Under the pieces are notes generated by a model, which saw only the letters and a program-made list of their open reading frames with translations, had not been told where the DNA came from and made no database searches. From NCBI RefSeq assembly GCF_048403405.1, contig NZ_CP183129.1: a stretch of DNA of 64,000 nt; one strand, written 5' to 3'. Positions within the stretch are counted from its first letter, which is position 1, and each line of letters opens with the position of its first letter. A program made the position numbers and the translations under genes. Positions 1 through 64,000 of this stretch are shown here, piece by piece. The DNA comes from Escherichia coli. GTDB lineage: Bacteria; Pseudomonadota; Gammaproteobacteria; Enterobacterales; Enterobacteriaceae.

Positions 1-151
1 TTGAGAACGGACGTTTGTCACGCTCATCCATCACTACCATCAAATACTGACCAGCACGAAAAGAAAAGGCCGCGTCTGGCACGATGCGGACACGATATAC
101 GGTATCCGTGATAGCTTCTACCGAGGTCACTTTACAGCTTAAGGTTGTCAT
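1..151 (-). CDS. fre: NAD(P)H-flavin reductase Fre, N-terminal part only (gene runs off the left edge of the window)
   Basis: Reverse-complement translation from the ATG at 149-151 gives MTTLSCKVTSVEAITDTVYRVRIVPDAAFSFRAGQYLMVVMDERDKRPFS, which I recognise as the Fre N-terminus; it lies immediately downstream of ubiD on the same strand as in E. coli. Confidence 0.8.
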   Translation of the reverse strand, partial: MTTLSCKVTSVEAITDTVYRVRIVPDAAFSFRAGQYLMVVMDERDKRPFS

Positions 152-196
152 GCGCTTTCTCTGTCGGATCGATAAATAGGGCAAAACAAACGCGCA

Positions 197-1690
197 TCAG
201 GCGCTTTTACCGTTGTTAAAAATAGCCAGTTCATCCCAGATGGCGTCAATATGCGCGACAACATCCGGATCTTTTTTGATGGGACGTCCCCATTCACGCT
301 GGGTTTCCCCTGGCCATTTATTCGTGGCATCCAGCCCCATTTTTGAACCCAGCCCGGACACAGGCGAGGCAAAATCCAGATAATCAATAGGCGTATTTTC
401 GACCAACACCGTGTCCCGCGCCGGGTCCATACGGGTGGTAATCGCCCAAATCACATCGTTCCAGTCGCGTGCGTTGACGTCATCATCGCAAACGATCACA
501 AATTTAGTGTACATAAACTGGCGTAAGAACGACCAGACGCCCATCATGACGCGCTTCGCGTGTCCGGCGTACTGTTTTTTGATCGTCACTACCGCCAGGC
601 GATAAGAGCAGCCTTCCGGCGGCAGGTAAAAATCGACAATTTCCGGGAACTGTTTTTGCAGAATCGGCACAAACACTTCGTTCAGTGCGACACCCAGCAC
701 CGCAGGTTCATCCGGCGGACGCCCGGTATAGGTGGAATGATAAATCGCATCTTCACGCTGGGTAATATGCGTCACAGTAAATACCGGGAAACTATCGACT
801 TCGTTATAGTAACCGGTGTGGTCGCCATACGGCCCTTCCGGCGCAGTTTCGCCTTGTTCGATATACCCTTCCAGCACTATCTCCGCACTGGCGGGCACTT
901 CAAGGTCATTGGAGATACACTTCACCACTTCGGTCTTGGTGCCGCGCAGCAATCCGGCAAACGCATACTCTGAAAGCGTATCTGGAACGGGGGTGACTGC
1001 ACCGAGAATCGTGGCGGGATCGGCACCCAGCGCCACAGAAACCGGGAAACGTTCGCCCGGATGCGCCGCACACCACTCCTGGAAATCCAGCGCGCCGCCG
1101 CGATGCGACAACCAGCGCATAATCAGTTTATTTTTACCAATCAACTGTTGACGATAAATACCCAGATTCTGCCGCTCTTTATGCGGGCCACGCGTCACGG
1201 TCAACCCCCAGGTAATCAGCGGCGCGGCGTCTTCCGGCCAGCAGGTCATAATGGGGATACGGTGAAGATCGACGTCATCGCCGGAGATAATTTTTTGCTG
1301 ACACGGCGCACCACGCAGTCGCTTTGTCGGCATGTTCAATACTTGCTTGAACTGCGGCAGTTTATCAAACAGGTCGCGGAAACCTTTTGGCGGCTCCGGC
1401 TCTTTCAGAAACGCCAATAATTTACCAACTTCACGCAGCGCCGAAACATCTTCCTGCCCCATGCCCATCGCCACGCGCTTTGGCGTACCGAACAGGTTGC
1501 ACAGCACCGGCATTGAGTAGCCTTTAGGGTTTTCGAACAACAGCGCAGGCCCACCGGCACGCAAAGTACGGTCAGCAATTTCAGTGATTTCCAGATGCGG
1601 ATCCACCGGGAGCGTGATACGTTTTAGCTCACCCTGCTGTTCAAGCAGCGTCAAGAAGTCGCGTAAATCGTTATATTTCATGGCGTCCAT
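197..1690 (-). CDS. ubiD: 4-hydroxy-3-polyprenylbenzoate decarboxylase UbiD
   Basis: 497-aa ORF of the expected length and sequence for the UbiD family; conserved neighbourhood with fre and rfaH. Confidence 0.93.
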
Positions 1691-1811
1691 TGTAGCCTCT
1701 TAATCTGCGCCCATTATACGGCGTTCATCTTTGCGATGCTGTAAATTTGTTAAATTAGCGTGAACTCTGACGGTATAACGCAAACCGGGGAATATAATTA
1801 ACTTAGCGTAA

Positions 1812-3124
<1,313 letters not shown>

Positions 3125-3165
3125 CCTGAACTCCATATGACAACCGCCCTGACGGGCGGTTGAAT

Positions 3166-3942
3166 TTATTCTTCAGTTTTTTCGCTTTCTGCTTCAGCGT
3201 CGTTTTCCTCTTCCCGATTTCGCCCTTTACCAACGTAAAAGCGTGAGAAGAAGACACCGATTTCAAACAGGCAGTACATCGGGATCGCCAACAGCGTTTG
3301 CGAGAAGACATCCGGCGGCGTCAGCAGCATCCCGACAACAAATGCACCAACCAGCACATACGGGCGTTTTTTGCGTAAGTCTTCTGGCGAGGTAATCCCC
3401 ATCCAGCACAGCAGCACTATTGCCACCGGCACTTCAAAGGAGACACCAAACGCCATAAACAGCGCCATAACGAAGCTTAAATAGCTGGCGATGTCGGTGG
3501 ATACCTGTACCCCTTCCGGCGCGGTATTGGCAAGGAAGCCAAATGCCAGCGGAAAGACCACAAAGTAGGCGAACGCCATGCCGATATAAAACAACAGAGA
3601 GCTGGAAACCAGCAGCGGCACCACCAGGCGACGTTCATGCTTATACAGCGCTGGGGCGATAAACGCCCACACCTGATAGAGAATCACCGGCGCTGACAGA
3701 ATCAGCGACACCATAAAGGTCAGCTTGATCGGCGTAAAGAACGGTGAGGCCACGTCGGTGGCGATCATCGTTGAACCTTGCGGCAACTGCTTGATCAATG
3801 GCGCGGATACCAGGTGATAGATGTCATTGGCGAAATAGACCAGACACAGGAATATCACGATCACCGCGATAATGCAGTTCAGCAGACGCTTACGCAGCTC
3901 AATCAGATGCGTGATAAGCGGTTGAGTATCTTCTACAGACAT
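3166..3942 (-). CDS. tatC: Twin-arginine translocase subunit TatC
   Basis: 258-aa polytopic membrane protein starting [20 protein letters not shown]; position in the tatABCD operon. Confidence 0.95.
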
Positions 3943-3944
3943 GT

Positions 3945-4460
3945 TTACGGTTTATCACTCGACGAAGGGGAAGGTGCAGCGGTTTTCGGTTCAGCGTCCG
4001 CAGCAGGTTTTACCACCGGCTCTGGCGTGGTTTCTGGCTTCTGTTCCGGCGAACTGGCCTGCGTTTGTGCAGCAGCAGGCGTTACGCCTTCATGCGCAGC
4101 TTCATTGTCTTTCACCACCGGGTTGTGGATGGTGTGCGCTTCATCACTCGCCTTTTCAGGATCGTTTGCAACGTAGGAACGCTTCATCGACTCCGCGGCC
4201 TGGCGTAGTTCATCCATCGACGCTTTCAGTTCGGGCGTCAGGTTAGTGAGGCTCGCCTTTTCAACCTTTTTCAGACTGTCCTGAAACTCCTGGAGTTTTA
4301 ACTCCTGGGTCAGTTCGTTCTGCACCGTTGTCGCCAGTGAACGCAACGCGCGAATCCAGCCCGCGACCGTTTTTACCGCCACAGGCAGTCGTTGCGGCCC
4401 CAGAACGACGAGGCCGATGATGAATACCAATAGCAGTTCGCTAAAACCGATATCAAACAC
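3945..4460 (-). CDS. tatB: Twin-arginine translocase subunit TatB
   Basis: 171-aa ORF starting [26 protein letters not shown], with the TatA/B-type N-terminal TM helix and amphipathic helix. Confidence 0.95.
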
Positions 4461-4463
4461 GGA

Positions 4464-4733
4464 TTACACCTGCTCTTTATCGTGGCGCTTCGCGTCTTCT
4501 GTTTTAGCCTGTTCCTGATTCGTATCCGCCTGCTTATCGGCGATAGTTTTCGCAGTAAAATCAGCATCCTGACTGGTTTTATCCTGCTTTGGTTCATCAT
4601 CGCTCATTGCTTTTTTAAAGCCTTTGATCGACGCACCAAGATCGGAACCGATGGAGCCGAGCTTTTTGGTGCCAAAAAGCAGTACAACGATGACGGCAAT
4701 AATCAATAACTGCCAAATACTGATACCACCCAT
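4464..4733 (-). CDS. tatA: Twin-arginine translocase subunit TatA
   Basis: The ORF is open back to 4775, but the canonical 89-aa TatA starts at the internal Met ([33 protein letters not shown]). Confidence 0.9.
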
Positions 4734-4811
4734 ACATGTTCCTCTGTGGTAGATGATGATTAAACAAGGCCGCATTATACGTTACACGGCCCGCCTTGAG
4801 CGATGAAAAAA

Positions 4812-7054
<2,243 letters not shown>

Positions 7055-7067
7055 TTCCGGTCTCCTG

Positions 7068-7823
7068 TCAGAACTTATAACCACGATGCAGCGCCACAAC
7101 CCCTGCCGTCAGATTGTAGTAGTCGACACTTTCGAATCCGGCATCTTGCATCATGGCTTTCAGGGTATCCTGATCGGGATGCATACGGATGGATTCTGCC
7201 AGATAACGGTAGCTGTCGGCGTCGTTCGCGACCAATGAGCCAATACGCGGCAGCACATGGAAGGAGTATGCATCATAGGCTTTGCTCAGCGGCTCGATAA
7301 TTGGCTTCGAGAACTCAAGCACCAGCAGGCGGCCGCCGGGTTTCAGCACGCGATACATTGAACGCAGTGCTTTATCTTTGTCGGTGACGTTACGCAGACC
7401 AAACGAAATGGTGATGCAATCAAAGGTGTTATCCGGGAACGGCAGCGCCTCAGCGTTCGCCTGAACATACTCAACGTTGCCAATCACACCGATATTACGC
7501 AGCTTCTCGCGTCCCATTTTGAGCATGGATTCATTGATATCAGCAAGGACCACTTTGCCAGTTTCTCCGACCAGGCGGGAGAATTTCGCTGTCAGGTCGC
7601 CGGTGCCACCAGCCAGATCCAGCACGGTCTGCCCGCGGCGTACGCCGCTGCAATCAATCGTGAATCGCTTCCACAAACGATGAATACCAAATGACATCAA
7701 ATCATTCATGACATCGTATTTTGATGCCACGGAATGGAAAACGTGGGCGACCATATCCGCTTTTTGTTCCTTCGCGACGGTCTGAAAACCAAAGTGCGTC
7801 GTTTCTTGTGACTTATCCACCAT
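7068..7823 (-). CDS. ubiE: Ubiquinone/menaquinone C-methyltransferase UbiE
   Basis: 251-aa SAM-dependent methyltransferase ([10 protein letters not shown] motif), first gene of the ubiE-ubiJ-ubiB cluster. Confidence 0.95.
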
Positions 7824-7917
7824 CTCAATGCCTGCTCATCAAAAAATTGTTCCAGAAGTGTAACAGATTGGGCGTCGATGCCCTAGATTTCTACCCGGCT
7901 TAACTACCCCCAATGGG

Positions 7918-9345
7918 CTAGCGCGACTGCTGATTATATTCATCATCGCGTTGATAAGCTTCATCATTCGGCTGCTCCGGAACCGACCGCAGTCGATACT
8001 CTTCATCCTGGCTCACCGCCTGTTCAGCCAAATCCGGATTAATCTCGCGTTTAATTTCTACCCCTAAACCGCGAAACGCTTCTGCCTGCGCCAGCACATT
8101 TCCGCGACCTGAAGAGAGTTTTTTCATTGCCTGGCGGTAGTTATCCTGCGCTTTGTCGAGACTTTGACCAATCGCGGACATGTCATCGATGAACAAACGC
8201 ATCTTGTCGTACAGCTTGCTGGCACGATCGGCGATTTGCTGGGCGTTGCGGCTTTGATGCTCATAACGCCACAGGTTGGCGATAGTGCGCAGCGCCACCA
8301 GCAGCGTAGTCGGGCTAACCAGCATGATATTGTTTTTCAACGCTTCGGTGATCAGCTCCGGCTGGCGGTCAAGCGCCAGTAAAAAAGCGGGTTCAACGGG
8401 AATAAACATCAGCACGTAATCCAGGGTTCGCAGCCCCGGCAGCTGTTGATAATCTTTGCGTCCCAGCAAACGGATATGGTTACGCACCGACGCGATATGT
8501 TCCTGTAGCGCGCTTTCGCGGGTGTAGTCATCTTCGGCGTTGAAATAGCGTTCATAGGCGACCAGCGTCATTTTGGCGTCGATCACCACATCTTTTCCCT
8601 GCGGCAACCGCACGATGACATCCGGCTGCATCCGCGAGCGGGCGTCATTTTCGATGCTGACCTGGGTTTCATATTCATACCCTTCACGCAGACCGGAAGC
8701 CTCCAGCACCCGCGTCAATACTACCTCGCCCCAGTTGCCCTGGGTTTTATTGTCGCCTTTCAGCGCGCGCGTCAGGTTGATCGCTTCCTGGGCCATTTGC
8801 GCGTTGAGCTGCTGGAGATTGCGAATTTCGTGGGTCAGGGTATGGCGTTCTTGTGCTTCTTTACCAAAGCTGTCCTGAACCTGACGGCGGAAACCGTCCA
8901 GTTGTTCACGTAGCGGCGACAACAGGCTGTTCAGACTCTGACGGTTTTGCTCATCAACCCGGCGATTGCTGTGCTCAAAAATACGGTTGGCGAGGTTTTC
9001 AAACTGCTCACTGAGGCGCTGCTCGCTGTTAATCATCTGGCGAATTTTATCGTCAGCATGTTGCTGTGCGGCTTCCATCCGCGTGGTTACTTCACGCAGA
9101 TCGGCCTCCAGAGAGGTGTTAATACTTTGCAGGCTGCGCACTTCGTTATTGAGTAACTCGCACTCAGCGCGCCAGTGCTCGCTTTGGGTAATTTGTTGTT
9201 TTGCCGCGCTTAACTCCGCGACCATCTCTTCACGTTCAGCTAATTGCTCGGCTTTTTGCTGCGCATGTTGATAACTGGCAAACAGCCAGCCAATTGCCAC
9301 ACCCACCAACGCAATAACTGCGTAAACCATGATTGAGAAATCCAC
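7918..9345 (-). CDS. rmuC: DNA recombination protein RmuC
   Basis: 475-aa ORF with N-terminal TM helix and long coiled-coil region; located between udp and ubiE. Confidence 0.9.
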   Translation of the reverse strand: MDFSIMVYAVIALVGVAIGWLFASYQHAQQKAEQLAEREEMVAELSAAKQQITQSEHWRAECELLNNEVRSLQSINTSLEADLREVTTRMEAAQQHADDKIRQMINSEQRLSEQFENLANRIFEHSNRRVDEQNRQSLNSLLSPLREQLDGFRRQVQDSFGKEAQERHTLTHEIRNLQQLNAQMAQEAINLTRALKGDNKTQGNWGEVVLTRVLEASGLREGYEYETQVSIENDARSRMQPDVIVRLPQGKDVVIDAKMTLVAYERYFNAEDDYTRESALQEHIASVRNHIRLLGRKDYQQLPGLRTLDYVLMFIPVEPAFLLALDRQPELITEALKNNIMLVSPTTLLVALRTIANLWRYEHQSRNAQQIADRASKLYDKMRLFIDDMSAIGQSLDKAQDNYRQAMKKLSSGRGNVLAQAEAFRGLGVEIKREINPDLAEQAVSQDEEYRLRSVPEQPNDEAYQRDDEYNQQSR

Positions 9346-9436
9346 AACGCCTCCTGACGCAACAACTTACCCGCACAAAATAGAATTGTGCTGTACAAAC
9401 GTCCAGTTGGAAAGGCATTTCCTGCGAGGCGCTACG

Positions 9437-9469
9437 CAAAAATACAAAAGGCCGAACGCGTCGGCCTTC
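9437..9469 (-). terminator. Rho-independent terminator downstream of udp
   Basis: On the minus strand: GGCCGACGCGTTCGGCC hairpin followed by TTTTGTATTTTT, about 20 nt after the udp stop. Confidence 0.6.
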
Positions 9470-9485
9470 AGACAGGAGAAGAGGA

Positions 9486-10247
9486 TTACAGCAGACGACG
9501 CGCCGCTTCCACCACGATTTTCACCGCTTGGCTTTCAGTTTGTTTCATCGTCTCAGCATTCGGGATCTCTTGCTGGGTGCGGTTAACGATAACACCCGCT
9601 ACCATACCGGCACGTAGGCCCTGACTTGCACACATGGTCAGCAGGGTTGCAGATTCCATTTCATAGTTCATTACGCCCATCGCCTGCCACTCTTCCATAG
9701 AACCTTTAAAGTGACGAACTACGCGACCAGAGTAAGTATCGTAACGTTCCTGACCTGGGTAGAAGGTATCAGAAGAAGCCGTCACGCCAACGTGAGTCGT
9801 CGCGCCGATGGATTTCGCAGCCTCAACCAGCGCAGTCGTACATTCGAAATCAGCGACAGCCGGGAATTCCAGCGGTGCGAAGTGCAGGCTCGCGCCATCC
9901 AGACGAACAGACGCCGTGGTAACCAGGACATCACCCACATTAATATGCGGCTGAATAGCGCCCGTTGTACCGATACGCAGGAAGGTGCGAATGCCCAGCT
10001 GTGCCAGCTCTTCAACAGCAATAGAGGTAGACGGGCCGCCGATACCGGTAGAGCAGACGATAACAGGTTTACCATCCAGCTCTGCACGCCAGGTGGTGAA
10101 TTCGCGGTGAGATGCCAGCTTAACCGGCTTATCCATCAGCGCGGCGATCTTTTCCACACGATCCGGGTCGCCAGGGACGATGGCAAGCGTAGCCCCTTGT
10201 AAATCGTTTTTAGTGAGGCCGAGATGAAAAACATCAGACTTGGACAT
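9486..10247 (-). CDS. udp: Uridine phosphorylase
   Basis: ORF open to 10253; canonical 253-aa Udp begins [19 protein letters not shown]. Confidence 0.95.
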
Positions 10248-10508
10248 ATACAACTCCTCTGTGAATCGGTTTAGTCAGAAGAAGCAAAAAGACACTTTAC
10301 CGAAGGGTTTAACATTTTTTCGTGATACTCATCACCATGACGCAAATGCGTTGCATAAATTTACCCACCAAAAGTGATGCAAATCACATAAATCACTCTT
10401 CATTCTGCAGGACTGCATAAAAGATGAGCCGATTCAGGCAATGTGATTTGTTGCATGCTGACTATAGTTAACATTGCGCAACATTTTTATAAGGGTACGG
10501 AGAATACC

Positions 10509-11318
10509 ATGGCAACAACACAACAATCTGGATTTGCACCTGCTGCATCGCCTCTAGCTTCGACCATCGTTCAGACCCTGGACGACGCGATTGTGGCGGG
10601 CTTCACCTCTATCCCTTCACAAGGGGATAACATGCCTGCTTACCATGCCAGACCAAAGCAAAGCGATGGCCCACTGCCAGTGGTCATTGTAGTGCAGGAA
10701 ATTTTTGGCGTGCATGAACATATTCGCGACATTTGTCGCCGTCTGGCGCTGGAGGGGTATCTGGCTATCGCACCTGAACTTTACTTCCGCGAAGGCGATC
10801 CGAATGATTTTGCCGATATCCCCACGTTGCTTAGCGGTCTGGTAGCAAAAGTGCCTGACTCGCAGGTGCTGGCCGATCTCGATCATGTCGCCAGTTGGGC
10901 TTCCCGCAACGGCGGCGATGTTCATCGTTTAATGATCACCGGATTCTGCTGGGGTGGACGTATCACCTGGCTGTATGCCGCGCATAATCCACAGCTAAAA
11001 GCCGCAGTGGCGTGGTACGGCAAACTGACGGGCGATAAGTCGCTGAATTCACCGAAACAACCTGTTGATATCGCAACCGATCTTAACGCGCCGGTTCTCG
11101 GCTTATATGGCGGCCAGGATAACAGCATTTCGCAAGAGAGCGTGGAAACGATGCGCCAGGCGCTGCGGGCAGCAAACGCGAAAGCAGAAATTATCGTGTA
11201 CCCGGATGCAGGGCATGCGTTCAACGCCGATTATCGTCCGAGCTATCATGCCGAGTCTGCGAAAGACGGCTGGCAGCGAATGTTGGAATGGTTTACACAG
11301 TATGGTGTTAAAAAGTAA
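10509..11318 (+). CDS. ysgA: Dienelactone hydrolase family protein (YsgA-like)
   Basis: ORF open from 10443; start placed at MATTQQSGFAPAAS, which is preceded by a GGAGA SD. Alpha/beta-hydrolase features (GFCWGG nucleophile elbow). Confidence 0.85.
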   Translation: MATTQQSGFAPAASPLASTIVQTLDDAIVAGFTSIPSQGDNMPAYHARPKQSDGPLPVVIVVQEIFGVHEHIRDICRRLALEGYLAIAPELYFREGDPNDFADIPTLLSGLVAKVPDSQVLADLDHVASWASRNGGDVHRLMITGFCWGGRITWLYAAHNPQLKAAVAWYGKLTGDKSLNSPKQPVDIATDLNAPVLGLYGGQDNSISQESVETMRQALRAANAKAEIIVYPDAGHAFNADYRPSYHAESAKDGWQRMLEWFTQYGVKK

Positions 11319-11574
11319 CGCCATAGTCGCTAAATCTGATGATTAAGCTCACACAATTTCAACGATTTTTTTAATCTCAAAACCATACAGCATCAAAAAA
11401 TTTGTTGCTGTATGCCACTCTTTGACTCCCTTCACATTCGTCATCACACCACCTGCTGAATGCAAAAATTTCGTTGCTGTGCGGCAAACTTTTTTCCTGT
11501 TTTGTGCCGCTTTTCTCCTGAATACTCGTTCTCAGAACAACTGGATCGTTTAAACATCAGACAGGAGATTTACC

Positions 11575-12243
11575 ATGACGCAATCCATTTTTCAGGCTCA
11601 ACCCTTTGAATTACCTTTTGATCCGCGCACAACTGCACTGGTCATGATCGACATGCAGCGTGACTTTGTCGAAGCAGGGGGCTTCGGTGAGGCACTGGGC
11701 AATGATGTTTCACTGGTACGCACGGCTATCGCACCATGTACAGAGGTGCTGGCAGCCGCACGTCAAAAAGGAATTATGGTTATTCATACTCGTGAAGGCC
11801 ATCGTGCAGACTTAAGCGACTGCCCGCCAGCCAAACTGACGCGCGGCGGAAAAACCTTTATTGGTGAACCAGGACCGATGGGACGCATTCTGGTCAGAGG
11901 TGAAGCAGGTCATGACATCATTCCTGAACTGTACCCGGTGGCAGGCGAACCGGTGATTGATAAGCCTGGCAAAGGCGCGTTTTATCAAACCGACTTACAT
12001 CTGATTTTGCAAAACCACGGTATCAAGACGCTGATAGTTTGTGGTGTAACAACCGAAGTTTGCGTAACCACCACCGTGCGCGAAGCAAATGATCGTGGCT
12101 ATGAATGCATTATCCCGGAAGATTGTGTCGGCTCCTATTTCCCGGAATTCCAGAAATACGCCCTCGAGATGATCAAAGCACAAGGTGCCATTTTCGGTTG
12201 GGTTACTGATTCCAAAGCCATTATTGCAGGTCTGGAAGGCTAA
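11575..12243 (+). CDS. Isochorismatase-family cysteine hydrolase (RutB / N-carbamoylsarcosine amidase / biuret hydrolase-like amidase)
   Basis: 222-aa ORF with the isochorismatase-fold signature: Asp in VMIDMQRDF near the N-terminus and catalytic Cys in CGVTTEVCV. AGGAGA SD upstream. First gene of accessory operon A. Confidence 0.8.
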   Translation: MTQSIFQAQPFELPFDPRTTALVMIDMQRDFVEAGGFGEALGNDVSLVRTAIAPCTEVLAAARQKGIMVIHTREGHRADLSDCPPAKLTRGGKTFIGEPGPMGRILVRGEAGHDIIPELYPVAGEPVIDKPGKGAFYQTDLHLILQNHGIKTLIVCGVTTEVCVTTTVREANDRGYECIIPEDCVGSYFPEFQKYALEMIKAQGAIFGWVTDSKAIIAGLEG

Positions 12244-12248
12244 CGCCG

Positions 12249-13109
12249 ATGGCACAGATTACGCTTTGCGCATCGTCGTTGGGATATCTTTTCCCGCAGA
12301 ATGAAACGCAAGATTTACGTCTGCATAGCGCTTTTAAACATGCGGTAAATCTGTATTCAGAAGCGGGAACATTCATCACTCTGTTGTGTGCGCAAACGTA
12401 TCTGAATCTCCCTGATGCTGCCAGAGTCTGGCTACCTGAATGTTGGGACTGGCGAAGAGAGATTGCCCATTCCGATCCCGTTCAGTTAACCCCAGGCTTA
12501 CTGCAGACACCTCGCTTTTGTGTGGCTCTCGATAACGCAACGCTCTGGCAGCCGTCATTTGTGGGAGGAAGGCTGACACTTGAGGCGTTCCCTTTGGTTT
12601 TCCAGCACTACCCAACGATGGCATCGCAACGGCTTTTATTTTGTCTGGAGCATAACGTTCAAAGCACATTGCACCTGCCGGATAGTCTCACGCACCAGGG
12701 ATTAGCGATTATGGAACATCCAGATGCGCTGGAACGCCAGGTGCCACAACTGATCGGCTTTGGTAAAGGCTTAACGCCCGATGGAGATGACTATTTGTTG
12801 GGCTATCTGGCAGCACTCTGGTTATGGCAACTCCCTGCACCACTTGCCGATCATCAATACCGGTTGCAGCAGGCAATTGATCAACATGCGCACAACACCA
12901 CGGATATCAGTCGTCATTATCTGGAGCGTGCGCTTCAGGGACATTTTTCAGAACCGATTTGCCAGTTACTCGCACAACTGGTTGGGAGCGCATCGGCAAT
13001 GACAATCGCATCCTGTGCAGAACAGGTCATGCAATTTGGCGCAACGTCAGGAGTAGATTGCCTTGCAGGAATGCTGCATGGCTTTCGAACCCTGAACACC
13101 ATGAATTGA
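12249..13109 (+). CDS. DUF2877-family protein (YlbF/YahE/AllH-like subunit of an oxamate-carbamoyltransferase-type complex)
   Basis: 286-aa ORF starting 6 nt after the previous stop; Gly-rich motifs GKGLTPDGDDYLLGY and GATSGVD resemble the DUF2877 family as I recall it. Position matches the yahE-yahF-yahG-yahI order. Confidence 0.65.
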   Translation: MAQITLCASSLGYLFPQNETQDLRLHSAFKHAVNLYSEAGTFITLLCAQTYLNLPDAARVWLPECWDWRREIAHSDPVQLTPGLLQTPRFCVALDNATLWQPSFVGGRLTLEAFPLVFQHYPTMASQRLLFCLEHNVQSTLHLPDSLTHQGLAIMEHPDALERQVPQLIGFGKGLTPDGDDYLLGYLAALWLWQLPAPLADHQYRLQQAIDQHAHNTTDISRHYLERALQGHFSEPICQLLAQLVGSASAMTIASCAEQVMQFGATSGVDCLAGMLHGFRTLNTMN

Positions 13110-13203
13110 TTTCAACCTTTTCTCCTGTAGCTCATTTATGGCGCTACACGGGGATGCTTTGCCCGAATTTTACTATCGGGCGGAATGAAACAGGCGTAAC
13201 AGC

Positions 13204-14763
13204 ATGAAAGTTAAATATAAAGTTTTCAGTAATCTTTATCAGGACTCAGTTTCTCTGATGCAGATTTCCGCGCAAATCAGCAAGTTGCCCGGTATTCAAC
13301 AGGCCTCGGTCGTCATGGGAACACCCAATAATCTCGAACAATTGCGCGATGCGGGTCTGGGTAACGAAATCAACGCCAGTCCCAATGATTTAGTGATTGC
13401 AGTCATGGGTGAAGAAGATATTTGCAATGAAGCACTGGCACTGGCCCAGCAACGTCTGACCAGCAAACCCGATGATGAAACGGATAGTGGCATTAAAACA
13501 CCGGAAAATGTCAGCCTGGACATGGCACTGGAAGCCGAACCCGAAGCCAACCTGGCACTCATTTCTGTACCGGGAGACTACGCCGCCGCCGAAGCAATTA
13601 AAGCGTTAAACCTCGGAATGAACGTGATGATGTTCAGCGATAACGTCAGTATCGCGCAGGAAAAATCCATCAAAATACTTGCCCGAGAACGTCAGCGCAT
13701 CGTAATGGGACCTGACTGTGGAACCGCCATTGTTAACGGCATTCCGTTAGGCTTCGCTAATGTGGTGAAACGCGGAGCAATTGGTGTTATTGGCGCGTCA
13801 GGCACCGGGCTACAGGAAGTGACTTGCCGAATCGACCAGCTCGGAGCGGGTATTTCTCAGGCGCTGGGAACAGGCGGGCATGATCTCAGTGAAGAGATTG
13901 GTGGAATATCGATGCTCTTCGCTTTAGATGCGCTGGCGCAAGACGATGAAACTCGCGTAATTGTGCTGATTTCAAAACCGCCTTCACCGATCGTTGCCCG
14001 GACTATTCTGGAGCGTGCCGAGGCTTGTGGAAAACCCGTGGTGGTGAATTTCCTCGGTGCGAATCCGCATGATCTGGCACGTCCCAATATCACTGCCGCC
14101 ACCACACTTGCCAGCGCCGCCGACATCGCTGTGGCGTTACTGAATGCTCAGCCACTTCCGGCTGTCGAGACCGAGATTTCCTGCGCCGATCTCACAATGT
14201 TACAAAACGCCTGTCAGCGCCTGCCAGCCCATCGCCAGGCGATACGCGGTGTTTTCGCCGGAGGAACCTTCTGCTACGAAGCGCAACTTATCTGCCAGCA
14301 AAAGGGATTCCGCGCCGCCTCCAATACGCCAGTTGCGAGTAATCGTACTCTGGCAAATATCTGGCAAAGCGAAGATCACACGCTGATCGATATGGGCGAC
14401 GATGATTTCACCCGTGGCAAACCGCATCCAATGATCGACCCGACTCTGCGCAATCAACGTCTGCTCAACGAACTCAACGACTCACACACTGCCGTCGTGT
14501 TATTCGACCTGGTACTTGGTTATGGCGCTTCCGCTACACCTGCCAGCGAATTACTGGACCAACTTTCACACATCGACATGAATAACGCACCGTTGCTGAT
14601 TGCGCACGTTTGCGGAACGGAAGCTGATCCGCAAATACGCAGTCAGCAGATAAGCGCACTACAAAATGCGGGCATCATCATTGCCAGCAGCAATGCACAG
14701 GCGGCGCTATGGGCCAGCGTCGTTGCGCAGACTCAGTTGCAGAAAAAGGGGCTAAACGCATGA
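13204..14763 (+). CDS. FdrA-like protein (CoA-binding / succinyl-CoA-synthetase-like fold; AllF/YahF family)
   Basis: 519-aa ORF sharing long motifs with E. coli FdrA as I recall it (NLALISVPGDYAA, MMFSDNVS, MGPDCGTAIVNGIPLGFANVV, GVIGASGTGLQEV, GRPHPMIDPTLRNQ). Confidence 0.8.
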   Translation: MKVKYKVFSNLYQDSVSLMQISAQISKLPGIQQASVVMGTPNNLEQLRDAGLGNEINASPNDLVIAVMGEEDICNEALALAQQRLTSKPDDETDSGIKTPENVSLDMALEAEPEANLALISVPGDYAAAEAIKALNLGMNVMMFSDNVSIAQEKSIKILARERQRIVMGPDCGTAIVNGIPLGFANVVKRGAIGVIGASGTGLQEVTCRIDQLGAGISQALGTGGHDLSEEIGGISMLFALDALAQDDETRVIVLISKPPSPIVARTILERAEACGKPVVVNFLGANPHDLARPNITAATTLASAADIAVALLNAQPLPAVETEISCADLTMLQNACQRLPAHRQAIRGVFAGGTFCYEAQLICQQKGFRAASNTPVASNRTLANIWQSEDHTLIDMGDDDFTRGKPHPMIDPTLRNQRLLNELNDSHTAVVLFDLVLGYGASATPASELLDQLSHIDMNNAPLLIAHVCGTEADPQIRSQQISALQNAGIIIASSNAQAALWASVVAQTQLQKKGLNA

Positions 14764-16184
14764 ATACCTTATTTAATCAGCCTTTGAAGGTTGTGAACGC
14801 GGGACTACACAGTTTTGCTGACAATATTCAACATGCCGGGGGAAGCGCAATTGCACTCAACTGGCAGCCACCAGCACAAGGCGATATTGACGCTGGATTG
14901 GATCTGGCATCGTTGCTACGTCATCCACTGGTAGAAAATGCCAACCAAATCGCCATGACACGTTATCTCGAAGCACAGCCCGTGCTGGTAGATGTCATGC
15001 TCGCTAAAGAGGCCATTCCAGCAATGGCTGAACAAAAACGTATTTTGCACTCTGGCCCGCCGATTGCCTGGGAAGAGATGTGTGGTCCGGTAAAAGGGGC
15101 GATTATTGGTGCCATGCTGTACGAAGGTTGGGCCACCAGCCAGCAAGACGCTGAAAACCAGATAAACGCAGGCGAAATCGACCTTGCCCCTTGTCATCAT
15201 TATCACGCGGTTGGCCCAATGGCTGGCATCATCAGCCCGTCGATGCCGTTATGGGTGGTAGAAAACAAAACCAACGGCCACCGTACTTTTAGCAATTTCA
15301 ATGAAGGTCTGGGTAAGGTTCTCCGTTTTGGCGCCAATAACGATGAAGTTCTCAATCGTCTGGCCTGGATGCGCGATGAACTGGCGCCGGCAATGAAAGC
15401 AGCAATCGCACAACACGGCGAGCTGGAACTCAAGCCATTAATGGCGCAGGCGCTGCATATGGGGGATGAAGTTCATAACCGCAATGCTGCCGCTACCGGT
15501 TTGCTGATTAAGCGCCTGCTCCCGGCATTGCTGGCCTGCTCTCTTCCACAGGAACATATCCAGCGCGTCGTGGCATTTATCACCGGTAACGATCACTTCT
15601 TCCTCAATCTGTCGATGGCTGCCTGTAAAGCAATGATGGATGCCGCCGCCAATGTACCGTTCAGTTCAATGGTTACGGTGATGGCGCGTAACGGGGTGAA
15701 TTTTGGTATTCGGCTTTCCGGTACTGGCGATCGCTGGTTCCAGGCTCCTGCCAATGCCGTTGAAGGTCTGTTCTTCCCCGGATTTGGCGTTGACGACGCT
15801 GCTGCTGACCTGGGTGATAGCGCAATTACTGAAACCGCAGGTGTGGGTGGCTTCGCGATGGCGTCGTCTCCGGCGATCGTCAAATTTGTGGGAGGCACCC
15901 CTGCCGATGCCACCAATAACAGCCGTCGGATGCAAGCCATCACCCTCGGCGGTAACCCCGCATTTACACTTCCAGCCCTCAATTTTGCCCCCACCGCAGC
16001 AGGGATTGATGCGCGTAAAGTGACCGATCGCGGCATTTTACCGGTCATCAATACGGGTATCGCCCACAAACAAGCGGGGGTCGGGCAAATTGGTGCCGGG
16101 ATCACCACTGCGCCGATGGCCTGTTTTGTCGCCGCTGTACGTGCACTGGCGGAGATCGTCGCAAAGGAGAACCATCATGGTTAA
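14760..16184 (+). CDS. DUF1116-family protein (YlbE/YahG/AllG-like)
   Basis: ORF open from 14709; I place the start at the ATG at 14760, which overlaps the FdrA-like stop (ATGA), giving MNTLFNQPLKVVNAG. Same gene order as yahF-yahG and fdrA-ylbE. Confidence 0.75.
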   Translation: MNTLFNQPLKVVNAGLHSFADNIQHAGGSAIALNWQPPAQGDIDAGLDLASLLRHPLVENANQIAMTRYLEAQPVLVDVMLAKEAIPAMAEQKRILHSGPPIAWEEMCGPVKGAIIGAMLYEGWATSQQDAENQINAGEIDLAPCHHYHAVGPMAGIISPSMPLWVVENKTNGHRTFSNFNEGLGKVLRFGANNDEVLNRLAWMRDELAPAMKAAIAQHGELELKPLMAQALHMGDEVHNRNAAATGLLIKRLLPALLACSLPQEHIQRVVAFITGNDHFFLNLSMAACKAMMDAAANVPFSSMVTVMARNGVNFGIRLSGTGDRWFQAPANAVEGLFFPGFGVDDAAADLGDSAITETAGVGGFAMASSPAIVKFVGGTPADATNNSRRMQAITLGGNPAFTLPALNFAPTAAGIDARKVTDRGILPVINTGIAHKQAGVGQIGAGITTAPMACFVAAVRALAEIVAKENHHG

Positions 16185-17133
16185 GCCACTGGCTGTTGTC
16201 GCGGTTGGCGGCAATGCGCTCATTCAGGACGAGCAACGCAATAGTATTCCCGATCAATATGTTGCAGTGATGGAAAGCGTGCAGCATATCGTTGATATGG
16301 TTGAAGCCGGATGGGACCTGGTGCTAACCCACGGTAATGGCCCGCAGGTGGGCTTTATTCTGCGCCGCTCTGAACTCGCCAGTAACGAAGTTTCTCCGGT
16401 TCCACTTGATTACGCCGTGGGTGATACACAAGGTGCAATTGGCTACATGTTCCAGAAAGCGCTGCATTACGAATTGGCTCGCCGTGGCATAAACAAACCG
16501 GTAATTGCCCTGGTGACACAAACGCGAGTCAGCCCACATGACGATGCTTTCGCCAACCCCAGTAAACCGATTGGCGCGTTTCTCGATGAAGCAACGGCCC
16601 AACAACGCCAACAACAACTCGGCTGGACGCTGATGGAGGACGCCGGGCGTGGTTGGCGGCGTACAGTTCCCTCTCCTGCACCACTGGAAATTATTGAGCA
16701 CGACACCATCGCTCACCTGGTGCGCCAGGGATATCTGGTTATTGCCTGCGGCGGCGGCGGTATTCCGGTGGTGCGAGACGGGCAACAACTGAAAGGTGTA
16801 GAAGCCGTGATCGATAAAGATCTGGCCTCCGCGCTGCTCGCCAGTCAGTTAGGCGCAGATCTGCTGGTGATCCCCACCGGTGTAGAAAAAGTGGCGATTA
16901 ACTTTGGTACACCACAACAACAGTGGCTCGACGCTATCAGCGTTGCCGAAGCGCAAACGCTGTTGCGGGAAGGTCAGTTTGGTGTCGGCAGTATGCAACC
17001 CAAAGTGGAAGCCATTGTTGATTTCATCAATGCCAGCCAGCAACAAGGCAAACAGGCCAGCGGCCTGATTACTTCACCGCAAACCATAAAAGCAGCCCTG
17101 GCGCATCAGAGCGGTACATGGATAACCCTTTAA
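16177..17133 (+). CDS. Carbamate kinase (ArcC/YahI/AllK family)
   Basis: ORF open from 16090; start placed at MVKPLAVVAVGGNALI (the classic carbamate kinase N-terminus) with an AAGGAGA SD 7 nt upstream; 8-bp overlap with the preceding gene. Confidence 0.85.
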   Translation: MVKPLAVVAVGGNALIQDEQRNSIPDQYVAVMESVQHIVDMVEAGWDLVLTHGNGPQVGFILRRSELASNEVSPVPLDYAVGDTQGAIGYMFQKALHYELARRGINKPVIALVTQTRVSPHDDAFANPSKPIGAFLDEATAQQRQQQLGWTLMEDAGRGWRRTVPSPAPLEIIEHDTIAHLVRQGYLVIACGGGGIPVVRDGQQLKGVEAVIDKDLASALLASQLGADLLVIPTGVEKVAINFGTPQQQWLDAISVAEAQTLLREGQFGVGSMQPKVEAIVDFINASQQQGKQASGLITSPQTIKAALAHQSGTWITL

Positions 17134-17149
17134 ATCTCTGGAGAACACA

Positions 17150-17539
17150 ATGACTACAACGCTTTTAGCCGTTAACGGAACGCTGATGCGCGGCCTGGAA
17201 CTCAACCCAAATATGAAAAAAGCGGGCGGTATTTTTGTCCGTGAAGACCGAACTGACGCCCATTACCGGTTGTGGAGTATTAACGATCGCCATCCGGGAA
17301 TGATTCGCGTGAATGAAGGAGGAACACACGTCGACGTAGAAATTTGGCAATTACCGCTGGCCAGTTTTGCCGCTCTGTTAATGAGCGAACCCGCTGGGCT
17401 GGCAATTGGCAAAATCAAACTTGCCGATGGTAGCGAAGTGCTGGGCGTACTGGCAGAAAACTGGCTGACCGAAGGCCAACGGGAAATTACAGAACTGGGC
17501 GGCTGGCGCAAATACACCGGGCATTTTCATACTGTGTAA
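17150..17539 (+). CDS. Small protein resembling the C-terminal domain of allophanate hydrolase (GGCT-like fold), tentative
   Basis: 129-aa ORF. The segment YRLWSINDRHPGMIRVNEGGTHVDVEIWQLPLASFAALLMSEPAGLAIGKIKLADGSEVLGVLAENW...LGGWRKY resembles the allophanate hydrolase C-terminal domain pattern as I remember it. Assignment from memory only. Confidence 0.5.
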   Translation: MTTTLLAVNGTLMRGLELNPNMKKAGGIFVREDRTDAHYRLWSINDRHPGMIRVNEGGTHVDVEIWQLPLASFAALLMSEPAGLAIGKIKLADGSEVLGVLAENWLTEGQREITELGGWRKYTGHFHTV

Positions 17540-17564
17540 CGCGCATTTATAAAGGGAACATACT

Positions 17565-18788
17565 ATGCGTAAAAAAGAAGAGAATCTGAATACGGCATCA
17601 GGATTGCGTATTGCCATGATTTTGCTGGGTATTGCCGTCACACCTGTGCTGTTGTCATCCTCAAGCCTCGGCAATCAACTTTCCAGCGGCAGTTTAATTA
17701 GCGTCGTATTGTTAGGCGGCGTCATTCTGACCTTACTTTCAGCCATCACCATTAGCGTGGGAGAAAAAGCCCGCCTGCCAACGTATGGCATTGTGAAATA
17801 TTCGTTTGGCGAAAAAGGGGCCATCGCCATTAACATTTTGATGGCGATAAGTCTGTTCGGCTGGATTGCCGTTACCGCCAATATGTTTGGTCATTCGGTA
17901 CATGACTTACTGGCTCAACATGGACTGGAAGTTCCACTGGCACTGTTAGTGGCGGCTGGCTGTGTCATTTTTGTCGCCTCTACGGCATTTGGCTTTGCCG
18001 TTCTGGGAAAAATTGCCCAGGTTGCCGTGCCGGTTATCGCGCTGGTGCTGTGTTACATCCTCTATGTGGCAACCCATACCGAAGTGGCAGTACCAGCGGC
18101 GATTGTGGAGATGAATACAGGTGTCGCCGTTTCCACCGTTGTTGGCACCATTATTGTGCTGGTTGCCACACTGCCTGATTTCGGTAGTTTTGTGCATAAC
18201 CGCAAACATGCACTGATTGCCGCAGGCGTGACGTTTCTGGTTGCCTACCCTCTGCTCTACTGGGCGGGTGCAACGCCGAGCGCCATTAGTGGTCAGGGAT
18301 CTTTACTGGGTGCGATGGCGGTATTCGGTGCGGTTCTGCCTGCGGCGCTGTTGTTGATTTTCGCCTGCGTCACCGGTAACGCGGGCAATATGTTCCAGGG
18401 CACGCTGGTGGTTTCCACACTGCTTACCCGCTTTCCCAAATGGCAGATTACCGTGGCGCTGGGTATCCTTTCCGCCATCGTAGGCAGTATGGATATTATG
18501 GCGTGGTTTATTCCGTTTCTGCTGTTCCTGGGTATCGCCACGCCACCCGTTGCCGGAATTTATATCGCTGACTTTTTCCTTTATCGCCGTAATGGCTATC
18601 AAGAGTCAGTGTTAGCCCAGGAGTCACAGATTAAAGTGCTGACATTCGCAGCATGGATCATAGGCGCAGCGGTTGGCTTTATGACCGTAAAAGGCTTATT
18701 CACCCTGACGACGATCCCTTCGGTAGACTCGATTCTGGTGGCATGTATCGCGTATGCGATTCTCAGTCGGGCAAGTCAACACCGCTAA
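17565..18788 (+). CDS. NCS1-family nucleobase/hydantoin-type permease (CodB-like)
   Basis: 407-aa polytopic membrane protein (about 12 hydrophobic segments) with length and organisation like the cytosine permease CodB. Confidence 0.75.
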   Translation: MRKKEENLNTASGLRIAMILLGIAVTPVLLSSSSLGNQLSSGSLISVVLLGGVILTLLSAITISVGEKARLPTYGIVKYSFGEKGAIAINILMAISLFGWIAVTANMFGHSVHDLLAQHGLEVPLALLVAAGCVIFVASTAFGFAVLGKIAQVAVPVIALVLCYILYVATHTEVAVPAAIVEMNTGVAVSTVVGTIIVLVATLPDFGSFVHNRKHALIAAGVTFLVAYPLLYWAGATPSAISGQGSLLGAMAVFGAVLPAALLLIFACVTGNAGNMFQGTLVVSTLLTRFPKWQITVALGILSAIVGSMDIMAWFIPFLLFLGIATPPVAGIYIADFFLYRRNGYQESVLAQESQIKVLTFAAWIIGAAVGFMTVKGLFTLTTIPSVDSILVACIAYAILSRASQHR

Positions 18789-18865
18789 TTCCTGGGTATA
18801 CTCAGGCAATGATTACGGCTGAATCTGGAGAGATTCAGCCACTTTACCACTGACCAGGGAGCCTT

Positions 18866-19771
18866 ATGTTCATCTCAGACGAAACGCTTCGTGTTATTCA
18901 TCTGGTCGCCAGACACCAGAGCATTACCATCGCAGCCGAGCAGTTAAATAAAGTCCCTTCCGCCATCAGTTACACCATCAAGAAAGCGGAAGAGAGCCTG
19001 GGCGTTGAACTGTTCATTCGTAAGGGACGCTATATTGAATTATCGCCAGCGGGAAGTTACTTCATCGAACATAGCAAAACTATTCTTGGCGACCTGGAAG
19101 CATTAAAGCGCAACACAGTGCTGATTCACGATGGTATTGAGCGTGAACTGACAATTGCGGTAAACAATATTATTCCTGGTAATTTGCTGGTGGCATTTAT
19201 TCGAGATTTTGAACGGCAATTCACATCAACAACACTGACGGTAGATCTTGAGGTATACAACGGCTGCTGGGATGCGCTGTACAGTAAGCGTGCTGATCTG
19301 GTCTACGGTGCTCCTCATGCAGTACCAAGTAGTGAAGGCATCATTAGCGAACCGGTCGGACAAATGGAATGGGATTTTGTCGTCAGCCCACTCCACCCAC
19401 TGGCAGCGAAGCGGCATCCATTAGAAAACAGTGAATTGCGTCATTATCCAGCGGTTTGTATCCGCGATACCTCCGTTAACTTCCCCCCGATGCAAGCCTG
19501 GTTGTTGGAAGGACAAAAACCCATTTTTGTTCCTGACTTCGCTACGGCAATCGCCTTAATAGAACAAAACGTCGGTATTGGTTATATTCCACATCATCTG
19601 GCATTGCCGTTATTGAACAGCGGTAAATTGCTTAAAAAGCCAATGCGCGAACATAAACACGCCACCAAGTTATTTCTTGCCGCTCGTTCCGATGGTATGG
19701 GCAAAGCCTGTCAGTGGTGCATAGAATATTTAAGAAACCCGCAATTAATGACACGATTTGTATTTAATTGA
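18866..19771 (+). CDS. LysR-family transcriptional regulator
   Basis: 301-aa ORF with N-terminal HTH (ITIAAEQLNKVPSAISYTIKKAEESLGVELFIRKGR) and C-terminal LysR substrate-binding domain. Confidence 0.85.
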   Translation: MFISDETLRVIHLVARHQSITIAAEQLNKVPSAISYTIKKAEESLGVELFIRKGRYIELSPAGSYFIEHSKTILGDLEALKRNTVLIHDGIERELTIAVNNIIPGNLLVAFIRDFERQFTSTTLTVDLEVYNGCWDALYSKRADLVYGAPHAVPSSEGIISEPVGQMEWDFVVSPLHPLAAKRHPLENSELRHYPAVCIRDTSVNFPPMQAWLLEGQKPIFVPDFATAIALIEQNVGIGYIPHHLALPLLNSGKLLKKPMREHKHATKLFLAARSDGMGKACQWCIEYLRNPQLMTRFVFN

Positions 19772-19899
19772 CAATACAATGATAAAAATATAAGTCTTGC
19801 TTTAATTAGAGCGCCCGTTTAAATTATTTTTGTGCAGTTGACGTAACTCATGAAAATTAACCGGTCTGTTAATCATTACGTTCACTGCACACCTTCATT

Positions 19900-19940
19900 T
19901 TTTCACACCTATCCACGCCTGAAAACTATGTTATAATCAG
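19900..19940 (+). promoter_or_regulatory. Putative sigma70 promoter with extended -10 (TGTTATAAT) for the RpiR-family gene
   Basis: TGTTATAAT at about 19929-19937 in an AT-rich intergenic region, about 30 nt upstream of the ATG at 19971. No convincing -35. Confidence 0.3.
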
Positions 19941-19970
19941 CACTTTCTGTCAGAATGAAATTTACTAATT

Positions 19971-20816
19971 ATGAATAACATAACCGTAAAAAGTCTGATT
20001 CAAAGCAATTACCCTACACTGCATCAGGCGGAAAAAAAGGTCGCCGACTATATTCTTAGCCACGCACATGAAGTCGTGAACTATAGTGTCACTGAACTAT
20101 CAGAAAAAAGCCATGCCAGTGAAGCGACTATCGTGCGCACCTGTAAGAAATTAGGTTATCAGGGTTATTACCATTTAAAAATTGCATTAGCAAAAGAAGT
20201 CATTAATCCTGACAATAGCTATCCTGATAATACCGATTTTACCGATATAACGTCGCTGGCCACATTTTTATTAAAAAAACAGGCCGAAGATTTAATACAA
20301 TCAACGCAATTTTTTAATGCCGAAGTGCTTGAGTCCATTCTCAAACTACTTGCTAATTGCGATACTATTTTCTTTTTTGCTGCCGGAAATTCAAACCCTC
20401 TGGCCGTTTATGGTGCTTATAAATTCAGCCAACTCGGATTAAAAACCGTTGTTCACGTCAGCCCGGAAATGCAAATTAATGCGGCATATTCTATGGGGAA
20501 ACGCGACCTGGCGATTGGTATTTCTAACTCTGGCAGCACCAACTTAATGGTCGATATCTTTAAAGTGGTGAAAGAGCGCGGTGCCAAATCCGTTTGTATC
20601 ACTAACTATATTAAATCTCCGTTATCAAAACTCTCCACCCATCAACTCAATACCGCGGTCAGCGATAAAATCTTCTTTGAAGCCTTCGACTCCACTCGCG
20701 TTCCGGCAATGGGCGTTATTGATATGCTGGTGCTGTTGTTTATGTATAAAAACAAGGCGCATTACGAGAAATACCGCACCCGTGAAGAGTTTCTCGGCTC
20801 CCGTTTCAAGGGGTAA
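19971..20816 (+). CDS. RpiR/MurR-family transcriptional regulator (HTH + SIS domain)
   Basis: 281-aa ORF with N-terminal HTH_6-type region (SVTELSEKSHASEATIVRTCKKLGYQGYYHLK) and C-terminal SIS domain. Confidence 0.85.
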   Translation: MNNITVKSLIQSNYPTLHQAEKKVADYILSHAHEVVNYSVTELSEKSHASEATIVRTCKKLGYQGYYHLKIALAKEVINPDNSYPDNTDFTDITSLATFLLKKQAEDLIQSTQFFNAEVLESILKLLANCDTIFFFAAGNSNPLAVYGAYKFSQLGLKTVVHVSPEMQINAAYSMGKRDLAIGISNSGSTNLMVDIFKVVKERGAKSVCITNYIKSPLSKLSTHQLNTAVSDKIFFEAFDSTRVPAMGVIDMLVLLFMYKNKAHYEKYRTREEFLGSRFKG

Positions 20817-20840
20817 AAGGTCATCCTTTCACCCCTTGTG
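20810..20840. terminator. Hairpin between the convergent RpiR-family and transketolase genes (possible bidirectional terminator)
   Basis: GGGGTAAAAGG-TCAT-CCTTTCACCCC inverted repeat overlapping the rpiR-like stop codon, followed by TTGTG; 30-bp gap between convergent stops. Confidence 0.4.
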
Positions 20841-20845
20841 CAGGT

Positions 20846-22843
20846 TTAGCTATTCAGTAGCTCACGCGCCTGCGCCAGGACATTTTCCGGCGTAAAACCA
20901 AAGTGTTTGAACAACACATTCGCCGGAGCAGACTCACCAAAGCTCGTCATCCCAATGACTTTACCATCCAGACCGACGTAGCGTTCCCAGAATCCGGCGA
21001 TGCTGGCTTCTACCGCCAGACGTTTGCGTACAGCTTTTGGCAATACCGATTCTTTGTACGCCGCATCCTGATTATCGAAACGCTCGGTACACGGCATGGA
21101 AACTACGCGAACTTTACGCCCTTCTTCCGTTAACGCTTTTGCGGCGCTGACCACTAACTCAATCTCTGAACCCGCAGAAATGAGGATCATCTCAGGCTGA
21201 CCGTCACAATCACTCAGTACATAACCACCACGCGCAATCTCTGCCAACTGTGCAGCGGTGCGCGGCTGTTGCGCCAGCGGTTGGCGCGTTAATACCAACG
21301 ACGTTGGGCCATCTTTGCGCTCAATCGCCTGTTGCCAGGCCACCGCCACTTCCACCTGATCGCAACCGCGCCAGGTTTCCATATTCGGCGTCAGACGCAG
21401 CGACGCCAGTTGCTCAACGGGCTGATGTGTCGGGCCGTCTTCGCCCAGGCCGATGGTATCGTGGGTATAAACAAACACCGAGCGGATCTTCATCAGCGCC
21501 GCCATGCGCAGTGCATTACGCGCATATTCCATAAACATCAGGAAAGTACCGCCGTAAGGGATAAACCCACCATGCAGCGCAAGACCGTTCATGATGGCCG
21601 ACATACCAAATTCACGCACGCCATAGGAGATGTAATTCCCCGCCGGATTTTCCCCGGTGAAATCAACCGATTTCTGATGGCGAGTCAGGTTAGAGGGCGA
21701 CAAGTCCGCCGAGCCGCCCATCAGTTCCGGCAGCATATCAGCGAAGTGATTGAGGCATTTCTGGCTGACCTGACGGGTTGCCAGCGCCGCCGGATGGGAT
21801 TGCAGATCGTGCACATATTTCTGCATATTCTCGGCCCAGCCAGCAGGCAAATCACCCTTCATGCGACGAGTAAACTCCGCCGCCAGTTCCGGCCACTGCT
21901 TCGCGTAGTCAGCAAACAGTGCATCCCATTCCTGTTGAACCTGCGCGCCTTTCTCGGTCGCATCCCATTCGGCATAAATTTCACCAGGAATTTCGAAAGG
22001 GGCATACGGCCATTGCAGACGTTCACGCACCAGCGCCACTTCATCTGCACCCAGCGCCGAGCCGTGGCAATCGTGGCTGTTGGCTTTATTTGGTGAACCA
22101 AAACCGATAATCGTTTTGCAGCACAGCAGACTGGGCTTATCCGTGACGCTTTTCGCTTCACGCACCGCAGCATCTACCGCTTCTGGATCGTGACCATCAA
22201 CGCCTTCAATGACATGCCAGCCGTAGGCACGAAAACGGGCAGCCGTATCTTCAGCGAACCAGCCTTCTACGTGACCATCGATCGAAATACCGTTATCGTC
22301 CCAGATAGCAATCAGATTGCCGAGCTTCAGCGTTCCTGCAAGACCACAGGCCTCGTGGGAGATCCCTTCCATCAGGCAGCCATCACCCAAAAATAGCCAT
22401 GTGTGATGATCAACAATATTAAAGCCCGGTTTGTTAAATTCTGCCGCCAGCGCCTTCTCCGCAATCGCCATCCCCACCGCATTAGCTACGCCCTGCCCCA
22501 ACGGGCCGGTGGTGGTTTCAACACCCGGCGTATAACCATATTCTGGATGACCCGGCGTGCGGGAGTGGAGCTGACGAAAGTCGCGAATATCATCCATCGA
22601 CAGGTCGTAGCCTGTAAGATGCAGCAAAGCGTAAATCAACATGGAGCCGTGACCGTTCGACTGAACATAGCGGTCGCGGTTAAACCACTGCGGATTTTTT
22701 GGGTTATGACGCAGGTGACGACGCCAGACCACTTCGGCAATATCCGCCATCCCCATCGGCGCGCCCGGATGACCGGAGTTCGCTTTCTGGATCGCATCAA
22801 CACTTAACATTCGGATGGCATTAGCCAGTAATTGTGAATTCAT
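20846..22843 (-). CDS. tkt: Transketolase paralog (third tkt copy; possibly the ExPEC-associated 'tkt1')
   Basis: 665-aa ORF collinear with E. coli TktA/TktB over its whole length ([81 protein letters not shown]) but clearly divergent from both, and located in an accessory island. Confidence 0.9.
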
Positions 22844-22893
22844 ACTTCAGCTCTCTCTGTCTGGCGGGCTGAAACCAGCCCGCTAATCTCGAA

Positions 22894-24402
22894 TTAGTTA
22901 GCACAGGCCACTGTCATTTCTGTCGGGCGCGGTCTGCTCATTACGGTTTTAATTTCGTCGCGCAGGATTTGCGATTTGCCGCCAAATATCACCTGTACAC
23001 CGCCATCACCCAGTTTCACTAACCCCGCAGCCCCCAACTCCTTCAGCCGTTTTTCATTCACTTTCTTATCGTCTACCAGCGCCAGCCTCAGGCGTGTTGC
23101 GCAGGCATCCACATCTTCGATATTGTCGAAACCACCTACTGCTTCGATGATTTGGTATGGACGTTCTTCGCGCGTTAATGTGGTTGCAACGGCAATCTCT
23201 TCATCCTCACGTCCCGGTGTTTTCAGATTCAACTTGCGGATCAGTACCCGAAATACGGTGTAGTAAATCGCTGCATAGCCCGCGCCTGCCAGGAACACCA
23301 GATACCACGGCGTGCGGTTTGGCATAACGCCATTCAGTACGAAATCAATAAGACCGCCAGCAAAAGGATGACCAATGTGCACATTCAGGATGTTCATCAG
23401 CACAAATGAAGTGGCATATAAGAAGATGTGAATGATGTAGAGAACCGGAGCTGCAAACAAAAATGCATATTCCAGCGGCTCCGTAATCCCGGTAACAAAT
23501 GTGGTCAGCGCACCGGAGAGTAAAAGGCCTTTAATCAGCGCCTTACGTTCCGGTTTTGCTTCCTGATACATCGCCAACGCGGCGGCAGGTAACGCAAACA
23601 TCATGATCGGGAAACGACCTGTCATAAACAGCCCCGCCGTCAACGGAACACCGTCGCGCAATTGGGCAAAGAACACCGGAATATCGCCCGTCACCAGTTG
23701 CCCGGATTTGGTCATGTAGTCGCCAAAGTTGTAATAAAACGGCACGTTCCAGATATGATGCAGGCCAAAAGGAATCAGCGAACGTTCGCCAACGGCGTAA
23801 ATAAAGGCCGCGAAGTTCGCGTTATGCCCACTGGTCACCAGCGTTGAAAGCGACGCCAGACCTTTTTGTACCGGTATCCACAGCCACGGCAATAAATAGC
23901 CGACAATAATTGCCGCCACCGCCGTAATAATCGGTACAAAGCGTTTTCCACCGAAGAAACCAAGAAACTGAGGCAATTCAATATTGTGGAAGCGGGTATA
24001 GAGCAGATAAACAAAGATGGCGACAATCAAACCGCCAAACACTCCCGTTTGTAACGTCGGTACCCCGAGGATCATCGCATAGTCACCGTTACTGGCTGCA
24101 ACGGACTCCGCGGTAATGCCAAGTTGCGTTCCCATCGTGGCATTCATGATCATGTAACTGATAATCGCTGAAAGTGATGAAGAACCATCACCTGTCAGGC
24201 CAATCACAATACCGACACAAAACAGCAAAGGAAGGTTGGCGAAAATCAGGCCGCCGCAATTCGCCAGCAGCTCAATGTTAAATGAAATCCCGATGGCTAA
24301 AATCAAACCCGCCGCCGGAAGAATGGCGATTGGTAACATCAGAGCAGAAGAAAATTTCTGCAACTTCTTGAAGTTAAACAAGGATGTTATTTTTTTGCTC
24401 AT
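22894..24402 (-). CDS. PTS glucose-family EIICB component (EIIC domain followed by EIIB domain)
   Basis: 502-aa ORF: polytopic EIIC region, then a C-terminal EIIB domain with the phosphocysteine motif DACATRLRL. No EIIA domain. Confidence 0.85.
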   Translation of the reverse strand: MSKKITSLFNFKKLQKFSSALMLPIAILPAAGLILAIGISFNIELLANCGGLIFANLPLLFCVGIVIGLTGDGSSSLSAIISYMIMNATMGTQLGITAESVAASNGDYAMILGVPTLQTGVFGGLIVAIFVYLLYTRFHNIELPQFLGFFGGKRFVPIITAVAAIIVGYLLPWLWIPVQKGLASLSTLVTSGHNANFAAFIYAVGERSLIPFGLHHIWNVPFYYNFGDYMTKSGQLVTGDIPVFFAQLRDGVPLTAGLFMTGRFPIMMFALPAAALAMYQEAKPERKALIKGLLLSGALTTFVTGITEPLEYAFLFAAPVLYIIHIFLYATSFVLMNILNVHIGHPFAGGLIDFVLNGVMPNRTPWYLVFLAGAGYAAIYYTVFRVLIRKLNLKTPGREDEEIAVATTLTREERPYQIIEAVGGFDNIEDVDACATRLRLALVDDKKVNEKRLKELGAAGLVKLGDGGVQVIFGGKSQILRDEIKTVMSRPRPTEMTVACAN

Positions 24403-24443
24403 TTTTATTCTCCTGTAGGGTATCGAGCAAATAACGGCGACGA

Positions 24444-25001
24444 CTATTCCAGATTGGCGTGGCGCTTAAACAGTTCACTTTCCGGCGCACCACTTTCAGC
24501 AGCCATCTTCATCACTAATGCATCGGCAATCACCAGCAAAGCTTGCTCATACAACGACGCCATCGGCTGTGCCGAGCGGAAAACAGAATCTTTTTGATTT
24601 TTGGAAGGGGCATTGATTTGCACGATGACGTCGACAAACTCGGTGATAGTGGCGTGTCGATTCGTGGTTAACACCGCCACAGCGCCGCCAAGCTGACGTG
24701 CTTTTTTCGCCAGTGCCACCAGTTGTGCTGTCTCACCGGAAGCGGAAGAAACGATAAACAGATCGCCAGGCCCAAAGTTCGGCGTAATGGTTTCCGTCAG
24801 AAAGTAAACCTCTTTTCCCATATGCATCAGGCGCATGGTGAAGGCTTTCATGGAAAAGCCGGCGCGTCCCAGGCCATAGCAGAAAACGCGCTGGCTTTGC
24901 TGAATAGCGTCGATCAATTTGGTGCAGTCATCCTCACGGATAGAGTCCTTAACGAAGGTTAATTCATTGATGATCTCAGTGATGTACAGCTTTGCGTCCA
25001 T
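24444..25001 (-). CDS. SIS-domain sugar-phosphate isomerase resembling 6-phospho-3-hexuloisomerase (PHI/HxlB-like)
   Basis: ORF open to 25013; start placed at the second Met (MDAKLYITEII), which has a GAGGTG SD about 6 nt upstream. About 185 aa with FTMRLMHMG, SASGET and C-terminal HANLE, as in PHI/HxlB as I recall it. Confidence 0.7.
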   Translation of the reverse strand: MDAKLYITEIINELTFVKDSIREDDCTKLIDAIQQSQRVFCYGLGRAGFSMKAFTMRLMHMGKEVYFLTETITPNFGPGDLFIVSSASGETAQLVALAKKARQLGGAVAVLTTNRHATITEFVDVIVQINAPSKNQKDSVFRSAQPMASLYEQALLVIADALVMKMAAESGAPESELFKRHANLE

Positions 25002-25307
25002 TTCACACCTCATGAAATAATTTTCTCAAACACAAAATCTCATGAAATTTTATTTCATTCCAATGCATCAGTATGAAATGTGAAGCTAGTCACAAGAAAG
25101 ATCATAGGTTGATATGTTTTTCATTAAAAAACATATAGATATCAAGTAATTTTTAATATGTGATGGAGAGGCAGATAGAAAAAATGGCGGAAATGACGAA
25201 ATTTATTTCATGAGAAGGGAATAAAGAAGATTTTCTTAAACAGGGTATGAACTGATATCTGGAATGGTTTACGCAGTATGCTGGGAAGACGTCGCTGTAA
25301 TGAGAAA

Positions 25308-25338
25308 AGACCGGGTGGTATTACCACCCGGTTTGGAT
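25308..25338 (-). terminator. Rho-independent terminator downstream of metE
   Basis: ACCGGGTGG-TATT-ACCACCCGGT palindrome just 3' of the metE stop, flanked by T-rich tracts in both orientations. Confidence 0.5.
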
Positions 25339-25339
25339 T

Positions 25340-27601
25340 TTACCCCCGACGCAAATTCTGCGCCGCCTGCACCATGTTCGCCAGTGCCGCGCGAGTTTCT
25401 GGCCAGCCGCGCGTTTTCAGGCCACAGTCCGGGTTGACCCACAGACGCTCTGCCGGAATGCGTTTTGCCGCTTTCTTCAGCAAGGCTTCAATCCATTCCA
25501 CGCTCGGTACGTTTGGCGAGTGAATGTCATAGACGCCAGGACCGATTTCATTTGGATAATCAAACTCTTCAAACGACTCCAGCAACTCCATGTCGGAACG
25601 CGAGGTTTCGATGGTGATGACGTCTGCGTCCAGCGCCGCAATCGAATCCATGATGTCGTTGAACTCGCAGTAACACATGTGAGTGTGGATTTGTGTGTCA
25701 TCTTTCGCCACGGCGGCGTTGATACGGAAAGCCTCTACGCCCCACTGGAGATATGCATCCCAGTCGCTACGACGCAGCGGTAAACCTTCGCGCAGCGCCG
25801 GTTCATCAATCTGAATGATGCCAATTCCAGCGGCTTCCAGGTCCGCGACTTCATCACGCAGCGCCAGCGCAATTTGTTTGGCGATGGTTTCACGGCTGAC
25901 ATCTTCACGCGGGAACGACCAGCAGAGAATGGTCACTGGGCCAGTCAGCATCCCTTTCACCGGTTTATCAGTCAGCGATTGCGCATACTTCGCCCACTCC
26001 ACGGTAATCGGTGCCGGGCGGCTAACGTCACCAATAACAATCGGTGGCTTCACGCAGCGGGAACCGTAGCTCTGTACCCAACCGTTTTGCGTAAAGACAA
26101 AGCCATCCAGATGCTCGCCAAAGTATTCCACCATGTCATTACGCTCGGCCTCGCCATGTACCAGCACATCCAGTCCCAAACGTTCCTGCTCAACAATGGC
26201 CTGCTTGATATGTTCCGCAATGCCCGTGCGGTAGTTGTTAGCGTCGAGATTACCCTTTTTAAAATCCAGACGCAGGGTACGAATCTCCGTGGTTTGCGGG
26301 AAGGAACCAATCGTGGTGGTCGGCCACGCGGGCAGTTTAAAACGCGCACGCTGGGCTTCAGCACGCACTTCATAGACATTCGCACGCTGACTGTCCTGGG
26401 CGGTGATCGCCGCCAGACGCTTTTCTACTGCCGGATTATGAACACGAGTAGAGTGACGACGCGCCTGAATCGGAGCGCTCCACTCTGCCAGAGCAGCCGT
26501 GTCACCACTGTTCAGCGCATCGCGCAGCAGTGCCAGTTCATGACATTTTTGCAGGGCGAAGGCAAACCAGCTTTTCACTTCTGCATCAAGACGCGTTTCC
26601 ACGCTCAGGTCGATGGGGCTGTGCAGCAGTGAGCAGGAAGATGCCACCCACAAATCGCGTTTGCCGACAATGTCCTTAATTTGCGCATACTTCTCGGTAA
26701 GATCGGCGCGCCAGACGTTACGACCATTGATCAGACCCGCAGACAGTAGCCAGTCAGAAGGCAGACGCTTGTGCAGTTCAGCAACGTCATCTTTACCATG
26801 TACAAGGTCCACATGCAGCCCCTGAACAGGCAGCGCAGTAATCGTGTCGAGATTTGGCGTTACGCCTTCAAAATAGGTAGTCAGCAGCAGTTTCACCTGG
26901 CCCTGAAGCGCGTCGTAAGCGGGTTTGTATGCGTCCAGCCACGCCTGCGGTAGTTCCAGTACCAGTGCGGGTTCGTCGATCTGTACCCACTCAATGCCGC
27001 GTTTTGCCAGTTCTGCCAGTACTTGCTGATAAACCGGCAGAATGTCGTTTAGCAGGCTCAGGCGGTCAAACTGTTCACCTTTCACTTTCCCAAGCCATAG
27101 GTAGGTAACCGGCCCCAGCAGCACAGGTTTCACCTTGTGGCCCAGCGCCAGCGCCTCGTCCACTTCCTCCAGCAGCTGCGTCCAGGTCAGTTTGAACTGC
27201 TGGCCTTTAACGAACTCCGGCACCATGTAGTGATAGTTGGTGTTAAACCATTTGGTCATTTCCGCTGCCGCCGCAGGTTCGCCAGTCGGCGCACGTCCAC
27301 GACCAATACGGAACAGGGTGTCGATATCTACCGAACCATCTTTGTTCTGATGACGTGGCGGAACATTACCCAGCAGCAGACTGGTGGTCAGTACATGATC
27401 GTACCAGGCAAAATCGCCCACCGGCAGCAGGTCGATACCCGCCTGCTTTTGTTGATCCCAGTGACGGGCACGCAGTTCACGCCCTACTGCCAGCAGTTCT
27501 TCACGCGTGGAGTTCCCCGCCCAATAACTCTCTTGCGCTTTTTTCAGCTCGCGACGCAGGCCAACGCGAGGGAAACCGAGGGTGTGATTAAGAATTGTCA
27601 T
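25340..27601 (-). CDS. metE: Cobalamin-independent methionine synthase MetE
   Basis: 753-aa ORF starting [29 protein letters not shown]; canonical MetE length and sequence. Confidence 0.96.
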
Positions 27602-27718
27602 TATATGCCCCTTATGGAATTTTTAGTATTTAGCCGTCCAGATGTTTACACATCCATAATTGGCGGTTACTGTATATTCCTCAAGCGCAAATTATTCATG
27701 CCGAAGTGAAGGACTTTC

Positions 27719-28672
27719 ATGATCGAAGTAAAACACCTGAAAACGCTACAAGCGTTGCGGAACTGCGGCTCGCTCGCAGCCGCTGCGGCGACGTTGCATC
27801 AGACGCAATCCGCCCTATCTCACCAGTTTAGCGATCTGGAACAACGCCTTGGCTTCCGGCTATTTGTGCGTAAGAGCCAGCCGCTTCGCTTTACACCGCA
27901 GGGAGAAATCCTGTTGCAACTGGCAAACCAGGTGCTGCCACAAATTAGCCAGGCACTGCAAGCCTGCAATGAACCGCAGCAGACGCGTCTGCGCATCGCC
28001 ATTGAGTGCCATAGCTGTATACAGTGGCTGACGCCCGCGTTAGAAAATTTCCATAAGAACTGGCCGCAGGTCGAGATGGACTTTAAATCGGGCGTGACGT
28101 TTGACCCGCAGCCTGCGTTGCAACAGGGCGAGCTGGATCTGGTGATGACGTCAGATATTCTGCCGCGCAGTGGCCTGCATTATTCGCCGATGTTCGACTA
28201 TGAAGTACGCCTGGTGTTAGCACCTGACCATCCATTGGCGGCAAAAACGCGTATTACACCGGAAGATCTCGCCAGCGAGACGCTGTTGATTTATCCGGTG
28301 CAGCGTAGCCGACTGGATGTCTGGCGGCATTTTCTTCAGCCGGCAGGCGTCAGCCCGTCACTGAAAAGCGTCGATAACACCTTATTGTTGATTCAGATGG
28401 TTGCCGCGCGGATGGGTATTGCCGCCCTGCCGCATTGGGTAGTAGAGAGTTTTGAGCGCCAGGGTCTGGTGGTGACCAAAACCCTGGGCGAAGGCTTGTG
28501 GAGCCGACTGTACGCCGCCGTGCGCGATGGCGAGCAGCGTCAGCCGATTACTGAAGCGTTTATTCGCTCAGCGCGCAATCACGCCTGCGATCATCTGCCG
28601 TTTGTGAAGAGCGCGGAGCGACCCACTTACGATGCACCCACAGTGAGGCCAGGATCACCAGCGCGCCTGTAA
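27719..28672 (+). CDS. metR: LysR-family regulator MetR
   Basis: 317-aa ORF starting [45 protein letters not shown], divergent from metE. Confidence 0.95.
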
Positions 28673-29459
28673 TGAACGTTGGCCAGTGCGGCTGTTGGTG
28701 CCAGATAGCCAGGTTTACCAGCAGCCCTGCCGGAACGTGCATATTATTCATAATACCCAGCGTTCCGGCGTCTACTTGGGTTGCGCCGTAGTTCCACATA
28801 AAGTAGCCAATCCCGGAAGCCACCACGCCAAGAAACACCAGAATGCCCCATTGCAACGTGGTTTGCGGCATTTTCTGCGCATTTCCCAGCAAGAACCATG
28901 CAATCACCGCCACCAGGAACGCGCCAAGATAGAACCACGCAAAGGCGTTATGCTGCGGCATCGGGCGAGTTTCCATCAGGCGTTTGTAACCCACCATGCC
29001 GATGGCAAATGTGATATTGGAGAGTTGCACCAGCAGCAAGCCAGTCCAGAAATGGTCGGTGACCTGATCATAGCGAATAATCCCGGCACCAATCACCGCC
29101 AGCAAGGCGCTAAAAGCATAGCCCCAGCGCAGACGGCGCTTACTCATGATGTCATAAATCAGCGTGATGTAGAGCGGCGTCAGTACGGTGAACAGCAGCA
29201 GTTCGGAGACCGTCAGGTAGAGATAGGCGCGGAAACTCAGCATATACATCACGCCGAGCTGCATCGCGCCCACCAGCATATACAGGCCGACCGTTTTCAG
29301 GCTATTGCCACGGGTACGCAGAAACGGCAGAAAAACGAGTGCCGCCAGGCCAACGCGCACCAGCACCGCAAAATAGCTATCGACGTGCCCCGCAAGGTAC
29401 TCGCCATAAAAGCTAAAGGAGAAGGCCCACAGAATCGTGGTGATGATAAGTAGCGCCAC
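28560..29459 (-). CDS. yigM: EamA/DMT-family transporter YigM
   Basis: 299-aa polytopic membrane protein convergent with metR; the 3' ends overlap by 113 bp. Confidence 0.85.
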
Positions 29460-29534
29460 AATGGAAAACTCTTTGATTAACGAGTATCCATTGTAGCGAA
29501 GTATCAGGTTGACAACTGACCAAATAAAGAACGA

Positions 29535-30335
29535 TTACGATAAATAGAGCTTACGCAGATAATGCGGCACTGCGTCTTCGGCGTTAGTACCAATCACTTC
29601 CAGCTCTGGATGCAGATCTTTCAGCCGTTGGTGCGCACTGCCCATAATGCAGCCTTTCCCCGCCATCGACAGCATTTCGGCGTCGTTCATCCCGTCACCA
29701 AACGCAATACAATCCTTCAGGCTGTAGCCCAGTTTCTTCGCCACTGCTTCCAACGCATGGCCTTTCGACACGCCGCCCGCCATCACTTCCAGACAGGTTA
29801 AGGTAGAGAAACTAACGTTGACGCGATCGCCCCAGCGAGCGTTGATCGCCTGCTCCAGCGGCAGCAGTTGTTCATGGGAATCGCAGGTGAAGAACACTTT
29901 GCTGACGCCTTCCGGCTCCAGTAATCCCGGCTCATACAGCGCATATTTGAACACCACTTCTTTAAAAAAGCGCATCTCTTCCGGGCGATGGCGATTCATA
30001 AACCATTCGTCGTCGCGATAAACGTTAGTAATGATGTCCGGATTGTCGTTGACTACGCCAAACAGATCGCTGGCAATGTCGCGATCCAGGTTATGAGCAA
30101 AAATCAGATTGCCATCCAGATCGTGAACGCGCGCGCCATTGGAGGTAATCATGTAAGACTTAATCTCCAGATTATCGCGAATTTGCCCCACATCAACGTG
30201 GTGACGACCGGTCGCAAACACAAAGTTGATGCCGCGCGCGGTGAGCAGCTTCAGAGTTTCTTTGGCGTAAGGGGATAACGTATGGTCGGGAGAAAGTAAC
30301 GTGCCATCTAAATCAGACGCAACAACCTGGTACAT
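29535..30335 (-). CDS. yigL: HAD-family (Cof-type) sugar phosphatase YigL
   Basis: ORF open to 30461; canonical start MYQVVASDLDGTLL (HAD motif I) is 8 nt downstream of the pldB stop. Confidence 0.85.
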   Translation of the reverse strand: MYQVVASDLDGTLLSPDHTLSPYAKETLKLLTARGINFVFATGRHHVDVGQIRDNLEIKSYMITSNGARVHDLDGNLIFAHNLDRDIASDLFGVVNDNPDIITNVYRDDEWFMNRHRPEEMRFFKEVVFKYALYEPGLLEPEGVSKVFFTCDSHEQLLPLEQAINARWGDRVNVSFSTLTCLEVMAGGVSKGHALEAVAKKLGYSLKDCIAFGDGMNDAEMLSMAGKGCIMGSAHQRLKDLHPELEVIGTNAEDAVPHYLRKLYLS

Positions 30336-30342
30336 AAGAAAT

Positions 30343-31365
30343 TTAAACCTCTGTAGAGCGGTTTCCGCTGGGTGAGTTATGCCTGTTGAAAAAATCAACG
30401 ATGGCGTGGAGCGCGACTGAGCGCATTGCGTCCTTTTCAAAAAGGATCTCATGGTACGCACCTTTAATTACCAACGGCCGTCCACCTTCGACAGGATGGC
30501 CCGCGGCGGTGCGGAGTTCACAAAAACGGTCGTGCATGCGGTTATCCACCACGCGTTCCTCTTCAGCTTGTAAGAGAAGCGTTGGCGTGGCGTCATCACC
30601 CGCACCGGCTAACACCTGTTCGCCAGCCAGAATACTTTCGCGTACCCAATGGTAGGTCGGCCCACCGACGCGAATCGTTGGGTCATCAGCATAGAAGCGT
30701 AAGTTACGTCGATATCGCTGTCTGCTGTGGGTCAGTACGTTGATAGCAAACGGCAACGCGCGCCAGCGCCCGGTGCCTATTGCATAGCCATCGCGGAAAC
30801 GTGGATGCGCTTCGGCCCAGTTGAGGATCTGCCGTGCCATAAATGACGGCATACGAATCACGATCCCAAACATTGGCGCAGTTAGCGCAATGGCGTCACA
30901 TACACCTGGATGGCGTTGCAGAAATAATGTGGAGATCGCACCGCCCATCGAGTGCGCCAGTATATAGCGTTTACGCCACGGACCGGGCTGAACCTCCTGT
31001 TGCCAGAATGCCGCCAGATCATCAACATAATCATTAAAGCGATTAACATGCCCGAGATGCGGATCGGCTAACAGGCGACCGGAACGTCCCTGCCCGCGAT
31101 GGTCGATGATTAAGACATCAAACCCTAAATGGAACAGGTCGTAAGCCAGTTCCGCATATTTTACGTAGCTCTCAATACGCCCCGGGCAGATGACTACCAC
31201 CCGGTCATGGTGCTGCGCGCGAAAACGGACAAAGCGCACCGGAATGTCATCCACACCAGTAAATTCTGCTTCATCACGCTGACGCCAGAAATCAGTCAGC
31301 GGTCCCATGGTAAAAGCAGCAAACGCGTTTTCTCTTGTTTCCCAGTCTTTTTGCTGCTGAAACAT
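30343..31365 (-). CDS. pldB: Lysophospholipase L2 PldB
   Basis: 340-aa alpha/beta hydrolase (AHSMGG nucleophile elbow) in the conserved pldB-yigL arrangement. Confidence 0.9.
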   Translation of the reverse strand: MFQQQKDWETRENAFAAFTMGPLTDFWRQRDEAEFTGVDDIPVRFVRFRAQHHDRVVVICPGRIESYVKYAELAYDLFHLGFDVLIIDHRGQGRSGRLLADPHLGHVNRFNDYVDDLAAFWQQEVQPGPWRKRYILAHSMGGAISTLFLQRHPGVCDAIALTAPMFGIVIRMPSFMARQILNWAEAHPRFRDGYAIGTGRWRALPFAINVLTHSRQRYRRNLRFYADDPTIRVGGPTYHWVRESILAGEQVLAGAGDDATPTLLLQAEEERVVDNRMHDRFCELRTAAGHPVEGGRPLVIKGAYHEILFEKDAMRSVALHAIVDFFNRHNSPSGNRSTEV

Positions 31366-31475
31366 CGGGTAATCTGCCTCTTAAACCACGTAAAATCGTT
31401 TTTTTAAGCGTGCCTGACACAACGCTGCGACAGTAGCGTATTGTGGCACAAAAATAGACACACCGGGAGTTCATC

Positions 31476-32096
31476 ATGACCTTAGAATGGTGGTTTGCCT
31501 ACCTGCTGACATCGATCATTTTAAGCCTGTCGCCAGGCTCTGGCGCAATCAACACCATGACCACCTCGCTCAACCACGGTTATCGCGGCGCGGTGGCGTC
31601 TATTGCTGGGCTTCAGACCGGACTGGCGATTCATATTGTGCTGGTTGGCGTGGGTTTGGGGACGCTATTTTCCCGCTCAGTGATTGCGTTTGAAGTGTTG
31701 AAGTGGGCAGGCGCAGCTTACTTGATTTGGCTGGGAATACAGCAATGGCGCGCCGCTGGTGCAATTGACCTTAAATCGCTAGCCTCTACTCAATCGCGCC
31801 GACATTTGTTCCAGCGCGCAGTGTTTGTGAATCTTACCAATCCCAAAAGTATTGTGTTTCTGGCAGCGCTATTTCCGCAATTCATCATGCCGCAACAGCC
31901 GCAGCTGATGCAGTATATCGTGCTCGGCGTCACCACTATTGTGGTCGATATTATTGTGATGATCGGTTACGCCACCCTTGCTCAACGGATTGCTCTATGG
32001 ATTAAAGGACCAAAGCAGATGAAGGCGCTGAATAAGATTTTCGGCTCGTTGTTTATGCTGGTGGGAGCGCTGTTAGCATCGGCGAGGCATGCGTGA
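31476..32096 (+). CDS. rhtB: Homoserine/homoserine-lactone exporter RhtB (LysE family)
   Basis: 206-aa LysE/RhtB-family membrane protein, divergent from pldB. Confidence 0.9.
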
Positions 32097-32104
32097 AAAA
32101 TAAT

Positions 32105-32134
32105 GTCGGATGCGGCGTAAACGCCTTATCCGAC
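32105..32134. repeat. REP (repetitive extragenic palindrome) element between rhtB and rhtC
   Basis: GTCGGATGCGGCGTAAACGCCTTATCCGAC, the typical enterobacterial REP consensus, between convergent genes. Confidence 0.5.
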
Positions 32135-32157
32135 TTACTCTGATGACGCGTCTGGCA

Positions 32158-32778
32158 TCAACGCGAAATAATCAAATGAATGCCAAATCCGGCAAATAAC
32201 GCCCCGGCAAAACCATCAATCCACTTCGCCAGACGTTGATAACCACGGCGCATTTGCGGCAGGGCAAACAGGCTGGCAACGACGGTAAACCATGCCAGCG
32301 TTTCGACAATAATCAGCGCGAAAATGCCCCAGCGCTCGGTGGTGCCGACGTTATCGCCGACAAACAATGAGAATACCGAACCAAAATAGATAATCGCTTT
32401 CGGATTGGCGAGATTGGTCAGTAAGCCCTTAAGAAAACTACGCCCGCTTTTCGCCAGTTCGACTTGTGGCGCAGGGGCAGAAACAACCTCTTTTTTCAGT
32501 GCACCACGTAGCATCTGGTAACCCATCCAGCAGAGATACAGGCCACCGCCCACCATAATCAGTGTATGCAGCCAGGCCATTTTTTCGATAATCAAATGCA
32601 GGCCAAGCAACGCAATCCCAGCCCAAACCATTACGCCGCAGGTAATGCCCAGCACGCCCATCATCGCTTCTTTACGGGAACGACTGACAGCGGTCTGAGA
32701 GACAAAAAAGAAATCGGGACCGGGGCTCATAAGCGCCACAATGTGCACCATGGCGACGGTGAGGAATAACATCAACAT
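32158..32778 (-). CDS. rhtC: Threonine exporter RhtC (LysE family)
   Basis: 206-aa LysE/RhtB-family paralog convergent with rhtB. Confidence 0.9.
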   Translation of the reverse strand: MLMLFLTVAMVHIVALMSPGPDFFFVSQTAVSRSRKEAMMGVLGITCGVMVWAGIALLGLHLIIEKMAWLHTLIMVGGGLYLCWMGYQMLRGALKKEVVSAPAPQVELAKSGRSFLKGLLTNLANPKAIIYFGSVFSLFVGDNVGTTERWGIFALIIVETLAWFTVVASLFALPQMRRGYQRLAKWIDGFAGALFAGFGIHLIISR

Positions 32779-32841
32779 ACATTAGACTCGCGGGGGAAAC
32801 GTTTACGGAGTCTTCATCCTGGCACTTTTTTATCCTGCTGA

Positions 32842-34677
32842 CTACTCTTCGTCATCGCCATCAACATGTGCACGAATCAGCGCCATAAACGGTTTGCCAA
32901 AGCGTTCCAGCTTGCGCATCCCAACGCCGTTAACGCTGAGCATTTCGCTGGCAGTGATCGGCATCTGTTCCGCCATCTCAATCAAGGTTGCGTCGTTAAA
33001 CACCACGTACGGCGGGACATTGCTTTCATCGGCAATCGATTTACGCAGTTTGCGTAATTTGACGAACAGTTTGCGATCGTAGTTGCCGCCGAAGGATTTC
33101 TGCATCGCTTTCGGTTTGAGCGCCACGATACGTGGCACGGCAAGTTGCAAAGAGGATTCGCCGCGCAGCACCGGACGCGCAGCCTCTGTCAGTTGTAGGG
33201 CAGAATGCTGGGCAATATTTTGCGTCACCAGGCCGAGGTGAATCAGCTGGCGGATCACGCTCACCCAATGTTCATGGCTTTTATCACGGCCCATGCCATA
33301 GACTTTCAGTTTGTCATGACCATAGTCGCGGATACGCTGGTTATTAGCGCCACGAATCACTTCCACCACATAACCCATCCCAAACCGCTGATTCACACGA
33401 CCAATGGAGGAAAGGGCAATCTGAGCATCGGTTGAACCATCGTATTGTTTCGGCGGATCGAGGCAGATATCGCAGTTCCCGCACGGCTCCTGCCGCCCTT
33501 CGCCAAAGTAGTTCAGCAGCACCAGACGACGGCAAGTTTGCGCTTCGGCAAACGCGCCCATCGCATTGAGTTTATGACGTTCGATATCCTGTAACTGCCC
33601 CTGCGGTTTCTCTTCCAGACAACGACGCAGCCACGCCATATCCGCCGGATCGTAAAACAGCATCGCTTCCGCGGGCAGGCCATCACGCCCGGCGCGTCCG
33701 GTTTCCTGATAATAGGATTCAATGTTGCGCGGAATATCAAAATGCACCACGAAGCGAACGTTTGGTTTATTGATGCCCATGCCGAACGCCACCGTCGCCA
33801 CCACAATTTGCAGGTCATCGCGCTGGAATTTCTCCTGCACATCAGCGCGAACATTATTTTCCAGCCCGGCATGATAGGCCGCCGCGCTAATTCCCTTGCT
33901 TTGCAGGCGCGCAGCGGTGTCTTCTACTTTCGCACGACTATTACAGTAAATAATCCCCGACTTACCGCGTTGTTCCTGTACATAACGCATCAACTGATCG
34001 AGCGGTTTGAATTTCTCCATCAGCATGTAGCGAATATTCGGACGGTCAAAACTGCTGATTTGAATCAGCGGATCGTTCAGCCCCAGCAGGCGCACGATAT
34101 CCTGGCGCGTGGTGTCATCGGCTGTGGCAGTCAGCGCCATAAACGGCAGCGTCGGAAAACGCTGACGCAGCTGACCGAGGGCAGCGTATTCCGGGCGGAA
34201 ATCGTGACCCCATTGGGAGATACAGTGCGCTTCATCAACGGCTAATAACACCGGATTCCAGTGCGCCAGATGCTCAAGAAAGTTATCCAGCATCAGACGT
34301 TCCGGCGCGATATAAAGCAGGCGGATTTGCCCGGTGCGACAGCCTGTCATAACTTCAAGTTGCTGCTCGCGGGTTTGCGTCGAGTTAAGGCACGCCGCCG
34401 CCACGCCGTTGGCTTGCAGTTGATCCACCTGATCTTTCATCAACGAAATCAGCGGTGAAACAACCACGGTAAGGCCGTTTAGCAATAAGGCAGGAATTTG
34501 ATAGCAAAGGGATTTTCCGCCACCAGTGGGCATGACGACGAGGCAATCGCGGCCGGAAAGCACAGTGTCGATAATTTCTTCCTGGCCGGGGCGAAACTGT
34601 TGGTAGCCAAAGGTTTCTTGTAAAACCTGTTTAGCTCCGGACTCCAGATTCAACACTTCCGCCTGCGCCACATTCAC
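32842..34677 (-). CDS. recQ: ATP-dependent DNA helicase RecQ
   Basis: 611-aa ORF with DEAH helicase motifs ([15 protein letters not shown]), zinc-binding cysteines ([10 protein letters not shown]) and an HRDC region. The canonical start may be 2 codons downstream. Confidence 0.95.
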
Positions 34678-34689
34678 CCCGATTGCCTG

Positions 34690-34720
34690 AAATAAAAACA
34701 GGCGCTATTTTCAGCGCCTG
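34690..34720 (-). terminator. Rho-independent terminator downstream of pldA, immediately upstream of recQ
   Basis: On the minus strand: CAGGCGCT-GAAAAT-AGCGCCTG hairpin followed by TTTTTATTT, between the pldA stop (34804) and the recQ start (34677). Confidence 0.5.
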
Positions 34721-34803
34721 CGCGAGAAACTGCAATGCTTTTAGTCTCTGAGAGGGTAATCCTGGATACTGGATTCCAGATTTGCCAACCACTCAACCGT
34801 TCA

Positions 34804-35673
34804 TCAAAACAAGTCGTTTAGCATAACCCCTACACCAACGCGGGTCTGGTTGAAGTTATAGTCGATGAGCGATTCGCCGTAACCGCTGTAAACCTGAGTA
34901 TAAAGGCGCACATGTTTGGTGATCGGGTAACTTAAGCCTAACTCCGCGCCGCCGTAGCCCGTGTTCCAGTTGTACTGTCCTTTCGCACTCAACACCGCAT
35001 CACCGAGGTGATAGCCAATTTTAAGCTGGTAGTAACCCATATATTTGGTGATATCCGGGTTATCGTCAGTATTACCCACCACATACCACGGCTTCACCTC
35101 TACCAGCCAGTTACCGTTTTCTGCCATCAGGCGGGTATAAAGGCGGTTCCAGCTACGGGAGGTCGGGTCTGAACGCCCGTTAGAGTCGTGGTTATACCCC
35201 ATCTCCACATCGCGCAGCGTCCAACCTGCAAAACGGTAATCGGTAGCAAAACCGAGGAACAATTGCGGTTCGTAGTTGGTTTCACGAAACGGTGAAGACT
35301 CTTCGCTATTGGACAGTTGCCACCAGGATTTTTGCGTATAAGACGCACCCAATACCGAGTTCGGGCCTAAAATCCCACGCCACAGCGGAAATGCCAGGCT
35401 CAACTGAAACTTTACTTCATCCTTACGCGCATTTTCCGCCCAGTCGTAACTGGCAATCGCTTCTTTATTCAGATCGCTGGTTTGGGTATAGATGATGTAG
35501 TTGGTGTCATAAGGATAAAGGGTGAACGGATTGTCATGCTCCTGCAGCATATTGGCGATAATACTGCCACGCACCGCTGGCGCGTCATGCACCTCTTTCA
35601 CCGTTGCCTCTTGTGCATATACTGCCATAGGCAACATAAACACCGGCAACAACCAGCCCTGCAGAGTCCGCAT
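34804..35673 (-). CDS. pldA: Outer-membrane phospholipase A (PldA)
   Basis: 289-aa ORF with N-terminal signal peptide (MRTLQGWLLPVFMLPMAVYA) and beta-barrel-type sequence. Confidence 0.95.
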   Translation of the reverse strand: MRTLQGWLLPVFMLPMAVYAQEATVKEVHDAPAVRGSIIANMLQEHDNPFTLYPYDTNYIIYTQTSDLNKEAIASYDWAENARKDEVKFQLSLAFPLWRGILGPNSVLGASYTQKSWWQLSNSEESSPFRETNYEPQLFLGFATDYRFAGWTLRDVEMGYNHDSNGRSDPTSRSWNRLYTRLMAENGNWLVEVKPWYVVGNTDDNPDITKYMGYYQLKIGYHLGDAVLSAKGQYNWNTGYGGAELGLSYPITKHVRLYTQVYSGYGESLIDYNFNQTRVGVGVMLNDLF

Positions 35674-35837
35674 CGCTCGTGTTCTCCGTAACGAATTATT
35701 GATAAGGTGAATATTTTTCTGCGGGCTATTTTACATACTTAACTCCATAGCCGTTAGTTATCCCTTCCTAAAGTAGAAACCAACAACAAAGAAGCATAAA
35801 ATCAACATTTCATTAACTAATGAAGTGTAAGGATGAT

Positions 35838-36305
35838 ATGTCTGCCGTACTGACCGCTGAACAAGCCCTGAAATTAGTGGGTGAGATGTTTGTTTATCAC
35901 ATGCCATTTAACCGCGCATTGGGGATGGAACTGGAGCGTTACGAAAAAGAGTTCGCACAGCTGGCCTTTAAAAATCAGCCAATGATGGTGGGTAACTGGG
36001 CGCAAAGCATTTTGCACGGCGGGGTCATTGCGTCGGCGCTGGATGTCGCCGCAGGTCTGGTGTGCGTGGGAAGTACCTTAACCCGCCACGAAACCATCAG
36101 TGAAGATGAACTACGTCAGCGGCTATCGCGAATGGGGACCATTGATCTTCGCGTCGATTATCTGCGCCCAGGCAGAGGCGAGCGTTTTACTGCTACCAGT
36201 AGCCTGTTACGTGCAGGCAATAAAGTCGCCGTCGCCCGCGTTGAATTACACAATGAAGAACAGCTTTATATTGCCAGTGCTACAGCCACCTATATGGTAG
36301 GTTGA
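35838..36305 (+). CDS. yigI: Hotdog-fold (PaaI-type) thioesterase YigI
   Basis: ORF open from 35820; canonical start [18 protein letters not shown]. Confidence 0.85.
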
Positions 36306-36356
36306 TAACGTAAAAGCAGGTAAACTGCTGTTACCAATTAAAAATGAGTATTCCCG

Positions 36357-37247
36357 ATGGATGCAAAACAAACGCGGCAGGGCGTATTACTCGCTCTTGC
36401 CGCTTATTTTATTTGGGGTATTGCGCCAGCGTACTTCAAGCTAATTTACTACGTGCCCGCCGATGAGATCCTGACGCATCGCGTGATCTGGTCGTTTTTC
36501 TTTATGGTGGTGCTGATGAGCATCTGCCGCCAGTGGTCCTATTTAAAAACGCTGATTCAGACGCCACAGAAAATTTTTATGCTGGCAGTCTCTGCCGTGC
36601 TGATTGGTGGCAACTGGCTACTGTTTATCTGGGCGGTGAACAATCACCATATGCTGGAAGCGAGCCTTGGTTACTTTATTAACCCGCTGGTGAACATTGT
36701 GCTAGGGATGATTTTCCTCGGCGAGCGATTCCGCCGGATGCAATGGCTGGCGGTGATTCTGGCGATATGTGGCGTGTTGGTTCAGTTGTGGACTTTTGGT
36801 TCACTACCGATTATCGCGCTGGGGCTGGCGTTTAGTTTTGCCTTCTACGGCCTGGTACGCAAGAAGATTGCTGTTGAAGCGCAAACCGGCATGTTAATCG
36901 AAACTATGTGGTTGCTGCCCGTGGCGGCGATTTACCTGTTTGCTATTGCCGACAGCGCAACCAGCCATATGGGGCAAAACCCGATGTCACTGAATTTACT
37001 GCTGATCGCCGCCGGGATTGTCACTACCGTACCGCTGTTGTGTTTTACTGCGGCTGCGACACGCCTGCGTCTCTCAACGTTAGGCTTTTTTCAGTACATT
37101 GGCCCGACGCTGATGTTCCTGCTGGCTGTGACGTTTTATGGTGAAAAACCGGGTGCCGATAAGATGGTGACCTTCGCCTTTATTTGGGTGGCGCTGGCAA
37201 TTTTTGTGATGGATGCGATTTATACGCAGCGTAGAACGTCCAAATAA
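36357..37247 (+). CDS. rarD: EamA/DMT-family transporter RarD
   Basis: 296-aa 10-TM membrane protein following yigI. Confidence 0.9.
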   Translation: MDAKQTRQGVLLALAAYFIWGIAPAYFKLIYYVPADEILTHRVIWSFFFMVVLMSICRQWSYLKTLIQTPQKIFMLAVSAVLIGGNWLLFIWAVNNHHMLEASLGYFINPLVNIVLGMIFLGERFRRMQWLAVILAICGVLVQLWTFGSLPIIALGLAFSFAFYGLVRKKIAVEAQTGMLIETMWLLPVAAIYLFAIADSATSHMGQNPMSLNLLLIAAGIVTTVPLLCFTAAATRLRLSTLGFFQYIGPTLMFLLAVTFYGEKPGADKMVTFAFIWVALAIFVMDAIYTQRRTSK

Positions 37248-37557
37248 AAAATAAATATATTCTGAAAAAATATGCCGACTCTTGCATGAGAGTGGGCATA
37301 TTGCCATGCTGACAGGAGACTCACATAAGGAAAGGCAGAATTTCCAGACGTCGTTGTATATTTTCATTTGCTTTAATAAATTTCATTTTTAGTAAATTCA
37401 GCATTATGTTATTAGCGATGAGCAAGACCAATCATTAACCAAGTTCTCTTCAGAATGTAATGAAAAATGTGAAGTGCATTTCTTTTTTAAAATTTTTTTA
37501 GCCTATTATTTCTTATCAAATTAACATTGCCCTTAATTATAAGAAAGGAGAATATAA

Positions 37558-38406
37558 ATGAACAACATATTAGGCTCATCAATTAATATGCCCTGTACAC
37601 TTTTCGAAACTATTACTTTATTCGATGATTTTTCTGCTGATGATATGCAATATGGGGATATGGAAGAACAAGATTTTCTCTCACTCGGCTTAAGCGACAT
37701 CTCTGCAAAAGTTGATCCTTACCGCCTCATTAAATACCATTTTCCTGGGCCGAATTCTACTTATGGTGCTTTTAGTGTTCCAACTTCTGGAACAAAAATA
37801 TCACAAAGTGAATGTATTGATATTTTATTTGCAGAAATGAAAGATCTGGCAAAAATGTTTTCCTTTTTTGGACAATACAAAACACTCATCCAGGATCTGA
37901 TTGATCATTTTAGATATGGAAATGGCAACAGTTTCCATAGCCAGGAATTGAACTTATCTTTTCATGAACGAATAAAAAAATATGATTATAATAGCCCAAT
38001 ACGTGTAATCAAAGAATGTATCGAAAATGATATTTCTTCAACACCTACGATAGGATACCGGCCTCTTCTCCTACAAAAGATTAAGATCGAATTACTTTCA
38101 TCAAGACTAAATAAATTCAATGATTTTAAAGATAATTTTAATGGCCTGGGAATCAGCATTCATGATATCTCAGCTCAAAAAATATCTCTTTTAAGTTTTC
38201 AAAAATACGCTATAGGATGGAGTGCAACAATTCATTTTGTAGCACAGGACCACTTCGGTCTTGATGTAACTGATATCAAAAACAAGACTTACAGCAAATA
38301 TAGATTTTTTCGCATATGGTTCTTTTTACAACGGCATAAAGACTTTGCTTTCAAACCTTTTTTCACCAATTTTAACACTATCGAAAGAATCGAAAATTAT
38401 CTATGA
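37558..38406 (+). CDS. Hypothetical cytoplasmic protein, 282 aa, in a low-GC two-gene module (possibly DUF3289-like; unverified)
   Basis: Clean ORF with AAGGAGA SD (37545-37551), acidic N-terminus, no signal peptide. Strongly AT-rich codon usage unlike the flanking rarD/corA. Confidence 0.6.
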   Translation: MNNILGSSINMPCTLFETITLFDDFSADDMQYGDMEEQDFLSLGLSDISAKVDPYRLIKYHFPGPNSTYGAFSVPTSGTKISQSECIDILFAEMKDLAKMFSFFGQYKTLIQDLIDHFRYGNGNSFHSQELNLSFHERIKKYDYNSPIRVIKECIENDISSTPTIGYRPLLLQKIKIELLSSRLNKFNDFKDNFNGLGISIHDISAQKISLLSFQKYAIGWSATIHFVAQDHFGLDVTDIKNKTYSKYRFFRIWFFLQRHKDFAFKPFFTNFNTIERIENYL

Positions 38407-38894
38407 AAAACAAACTCCAGAAAATTATATTATGTTTATTTCTTCTATGCTGCATCTATAATTTATGGACATTGCGTCCTGTACAGATTTTGTATACATA
38501 CTCTGATGCTGGCAATTCAGTCTTTCTGGTCGTTGATCATCTGCCATGGACTGACAGCGATAAAATAAATTGGTATCTGAAGCATCAGAATGAAATTAAA
38601 AATCAACATCCCCTACCAGAAGGTAGTTGGCATACCTGGTATGTCATTGATATCGGTAATGGCTTCACTGACTATAAAAAATATATCGAAGGGCCGTATG
38701 AAGATCTCTACTGTTTCCCGACAATTAAGAGCAATGATAATTGCATCGTGAAAAATTACTTAATGGTTATTAATGAATACCCTTATCGTAACACTCATAT
38801 TGGTATTAACGATTTTACTGAGTATCAATTAACACAAGAAAATAAAATAGAGCGAGTTTTCAATCCGCATGACTTTAAAAAAGACAATTTTTAG
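38403..38894 (+). CDS. Hypothetical membrane-anchored protein, 163 aa, translationally coupled to the upstream gene (possibly DUF943-like; unverified)
   Basis: Start overlaps the upstream stop (ATGA at 38403-38406). N-terminal hydrophobic segment IILCLFLLCCIYNLW, then a soluble domain. Same AT-rich composition. Confidence 0.6.
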   Translation: MKNKLQKIILCLFLLCCIYNLWTLRPVQILYTYSDAGNSVFLVVDHLPWTDSDKINWYLKHQNEIKNQHPLPEGSWHTWYVIDIGNGFTDYKKYIEGPYEDLYCFPTIKSNDNCIVKNYLMVINEYPYRNTHIGINDFTEYQLTQENKIERVFNPHDFKKDNF

Positions 38895-38935
38895 AAATAA
38901 GCCGGATAAAAAAATAGCTTTATCCGGCACTCATA

Positions 38936-39886
38936 TTACAACCAGTTCTTCCGCTTAAAATACAGATACGGTGCCAGGCCCGCGAGGATCATAAAGATAA
39001 TCGCGCCAGGGTAGCCGAAACTCCACTTCAGTTCCGGCATAAACTCAAAGTTCATCCCGTAGCTGGAAGCAACCAGCGTTGGCGGCAGGAACACGACGGA
39101 TACCACCGAGAAGATTTTGATGATGCGGTTCTGCTCGATGTTGATAAAGCCCATCGCCGCCTGCATCAGGAAGTTCACCTTCTGGAACAGGGATTCGTTA
39201 TGCGGCAGCAGGGATTCGATATCTCGCAGGATTTCACGCGCCTGCTCCAGTTGACCACCCGGTAAACGCGCCTTGCGTACCAGGAAGTTGAGCGCACGCT
39301 GGGTATCCATCAGACACAGGCGAACTTTCCAGCCGATATCTTCCAGTTCCGCCAGCGTGGAGAGCGCCTCGTCGTACTCATCGCCCTGATGCCCTTCCAT
39401 AATTACCCGGCTCAACTGCTCCAGGTCGCTGTAGATATTTTCAATTTCATCTGCCAACTGTTCGATTTTGGTTTCGAACAGATCCAGCAGCAGCTCGTAG
39501 GCATTACCGTCTACCATCGACTGGCTACGGGCACGCATACGATATAGACGAAAAGCGGGCAGTTCACGCTCACGCAGAGTAAACAGACGACCATCACGGA
39601 TGGTAAATGCCACAGTGGAGTTACCGGCGTGATCTTCCGCATCTTCAAAGAAGAAGAAGGAGTGAATATGCAGGCCGTCATCGTCTTCAAAGAAACGTGC
39701 CGATGCTTCGATGTCTTCCAGTTCCGGGCGGGTTGCCAGGCTCTGGCCAAGTTCAGATTGTACGCGCAGTCGCTCGTCGTCGTCCGGTTCGACAAGATCA
39801 ATCCATACTGCATTTACAAGGGGTTGTGACTCTTCGACTTCCAGCCGGGTCAGTCGGTTATTTTCCAGTTGAAATGCGCTCAGCAT
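38936..39886 (-). CDS. corA: Magnesium/cobalt transporter CorA
   Basis: ORF open to 39901; canonical 316-aa start [15 protein letters not shown]; C-terminal TM helices with the YGMNF motif. Confidence 0.95.
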
Positions 39887-40255
39887 GACCGGGACTCCCA
39901 ATGCTTAAAATATCGGACAGTTCGGTGGGCACACAGAAACAAATTGGGTTTCAGACCATTAAACAGCCTGACTCAGCGCGACGGGAAAAATTGAGGTCGC
40001 TGACAACCGCTAAGGCTATCAGCAAAAAGGGATAGCCTTAGGAGTTGATCCTGGATGACAGGATAGTGAGCCAGTATCTACTGGGTGTGTCCAAGGCGAA
40101 TGTCCTCTTAGAGTGATCGTGCGCGCATGTTACGCCAGCAAAATTTTGCCGTCAACACGCAACAGAACACCACAGAACAATAGTTGAACTTCGCGCTTTT
40201 TGGTACTCGTCAAGGTCGCTAACAGGATAAAAAAATCCCACATCCAGGACCTATA

Positions 40256-41020
40256 ATGGCGCATCGGCTACTCATTGGTAAAGGAATGATCACCTTGAAT
40301 CTCAAACGGATTTTTCTCACCCTCACCTTACTTCCCTTGTTTGCTGTTGCCGCTGATGATTGCGCACTCTCAGATCCGGCGCTGACCGTACAGGCGTATA
40401 TCGTTAATCCTCAAACAGAGCGGGTGAAAATGTACTGGCAAAAAGCCAATGGCGAAGCGTGGGGAACGTTACATGCTCTGCTGGCGGATATTAATAGTCA
40501 GGGTCAGGTGCAGATGGCGATGAACGGCGGCATCTATGATGAAAGCTATGCGCCGCTCGGTTTGTACATCGAAAACGGTCAGCAGAAGGTGGCGTTAAAT
40601 CTCGCTTCAGGTGAAGGGAATTTCTTTATTCGTCCTGGCGGCGTGTTTTATGTCGCGGGAGATAAAGTCGGCATCGTTCGTCTGGATGCCTTTAAAACCA
40701 GTAAAGAGATTCAGTTTGCGGTGCAGTCAGGGCCAATGTTGATGGAAAACGGCGTAATTAATCCGCGTATTCATCCCAACGTCGCCTCACGTAAAATTCG
40801 TAACGGTGTTGGGATTAATAAACAAGGGAACGCCGTGTTTTTGTTGAGCCAGCAGGCGACAAATTTTTATGATTTTGCCTGTTATGCCAAAGCGAAACTG
40901 AACGTTGAGCAGCTGCTTTATCTTGATGGCACAATTTCACATATGTATATGAAAGGCTGGGCAATCCCGTGGCAACGCTATCCTTTTGTTACCATGATTT
41001 CCGTCGAGCGGAAAGGTTAA
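40256..41020 (+). CDS. yigE: DUF2233-family protein YigE (signal-peptide protein)
   Basis: 254-aa ORF with a hydrophobic N-terminal region (IFLTLTLLPLFAVAADD); position next to corA matches yigE. Confidence 0.75.
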   Translation: MAHRLLIGKGMITLNLKRIFLTLTLLPLFAVAADDCALSDPALTVQAYIVNPQTERVKMYWQKANGEAWGTLHALLADINSQGQVQMAMNGGIYDESYAPLGLYIENGQQKVALNLASGEGNFFIRPGGVFYVAGDKVGIVRLDAFKTSKEIQFAVQSGPMLMENGVINPRIHPNVASRKIRNGVGINKQGNAVFLLSQQATNFYDFACYAKAKLNVEQLLYLDGTISHMYMKGWAIPWQRYPFVTMISVERKG

Positions 41021-41102
41021 GCATTGTACACTCGAGGAGGCCAGACAAACTGGGACTGGCTACACAGTTGGAAAATCATCAGATAAATGAAGGGAAACAA
41101 AA

Positions 41103-42005
41103 ATGAAAAAAACGCTCGCAACGTTATTTTTATTAACGTGTCTGGGATCATCATCCGCCTATGCAGATAACGCTTTGATTTTACAAACTGATTTTAGCCT
41201 GAAAGATGGTGCCGTCTCGGCGATGAAAGGGGTCGCATTCGGCGTTGACCATAATCTTAAAATCTTTGATTTAACACACGAAATTCCACCGTATAACATC
41301 TGGGAAGGCGCTTATCGCCTGTATCAGACTGCCAGTTACTGGCCGCAAGGTTCGGTGTTTGTTAGCGTGGTCGATCCGGGCGTAGGCACTGACCGTAAAT
41401 CGGTGGTGCTAAAAACCAAAAACGGTCAGTACTTCGTTTCACCAGATAACGGTACGCTCACTTTGGTGGCACAAACTCTGGGTATTGATAGCGTCCGGGA
41501 AATCGACGAAAAAGCTAACCGCCTGAAAGGTTCTGAAAAGTCATATACCTTCCACGGTCGTGACGTGTATGCCTACACCGGTGCGCGTCTGGCTTCCGGG
41601 GCGATTACGTTCGAACAGGTGGGGCCAGAGCTTCCTGCAAAAGTTGTCGAACTTTCTTATCAGAAAGCAAAAGCAACAAAAGGTGAAGTGAAGGGCAATA
41701 TCCCGATTCTCGATATTCAGTACGGCAACGTCTGGAGCAATATCAGCGACGAGTTGCTGAATCAGGCAGGAATCAAACTCAACGACACGTTGTGTGTGAC
41801 CATTTCCGAAGGTTCCCAGCAAAAATACGCAGGGAAAATGCCGTATGTCGCAAGCTTCGGCGATGTGCCGGAAGGCCAGCCGATGGTGTATCTGAACAGC
41901 TTATTGAATGTTTCCGTGGCGCTGAATATGGATAATTTTGCGCAGAAACATCAGGTTGCGTCTGGTGCTGACTGGAATATTGATGTGAAGAAGTGCGCTA
42001 AGTAA
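41103..42005 (+). CDS. DUF62-family protein (SAM hydroxide adenosyltransferase / fluorinase-chlorinase-like fold) with predicted signal peptide
   Basis: 300-aa ORF. N-terminus MKKTLATLFLLTCLGSSSAYA looks like a cleavable Sec signal; the mature part begins DNALILQTDFSLKDGAVSAMKGV, resembling the conserved N-terminal motif of SAM-hydrolase DUF62 proteins as I recall it. Confidence 0.65.
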   Translation: MKKTLATLFLLTCLGSSSAYADNALILQTDFSLKDGAVSAMKGVAFGVDHNLKIFDLTHEIPPYNIWEGAYRLYQTASYWPQGSVFVSVVDPGVGTDRKSVVLKTKNGQYFVSPDNGTLTLVAQTLGIDSVREIDEKANRLKGSEKSYTFHGRDVYAYTGARLASGAITFEQVGPELPAKVVELSYQKAKATKGEVKGNIPILDIQYGNVWSNISDELLNQAGIKLNDTLCVTISEGSQQKYAGKMPYVASFGDVPEGQPMVYLNSLLNVSVALNMDNFAQKHQVASGADWNIDVKKCAK

Positions 42006-42013
42006 GGTGCTGA

Positions 42014-42044
42014 TGCGGAATGCGGTGTGGCGCACCGCATTCCG
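42014..42044. terminator. Perfect 13-bp inverted repeat between the convergent DUF62 gene and uvrD (possible bidirectional terminator or REP-like element)
   Basis: GCGGAATGCGGTG-TGGCG-CACCGCATTCCGC; no clear T-tract. Confidence 0.4.
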
Positions 42045-42049
42045 CAACG

Positions 42050-44212
42050 TCACACCGTCTCCAACCGGGCGTAAGCCGCCACCAGCCATTTAATACCCTG
42101 GCCCTGGAACGCCACCTGCAAACGGCTATGCTCACCGCTGCCTTCCATATTGACGATGGTGCCTTCACCAAACTTAGCGTGGCGTACGCGCTGGCCGAGC
42201 TTGTAGCCGCTGTCGTTCTCGACCATCGGCGTACCCATCCGTTGATGGCTGACCGGGCGGCTTACCGTGGCGCGCAGGCGCACCTCTTCCACACACTCTT
42301 CCGGCAGCTCGCCGATAAAGCGCGATGGGCGATGGTAAACCTCTTTGCCATACAGACGGCGGGTTTCCGCGTAGGTCAGCGTCAGTTTCTGCATCGCGCG
42401 GGTTACGCCAACGTAGGCCAGACGGCGTTCTTCTTCCAGACGTCCGCCTTCATCCAGCGACATCTGGCTTGGGAACATGCCCTCTTCCATACCGACGATA
42501 AACACCTGCGGGAACTCCAGCCCTTTCGCCGAGTGTAGCGTCATCAACTGCACCGCATCCTGCCAGGTATCCGCCTGCCCCTCGCCCGCTTCCAGTGCCG
42601 CATGGGAGAGGAACGCCTGCAGCGGCATTAAATCTTCGTCTTCTTCGTTGTAGCTGAACTGGCGCGTCGCCGTTACCAGTTCCTCTAAGTTTTCGATACG
42701 CGTCTGGCCTTTTTCGCCTTTCTCCTGCTCGTACATGGTGCGCAGGCCGGAGTCTTTAATTACCCGGTCAGTCTGTACATGCAGCGGCATATCGGCAGTT
42801 TCCTGCGCTAAGGCGTCGATCAGTTCCATAAACCGCTGTAAGGCACTGGCAGCACGTCCGGCGAGGGCTTTTTCCTGCAACAGTTCACGACATGCCTGCC
42901 AGAGTGTTAACTGGCGATCGCGCGATGTCTGACGTACCACGTCCAGCGTCCGGTCACCAATACCCCGCGTTGGTGTATTCACCACGCGCTCAAAGGCCGC
43001 GTCGTCATTACGGTTGGCAATCAGGCGCAGATACGAGAGCGCATCTTTGATTTCCTGGCGTTCGAAGAATCGCATCCCGCCGTAAATACGGTACGGCATA
43101 CTTGCCTGTAACAGTGCTTCTTCCAGCACACGCGACTGGGCGTTGCTGCGGTAGAGAATGGCGCACTCGGCAAGCGCCCCGCCGTTGTCCTGCCAGGTTT
43201 TGATACGGTTAACCACAAAACGCGCTTCATCGAGTTCGTTAAAAGCGCAATAGAGGGAAATAGGCTCACCATCCGCGCCATCGGTCCACAGTTTTTTACC
43301 CAAACGCCCGTTGTTGTTTTCAATCAGGGCGTTCGCGGCGCTCAGAATATTGCTGGTAGAGCGGTAGTTCTGCTCCAGACGGATAGTTTCAGCACCGGGG
43401 AAATCATTGAGGAAACGCTGAATATTCTCCACCTGCGCTCCACGCCAGCCGTAGATTGACTGATCGTCATCGCCAACGATCATCACTTTGCCGGTATCGC
43501 CCGCCAGCAGGCGGATCCACGCATACTGAATGTTGTTGGTATCCTGGAATTCGTCCACCAGGATATTGGTAAACCGTTCGCGATAGTGCTGAAGGATATG
43601 CGGCTTGTTAAGCCACAACTCGTGAGCACGTAGCAGCAGCTCGGCGAAGTCCACCAGGCCCGCGCGGTCACACGCTTCCTGATACGCCTGATACACCTTC
43701 TGCCAGGTCTGCTCCACCGGATTACCGTAGCTTTGAATATGATGTGGACGCAGGCCTTCATCTTTCTGGCTGTTGATGTACCACATTGCCTGGCGCGGCG
43801 GCCACTGCTTCTCGTCGAGGTTCATCGCCTTGATTAGGCGTTTGAGCAGGCGTAGCTGGTCCTCGCTGTCGAGGATCTGAAAATCCTGCGGCAGATTGGC
43901 GTCCATATGGTGCGCACGCAGCAGACGGTGCGCCAGCCCGTGGAAGGTGCCGACCCACATGCCGCCCTGGCTGGTGCCCATCAGCTGCCCGATACGATGA
44001 CGCATCTCCGCCGCCGCTTTGTTGGTAAACGTTACCGCCATAATCGAATATGGCGAGCAGTTTTCCACGCTCATCAGCCAGGCGATACGGTGCACCAGTA
44101 CGCGCGTCTTACCACTGCCCGCGCCCGCCAGCACCAGAAGGTTGCTGCGTGGCGCGGCCACCGCTTCGCGCTGTTTGTCATTAAGGCTGTCGAGCAGGTA
44201 AGAAACGTCCAT
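42050..44212 (-). CDS. uvrD: DNA helicase II UvrD
   Basis: ORF open to 44401 (783 aa); canonical 720-aa UvrD starts at MDVSYLLDSLNDKQREAVAAP (ATG at 44210-44212). Walker A motif GAGSGKT. Confidence 0.95.
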   Translation of the reverse strand: MDVSYLLDSLNDKQREAVAAPRSNLLVLAGAGSGKTRVLVHRIAWLMSVENCSPYSIMAVTFTNKAAAEMRHRIGQLMGTSQGGMWVGTFHGLAHRLLRAHHMDANLPQDFQILDSEDQLRLLKRLIKAMNLDEKQWPPRQAMWYINSQKDEGLRPHHIQSYGNPVEQTWQKVYQAYQEACDRAGLVDFAELLLRAHELWLNKPHILQHYRERFTNILVDEFQDTNNIQYAWIRLLAGDTGKVMIVGDDDQSIYGWRGAQVENIQRFLNDFPGAETIRLEQNYRSTSNILSAANALIENNNGRLGKKLWTDGADGEPISLYCAFNELDEARFVVNRIKTWQDNGGALAECAILYRSNAQSRVLEEALLQASMPYRIYGGMRFFERQEIKDALSYLRLIANRNDDAAFERVVNTPTRGIGDRTLDVVRQTSRDRQLTLWQACRELLQEKALAGRAASALQRFMELIDALAQETADMPLHVQTDRVIKDSGLRTMYEQEKGEKGQTRIENLEELVTATRQFSYNEEDEDLMPLQAFLSHAALEAGEGQADTWQDAVQLMTLHSAKGLEFPQVFIVGMEEGMFPSQMSLDEGGRLEEERRLAYVGVTRAMQKLTLTYAETRRLYGKEVYHRPSRFIGELPEECVEEVRLRATVSRPVSHQRMGTPMVENDSGYKLGQRVRHAKFGEGTIVNMEGSGEHSRLQVAFQGQGIKWLVAAYARLETV

Positions 44213-44270
44213 TGGCACCGCCGCGTAAAAATAGGTTGGGCGGAGAAGCGCAACGCCCTCCGCCAAAAAG

Positions 44271-44286
44271 CTGGGTATATATACAG
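44271..44286 (-). promoter_or_regulatory. LexA (SOS) box upstream of uvrD
   Basis: CTGGGTATATATACAG (CTG-N10-CAG with AT-rich spacer) about 60 nt upstream of the uvrD start; matches the uvrD SOS operator as I recall it. Confidence 0.7.
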
Positions 44287-44295
44287 ATTTGCTGA

Positions 44296-45012
44296 TTATA
44301 TCAGCGAGGTCAGAGATGCCAACCGGGAAATTTCCAGATGCGGGAGTAAACGGCTGTCCCAGGTTTGCATCAGATCGCCATTTTCCGGTCTGATCCAACA
44401 AGCCTGCATTCCGCTGCGAATTGCCCCACCCACGTCAGTGGTGAGATCGTCCCCAACATGTAAGATCTCGCCGATCGGCACGTTGAGTTTTTCCGCAGCC
44501 AGAAAGTACATATCGCTGAACGGTTTTGAGCGCCCGTGCGGGCCAGCGCGCAGCACAAACTCAAAATAATCCCCCAAACCAAACAGTTCCGGCTGGGCGT
44601 TACCGTTGGTGATCGCCACCAGCGGCCATTTCTTCGCCAGCTGTTTTAAGGTGTCGTGGGTTTGCTGCGGGACATCGATTCGGCTGCGCCATTTGGCAAA
44701 GTTGATCATTGCCGCGTGTGCGCCTGCACTGGCTTCTTCGGCACTCAGCCCGGCGTCGAGCATGGCTTGTTCAATCGAACGAAAACGCCAGCGCGTCACG
44801 TCGTGATAAATCTCGGGTTCCGCTTCCCGTACCGCCTGGCGCAGGCGTTGCAGATCTTCATTCTGGAAGCTGCGCAGCGCCGGATGATAATTTTGCACAA
44901 AGGTAAGCGCCTCTCGCTCGGTGCGCAAAATCACCGGACGGTTATCGTAAAGGGTATCATCCAGGTCAAAGGTGAGCGCCGAGATGCGCCCCAAAGGCCG
45001 GTAAAAACGCAT
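44296..45012 (-). CDS. yigB: HAD-family phosphatase YigB
   Basis: 238-aa ORF with HAD motif I ([12 protein letters not shown]); last gene of the dapF-yigA-xerC-yigB operon. Confidence 0.85.
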
Positions 45013-45908
45013 TATTTCCCCCGTTTGGCGCGTGGATGCGCCGCATCGTACACCGAGGCAAGGTGTTGAAAATCAAGATGAGTATAGATTTGCGTGGTGG
45101 AGAGGTTGGCATGACCCAGCAGCTCCTGCACACCACGAAGATCGCCGCTCGACTCCAGCATATGCGTAGCGAACGAGTGACGTAATTTATGCGGGTGAAC
45201 GTGATTATTCAGCCCTTGTTTTATGCCCCATTCGGCAAAGCGTTTCTGCACATTACGCGCGGAGATACGCTTGCCCAGTTTCGACAGAAAAAGCGCGTCG
45301 TCTTCGCTACCAAACAGGTCGCGCAAATCAAGCCAGTGCTCAATCCACGCCACAGCGTTGCGACCAATCGGCAGGCGGCGCTCTTTGCTGCCTTTTCCCA
45401 TCACCCACACTTCGCCGGACTCCAGGTCGAGGTGTTTGATATCGAGCCCCACCAGTTCGGAAAGACGCAGACCCGCGCCGTACATCACTTCCAGCATTGC
45501 CCGATCGCGCACGGCGAGGGGATCGTTGATATCAATATCCAGCAGCCGATTCATATCATCGACGTCGATGTTTTTCGGCAGATGACGCGGCGCTTTCGGT
45601 GCCGAAACACCTTTCGCCGGGTTGGCTTTGAGCTCGTTCTGGCTGACCAGCCAGTCAAAAAAGCTACGTAGCGCAGAAAGCCGTAACGCCAGACTTGCAG
45701 CTCCCAGCCCTTTACGGCGACTGCGTACAGCGAAATTGCGCACCATCGTCACATCACATTGCTGCCAGCTTTGCAGGCCGTTTTCGCTGGCAAAATTGAT
45801 GATCGCCTCAAGCTGACGCTGGTAGTTAAGCAGGGTTATCGGGCTTAGCTGGCGCTCCACGCTCAGATAACGTAGGTAGCGTTCTACATCGGTGTGTAAA
45901 TCGGTCAT
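45012..45908 (-). CDS. xerC: Site-specific tyrosine recombinase XerC
   Basis: 298-aa ORF with tyrosine-recombinase catalytic residues near the C-terminus ([12 protein letters not shown] ... [14 protein letters not shown]); conserved housekeeping context. Confidence 0.95.
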
Positions 45909-46612
45909 ACGCGTTCAATCCAACGCTCCAGAAGCTCCGGCAACATCAGCGCAATTTCATGAAGTAACTGCGTTCCCTGCCCTTGTTGATAGTGACTGGC
46001 ATCGCGACTGGTAAACAGCACAACACCCAAATCAGCATCGCTTCCCAGCATCGACATCGCCACCGATCCCACCGCTTTCGCTTCAGGTAGCACCACCAGC
46101 AACTCCGGCCCGTTAAGCGGCCCAAGATAGTGCTGTTCCTGCCCCAGACGCTGAATACGCAGCGGTTCGAAAGACTGACGGCTTAATGCCAGATGAGTGT
46201 AGTTCGACGGTGCACCTAAACGCCAGCGATCCGGGAACAGGCGCAGACTCGCACCCGCCAGGCCGAGATCGCGCGCCCAGCGGTGAAAGCGCATCAGCAT
46301 ATCGTCGAGACTGCTGGCGGCGGTGAGACTACGCTGCAGGTAGAGTAAGCGATAAAACAGGCCTTCGTTGGCGATAGCCTGTTCCATCAACAGCGCCATG
46401 TTCTCTTCCAGAACATGAATATGATTACGTGCGCGGGCCATGTGCCATTCGACCAACGAAACGGTGCCGCGTACCGGATGCGGCACACGTATCGCTTCAA
46501 CTGCGCGCGCATTGCGGATAAAAAACTCAGGATTTTTAATCAGATAATCGACAACCGCCCGGTCATCAAGCTCCGTGAGTGTTTCCTGCAGTTCTTCCCC
46601 TGGTTGCTTCAT
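45905..46612 (-). CDS. yigA: DUF484-family protein YigA
   Basis: 235-aa ORF between dapF and xerC with overlapping stop/start codons on both sides. Confidence 0.85.
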
Positions 46613-47433
46613 AGATGAATAAATCCGTCGTAGACATGTACCGCCGGGCCAGTCATATATAACGGGTGACCCGGACCTTTCCAGGCGATATCAAGACGAC
46701 CGCCGGGGAGTTCCACGCGTACTTCTTCGGCCAGCAAACCTTGCTGGATCCCTACCGCCACCGCCGCACATGCGCCGCTGCCGCAGGCCTGGGTTTCTCC
46801 TGCCCCACGCTCATAAACGCGTAAACGAATATGCTCGCGCTTAACCACTTGCATAAAACCGATATTGGCGCGCTCCGGAAAACGCTCATGGCTTTCCAGA
46901 ACAGGACCAAGCGTTTCTACCGCCGCAGTATCGACATCATCGACCTGAATCACGCAGTGCGGATTTCCCATCGACACCACGCCACATAAGATTGTCTGCT
47001 CGGCGGCGCGCATAATATAGGTCTTTTCCGCTTTGTTAGCGCGAAACGGCACAGCGGAAGGTTCGAAGTTGGGCTCGCCCATGTTTACGCGAACCAGATC
47101 ATCATCGGTGACGGTCAGAACCATCCGCCCGTTGGCGGTGCTGACGCGGATATCGCGCTTATTGGTCAGCCCTTTCAGACGCACAAAACGGGCAAAGCAG
47201 CGCGCGCCGTTGCCGCACTGCGCCACTTCACTGCCATCAGCATTGAAAATGCGATAGTGAAAATCCAGTTCAGGATCATACGGTGGCTCAACCACCAGCA
47301 GTTGGTCAAACCCTACCCCCAGGTGCCGATCCGCCAGGCGACGAATCAGCTCCGGTGAAAAAAAGACATTCTGCGTTACCGCGTCGACGACCATAAAATC
47401 GTTGCCAAGGCCATGCATTTTCGAGAACTGCAT
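46609..47433 (-). CDS. dapF: Diaminopimelate epimerase DapF
   Basis: ORF open to 47436; canonical 274-aa start [19 protein letters not shown]; catalytic-Cys motifs GNGARCF and CGSGACA. Confidence 0.95.
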
Positions 47434-47469
47434 CATTTACTCCAATCACGCGGGTACAGAAACTGACTT

Positions 47470-47673
47470 TTAGTAATTCACCTGGGATGGACCATCGCCA
47501 GTGGCGCGGTCGTTTTTATCCGGCACTGTGGATTGCGTTTGCGTCTCTACCGGTTTGGTCGGCGGCGGTGCGTTTTTATCTGCAGGCGGGAAATAGAGCG
47601 GACCTTTCAGACCGCAGCCCGTCAGGCTGAAGAGAGTAAGTAATACAGTGAGTGCCTTAAACACGTTTTTCAT
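47470..47673 (-). CDS. yifL: Small lipoprotein YifL
   Basis: 67-aa ORF with lipoprotein signal and lipobox (LTLFSLTGCGLKGP). Confidence 0.8.
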   Translation of the reverse strand: MKNVFKALTVLLTLFSLTGCGLKGPLYFPPADKNAPPPTKPVETQTQSTVPDKNDRATGDGPSQVNY

Positions 47674-48138
47674 TATGGATTGCCTGTAAAGTTCATCGCT
47701 TTCTGCTTTCTATCATCGCAGGAGAAGGCGTAAAAGCAAGCGTTTAGCGACTCTTTATGAAGTCTGAAAAGTGAGGAAATGCTGCGAGTATAACGCTTAC
47801 TCGTGGCGATTTATGTTTTGCTGGTAGTTTCGTGATCGGCACCTCGCGCCAGGATGGCTTTATGCACTATCGCAATGTGGTTTGTTTGTTGGCTTGTTCG
47901 TTGTTTTTATCGTCGGCATGGGGATGTCGGCTTGATGAGCGGAACATAATATTTACCAGAAACAGGGAAAAGGCGTGGTGTATTTGCGCCCTTATGAAAA
48001 GACCAATCTTTCGCTATATAGAGACATTATTATTCCGTTGACGGATGAATCATGCCAGAACGCAGCAGACGAGCAAACTTTGAAGCCCTGACCCCATGCC
48101 GCTATACTGCCGCCATCACTTAAAAACAGGATACAACA

Positions 48139-48459
48139 ATGAACGACAGTGAATTTCATCGCCTGGCTGATCAACTGTGGCTGACCATTGAAGAGCGTCT
48201 GGACGACTGGGATGGCGACAGCGATATCGACTGTGAAATCAACGGCGGTGTACTAACCATTACCTTTGAGAACGGCAGCAAAATCATTATCAACCGCCAG
48301 GAACCGCTGCACCAGGTATGGCTGGCAACCAAACAGGGCGGCTACCATTTTGATCTGAAAGGCGATGAGTGGATTTGCGATCGTAGCGGCGAAACCTTCT
48401 GGGATTTGCTGGAACAGGCGGCAACGCAGCAAGCGGGTGAAACAGTCAGTTTCCGCTAA
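48139..48459 (+). CDS. cyaY: Frataxin homolog CyaY (iron-sulfur cluster assembly)
   Basis: 106-aa acidic protein [33 protein letters not shown], convergent with cyaA. Confidence 0.95.
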
Positions 48460-48498
48460 GATTGCATGCCGGATAAGCCTCGCTTTCCGGCACGCTCA

Positions 48499-51045
48499 TC
48501 ACGAAAAATACTGCTGTAATAGCGGCGTGTCGTGATCCTGATTGGCAGGCGGCATGTTGCCAATCGATTTGGTGCGGAACGGAATCACCTGTTCACGACC
48601 ATCAACCTTCACAATCTGATAGAACTGCGGCAGGTTGAAGTTGATGAAGCTTGAGCCGTAGGTAAAACGGTCGTGCGATGACGAGTAGAAGCGACTGACG
48701 TCACGCACCAGCTCCTCTTTGCTGCCTTCGCAGTGGTGATACACCTCAACCCGGTTGCTTTCGTCGAGAATGTAGATATTAAAGCCATTTTCGTCTTGCG
48801 TTTCTTCGAAGAAGAACTGGATGATCCCTTCGCTGGCAAAGCCGTCCACCACCGCCGGTAATTTGACGTGATTGGTTTCAACCTGCACTGACAGGCCGTG
48901 CAGTTTGTTATGCGAAATAGCGCCATAAAACTCGATGGCATTTTCTAGTTTCTGTACCGATACATTCAGGCGCTCGAAGAATAAGCCCCAGGTTTGACCA
49001 GAAACGCGCAGCGCCTTGAAGCGCCCGGTTTCCTGGCGGGTGCTGGAAAGACGCAGTTCAATGCACTCAGAAACCAGTTGCTGCACGCGAGTACGGATTA
49101 ATCCGCGCAGATGCTGGCTGTAGCAGAAGACTTCCACGCTATCTGGCGGTGCTGCGTCCTGATGCATTTTACCGAGAATGGTTTTCAGGGCTTCGATCAT
49201 CGACTGCTCGCCGTTGAAGTGCAACGTACGCACTTCGTTCCACGAGTTGCGGTACAGCAGGTCCACGCTACCTACCAGGCAATTTTGATTCTCGCCAAAG
49301 CTGAAGACATCCAGCTTACGGAAATCGAAATGCACCACCTGATTGCGGAACGCAGCTGTCGGGTCATATTCCAGGTTAACGATAATCGCCAGATGGCGAA
49401 TTTCACACGGGCTGTAGAGCGCTTTTGGCGTCGGTGCAGGCAGGCGCAGCGGGAAATGGTGTGACACATCGGCGACCATCTCCTGCAACTTAGGCAAATC
49501 GACAATGCCGTTGCCTTTAATATACAAGCGGGTACGCGAGGTCAGCAGGCCGTTAAACCATGCCCACGCCACCAGTTTATTCAGGTAACGGTTATATTCC
49601 AGCGGCTGATGGCTGATGATCGACTCAATATTTGGCGCGCGGTTATACAGATACCAACCTGAACGGTTAGCCCGGCCCGGCGGCACATAAATAAAGGTCA
49701 GATTCGGTTCCGAGAGATCGGGCGAAATCTGCGGGTTTACCAGCGTCACTTTACCTGGCAATGCTTCAAACGCGGCGTACAGTTTACGCGTCAGCACGCC
49801 GATATCCTGCGGACTGGCGGAGACGCTAAGGTTATTGCGACGCGCAAAGCGGATCAGATTACGGTAGCTCTGCATCATCGCGTCGAGCAGCTCGTTGTGC
49901 GCCTCACGCACCTGATCAATCTTCCAGTTAGCGCGGTTATCGAGCATTGCCAGACGAGCTTCGTCCCAACCCCACTCGCTCACTAACTGGCTCAACACTG
50001 CGCGACGCCAGCCTACACAGGCGCGTTCACGGCTGAGTTTTTCGCACACTTTTAAATAGAAGCAGCGACGCACTAAATCCAGACGGGTGAAATCTTCAAT
50101 CGCCGTCAGGTATTCAGTAACACGCTCCAGCATCATGCAGTATGGATCGAGGCCAAACGATACAATCTCGCCGTCGTGCAAACGCTGTTTGATATCTTTC
50201 GCCAGCAGACGTGGGTTCGGGTATTCCCAGGAATAGGCTTCCAGCAGCAGTGTTTTCAGCACCGCTTTGTATGGGGAATCAATACTCTTGTAGAGCTGCC
50301 AAAGGCTGGCACCAAAGTACTCTTCAGCAGAAAGTGAGCTTAAACCACCGAGATCCAGCCATTCATTTGGCGTCAGCACGCCCTGCGCGTAAAGCGTCAT
50401 CACATAGTCGTCGTAATGCTCTTCTTCGTCGCACGGCACCATATTCCACAGAATACGCTTACCAGCGAGACGCACGGCGGTACGGTAAAATTCGTCAAGC
50501 AGCAGTATATGCTGGGTGGAGCCACAATCTTCGCCCCCCAGGCTGCCGCTTTCATTATGACGGAAGCGATTTTCATCAATCAGGAAGAAGCTAACTTCCA
50601 CGCCCAGCGAGGCGGCCCAGCTTTCCAGCAGACTGCATTTACGTTGTAGTAACTGGCGCTCTTCGCTATCAAGCCAGGATTGATGACAGACCCAGATATC
50701 CAGGTCAGAGGAACAACTTTGCCCTACGGACGAGGTGCTGCCCATGGTGTATACACCAGTAATTGGAAGCTCACCTTTCGGCGGATCCTGTACTGACATT
50801 CCACGATACAGTTCAAGCTCGTTCAGGTAGTGGCGTTGAGTTTCATCAGGCGTGTAAAGGCAAATGCCTTTGGGAACGTTACCATCAAGGTAACCCGGCA
50901 TTAGCGGATGGTGATAGTGCAACAATGTCGGCAGTAGACTGTAGACCTGTTGGAATGCAGGCCCCATAGCAGCAAGCGCGCGATCCACACGCAATTGATT
51001 TATGGCATCCAGTCTCTGTTTCAGAGTCTCAATATAGAGGTACAA
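48499..51045 (-). CDS. cyaA: Class I adenylate cyclase CyaA (TTG start codon)
   Basis: 848-aa product beginning [28 protein letters not shown]; the initiation codon at 51043-51045 reads TTG on the coding strand. Confidence 0.95.
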
Positions 51046-51431
51046 GACGTATCGCCTGATTTGCTACCCGTCATGACTGTGATTCCGCCAACATCAACGG
51101 TAACACGCGGCATTCGGGATATTTCGTATGTCAAAGGTAACCGTTACCACTTTTCGCGCCTGGTTTTTTTAGTTTCACGACGAAAAAATGGTCTAAAACG
51201 TGATCAATTTAACACCTTGCTGATTGACCGTAAAGAAAGATGCGCTACATACAAGTGTAGCACCGTTTATTCTCTGTAAATTCCTTATTACGACGGCGTG
51301 AAACGCCTGTCAGGATCCACTGCCAGACCTCATTTTACGGTTTGCGCAGGCGTCTACGTTTCACCACAACACTGACATCGCTCTGGCAAGGATGTTAGGA
51401 TGGACCACGGATGATAATGACGGTAACAAGC

Positions 51432-52373
51432 ATGTTAGACAATGTTTTAAGAATTGCCACACGCCAAAGCCCACTTGCACTCTGGCAGGCACACTATGTC
51501 AAAGACAAGTTGATGGCGAGCCATCCGGGCCTGGTCGTTGAACTGGTACCGATGGTGACGCGCGGCGATGTGATTCTTGATACGCCGCTGGCGAAAGTAG
51601 GCGGAAAAGGCTTATTTGTAAAAGAGCTGGAAGTCGCGCTCCTCGAAAATCGCGCCGATATCGCCGTACATTCAATGAAAGATGTGCCGGTTGAATTCCC
51701 GCAAGGTCTGGGGCTGGTCACTATTTGTGAGCGTGAAGATCCTCGCGATGCCTTTGTGTCCAATAACTATGACAGTCTGGATGCGTTACCGGCAGGCAGT
51801 ATCGTCGGGACGTCCAGTTTACGTCGCCAGTGCCAACTGGCTGAACGCCGCCCGGATCTGATTATCCGCTCCCTGCGCGGCAACGTCGGCACTCGCCTGA
51901 GCAAACTGGATAACGGCGAATACGATGCCATCATTCTTGCCGTAGCCGGACTAAAACGTTTAGGTCTGGAGTCACGCATTCGCGCCGCGTTGCCACCCGA
52001 GATTTCTCTTCCGGCGGTAGGACAAGGTGCGGTGGGCATTGAATGCCGCCTTGATGATACACGCACTCGCGAGCTGCTTGCCGCGCTGAATCACCACGAA
52101 ACTGCACTGCGCGTTACCGCAGAACGCGCCATGAATACCCGTCTCGAAGGCGGATGTCAGGTACCAATTGGTAGCTACGCCGAGCTTATTGATGGCGAAA
52201 TCTGGCTGCGTGCGCTGGTCGGCGCGCCGGACGGTTCGCAGATTATTCGCGGTGAACGCCGCGGTGCGCCGCAAGATGCCGAACAAATGGGGATTTCGCT
52301 GGCAGAAGAGCTACTGAATAACGGCGCGCGCGAGATCCTTGCTGAAGTCTATAACGGAGACGCCCCGGCATGA
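51432..52373 (+). CDS. hemC: Porphobilinogen deaminase (hydroxymethylbilane synthase) HemC
   Basis: ORF open from 51411; canonical start [19 protein letters not shown]. Confidence 0.93.
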
Positions 52374-53110
52374 GTATCTTGGTCACCCGCCCGTCTCCCG
52401 CTGGAGAAGAGTTAGTGAGCCGTCTGCGCACACTGGGGCAGGTGGCCTGGCATTTTCCGCTGATTGAGTTTTCTCCGGGTCGACAATTACCGCAACTTGC
52501 TGATCAACTTGCAGCGCTGGGGGAGAGGGATCTGTTGTTTGCCCTCTCGCAACACGCGGTTGCTTTTGCCCAATCACAGCTGCATCAGCAAGATCGTAAA
52601 TGGCCCCGACTACCTGATTATTTCGCCATTGGACGCACCACCGCACTGGCGCTACATACCGTAAGCGGACAGAAGATTCTCTACCCGCAGGATCGGGAAA
52701 TCAGCGAAGTCTTGCTACAATTACCTGAATTACAAAATATTGCGGGCAAACGTGCGCTGATATTACGTGGCAATGGCGGTCGTGAGCTAATTGGGGATAC
52801 CCTGACGGCGCGCGGTGCTGAGGTCACTTTTTGTGAATGTTATCAACGATGCGCAATCCATTACGATGGTGCAGAAGAAGCGATGCGCTGGCAATCCCGC
52901 GAGGTGACGACGGTCGTTGTTACCAGCGGTGAAATGTTGCAGCAACTCTGGTCGCTGATCCCACAATGGTATCGTGAGCACTGGTTACTACACTGTCGAC
53001 TATTGGTCGTCAGTGAGCGTTTGGCGAAACTCGCCCGGGAACTGGGCTGGCAAGACATTAAGGTCGCCGATAACGCTGACAACGATGCGCTTTTACGGGC
53101 ATTACAATAA
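52370..53110 (+). CDS. hemD: Uroporphyrinogen-III synthase HemD
   Basis: 246-aa ORF with ATGA overlap with hemC. Confidence 0.93.
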
Positions 53111-53131
53111 CTCTCATAACAGGAAGCCATA

Positions 53132-54325
53132 ATGACGGAACAAGAAAAAACCTCCGCCGTGGTTGAAGAGACCAGGGAGGCCGTGGACACCACGTCACAA
53201 CCTGTCGCAACAGAAAAAAAGAGTAAGAACAATACCGCATTGATTCTCAGCGCGGTGGCTATTGCTATTGCTCTGGCGGCGGGCGTCGGTTTGTATGGCT
53301 GGGGTAAACAACAGGCCGTCAATCAGACTGCCACCAGCGATGCCCTGGCTAATCAACTGACGGCACTGCAAAAAGCCCAGGAGAGCCAAAAAGCTGAGCT
53401 GGAAGGCATTATCAAGCAACAAGCTGTACAGCTTGAGCAGGCGAATCGTCAGCAAGAAACGCTGGCAAAACAGTTGGATGAAGTCCAACAAAAGGTCGCC
53501 ACCATTTCCGGCAGCGATGCTAAAACCTGGCTGCTGGCTCAGGCCGATTTTCTGGTGAAACTCGCAGGACGGAAGCTGTGGAGCGATCAAGACGTCACGA
53601 CCGCTGCAGCGTTGCTGAAAAGTGCAGATGCCAGCCTGGCGGATATGAATGACCCGAGTCTGATTACCGTTCGTCGGGCAATTACCGATGATATCGCCAG
53701 CCTTTCTGCGGTATCGCAGGTGGATTATGACGGCATCATCCTTAAGCTTAATCAGCTTTCAAATCAGGTAGATAACCTGCGTCTGGCCGATAATGACAGC
53801 GATGGTTCGCCGATGGATTCCGACGGTGAAGAGCTTTCCAGTTCCATCAGCGAATGGCGTATCAATCTACAAAAAAGCTGGCAGAATTTTATGGACAACT
53901 TCATTACGATTCGCCGTCGTGATGACACCGCCGTACCGCTGTTAGCGCCAAATCAGGATATCTATCTGCGCGAAAATATTCGCTCTCGCCTGCTGGTCGC
54001 AGCACAAGCTGTACCGCGTCACCAGCAAGAGACTTATCGCCAGGCGCTGGAGAACGTCTCCACCTGGGTACGTGCTTACTACGATACTGATGATGCCACC
54101 ACCAAAGCGTTCCTCGACGAGGTGGACCAGTTAAGCCAGCAAAATATCTCGATGGATCTTCCGGAAACCCTGCAAAGCCAGGCGATGCTGGAAAAACTGA
54201 TGCAGACTCGCGTGCGTAACCTGCTGGCACAACCGGCAGCGGGGACAACGGAAGCTAAACCTGCACCTGCACCTGCACCTGCACCGCAAGCTGATACTCC
54301 GGCAGCCGCGCCGCAAGGAGAATAA
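53132..54325 (+). CDS. hemX: HemX (uroporphyrinogen-III methyltransferase-like membrane protein)
   Basis: 397-aa ORF with N-terminal TM helix, coiled-coil-rich body and Pro/Ala-rich C-terminal tail. Confidence 0.9.
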
Positions 54326-54327
54326 CC

Positions 54328-55524
54328 ATGCTAAAAGTGTTATTGCTCTTTGTTTTGCTGATTGCGGGGATAGTGGTTGGCCCGATGATTGCCGGTCATC
54401 AGGGTTACGTGCTGATCCAGACCGACAACTACAATATCGAAACCAGCGTCACTGGCCTGGCGATTATTTTGATTCTGGCGATGGTAGTGCTGTTTGCCAT
54501 TGAGTGGCTACTGCGGCGGATCTTCCGCACAGGCGCACACACCCGTGGGTGGTTTGTCGGACGTAAGCGTCGCCGTGCCCGTAAGCAGACCGAGCAGGCG
54601 CTGCTGAAACTAGCGGAAGGCGATTATCAGCAAGTTGAAAAGCTGATGGCGAAAAATGCCGATCACGCTGAACAACCGGTGGTGAACTATCTACTGGCTG
54701 CCGAAGCCGCGCAACAACGTGGTGATGAAGCACGCGCCAACCAACATCTGGAACGTGCAGCGGAGCTGGCCGGCAACGACACCATTCCGGTAGAAATCAC
54801 CCGTGTACGTCTTCAACTGGCCCGTAATGAAAACCATGCTGCACGCCACGGCGTGGATAAGCTGCTGGAAGTTACGCCACGCCATCCGGAAGTATTACGT
54901 CTGGCGGAACAGGCGTATATCCGCACAGGTGCATGGAGTTCGCTGCTGGATATCATCCCATCAATGGCGAAAGCCCACGTTGGCGATGAAGAACATCGTG
55001 CAATGCTGGAACAACAGGCATGGATTGGCCTGATGGATCAGGCGCGCGCCGATGACGGTAGCGAAGGTTTGCGAAACTGGTGGAAAAACCAAAGCCGGAA
55101 AACGCGTCATCAGGTGGCGTTACAGGTGGCAATGGCGGAACATCTTATTGAATGTGACGATCATGATACTGCTCAGCAAATTATCATCGACGGCCTGAAA
55201 CGCCAGTATGATGATCGTCTGCTGCTGCCGATCCCGCGTCTGAAAACCAATAACCCGGAACAGCTGGAAAAAGTGCTACGCCAGCAAATCAAAAACGTCG
55301 GTGATCGCCCGCTGTTGTGGAGCACATTGGGTCAGTCACTGATGAAGCACGGTGAATGGCAGGAAGCATCGCTCGCCTTCCGCGCGGCGCTGAAACAACG
55401 TCCGGACGCCTACGATTACGCATGGCTCGCCGACGCGCTGGACAGACTGCACAAACCAGAAGAAGCTGCAGCGATGCGCCGCGACGGTTTGATGTTAACG
55501 TTGCAGAACAACCCGCCACAGTAG
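54328..55524 (+). CDS. hemY: HemY (TPR-containing membrane protein)
   Basis: 398-aa ORF with two N-terminal TM segments followed by TPR-like repeats; last gene of hemCDXY. Confidence 0.9.
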   Translation: MLKVLLLFVLLIAGIVVGPMIAGHQGYVLIQTDNYNIETSVTGLAIILILAMVVLFAIEWLLRRIFRTGAHTRGWFVGRKRRRARKQTEQALLKLAEGDYQQVEKLMAKNADHAEQPVVNYLLAAEAAQQRGDEARANQHLERAAELAGNDTIPVEITRVRLQLARNENHAARHGVDKLLEVTPRHPEVLRLAEQAYIRTGAWSSLLDIIPSMAKAHVGDEEHRAMLEQQAWIGLMDQARADDGSEGLRNWWKNQSRKTRHQVALQVAMAEHLIECDDHDTAQQIIIDGLKRQYDDRLLLPIPRLKTNNPEQLEKVLRQQIKNVGDRPLLWSTLGQSLMKHGEWQEASLAFRAALKQRPDAYDYAWLADALDRLHKPEEAAAMRRDGLMLTLQNNPPQ

Positions 55525-55534
55525 TTCTTTCTCA

Positions 55535-55568
55535 CCCGGAGGCAAGCACCTCCGGGACCTTTCTGATA
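55535..55568 (+). terminator. Rho-independent terminator of the hemCDXY operon
   Basis: CCCGGAGG-CAAGCA-CCTCCGGG hairpin followed by ACCTTTCTGAT, 10 nt after the hemY stop. Confidence 0.5.
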
Positions 55569-55571
55569 CAT

Positions 55572-55777
55572 AAAAAAACGCCTGCTCTTATTACGGAGCA
55601 GGCGTTAAAACAGGTCTGTATGACAACAAGTGGGTGCTTCACTCAACGTTGTGTCCATGGTGTCTGATGAGGCATAAGCGACATCTGTCAGTGGACGATA
55701 AGCACCGTAAACGGCTCTGCGTCATTCCGGAGTTTATGAGGCACTAAGGCGAACATAAGAGATGGAATGAGCATCTA
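55572..55777 (-). ncRNA. glmZ: GlmZ small regulatory RNA (activator of glmS translation), including its own terminator
   Basis: The reverse complement of 55572-55777 reads GTAGATGCTCATTCCATCTCTTATGTTCGCC ... ACAGACCTGTTTTAACGCCTGCTCCGTAATAAGAGCAGGCGTTTTTTT, which matches GlmZ as I remember it, in the expected hemY-aslA intergenic position and ending in a hairpin plus U-tract. Confidence 0.8.
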
Positions 55778-56202
55778 CTCGTTTATTATGCCACAGAGAA
55801 CCGGGAAATAACATCCCTTAACACTTTTTATGAGATAATTCTGTAATCCTCTTTGCTTCCTGAGTAATAACTTCCTGAGTGAATATTTCTCCTGCGCACG
55901 ATTCTACACATATATATAATGAATAATAAAAGTCATTCAATTAATAACATATATATTAATTGCCGTTAAAACTAAAAACAGCATCAATAATCAACGCGAT
56001 ATAACATCACCGCCTTACATATCACCTGCGCCAGAGGTAGGATTGAAAACGCTCTCCTGATTTTCCAATTCATTATCTGGATAAATAAATAATTTATTTT
56101 CATCACTATTATTTATGCAATCATCCTGTCAGGGAGAGGGATCTCAATTATCAATGCTTAATTACGTCAACATTTTGACGACATGAAACCGGAGCATTTT
56201 GC

Positions 56203-57858
56203 ATGGAATTTTCGTTTTCACCCAAACTTCTTGTTGTGGCTGTCGCCGCCGCTCTTCCACTCATGGCCAACGCAGCAGATACCCCGTCAACCGCCACCGC
56301 ACGCAAAGGCTTTGCCGGATACGATCACCCAAACCAGTATCTGGTTAAACCGGCGACCACTATTGCCGACAACATGATGCCGGTGATGCAGCATCCTGCA
56401 CAAGACAAAGAAACCCAGCAGAAGCTGGCAGAACTTGAGAAAAAAACCGGTAAGAAACCGAACGTGGTTGTTTTCTTGCTGGATGATGTGGGCTGGATGG
56501 ATGTTGGCTTTAACGGCGGCGGCGTGGCGGTGGGTAATCCTACACCAGATATCGACGCCGTTGCCAGCCAGGGGCTGATTTTAACTTCGGCGTATTCTCA
56601 ACCGAGTTCTTCCCCAACCCGCGCCACGATTCTTACCGGACAATACTCCATCCACCACGGCATTCTGATGCCGCCAATGTACGGGCAACCGGGCGGTCTG
56701 CAAGGGTTAACCACTCTGCCGCAGTTGCTGCACGATCAGGGCTACGTCACTCAGGCCATCGGGAAATGGCATATGGGGGAAAACAAAGAGTCGCAGCCGC
56801 AGAACGTTGGCTTTGATGATTTCCGCGGCTTTAACTCGGTATCCGATATGTATACCGAATGGCGTGATGTTCACGTCAACCCGGAAGTCGCCCTGAGCCC
56901 GGATCGTTCTGAATACATCCAAAAACTGCCGTTCAGCAAAGATGACGTTCATGCCGTGCGCGGCGGTGAACAGGAAGCCATTGCCGACATTACGCCGAAA
57001 TATATGGAAGACCTGGATCAACGCTGGATGGAATATGGCGTTAAGTTCCTCGACAAGATGGCGAAGAGCGATAAGCCTTTCTTCCTCTACTACGGCACTC
57101 GCGGCTGTCACTTCGATAACTACCCAAATGCGAAATATGCGGGTAGCTCTCCGGCGCGCACCTCTTACGGCGACTGCATGGTGGAGATGAACGATATCTT
57201 CGCCAATCTGTATAAAGCACTGGAGAAAAACGGTCAGCTTGATAACACGCTGATTGTGTTCACCTCTGATAACGGTCCGGAAGCCGAAGTTCCGCCACAC
57301 GGTCGCACGCCGTTCCGCGGTGCGAAAGGTTCTACATGGGAAGGCGGCGTTCGTGTGCCAACCTTCGTTTACTGGAAAGGCATGATCCAACCGCGTAAAT
57401 CTGACGGCATTGTCGATCTGGCGGATCTCTTCCCTACGGCGCTGGATCTGGCGGGGCATCCTGGGGCGAAAGTAGCGAATTTAGTACCGAAAACCACCTT
57501 TATCGATGGTGTGGACCAGACATCTTTCTTCCTGGGAACAAATGGTCAGTCTAACCGTAAGGCCGAGCACTACTTCCTCAACGGTAAACTTTCTGCTGTG
57601 CGTATGGATGAGTTCAAGTATCACGTCCTGATCCAGCAACCGTACGCGTATACCCAGAGCGGGTATCAGGGTGGATTCACCGGCACAGTAATGCAAACGG
57701 CGGGATCGTCGGTGTTTAACCTGTACACCGATCCGCAGGAAAGCGACTCCATCGGCGTGCGCCATATCCCAATGGGTGTACCGCTACAGACCGAAATGCA
57801 CGCGTATATGGAGATCCTGAAAAAATATCCACCACGCGCGCAGATTAAATCTGATTAA
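56203..57858 (+). CDS. aslA: Arylsulfatase-family protein AslA (periplasmic)
   Basis: 551-aa ORF with signal peptide ([26 protein letters not shown]) and sulfatase fold; the active-site motif reads [12 protein letters not shown] (Ser-type). Confidence 0.9.
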
Positions 57859-57894
57859 GCCGGCGCTATCGCTACATCGGGCCACACTGACCTT

Positions 57895-57924
57895 GCCGGA
57901 TGCGACGTGAACGCCTTATCCGGC
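57895..57924. repeat. REP element between aslA and aslB
   Basis: GCCGGATGCGACGTGAACGCCTTATCCGGC, the typical REP consensus. Confidence 0.5.
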
Positions 57925-57936
57925 AATTAACCGCAG

Positions 57937-57962
57937 GCGGCCACAAAATGGCCGCTTTTTTA
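57937..57962. terminator. Bidirectional rho-independent terminator between convergent aslA and aslB
   Basis: GCGGCC-ACAAAAT-GGCCGC hairpin flanked by an A-tract upstream and TTTTTT downstream. Confidence 0.55.
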
Positions 57963-59195
57963 CTTATTCACCACCATCAAATGCGCCTGCATAATGTCGC
58001 TGGCCGGACGACCGTGCGCCAGCAAATCAGCCATTGCTTTAAGATATGGCGGTAGATGGCGGAAATAACGCTGATACCCGGCACACAAATAATTCAGCCC
58101 GGGTTTGCCGCTGGCATCGAGCATAAAGCGGTGTTTCGGACAGCCTCCCCAGCACGCTTTTAACACGTTGCAACTGCGACACTGCGCCGGTAACTGCTTA
58201 AATTTATCTTCACCAAACACCTGCTGTTGCGGGGAATCTACCATTTCTGCAATTGTTTGCTGGTGCATATTCCCCAGTCGATATTGCGGATAAACATAGT
58301 GATCGCAGGCGTAAACGTCGCCGTTGTGTTCAACAATCACCGAGCGCCCACAGGTTGGCTGATGATGGCAAACCGCACCTGGCGCACCAACAAAATTGGC
58401 AAACGCCCATTCGATATTCATCACGAAAATCTTGCCGACGTCGCGTTTGATCCAGTGGTCGAATATCGCCACCAAAAATTCACCGAACTCATCGGGGCGT
58501 ACCGACCATTCCGTCAGTTCGCCCTGAATATCGCCGGGAGCATGTAGCTTAAGTCCAGCATGAGCAGCCGTTTCATCAGCCAGGCGCTCGACCACCGGAA
58601 TAAACTGGATGAACTCAGCGCCTGCATCACACAGAAAATCATAGACTTGCAAAGGTTGTAACGCACTGGTGCGATTAACGCAGACCAGCACGTTATAGTC
58701 GACATGATGTTTTTGCAGGAGCGTCAGGGCACGCATCACCAGCTTATGCGTTGGTCTGCCGCCTTTGGTCACGCGATATTGATTGTGGATCTCAGCCGGA
58801 CCATCCAGCGATAACCCTACAAGAAAATGATTTTCTGCCAGAAATGCACACCATTCGTCATCAAGCAGAACGCCGTTAGTCTGGAAGCTGTTACTTATCT
58901 TCCTGCCAGCACCATATTTCGCCTGTAGCGCCACGGCACGGCGGTAAAAATCCAGCCCGAGTAACGTTGGTTCGCCGCCCTGCCAGGTAAAAGCCACTTC
59001 GTTTTGGGTTTCGCTGGCAGCGATATAGTGACGGACATACGCTTCCAGCGTGTCATCGTCCATATGCGTGACTGGCTTTTCGCGGTAAAGGGATTGTTTT
59101 TCGAGATAAAAACAGTAGTCACAGTTCAGATTACAATCGGAACCGCTCGGTTTCGCCATCACATGAAAAGCACGCGTTGGAACCTGTTGCAGCAT
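57960..59195 (-). CDS. aslB: Anaerobic sulfatase-maturating enzyme homolog AslB (radical SAM)
   Basis: ORF open to 59225; canonical start MLQQVPTRAFHVMAKPSGSDCNLNCDYCFY with the radical-SAM CxxxCxxC motif and additional C-terminal Cys clusters. Confidence 0.9.
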   Translation of the reverse strand: MLQQVPTRAFHVMAKPSGSDCNLNCDYCFYLEKQSLYREKPVTHMDDDTLEAYVRHYIAASETQNEVAFTWQGGEPTLLGLDFYRRAVALQAKYGAGRKISNSFQTNGVLLDDEWCAFLAENHFLVGLSLDGPAEIHNQYRVTKGGRPTHKLVMRALTLLQKHHVDYNVLVCVNRTSALQPLQVYDFLCDAGAEFIQFIPVVERLADETAAHAGLKLHAPGDIQGELTEWSVRPDEFGEFLVAIFDHWIKRDVGKIFVMNIEWAFANFVGAPGAVCHHQPTCGRSVIVEHNGDVYACDHYVYPQYRLGNMHQQTIAEMVDSPQQQVFGEDKFKQLPAQCRSCNVLKACWGGCPKHRFMLDASGKPGLNYLCAGYQRYFRHLPPYLKAMADLLAHGRPASDIMQAHLMVVNK

Positions 59196-59341
59196 GGTCG
59201 CTCCTTGCCTGAAGTCATCCTTCAATAAGTTAAGGGCGAAATCATACCGTGGCGCAATGAGTTATTACGGGCGTTTATTGCGAAGGGAAAGAGACGAAAT
59301 GCACAGAAAACAAAAAACCCCGCCGAAGCGGGGTTCAAAAT

Positions 59342-59418
59342 TGGTCGGCGAGAGAGGATTCGAACCTCCGACCCACTGGTCCCAAACCAGTTGCGCTACC
59401 AAGCTGCGCTACTCGCCG
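59342..59418 (-). tRNA. proM: tRNA-Pro (anticodon TGG)
   Basis: Reverse complement reads CGGCGAGTAGCGCAGCTTGGTAGCGCAACTGGTTTGGGACCAGTGGGTCGGAGGTTCGAATCCTCTCTCGCCGACCA; cloverleaf with a TGG anticodon loop. Confidence 0.9.
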
Positions 59419-59460
59419 AAATACTGCTTTTTGAATTTTTAGTTCAATTCTTTAAAGTCG

Positions 59461-59546
59461 TGGTGCGAGGGGGGGACTTGAACCCCCACGTCCGTAAGGA
59501 CACTAACACCTGAAGCTAGCGCGTCTACCAATTCCGCCACCTTCGC
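59461..59546 (-). tRNA. leuT: tRNA-Leu (anticodon CAG), long variable arm
   Basis: Reverse complement reads GCGAAGGTGGCGGAATTGGTAGACGCGCTAGCTTCAGGTGTTAGTGTCCTTACGGACGTGGGGGTTCAAGTCCCCCCCTCGCACCA. Confidence 0.9.
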
Positions 59547-59566
59547 ATTGTCACAACTTCTAATAA

Positions 59567-59642
59567 TGGGGTGGCTAATGGGATTCGAACCCACGACAAC
59601 TGGAATCACAATCCAGGGCTCTACCAACTGAGCTATAGCCAC
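59567..59642 (-). tRNA. hisR: tRNA-His (anticodon GTG)
   Basis: Reverse complement reads GTGGCTATAGCTCAGTTGGTAGAGCCCTGGATTGTGATTCCAGTTGTCGTGGGTTCGAATCCCATTAGCCACCCCA. Confidence 0.9.
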
Positions 59643-59700
59643 CACTACAAATCTTGTTACGCGGTATTACTACCACCGCAGCTCAAGCGCCGGGACTAAA

Positions 59701-59777
<77 letters not shown>

Positions 59778-59879
59778 TTAGCGCCGTTGCGGGGGTGGAT
59801 AATACGGACTTCCCACCCCTCTGTCTAGTCCCTTTTTAAATAAATTGCGCGTTTGGTTACGGTTTGTGCGTTTTGCTGC

Positions 59880-61265
59880 TTATTCCTCCAGTTTATGCGC
59901 TTTCCCGTGGCGATTAAGCCCAAAAACTTTATAAATCGCCGTCACCGCCAGCATAAAGATGATGCCGACAAACAGCGACATACGCGTATCTTCATTAAAG
60001 TACATGCCGATCAAAACGCAAATCAGGAATGCCATTGTTACGTAGTTGGCCCACGGGAACAGGATTGAGCGGAACGGATGGCTGGCAATCGCCGCTTTAT
60101 GCGCACGACGAAAACGCAGCTGGCTTATCAATATCACAAACCATGGCACCATCCCCGGAAGCACGCTGGCACTGTAGACGTAGACAAACACACGCTGCGG
60201 ATTGGGAATGATGTAGTTCAGGCATGAGCCAATTAACAGGATAGCAATAGATACTGCCACACCCGCAACCGGTACGCCGTGACGGGAAACTTTCGCCATC
60301 GCCGTCGGTAACTGACGGTTTTTCGCCAGTGCGTAGAGCATACGTCCGCAACTGTACATGCCGCTGTTACAGCCAGAGAGCGCAGCCGTCAGCACCACAA
60401 AGTTGATAATGCCCGCCGCTGCGGTAATGCCGATTTTGGCGAAAGTCAGTACGAACGGGCTGCCGTTACTGCCTATTTCATTCCACGGGAAGATAGTAAC
60501 GATAACGAAAATCGCGCCTACGTAGAAAATCAGGATCCTCCACAGCACTTTGCCTACTGCACTGCGCAGCGTCACCTGCGGATTCTTCGCTTCACCAGCG
60601 GTAATGCCAATCAGCTCCACGCCCTGGTAGGACGCCACCACAATACACAATGCGGTCAGGAACCCTTTCCAGCCCCCCGCAAAGAAACCGCCATGCTCTG
60701 TGAGATTGCTAAAACCAATCGACTGCCCGCCATTGCCAAAACCAAAGAAAATCACGCCCAGGCCAATGACAATCATCACGATAATCGTGGTGACTTTGAT
60801 CATCGCGAACCAGAACTCGATTTCGCCGTACAACCTCACCGCAGTCAGATTCGCCAACGCCACCAGCGCCACCGCGATTAATGCGGGTATCCACTGCGCC
60901 ATCTCCGGGAACCAGAACTGGACATAAACGCCAATGGCGGTGATTTCTGAGATCCCCACCGCCATCCACATAAACCAGTAAGACCAGGCGGTGAGATAGC
61001 CAAAGAACGGGCTCATATAACGATGCGCATAAACGGCGAACGAACCGGTAACCGGTTCGAGGAATAACATTTCGCCCATTGAACGCATGATGAAAAAGAC
61101 GAACAGCCCGGCGATGATATAGGCCAACAATACGGATGGCCCGGCCCATTTCAGGGTACTGGCGGCCCCCATAAACAGGCCGACGCCAATGGTGCCCCCC
61201 AGGGCGATGAGTTCGATATGTCGAGCTTCCAGCCCACGCTGTAGCTCTGGTTTGTTATCTGCCAT
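59880..61265 (-). CDS. yifK: APC-family amino acid permease YifK
   Basis: 461-aa 12-TM amino-acid permease in the conserved position beside the argX-hisR-leuT-proM tRNA cluster. Confidence 0.9.
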
Positions 61266-61455
61266 AAATCCTCGTGTTGTGTTTGCATGCTTTCCGGTGT
61301 TACCGGTTATCGTTATGGGTACATCGAGTGTTGCGAATGTTTTCGTAATTCAGGAGAAATGGCAAATAAAGCATTAAAAATTTGAATGCTTTGTGTAATA
61401 AAAAAGCAGGAAGGCGACGAAGTGACCACTCCGTCGCTTTACAGAGAGAGGAAAA

Positions 61456-62196
61456 TCAGAGGTTGCCGGTGTAATGCCAGCGTAAATAACGCAGCAAACG
61501 AAGCTGACGCTTAATGCGGCTCGGCTGCGAAAGCAGGCGGTAGAGCCACTCCAGCCCCAGCGTTTGCCAGATTTTCGGTGCGCGTTTCACGTGACCGGTG
61601 AAAACATCGTAGGTCCCGCCAACGCCCATATACAGCGCATCTGGATGCACCAGACGGCAGTCGCGCATGAAGATCTCCTGCTTTGGCGATCCCATCGCAA
61701 CGGTGACGATTTGCGCTCCGCTGGCATGAATGCGTTCAAACAGCGCCTGACGCTGCTCGGGTTTAAAATAACCATCCTGGCTGCCAACGATATTCACATT
61801 CCACTGGTTGTGCAGTTTAGCTTCAGTTTGCGCCAGCACTTCAGGTTTACCGCCCACAAGAAATACCGGTGTCCCTTCTTTGCCTGCGCGCGCCATCAGC
61901 TCTTCCCAGAGATCGGCCCCTGCAACGCGGGAAACCTGCGCCTGCGGGTACTTTTTACGTACTGAACGTACAACGCTGATGCCATCCGCATATTTAAATT
62001 CGGCAGCGTTAATTAACTCCCGGACCTCGGCGTTATCTTCAATGGTCAGCATTTTTTCGGCATTAATGGCAACCAGCGTTCCCTGCTTAAGCTTCCCGTC
62101 AGCGAACAGATAATCGAGGGCGTGCTGCATATCACGCCAACCTATCAACTGTAAGCCACGCAGCGTATAGGTCGGTGCCGTGGTGTTGTTATTCAT
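61456..62196 (-). CDS. wecG: UDP-N-acetyl-D-mannosaminuronic acid transferase WecG (ECA biosynthesis)
   Basis: 246-aa WecB/TagA/CpsF-family glycosyltransferase, last gene of the ECA cluster. Confidence 0.9.
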
Positions 62197-62198
62197 TG

Positions 62199-63551
62199 TT
62201 ATCCTTCAACCTGCGTCCGGAGCGATGATTTTGTTCGTTTATGAATGAGTCCGGCGCTTTCAAAAAGCCAGTACAACAGTTTTGCGATCATCAGACATGC
62301 GCCGAAGACCACGATAAAAAAGACCACGCGTGAGACAAACGAATCCAGCCCTTCACGCGCCAGCACGATCATATTGAAGATCGCCCCGAAGCAGAAACTG
62401 TGCAATATCGCAGCTTTATAGCGATTAGGCTCGCGGTTGCCCAGCTCATACAGCCAGTCGAACCATTTGATGATCAGTCCAACAACAATCGCCCCGAGCG
62501 GGATGAACAACGCGCCGCCCATCACCACCAGTGAGCCTATAAGCGTAGGCGAGATCGCCAGTCCGGAGTGGTTATTCAGCACTTCCCAGGTAAAGTAGTT
62601 GGCGGAGTTCAGCACCATACTCGGGCGACCCGGCCACAGCCAGGAAGGGATAAAGACATAGAAATCGCGGACAATGGGAGCCAGGCCCTGGAAGTCGATG
62701 TTGTCGTAGTTCTGCAACAGCAATGCCAGATTCTCCCACGGCGAAAAGGTATCGCGGGTGAGATAGAGAAACGTATAGAACGCTTCATCACCGCTCACAT
62801 TCATTCCATAGCGTTTTAGCGCCAGCCAGAACATGCCAACAATCCCCAGCACGCCCGCTGCCGCCAGCATCCACAACGAAATCCAGCCGCGAATAATGCC
62901 AATAAACAGGAAGATAGCGAATGCGATAATGATATTGGCGCGAGTGCCGCCGACAATCATATAAGTCAGCAAGCCAAAAGCGACCGTGCTGACGAGGAAA
63001 AACAGCCACGCTTTGCTGTCCTGGCGCAGAAAGTAGACCACCAGCATCGCCGGGATGAAAAAGTAAAAGAAGCGTTTTAACGCCACGCCGGAGACTTCAC
63101 TGGAGAAGATCTGACTGTAGGAGTTAAGCCGGAACAGCAAAAAGCCGTTGTGCATGAAGAAGATGCCGACGCTTACCAGCGCGATGCCCATCAGGATCAC
63201 CCACGTGAGATTGGTCTCCACGCGGTTCATGGTAAACAGCGGACGGCGCGGTACATCGGCAACGCGTTTGCGTAGGCGGGTTTTGTAGGTGACGTAGTAA
63301 ACCGCGTAGAAGCAGCCCGCAGAAAGCAACGCCTGCAACAAGATTTCTGGCGGCGCGACACCAACATCAAAGCGAAATACCAGCACGCTGGTCAGCGGGA
63401 AGCCGAAGAAAAAGGTGAGCAAAAACAGCAATGAAAAGAAGACATTGAAGTTAAAACGCACACGGCGAAACTCAAACCAGGTCAGCGTGGCAATAAACAG
63501 CGTGCAGAGCAGCCAGACAATAAACAGGCCACTGAATTGCAGCAGACTCAT
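62199..63551 (-). CDS. wzyE: Enterobacterial common antigen polymerase WzyE
   Basis: 450-aa polytopic membrane protein between wecF and wecG; start overlaps the wecF stop. Confidence 0.9.
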
Positions 63552-64000
63552 GCAACCTCCCCGGCGGCAATCGCCAACGCCCGCTGCCAGCCTTGCAGAT
63601 AGTTCGGGCTAAAGAAGGCAATGGTGTTTTTATCCACCGACGCCAACTGGCGCTGCGCTTCACGCACAATATCCTCGTTGAGATCGTCGGTAGTAAACAG
63701 TACTGGCAAATGCTGTTCCGTCATATCCTGCCAGAACGGATTTTCCCGGTTAAGCACACAAGGAATGCCCGCCTGAATCAGTAAGCAAAGCGTACCAATG
63801 CCCTGCTGGCGGGCAAAAATAAAGTAACCAAGATCGCACTGACGAAGTAGCGCCAGATAGGCGTCAAATTCCAGTTTTTCGTTCAGAATTTGCAGATTTT
63901 CTTCGCTGAATAACTCCAGCCCCGCCTGACGAACTTCCTCAATGTACGCTTCGTTATTAGGCGGATATCCCATCGGCACCACCACTTTTACCGTATCGCC
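63548..64000 (-). CDS. wecF: TDP-Fuc4NAc:lipid II Fuc4NAc transferase WecF (RffT), C-terminal part only (gene continues past the window end)
   Basis: C-terminal ~150 aa are in the window and the reading frame stays open to position 64000; conserved order wecF-wzyE-wecG. Confidence 0.85.

Follow-up and report, generated by a model that had tools for sequence, protein, structure and literature searches.

The window, which is the whole 64,000-nucleotide stretch of Escherichia coli DNA analysed here, carries a small RNA gene on the minus strand between two plus-strand protein genes, hemY and aslA. With a probability of about 98%, it is glmZ, which encodes GlmZ, an Hfq-dependent small RNA of 207 nt. 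The gene converges on hemY, 47 nt separating its 3' end (55572) from the stop codon of hemY (55524), and diverges from aslA, with 424 nt between the glmZ +1 and the aslA start. Convergence of glmZ with the hemCDXY cluster has been reported (PMC3045617). A GC-rich hairpin lying directly past hemY is probably the hemCDXY terminator.

54328..55524, (+): hemY, convergent with glmZ; open reading frame and RefSeq annotation of an identical genome
55535..55556, (+): GC-rich 8-bp hairpin CCCGGAGG-CAAGCA-CCTCCGGG, directly past the hemY stop; not part of glmZ
55572..55778, (-): glmZ primary transcript, 207 nt; RNA nt n = window 55779 - n
56203..57858, (+): aslA, divergent from glmZ; open reading frame and RefSeq annotation of an identical genome

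An Rfam 15 scan of all 64 kb of the window, with gathering thresholds as the cut-off, returned six matches, among them a full-length match of 55778..55572 (-) to RF00083 (GlmZ_SraJ), covering model positions 1-214 of 214 and scoring 218.4 bits against a gathering threshold of 60 (3.6x; E = 3.4e-56). Pairwise alignment with glmZ of K-12 MG1655 (b4456; 3986432-3986603, between aslA and hemY on the opposite strand) revealed 207/207 identical bases, all differences from K-12 falling outside the RNA: at -23, at -49, farther upstream, and at three bases between the terminator and hemY. The annotated 5' end of K-12 glmZ (3986432) and the start of the Rfam model both map to 55778, yielding a transcript that opens with GTAGATGCTCATTCC on the minus strand and has the published primary length of 207 nt (PMC4152352); the processed form measures about 151-155 nt (PMC4152352; PMC4737144). 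The glmZ feature in the K-12 GenBank/RefSeq record measures 172 nt, stopping directly ahead of the terminator hairpin and hence 35 nt too short.

The sequence-only reading had described a 206-nt minus-strand GlmZ unit at 55572-55777 between hemY and aslA, and had named a covariance-model scan and an alignment to E. coli glmZ as checks. Both checks came out in its favour, the latter without any divergence, and the placement between the two plus-strand genes is correct; only the 5' end changes, to 55778, which makes the transcript 207 nt long. Its term "antisense-oriented" applies in the sense of opposite orientation only, as glmZ overlaps neither hemY nor aslA. Since the gene is identical to that of K-12 and sits in its usual place, that reading was right and the finding is an ordinary one: glmZ here is a known gene at its canonical locus.

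The value of the finding lies in annotation. ORF-based tracks and PGAP routinely omit glmZ: as the sequence-only reading had remarked, the ORF track of the window does not capture the gene, and most of 30 sampled PGAP-annotated RefSeq E. coli genomes have no feature under the glmZ match. A plus-strand ORF of 103 codons (55356-55667) that overlaps both the hemY 3' end and GlmZ found no support. A "hypothetical protein" recorded under the match was likewise discarded as an ORF over glmZ, its overlap amounting, in the one case checked, to the last 2 nt only. In E. coli 1532WA (NZ_CM149886.1), a 591-nt "hypothetical protein" CDS (WP_001260227.1) adjoins glmZ downstream, where the window has hemY. 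The presence of this CDS there in some E. coli genomes indicates that the glmZ-hemY spacer is polymorphic.

The Rfam scan also touched features elsewhere in the window. A full-length match to the Erse small RNA (RF02757) lies at 6449-6700 (-), with 317.9 bits against a gathering threshold of 138 (E = 4e-96); its last bases, UAAAUGA, make an overlap with the end of a coding region probable. Just past aslB, four tRNA genes occupy 59345-59777 (-), with matches at 59345-59418, 59464-59546, 59570-59642 and 59704-59777; the identical genome annotates tRNA-Pro, tRNA-Leu and tRNA-His there, the fourth gene lying outside the stretch compared.

Conservation and fold of the RNA

Of 5426 complete E. coli genomes, 5424 match the 207-nt GlmZ query at 99% identity or more. 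A longer 801-nt query (55300-56100) is present in 5424 of the 5426 as well, with 5180 in the 95-99% identity band; at least 15 of the genomes listed, from varied sources and including CFSAN061763, match the segment at 100%, and 225 match it at 99% or more. The flanks of glmZ thus vary by 1-5% across E. coli genomes, and the RNA, at least 99% identical everywhere it was found, is far more constrained than they are.

Folding of the single GlmZ sequence gives -60.8 kcal/mol (z = -3.3 against dinucleotide shuffles). Scanning species-representative genomes with AACGTTGAGTGANGCNCC recovered at least 120 stretches, of which, among the matches listed, about 93 are enterobacterial glmZ genes and the others chance matches in unrelated phyla. 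After removal of sequences more than 93% alike, 47 homologues and the window sequence were aligned (n = 48). The Rfam-derived structure laid on this alignment leaves 88.5% of cells paired, against 35-40% when partners are slid by 1-3 columns, and 11 of its pairs change on both sides, with 99 such cells against 36 ± 5 in shuffles; these pair counts have the apex of stem-loop 1 (SL1) out of register, with two pairs unpaired in all 48 sequences, and RNAalifold was preferred for SL1. The RNAalifold consensus of the 48 sequences contains 12 compensatory pairs and resolves three stem-loops, SL1 (nt 6-61), SL2 (nt 73-146) and SL3 (nt 173-202), an architecture known from structure probing (PMC4737144).

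55718..55773, (-): stem-loop 1, RNA nt 6-61; RNAalifold consensus, with which the single-sequence fold agrees
55633..55706, (-): stem-loop 2 (central), RNA nt 73-146; basal helix 100% paired in the 48 sequences
55607..55632, (-): single-stranded region CACUUGUUGUCAUACAGACCUGUUUU, RNA nt 147-172, 26 nt, between SL2 and SL3
55572..55606, (-): stem-loop 3, the intrinsic terminator with its U tail; 11-bp stem 55606..55577, U tail 55576..55572

Compensatory changes are distributed over all three stem-loops. In SL1, alignment pairs 13-70 and 14-69 exchange UA for CG in 9 sequences and CG for UA in 2; in the SL2 basal helix, one pair exchanges UA for CG in 20 of the 48. SL2 is the published binding site of RapZ and directs RNase E cleavage (PMC4737144). 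The single-stranded region, in which RNAalifold places a 3-bp mini-hairpin, separates SL2 from the terminator.

The terminator is composed of two arms, AACGCCTGCTC and GAGCAGGCGTT, that form a perfect 11-bp stem closed by an 8-nt loop and followed by TTTTT, exactly at the coordinates (55577-55606) that the sequence-only reading had assigned to it. Compensatory changes affect eight of the 11 stem pairs among the 48 homologues, and the RNAalifold consensus includes a terminator pair with GC exchanged for AU in 20 sequences. The U run extends over 7 residues, 2 of them within the stem, and the 3' oligo(U) is a published Hfq-binding determinant (PMC4737144). The plus-strand flank of the hairpin reads AAAACAGG, so the U-tract serves a minus-strand transcript alone, which bears out the remark that an A-tract lies on one side only.

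Pairing with the glmS leader

The published single-stranded region of GlmZ measures 26 nt and holds both the glmS pairing and RNase E sites (PMC4737144). Duplex computation between this region and the K-12 glmU-glmS intergenic RNA yields two blocks of 8 and 7 bp with a combined energy of -19.2 kcal/mol, equal to the 15 paired nucleotides stated for GlmZ and glmS (PMC4152352).

55622..55629, (-): first pairing block UUGUUGUC, RNA nt 150-157; computed duplex with the glmS leader
55610..55616, (-): second pairing block GACCUGU, RNA nt 163-169; computed duplex with the glmS leader

The motif AGACCTG is near-invariant across the 48 homologues. On the leader side, the partner ACAGGUUGACCGACAACG sits about -40 to -22 from the glmS AUG. 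Co-folding the 3' part of GlmZ with the leader opens the hairpin UUGACCGA/UCGGAAUCAA and leaves the stretch from -20 to the AUG, the Shine-Dalgarno region, unpaired. Against the 191-nt leader, 112 of 2000 shuffles of the single-stranded region reach an energy as good, a weak advantage over chance that is not strong evidence taken alone; support for the pairing comes instead from where the duplex lies and from the published experiments. A run of RNAduplex with full-length GlmZ against the whole glmU-glmS region was discarded, as it produced a meaningless end-to-end duplex that 436 of 500 shuffles equalled.

The target site in the glmS leader is identical in K-12 and CFSAN061763, and 5424 of 5426 E. 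coli genomes contain the leader. Near-identical genomes indicate that glmS, glmY, rapZ, hfq and rne, which lie outside the window, are probably present in this strain.

RNase E cuts GlmZ between nt 153/154 and 155/156 (PMC4737144). Mapped onto the window, these cuts fall at 55626/55625 and 55624/55623, inside the first pairing block, which accounts for the loss of GlmZ activity on processing.

Because the RNA is identical, the published mechanism can be carried over to the gene in the window. Next to the identity, boundaries, conserved structure, complementarity, promoter type and synteny established here, the dependence on Hfq, RapZ, RNase E and GlmY and the effect on glmS would follow from the literature on the identical sequence. 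That literature describes Hfq-aided GlmZ-glmS pairing, cleavage by RapZ and RNase E, sequestration of RapZ by GlmY, and the release by RNase E, from the glmUS transcript, of the glmS mRNA that GlmZ activates (PMC4152352, PMC4737144, PMC7073468). Made as a minus-strand transcript, GlmZ would start at a constitutive sigma-70 promoter (extended -10, weak -35), end at its own intrinsic terminator, fold into three stem-loops and, with Hfq, pair to the glmS leader, opening an inhibitory hairpin that hides the glmS ribosome-binding site. The glmS message would then be translated and stabilised, raising the level of glucosamine-6-phosphate synthase. When glucosamine-6-phosphate is plentiful, RapZ would bind SL2 and present GlmZ to RNase E, whose cuts in the pairing site (nt 153/154 and 155/156) would leave an inactive RNA; when it is scarce, the decoy GlmY would sequester RapZ, and GlmZ would survive. 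The function named in the sequence-only reading, post-transcriptional regulation of glmS, is published for this exact sequence (PMC4152352, PMC4737144), as activation of glmS translation and stability in vivo (PMC4152352), and the recomputed complementarity to the glmS leader agrees with it.

GlmZ is a textbook small RNA under regulated decay. Through it the cell adjusts how much GlmS is present, the enzyme that opens amino-sugar synthesis for the cell envelope, and GlmZ also adds to intrinsic resistance against GlmS inhibitors (PMC4908143).

A further duplex concerns GlmY. In K-12 GlmY, the 12-nt single-stranded region GCCUUAUUCCAU is able to anneal to AUGGGAUGAGG of the glmS leader through an uninterrupted run of 11 pairs that includes 2 G-U (-15.1 kcal/mol), an energy equalled by just 3 of 3000 shuffled 12-mers. 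This site lies in the glmU-glmS spacer, at about -139 from the glmS AUG and about 10 nt past the glmU stop. The literature describes GlmY as being without complementarity to glmS, and the duplex could be chance.

The promoter and rival readings of the locus

Upstream of the glmZ +1, the sequence reads ATGTTA-N18-CATAAT-N6-G, with a TG one base ahead of the -10 hexamer, and the -10 region is identical to that of K-12. CATAAT as the -10 hexamer is our own reading and ATGTTA at 55809..55814 is the probable counterpart of the published -35.

55785..55793, (-): putative sigma-70 extended -10, TGgCATAAT; CATAAT 55790..55785 (-12 to -7), TGn with TG 55793..55792
55809..55814, (-): probable weak -35, ATGTTA; 3/6 matches to TTGACA, 18-bp spacer

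These elements fit the E. coli glmZ promoter as published, a single constitutive sigma-70 promoter that binds no GlrR and for which sequence upstream of -40 is dispensable; mutation of the -10 abolished expression of a glmZ'-lacZ fusion, and mutation of the -35, with its three consensus-matching bases, drastically cuts expression (PMC3045617). A simple promoter scan did not flag the glmZ promoter, the -35 being too weak. The aslA-glmZ spacer (55779-56202) contains no GlrR site (TGTC-N10-GACA, at most 1 mismatch), and no sigma-54 element (TGGC..GG-N10-GC) lies upstream of glmZ in the window. A whole-window scan for TGGCAC-N5-TTGCW at 3 mismatches gave 314 matches, fewer than in shuffles, and is uninformative. 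The glmZ promoter of the window would accordingly classify, by its sequence, as the Escherichia type (group III, Gopel et al. 2011), served by sigma-70 only.

Farther upstream, two tandem 15-nt direct repeats, CTTCCTGAGTAATAA and CTTCCTGAGTGAATA, occupy 55856-55885, so that ACTCAGGAAG occurs twice on the glmZ strand at about -78 to -107. They are kept in K-12, in a region dispensable for the glmZ promoter (PMC3045617), and may concern aslA.

Two substitutions relative to K-12 lie upstream of +1, G for A at -23, in the spacer, and A for C at -49; these may affect promoter strength, and they are what would favour regarding glmZ here as a conserved but inactive relic, unexpressed owing to its promoter differences. 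That is extremely unlikely. The core promoter (-10, TG extension and -35) is intact, -23 falls in the spacer and -49 in the dispensable region (PMC3045617), and the RNA body has no substitution at all. Identity of the 801-nt segment at 100% in at least 15 listed genomes and at 99% or more in 225 is also unlike decay. The chance that the hairpin and U-tract act mainly as the hemCDXY terminator, the upstream 170 nt being unrelated intergenic sequence, is smaller still. The hairpin does begin only 53 nt past the hemY stop; against this, hemY has a GC-rich hairpin of its own at 55535-55556, the U-tract lies on the minus strand only (AAAACAGG flanking the hairpin on the plus strand), and the covariance model fits the 207 nt in full, not the hairpin alone, all of this stretch being invariant in E. 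coli.

Comparably negligible is the prospect that the element encodes the paralogous decoy RNA GlmY and not the base-pairing GlmZ. GlmY is homologous to GlmZ and shares the SL1/SL2/SL3 layout, and cmscan indeed gave one lower-scoring overlapping match of the same clan, which was suppressed; the GlmZ model is, however, the top-scoring clan member at the site. The sequence is identical to K-12 glmZ and not to K-12 glmY, which sits beside glrK at 2.69 Mb, its single-stranded region is 26 nt long and holds the glmS site, against 12 nt in GlmY (PMC4737144), and hemY-aslA is the glmZ locus. The analysis found no evidence contradicting the identification as GlmZ.

Comparison with GlmY and with glmZ of other Enterobacterales

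GlmY (Tke1/SroF; Rfam GlmY_tke1, clan CL00011) is a homologue of GlmZ that likewise folds into three stem-loops and binds RapZ by way of SL2. It differs in a 12-nt single-stranded region without a glmS pairing site and in adjoining glrK, whereas the element in the window has a 26-nt region with the site and lies between hemY and aslA, which places it outside GlmY.

In Salmonella, Yersinia and most other Enterobacterales, glmZ shares with the window the RNA body, the structure and the convergent hemY. Of 47 enterobacterial loci, 39 have a convergent HemY homologue on the downstream side of glmZ, and the remainder end too early. The upstream side differs: glmZ of Salmonella, Yersinia and most Enterobacterales has a sigma-54 promoter (TGGCAC..GG-N10-GC), which the window and other Escherichia lack; exact GlrR sites (TGTC-N10-GACA), one to three per locus, are found in the 300 nt upstream of many non-Escherichia loci, whereas the window, like other Escherichia, has none there. 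Among the matches listed, 77 other loci extend far enough upstream for the comparison, and 68 of them have the sigma-54 element at the expected distance.

Sorting these 77 loci by their upstream neighbour reveals the element in 68 of 71 without an upstream AslA homologue and in 0 of 6 with aslA upstream (Fisher p = 3.5e-7, with loci of shared ancestry counted as independent and about four genera involved). Among the matches listed, an upstream AslA homologue occurs only in Escherichia, Superficieibacter, Kluyvera and Pseudocitrobacter. Both the sigma-70-only Escherichia glmZ promoter and the variable upstream region were already reported by Gopel et al. (PMC3045617). Tentatively, and at somewhat under even odds, the rearrangement that placed aslA beside glmZ may have brought the switch from a GlrR/sigma-54 promoter to an unregulated sigma-70 one; the comparison suggests that it would have replaced everything upstream of about -15. 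The link to aslA, if true, is a small addition to Gopel et al. and the sole point not already in print.

Within the alignment, glmZ of Providencia, Moellerella, Morganella and Proteus (8 rows) is without the UGUU of the first pairing block and has a longer AU-rich stretch ahead of the terminator; glmS pairing in these genera may be organised differently. An E. coli-type glmZ with the Escherichia promoter also turned up on NZ_VLXZ01000176.1, a 279-nt contig of coverage 1.47 in an Alkalicoccobacillus porphyridii assembly; the contig almost certainly stems from E. coli DNA contaminating this Bacillales assembly.

The closest known system is GlmZ of K-12 itself (SraJ/RyiA, RF00083, b4456). The window shares with it all 207 nt along with the 5' end and terminator, the fold into three stem-loops, a 26-nt single-stranded region that contains the 15-nt glmS pairing site, the core of the sigma-70-only promoter and the locus, and departs from it in the substitutions at -23 and -49 and in three more between the terminator and the hemY stop. 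The known picture of the GlmZ system is unchanged by the window.

Follow-up and report, generated by a model that had tools for sequence, protein, structure and literature searches.

In this work, we asked what the strongly AT-rich DNA in front of the arylsulfatase gene aslA does in Escherichia coli, and to which of its neighbouring genes it belongs. The window, i.e., the whole stretch of 64,000 nucleotides that was analysed, is collinear in gene order with K-12 MG1655, and the AT-rich DNA lies among the following features.

54328-55524, plus strand: hemY, the left neighbour of glmZ in the gene order
55572-55778, minus strand: glmZ (SraJ/RyiA) small RNA gene (Rfam RF00083; K-12 annotation b4456; terminator scan)
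55577-55606, minus strand: intrinsic terminator of glmZ (terminator scan)
55779-55818, minus strand: sigma-70 core promoter of glmZ, -1 to -40 (K-12 dissection, PMC3045617; window alignment)
55779-56202: divergent spacer of 424 bp between glmZ and aslA
55820-56202: AT-rich remainder of the spacer (its body), with a G+C content of about 30-34%, not needed for glmZ, left edge of the aslA/aslB segment
56203-57858, plus strand: aslA, ATG at 56203, intrinsic terminator at 57935-57957 (terminator scan)
57960-59195, minus strand: aslB, convergent with aslA (TIGR03942, PF04055, PF13186)
59345-59777, minus strand: proM-leuT-hisR-argX tRNA operon, followed by thrP (yifK)

Layout and composition of the glmZ-aslA spacer

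The first-pass annotation had described this DNA as the upstream region of aslA. The tract does lie directly upstream of aslA, but the description was incomplete, since the left border is the minus-strand gene glmZ, which had been overlooked. This makes the tract a spacer between two divergent genes rather than the upstream region of aslA alone. GlmZ was recognised by Rfam over its full length 1-214 on the minus strand (RF00083, 218.4 bits, E = 2.9e-57); the gene is 100% identical to K-12 glmZ, and its transcription start lies at 55778. The extreme AT-richness that had been pointed out over some 400 bp before aslA was borne out by the numbers. The G+C content of 55800-56200 is 33.2% as against 51.5% for the whole 64-kb window, a value equalled by only 1.4% of the 400-bp windows, with similar values at three other loci in the 64 kb. 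A+T exceeds the genome average by a wide margin across several hundred bp (33.2-33.7% G+C), and both A/T strings quoted by the first-pass annotation were found, at 55910-55933 and 56083-56104. The tract is a real, ordinary AT-rich promoter region that has essentially been described already. Published experiments have taken apart the glmZ side of the tract, and a genome-wide SELEX survey has flagged the side of aslA.

The segment 55500-56260 is 100% identical to that of E. coli strain CFSAN061763, and among 5,426 complete E. coli genomes it was found over almost its whole length in 5,413; the glmZ-aslA tract is a core-genome feature of the species. The K-12 MG1655 aslA-glmZ intergenic region (U00096.3 3,986,008-3,986,431) is the same locus as the window spacer. 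The two spacers are collinear and 93.9% identical, with no indels and 26 substitutions, which cluster at 55879-55928 and 55979-56028. The flanking genes are 94-96% identical to those of K-12, and the window strain represents another E. coli lineage. Because the locus is the same and collinear, the published K-12 work on the glmZ promoter and the RpoD and H-NS SELEX data carry over directly.

AslA, AslB and their transcription units

AslA carries an S1 sulfatase domain (PF00884, 240 bits), and its closest solved relative is PDB 7aj0 (E = 8e-101). The motif SSPTR, which had been read as a Ser-type active site, is found at residues 136-140 (nt 56608-56622) and is identical in K-12. S136 aligns with the formylglycine Cys of the solved sulfatases (C-T-S-S-R of 7aj0, residue 69 of human ARSA), which upholds that reading. 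By these matches, AslA is classified as a periplasmic Ser-type formylglycine-dependent sulfatase, with a signal peptide by inspection of the translation. The claim of an adjacent AslB-type maturase also stands. AslB, whose gene adjoins aslA, scores 517.7 bits against the anaerobic sulfatase maturase equivalog TIGR03942 (cut-off 349.45) and matches PF04055 and PF13186, which classifies it as a radical-SAM/SPASM anaerobic sulfatase maturase (anSME). The sulfatase domain, the Ser position and a nearby maturase gene, by which a Ser-type sulfatase with its anSME is recognised, are thus all present. Ser-type sulfatases are known to be matured only by anSME-type enzymes, as in the work on Klebsiella AtsA/AtsB. 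The K-12 annotation lists both aslA and aslB as 'putative', and a literature search on the Ser-type pair found no paper on AslB-dependent maturation or AslA activity. In E. coli K1, AslA ranks among the virulence factors.

The terminator scan placed a terminator on each side of aslB, at 57935-57957 and at 59315-59336 (the proM terminator). Because aslB is convergent with aslA and terminated on each side, it forms its own transcription unit and is not co-transcribed with aslA. For the same reason, the AT-rich tract can control aslA only, and the adjacency of aslB is not to be read as co-regulation with aslA.

Constraint within the spacer and a candidate aslA promoter

Constraint was expressed as the fraction of variable alignment columns among five Escherichia lineages. 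The fractions, with the elements of the aslA side, are listed below.

aslA third codon positions: fraction 0.51
Spacer overall: fraction 0.40
55804-55828, -35 region of glmZ: fraction 0.12
55854-55928, hypervariable sub-tract with indels: fraction 0.68-0.79; 10 of 50 mismatches against K-12
55979-56003, constrained block: fraction 0.28
56014-56043, plus strand: candidate aslA promoter CTTACA-18 nt-TAGGAT, weak with 8/12 matches, prediction only
56029-56053, constrained block flanking the candidate promoter: fraction 0.20
56129-56202, plus strand: conserved aslA leader, fraction 0.16-0.24
56165-56180, plus strand: leader hairpin CGTCAA-CATT-TTGACG
56191-56194, plus strand: aslA Shine-Dalgarno sequence GGAG

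It follows from these fractions that the spacer is a mosaic of constrained and unconstrained parts. As a whole it diverges from K-12 by 6.1%, compared with 11.5-15.4% at the third positions of the flanking genes. By the alignment, the aslA-proximal half holds blocks under purifying selection, and the sub-tract 55854-55928 probably has no sequence-specific function. The element CTTACA-18-TAGGAT is the sole plus-strand promoter-like element whose hexamers and spacing are invariant in the five Escherichia lineages; in Pseudocitrobacter, too, both hexamers are found 18 nt apart, with a different sequence between them. We propose that it is the aslA promoter, presumably a weak and activator-dependent one, with a predicted start near 56050 and a leader of about 150 nt. 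Two other candidates, the promoter TTAACA-18-TGTAAT predicted by Shimada (55818-55847) and the extended -10 element TGAGATAAT (55831-55839), were rejected, as neither is conserved among the Escherichia lineages. In the accessible part of the exponential-phase start-site survey of Kim 2012, a glmZ start is present and an aslA start absent, which counts as weak evidence for the control-region reading given below. The leader hairpin is upheld by one change on both sides, one G-U pair and a register shift (RNAalifold), and the stability of the folded leader RNA is nothing out of the ordinary (z = -0.64). The Shine-Dalgarno region of aslA has a potential pairing partner in AAUGCUU (56153-56159).

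The AT-rich tract travels with aslB-aslA

A GlmZ-specific pattern scan of one genome per species yielded 95 enterobacterial glmZ loci, to which two Raoultella loci were added by hand. The usual order in most of them is thrP, tRNA operon, short spacer, glmZ and hemY. In most aslA-less loci, some 150-800 bp separate glmZ from the tRNA operon upstream, and this DNA holds two to three GlrR sites (TGTCN10GACA) near -150, -214 and -246 together with a sigma-54 promoter, TGGCAC-N5-GTGCA. The pair aslB-aslA lies between the tRNAs and glmZ in four genera only, i.e., Escherichia, Pseudocitrobacter, Kluyvera genomosp. 1 and Superficieibacter; within Escherichia, the pair was found there in the window, in K-12, in E. 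albertii and in two more lineages of species rank that bear the label E. coli. All six aslA-adjacent loci (6/6) have a spacer of 400-500 bp with 30-34% G+C and carry neither a GlrR site nor a -24 box. When the G+C content of -400..-50 was compared at the 84 loci for which 400 nt or more of upstream DNA were available, the remaining comparably low values came from Providencia, Proteus and Moellerella, whose whole genomes are AT-rich. Among the 95 loci and the two from Raoultella, a tract so AT-rich relative to its genome was found only where aslB-aslA adjoins glmZ.

The homology between E. coli and the genera lacking aslA at this place reaches upstream of glmZ only to about -42, and is picked up again directly past the proM terminator. 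On this comparison, the AT-rich body marks the edge of a lineage-specific segment of about 3.5 kb (about 55820-59300) with aslA and aslB; an association of the tract with lineage-specific or laterally acquired DNA is thus found. As judged from the alignments, the segment occupies the place of the ancestral GlrR/sigma-54 enhancer of glmZ. The tract belongs to aslA and not to glmZ, because it occurs only beside aslB-aslA, where it replaces the glmZ enhancer. That the tract and aslB-aslA sit where other Enterobacterales keep this enhancer is the modestly new point of the analysis, and it gives a simple account of the missing GlrR control of Escherichia glmZ, whose enhancer site has been taken by aslB-aslA. 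Raoultella has no aslB-aslA, its tRNAs lie at -192 and its spacer is GC-normal, yet it carries the E. coli-type variant of the -42..+1 glmZ promoter. Because of this variant, the insertion may have come first, the enhancer may have been lost before it, or the cassette may have been lost again secondarily. We tentatively suggest, with more doubt than confidence, that the aslB-aslA cassette, with the tract as its leading edge, came to lie between the proM terminator and glmZ in at least four enterobacterial genera and displaced the GlrR(QseF)/sigma-54/IHF enhancer, so that lateral gene acquisition uncoupled the conserved sRNA GlmZ of Escherichia from the two-component system QseE/QseF, and that the conserved blocks and hairpin of the tract mark a specific induction signal of aslA.

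H-NS and expression of aslA

We consider it fairly probable that the tract is a glmZ-aslA divergent control region in which the body represents a weak aslA promoter and leader under H-NS occupancy. In the proposed mechanism, the body would carry the promoter CTTACA-18-TAGGAT and its leader of about 150 nt, and H-NS, probably with other AT-binding nucleoid proteins, would occupy the body. The occupancy would hold aslA low in laboratory conditions until a signal or an activator relieves it, and aslB would be under separate control. Such occupancy is proposed because the body has about 67% A+T and TpA-rich steps, and not because of curvature. Lineage-specific segments are a classic substrate of H-NS.

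Genomic SELEX with K-12 marked the aslA<>glmZ spacer for both H-NS and the sigma-70 holoenzyme in its main Table 1 (Shimada et al. 2014, PMC3946193). In the machine-read version of Table S2 of the same work, the HNS cell is empty for this spacer, so the published SELEX evidence for H-NS is internally inconsistent. Two features of the spacer bear on nucleation.

56078-56087: match to the H-NS nucleation motif, TGGATAAATA, 8/10, the only one in the spacer, preceding the ATAAATAAATAATTTATTTT run
56081-56100: longest pure A/T run, ATAAATAAATAATTTATTTT, within the feature 56078-56100

With this single 8/10 match, the nucleation motif (tCGATAAATT-like) shows no clear enrichment in the spacer. Across the window, TCGATAAATT gave 82 matches as against 63 +/- 9 in shuffles, a borderline excess, and the spacer match is uninformative. 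aslA is missing from the supplementary lists of Higashi 2016 and Myers 2013, and neither in-vivo H-NS ChIP data for aslA nor a report on its expression in an hns mutant was found in the literature searched. The tract is short for an H-NS target (about 400 bp) and is bordered by the constitutively active promoter of glmZ. Repression by short patches of H-NS is weaker, with an altered expression in hns mutants for no more than about 40% of the genes that they target (PMC3064808). In E. coli K1, the mRNA of aslA could be measured and responded to rpoE and LL-37 (PMC9147696). aslA is thus not completely silent; this indirect RpoE/LL-37 effect in K1 was the only information on aslA regulation found in the literature. 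Taken together, it is rather probable that H-NS occupies the tract in vivo. That H-NS is the main cause of low aslA expression is possible, with our judgement leaning somewhat against it. Occupancy of the weak aslA promoter by H-NS is the likeliest mechanism, although unproven.

The alternative that survives best is that the tract is a neutral compositional relic, i.e., the unameliorated edge of an insert or a product of mutation bias in an unconstrained spacer, in which case aslA would be weakly expressed merely on account of a poor promoter and H-NS would have no meaningful role. The segment is indeed lineage-specific, its part 55854-55928 evolves faster than third codon positions and with indels, the sole conserved promoter-like element is weak (8/12 matches), and the evidence for H-NS is thin and internally inconsistent. 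On the other hand, several blocks of the spacer are clearly constrained. The genes aslA and aslB themselves have 50-58% G+C, so the segment shows no general compositional foreignness. Moreover, the sequences of the aslA-adjacent spacers are largely unalignable between genera despite their constant 30-34% G+C, and this persistence of AT-richness across four genera without sequence conservation argues for selection on composition. We therefore regard a neutral relic as unlikely, and retain the control region with a weak, H-NS-occupied aslA promoter as the preferred reading.

Curvature and A-tract phasing

A second alternative is that phased A-tracts bend the DNA upstream of aslA, and that the bend recruits H-NS or modulates RNA polymerase. 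The spacer contains A/T-only runs of 8-20 bp, and curved DNA is a known target of H-NS (PMC3946193). The first-pass annotation had described the A/T tracts as phased, which the tests do not support. The spacer has nine A4+/T4+ tracts as compared with 6.7 +/- 2.3 in composition-matched shuffles, and two A5+ tracts where composition predicts 2.2; the AA/TT periodicity test of the spacer gave no excess of power at periods of 10-11 bp. Curvature was calculated with the Bolshoy-Trifonov wedge model, with wedge parameters that are reportedly those of Bolshoy et al. from 1991, so that the result is model-based; the controls behaved as they should, phased A6 tracts coming out at 140 degrees and unphased tracts at 2. 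In this model, the mean curvature of the spacer is 22.9 degrees per 63 bp, compared with 24.9 for the window mean, and its maximum is 36 degrees as against 58 +/- 12 for shuffles. Its end-to-end ratio is 0.94 compared with 0.82 +/- 0.11 for its own shuffles, and it is straighter than 97% of the composition-matched shuffles. The earlier description of the DNA as curved thus fails these tests, as the model gives average curvature for the window and a spacer straighter than its shuffles. The A/T runs are rich in TpA (ATATATATAAT, TAATAA) and are for that reason expected to be flexible rather than bent. Curvature is not predicted to be a part of the picture, and AT-richness here does not imply a bend; we consider a role for intrinsic curvature quite improbable, and the preferred reading remains H-NS occupancy of a weak aslA promoter on account of A+T content and TpA steps.

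The glmZ promoter and its upstream DNA

A third alternative assigns the AT-rich DNA to glmZ, as an activating region (an enhancer, IHF-dependent or UP-like) of the kind found in Salmonella and Yersinia. In most Enterobacterales, the DNA about 250 bp upstream of glmZ carries GlrR and IHF sites, and the sigma-70 holoenzyme SELEX peak of the spacer is among the strongest of the genome, with 0.98 relative to the strongest genomic peak and a position at 3,984,454 (PMC3946193, Table S1). We take this position to be given in U00096.2 numbering; with the offset of 1,977 bp, it then falls within one base of the transcription start of glmZ, and the strong RNA polymerase peak would reflect the glmZ promoter.

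In K-12, glmZ is transcribed constitutively from one sigma-70 promoter only (Goepel et al. 2011, PMC3045617). In the same work, 5' deletions of the aslA-glmZ spacer showed that only -40..+1 is required, activity staying intact after deletion to -40 and the DNA further upstream being dispensable, and mutations of the -35 and -10 elements abolished expression. GlrR failed to bind the K-12 fragment -424..+32, and glrR and rpoN mutations were without effect (PMC3045617). The window differs from K-12 by one substitution in the 40 bp of -40..+1, at -23, and with its adjacent start and this match it falls into the E. coli type of sigma-70 glmZ promoter (group III of Goepel). On the minus strand, we read an extended -10 element TGG-CATAAT (55793-55785) and a weak -35 element ATGTTA (55814-55809). 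An alignment with other genera indicates that remnants of the ancestral sigma-54 -24/-12 element persist in the core promoter in decayed form. The -24 box of the window gene is CCCGGT and its GG-to-GC spacing is one base short, so it does not have the -24/-12 promoter TGGCAC-N5-(T/G)TGCA. No TGTCN10GACA site for GlrR was found in 55779-56202 even at up to two mismatches, nor any IHF core match in the spacer; control elements for GlrR, IHF or sigma-54 in the spacer were rejected, since the scans found none. A sigma-70 consensus scan of the spacer gave two sites compared with 2.1 +/- 1.3 in shuffles, and the real glmZ promoter was not among them. An activating role of the AT-rich DNA for glmZ is already largely refuted and is very improbable. 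That the spacer conceals an unannotated gene for a small protein or a further sRNA is more improbable still and was rejected, since its two 40-codon minus-strand ORFs (55818-55940 and 55984-56106), although one overlaps a conserved block, are broken or shift their start or frame among the Escherichia lineages (in L026 the better one contains TGA and TAG), Rfam at E <= 10 matches the spacer only with chance eukaryotic families, and the K-12 annotation is empty there.

Beyond the correct annotation of the locus, the importance of these results is small. The aslA locus is used as a neutral insertion site in the literature, and glmZ and its promoter at the edge of the tract must be considered in any engineering of the aslA locus or any hns-related interpretation. 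The regulation of aslA, if worked out, would bear on the switching-on of a Ser-type sulfatase implicated in K1 invasion.

Comparison with known systems

The K-12 MG1655 locus is the closest counterpart, with an identical glmZ and a -40..+1 promoter one base apart. The 'promoter islands' of the Ozoline laboratory are likewise AT-rich, bind RNA polymerase strongly in vitro and adjoin a poorly expressed acquired gene. Unlike them, the spacer has no excess of promoter-like sites (2 vs 2.1 in shuffles), and its strong RNA polymerase peak is accounted for by the genuine glmZ promoter. The spacer is not among the published islands either (PMC3661553 and supplements), and membership was rejected on the missing listing and the missing excess.

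In Klebsiella pneumoniae, atsB and atsA form one operon that is regulated by sulfur supply and tyramine. As with aslA/aslB, a Ser-type periplasmic sulfatase is paired there with an anSME gene, whereas aslA and aslB run towards each other and have terminators of their own. The GlrR(QseF)/sigma-54/IHF regions of glmZ and glmY in Salmonella, Yersinia and most Enterobacterales share with the tract their position relative to glmZ, and those of glmZ also the -12/-10 block (TGTGCAATAAT-like). In contrast to them, the spacer has no -24 box, none of the three GlrR sites and no IHF sites, and its sequence upstream of about -42 is unrelated.

The xenogeneic-silencing regions, i.e., the H-NS-bound promoters of laterally acquired genes such as proU, bgl and hilA, differ from the tract in several respects: the tract extends over no more than about 400 bp, the genes downstream of it are GC-normal, curvature is not predicted, the nucleation motif has a single 8/10 match and a constitutively active promoter stands at its edge. 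On the other hand, the tract likewise lies about 18 percentage points under the genome G+C, edges a lineage-specific segment beside a tRNA operon, and precedes a gene that is expressed little or not at all in the laboratory; in K-12, it has an in-vitro H-NS SELEX flag in the main Table 1, but none in the machine-read Table S2 (PMC3946193).

AT-rich regions and predicted curvature in the window

In the published binding data of PMC3946193, an H-NS site is marked in main Table 1 for the K-12 spacer between aslA and glmZ, the counterpart of the AT-rich spacer at 55779-56202; in the machine-read version of Table S2 the HNS cell for this spacer is empty, and the neighbouring row, yifB<>ilvL, carries the H-NS mark in both tables. 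An FNR ChIP peak at 3,984,609 was labelled 5' of glmZ/hemY, with its regulatory consequence given as unknown (Myers et al. 2013 supplementary tables, PMC3688515). If this position follows the older U00096.2 numbering, the peak falls at about 55624 in the window, inside glmZ and outside the AT-rich spacer.

A second AT-rich tract of 1.7 kb was observed at 37240-38960, with 24-33% G+C in 200-bp windows, and it exceeds the aslA spacer in both length and AT extremity. Its counterpart in strain CFSAN061763 holds two strain-variable genes flanked by rarD and corA, one encoding a member of the YPO3983 family and the other a member of the DUF943 family. For classic H-NS silencing, which the first-pass annotation had proposed for the aslA spacer, the rarD-corA tract is the better candidate.

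The highest intrinsic curvature of the entire window was predicted by the wedge model in the divergent region between cyaA and hemC (about 51100-51280; 41-44% G+C), reaching 105 degrees per 63 bp, roughly fourfold the mean over the window.

The aslA leader RNA

Two elements were recognized in the aslA leader (56153-56198 region):

56165-56180, hairpin CGTCAA-CATT-TTGACG
56153-56159, AAUGCUU, complement of the Shine-Dalgarno region GAGCAUU at 56192-56198

The hairpin is kept across Escherichia: both sides have changed in E. albertii, pairing is retained through a G-U pair in locus L091, and between the window and K-12 the register is shifted with pairing preserved. The fold energy of the leader showed nothing unusual (z = -0.64).

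Length of hemX

The hemX ORF (53132-54325) has 397 codons, compared with 393 in K-12 (1,182 bp). A Pro-Ala repeat (APAPAPAPQ...) closes the reading frame, and the difference is probably due to variation in the length of this repeat.

The glmZ promoter and enhancer in other genera

One of the compared loci, a 279-bp contig of low coverage (1.5x) from the Bacillales assembly of Alkalicoccobacillus porphyridii, contains an E. coli-type glmZ promoter and the glmZ start, and almost certainly represents E. coli DNA that contaminated this assembly.

In Raoultella (L070, L076; glmZ -200 to +5 compared), aslB-aslA is absent, and 192 bp lie between glmZ and the end of the upstream tRNA operon. The glmZ segment from -42 to +1 nevertheless carries the same sigma-70-type promoter variant as E. 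coli, ATG..ATTTCC.CGG...CTGTG..ATAATAAACG. The GlrR sites are likewise missing from a Citrobacter subgroup (L013, L033, L051, L052, L096, L117), in which the tRNAs lie at about -149 to -183 relative to glmZ. Because the E. coli-type promoter occurs in Raoultella without aslB-aslA, and the GlrR sites are also missing from this Citrobacter subgroup, the sequence comparison indicates that loss of the glmZ enhancer has followed more than one route.
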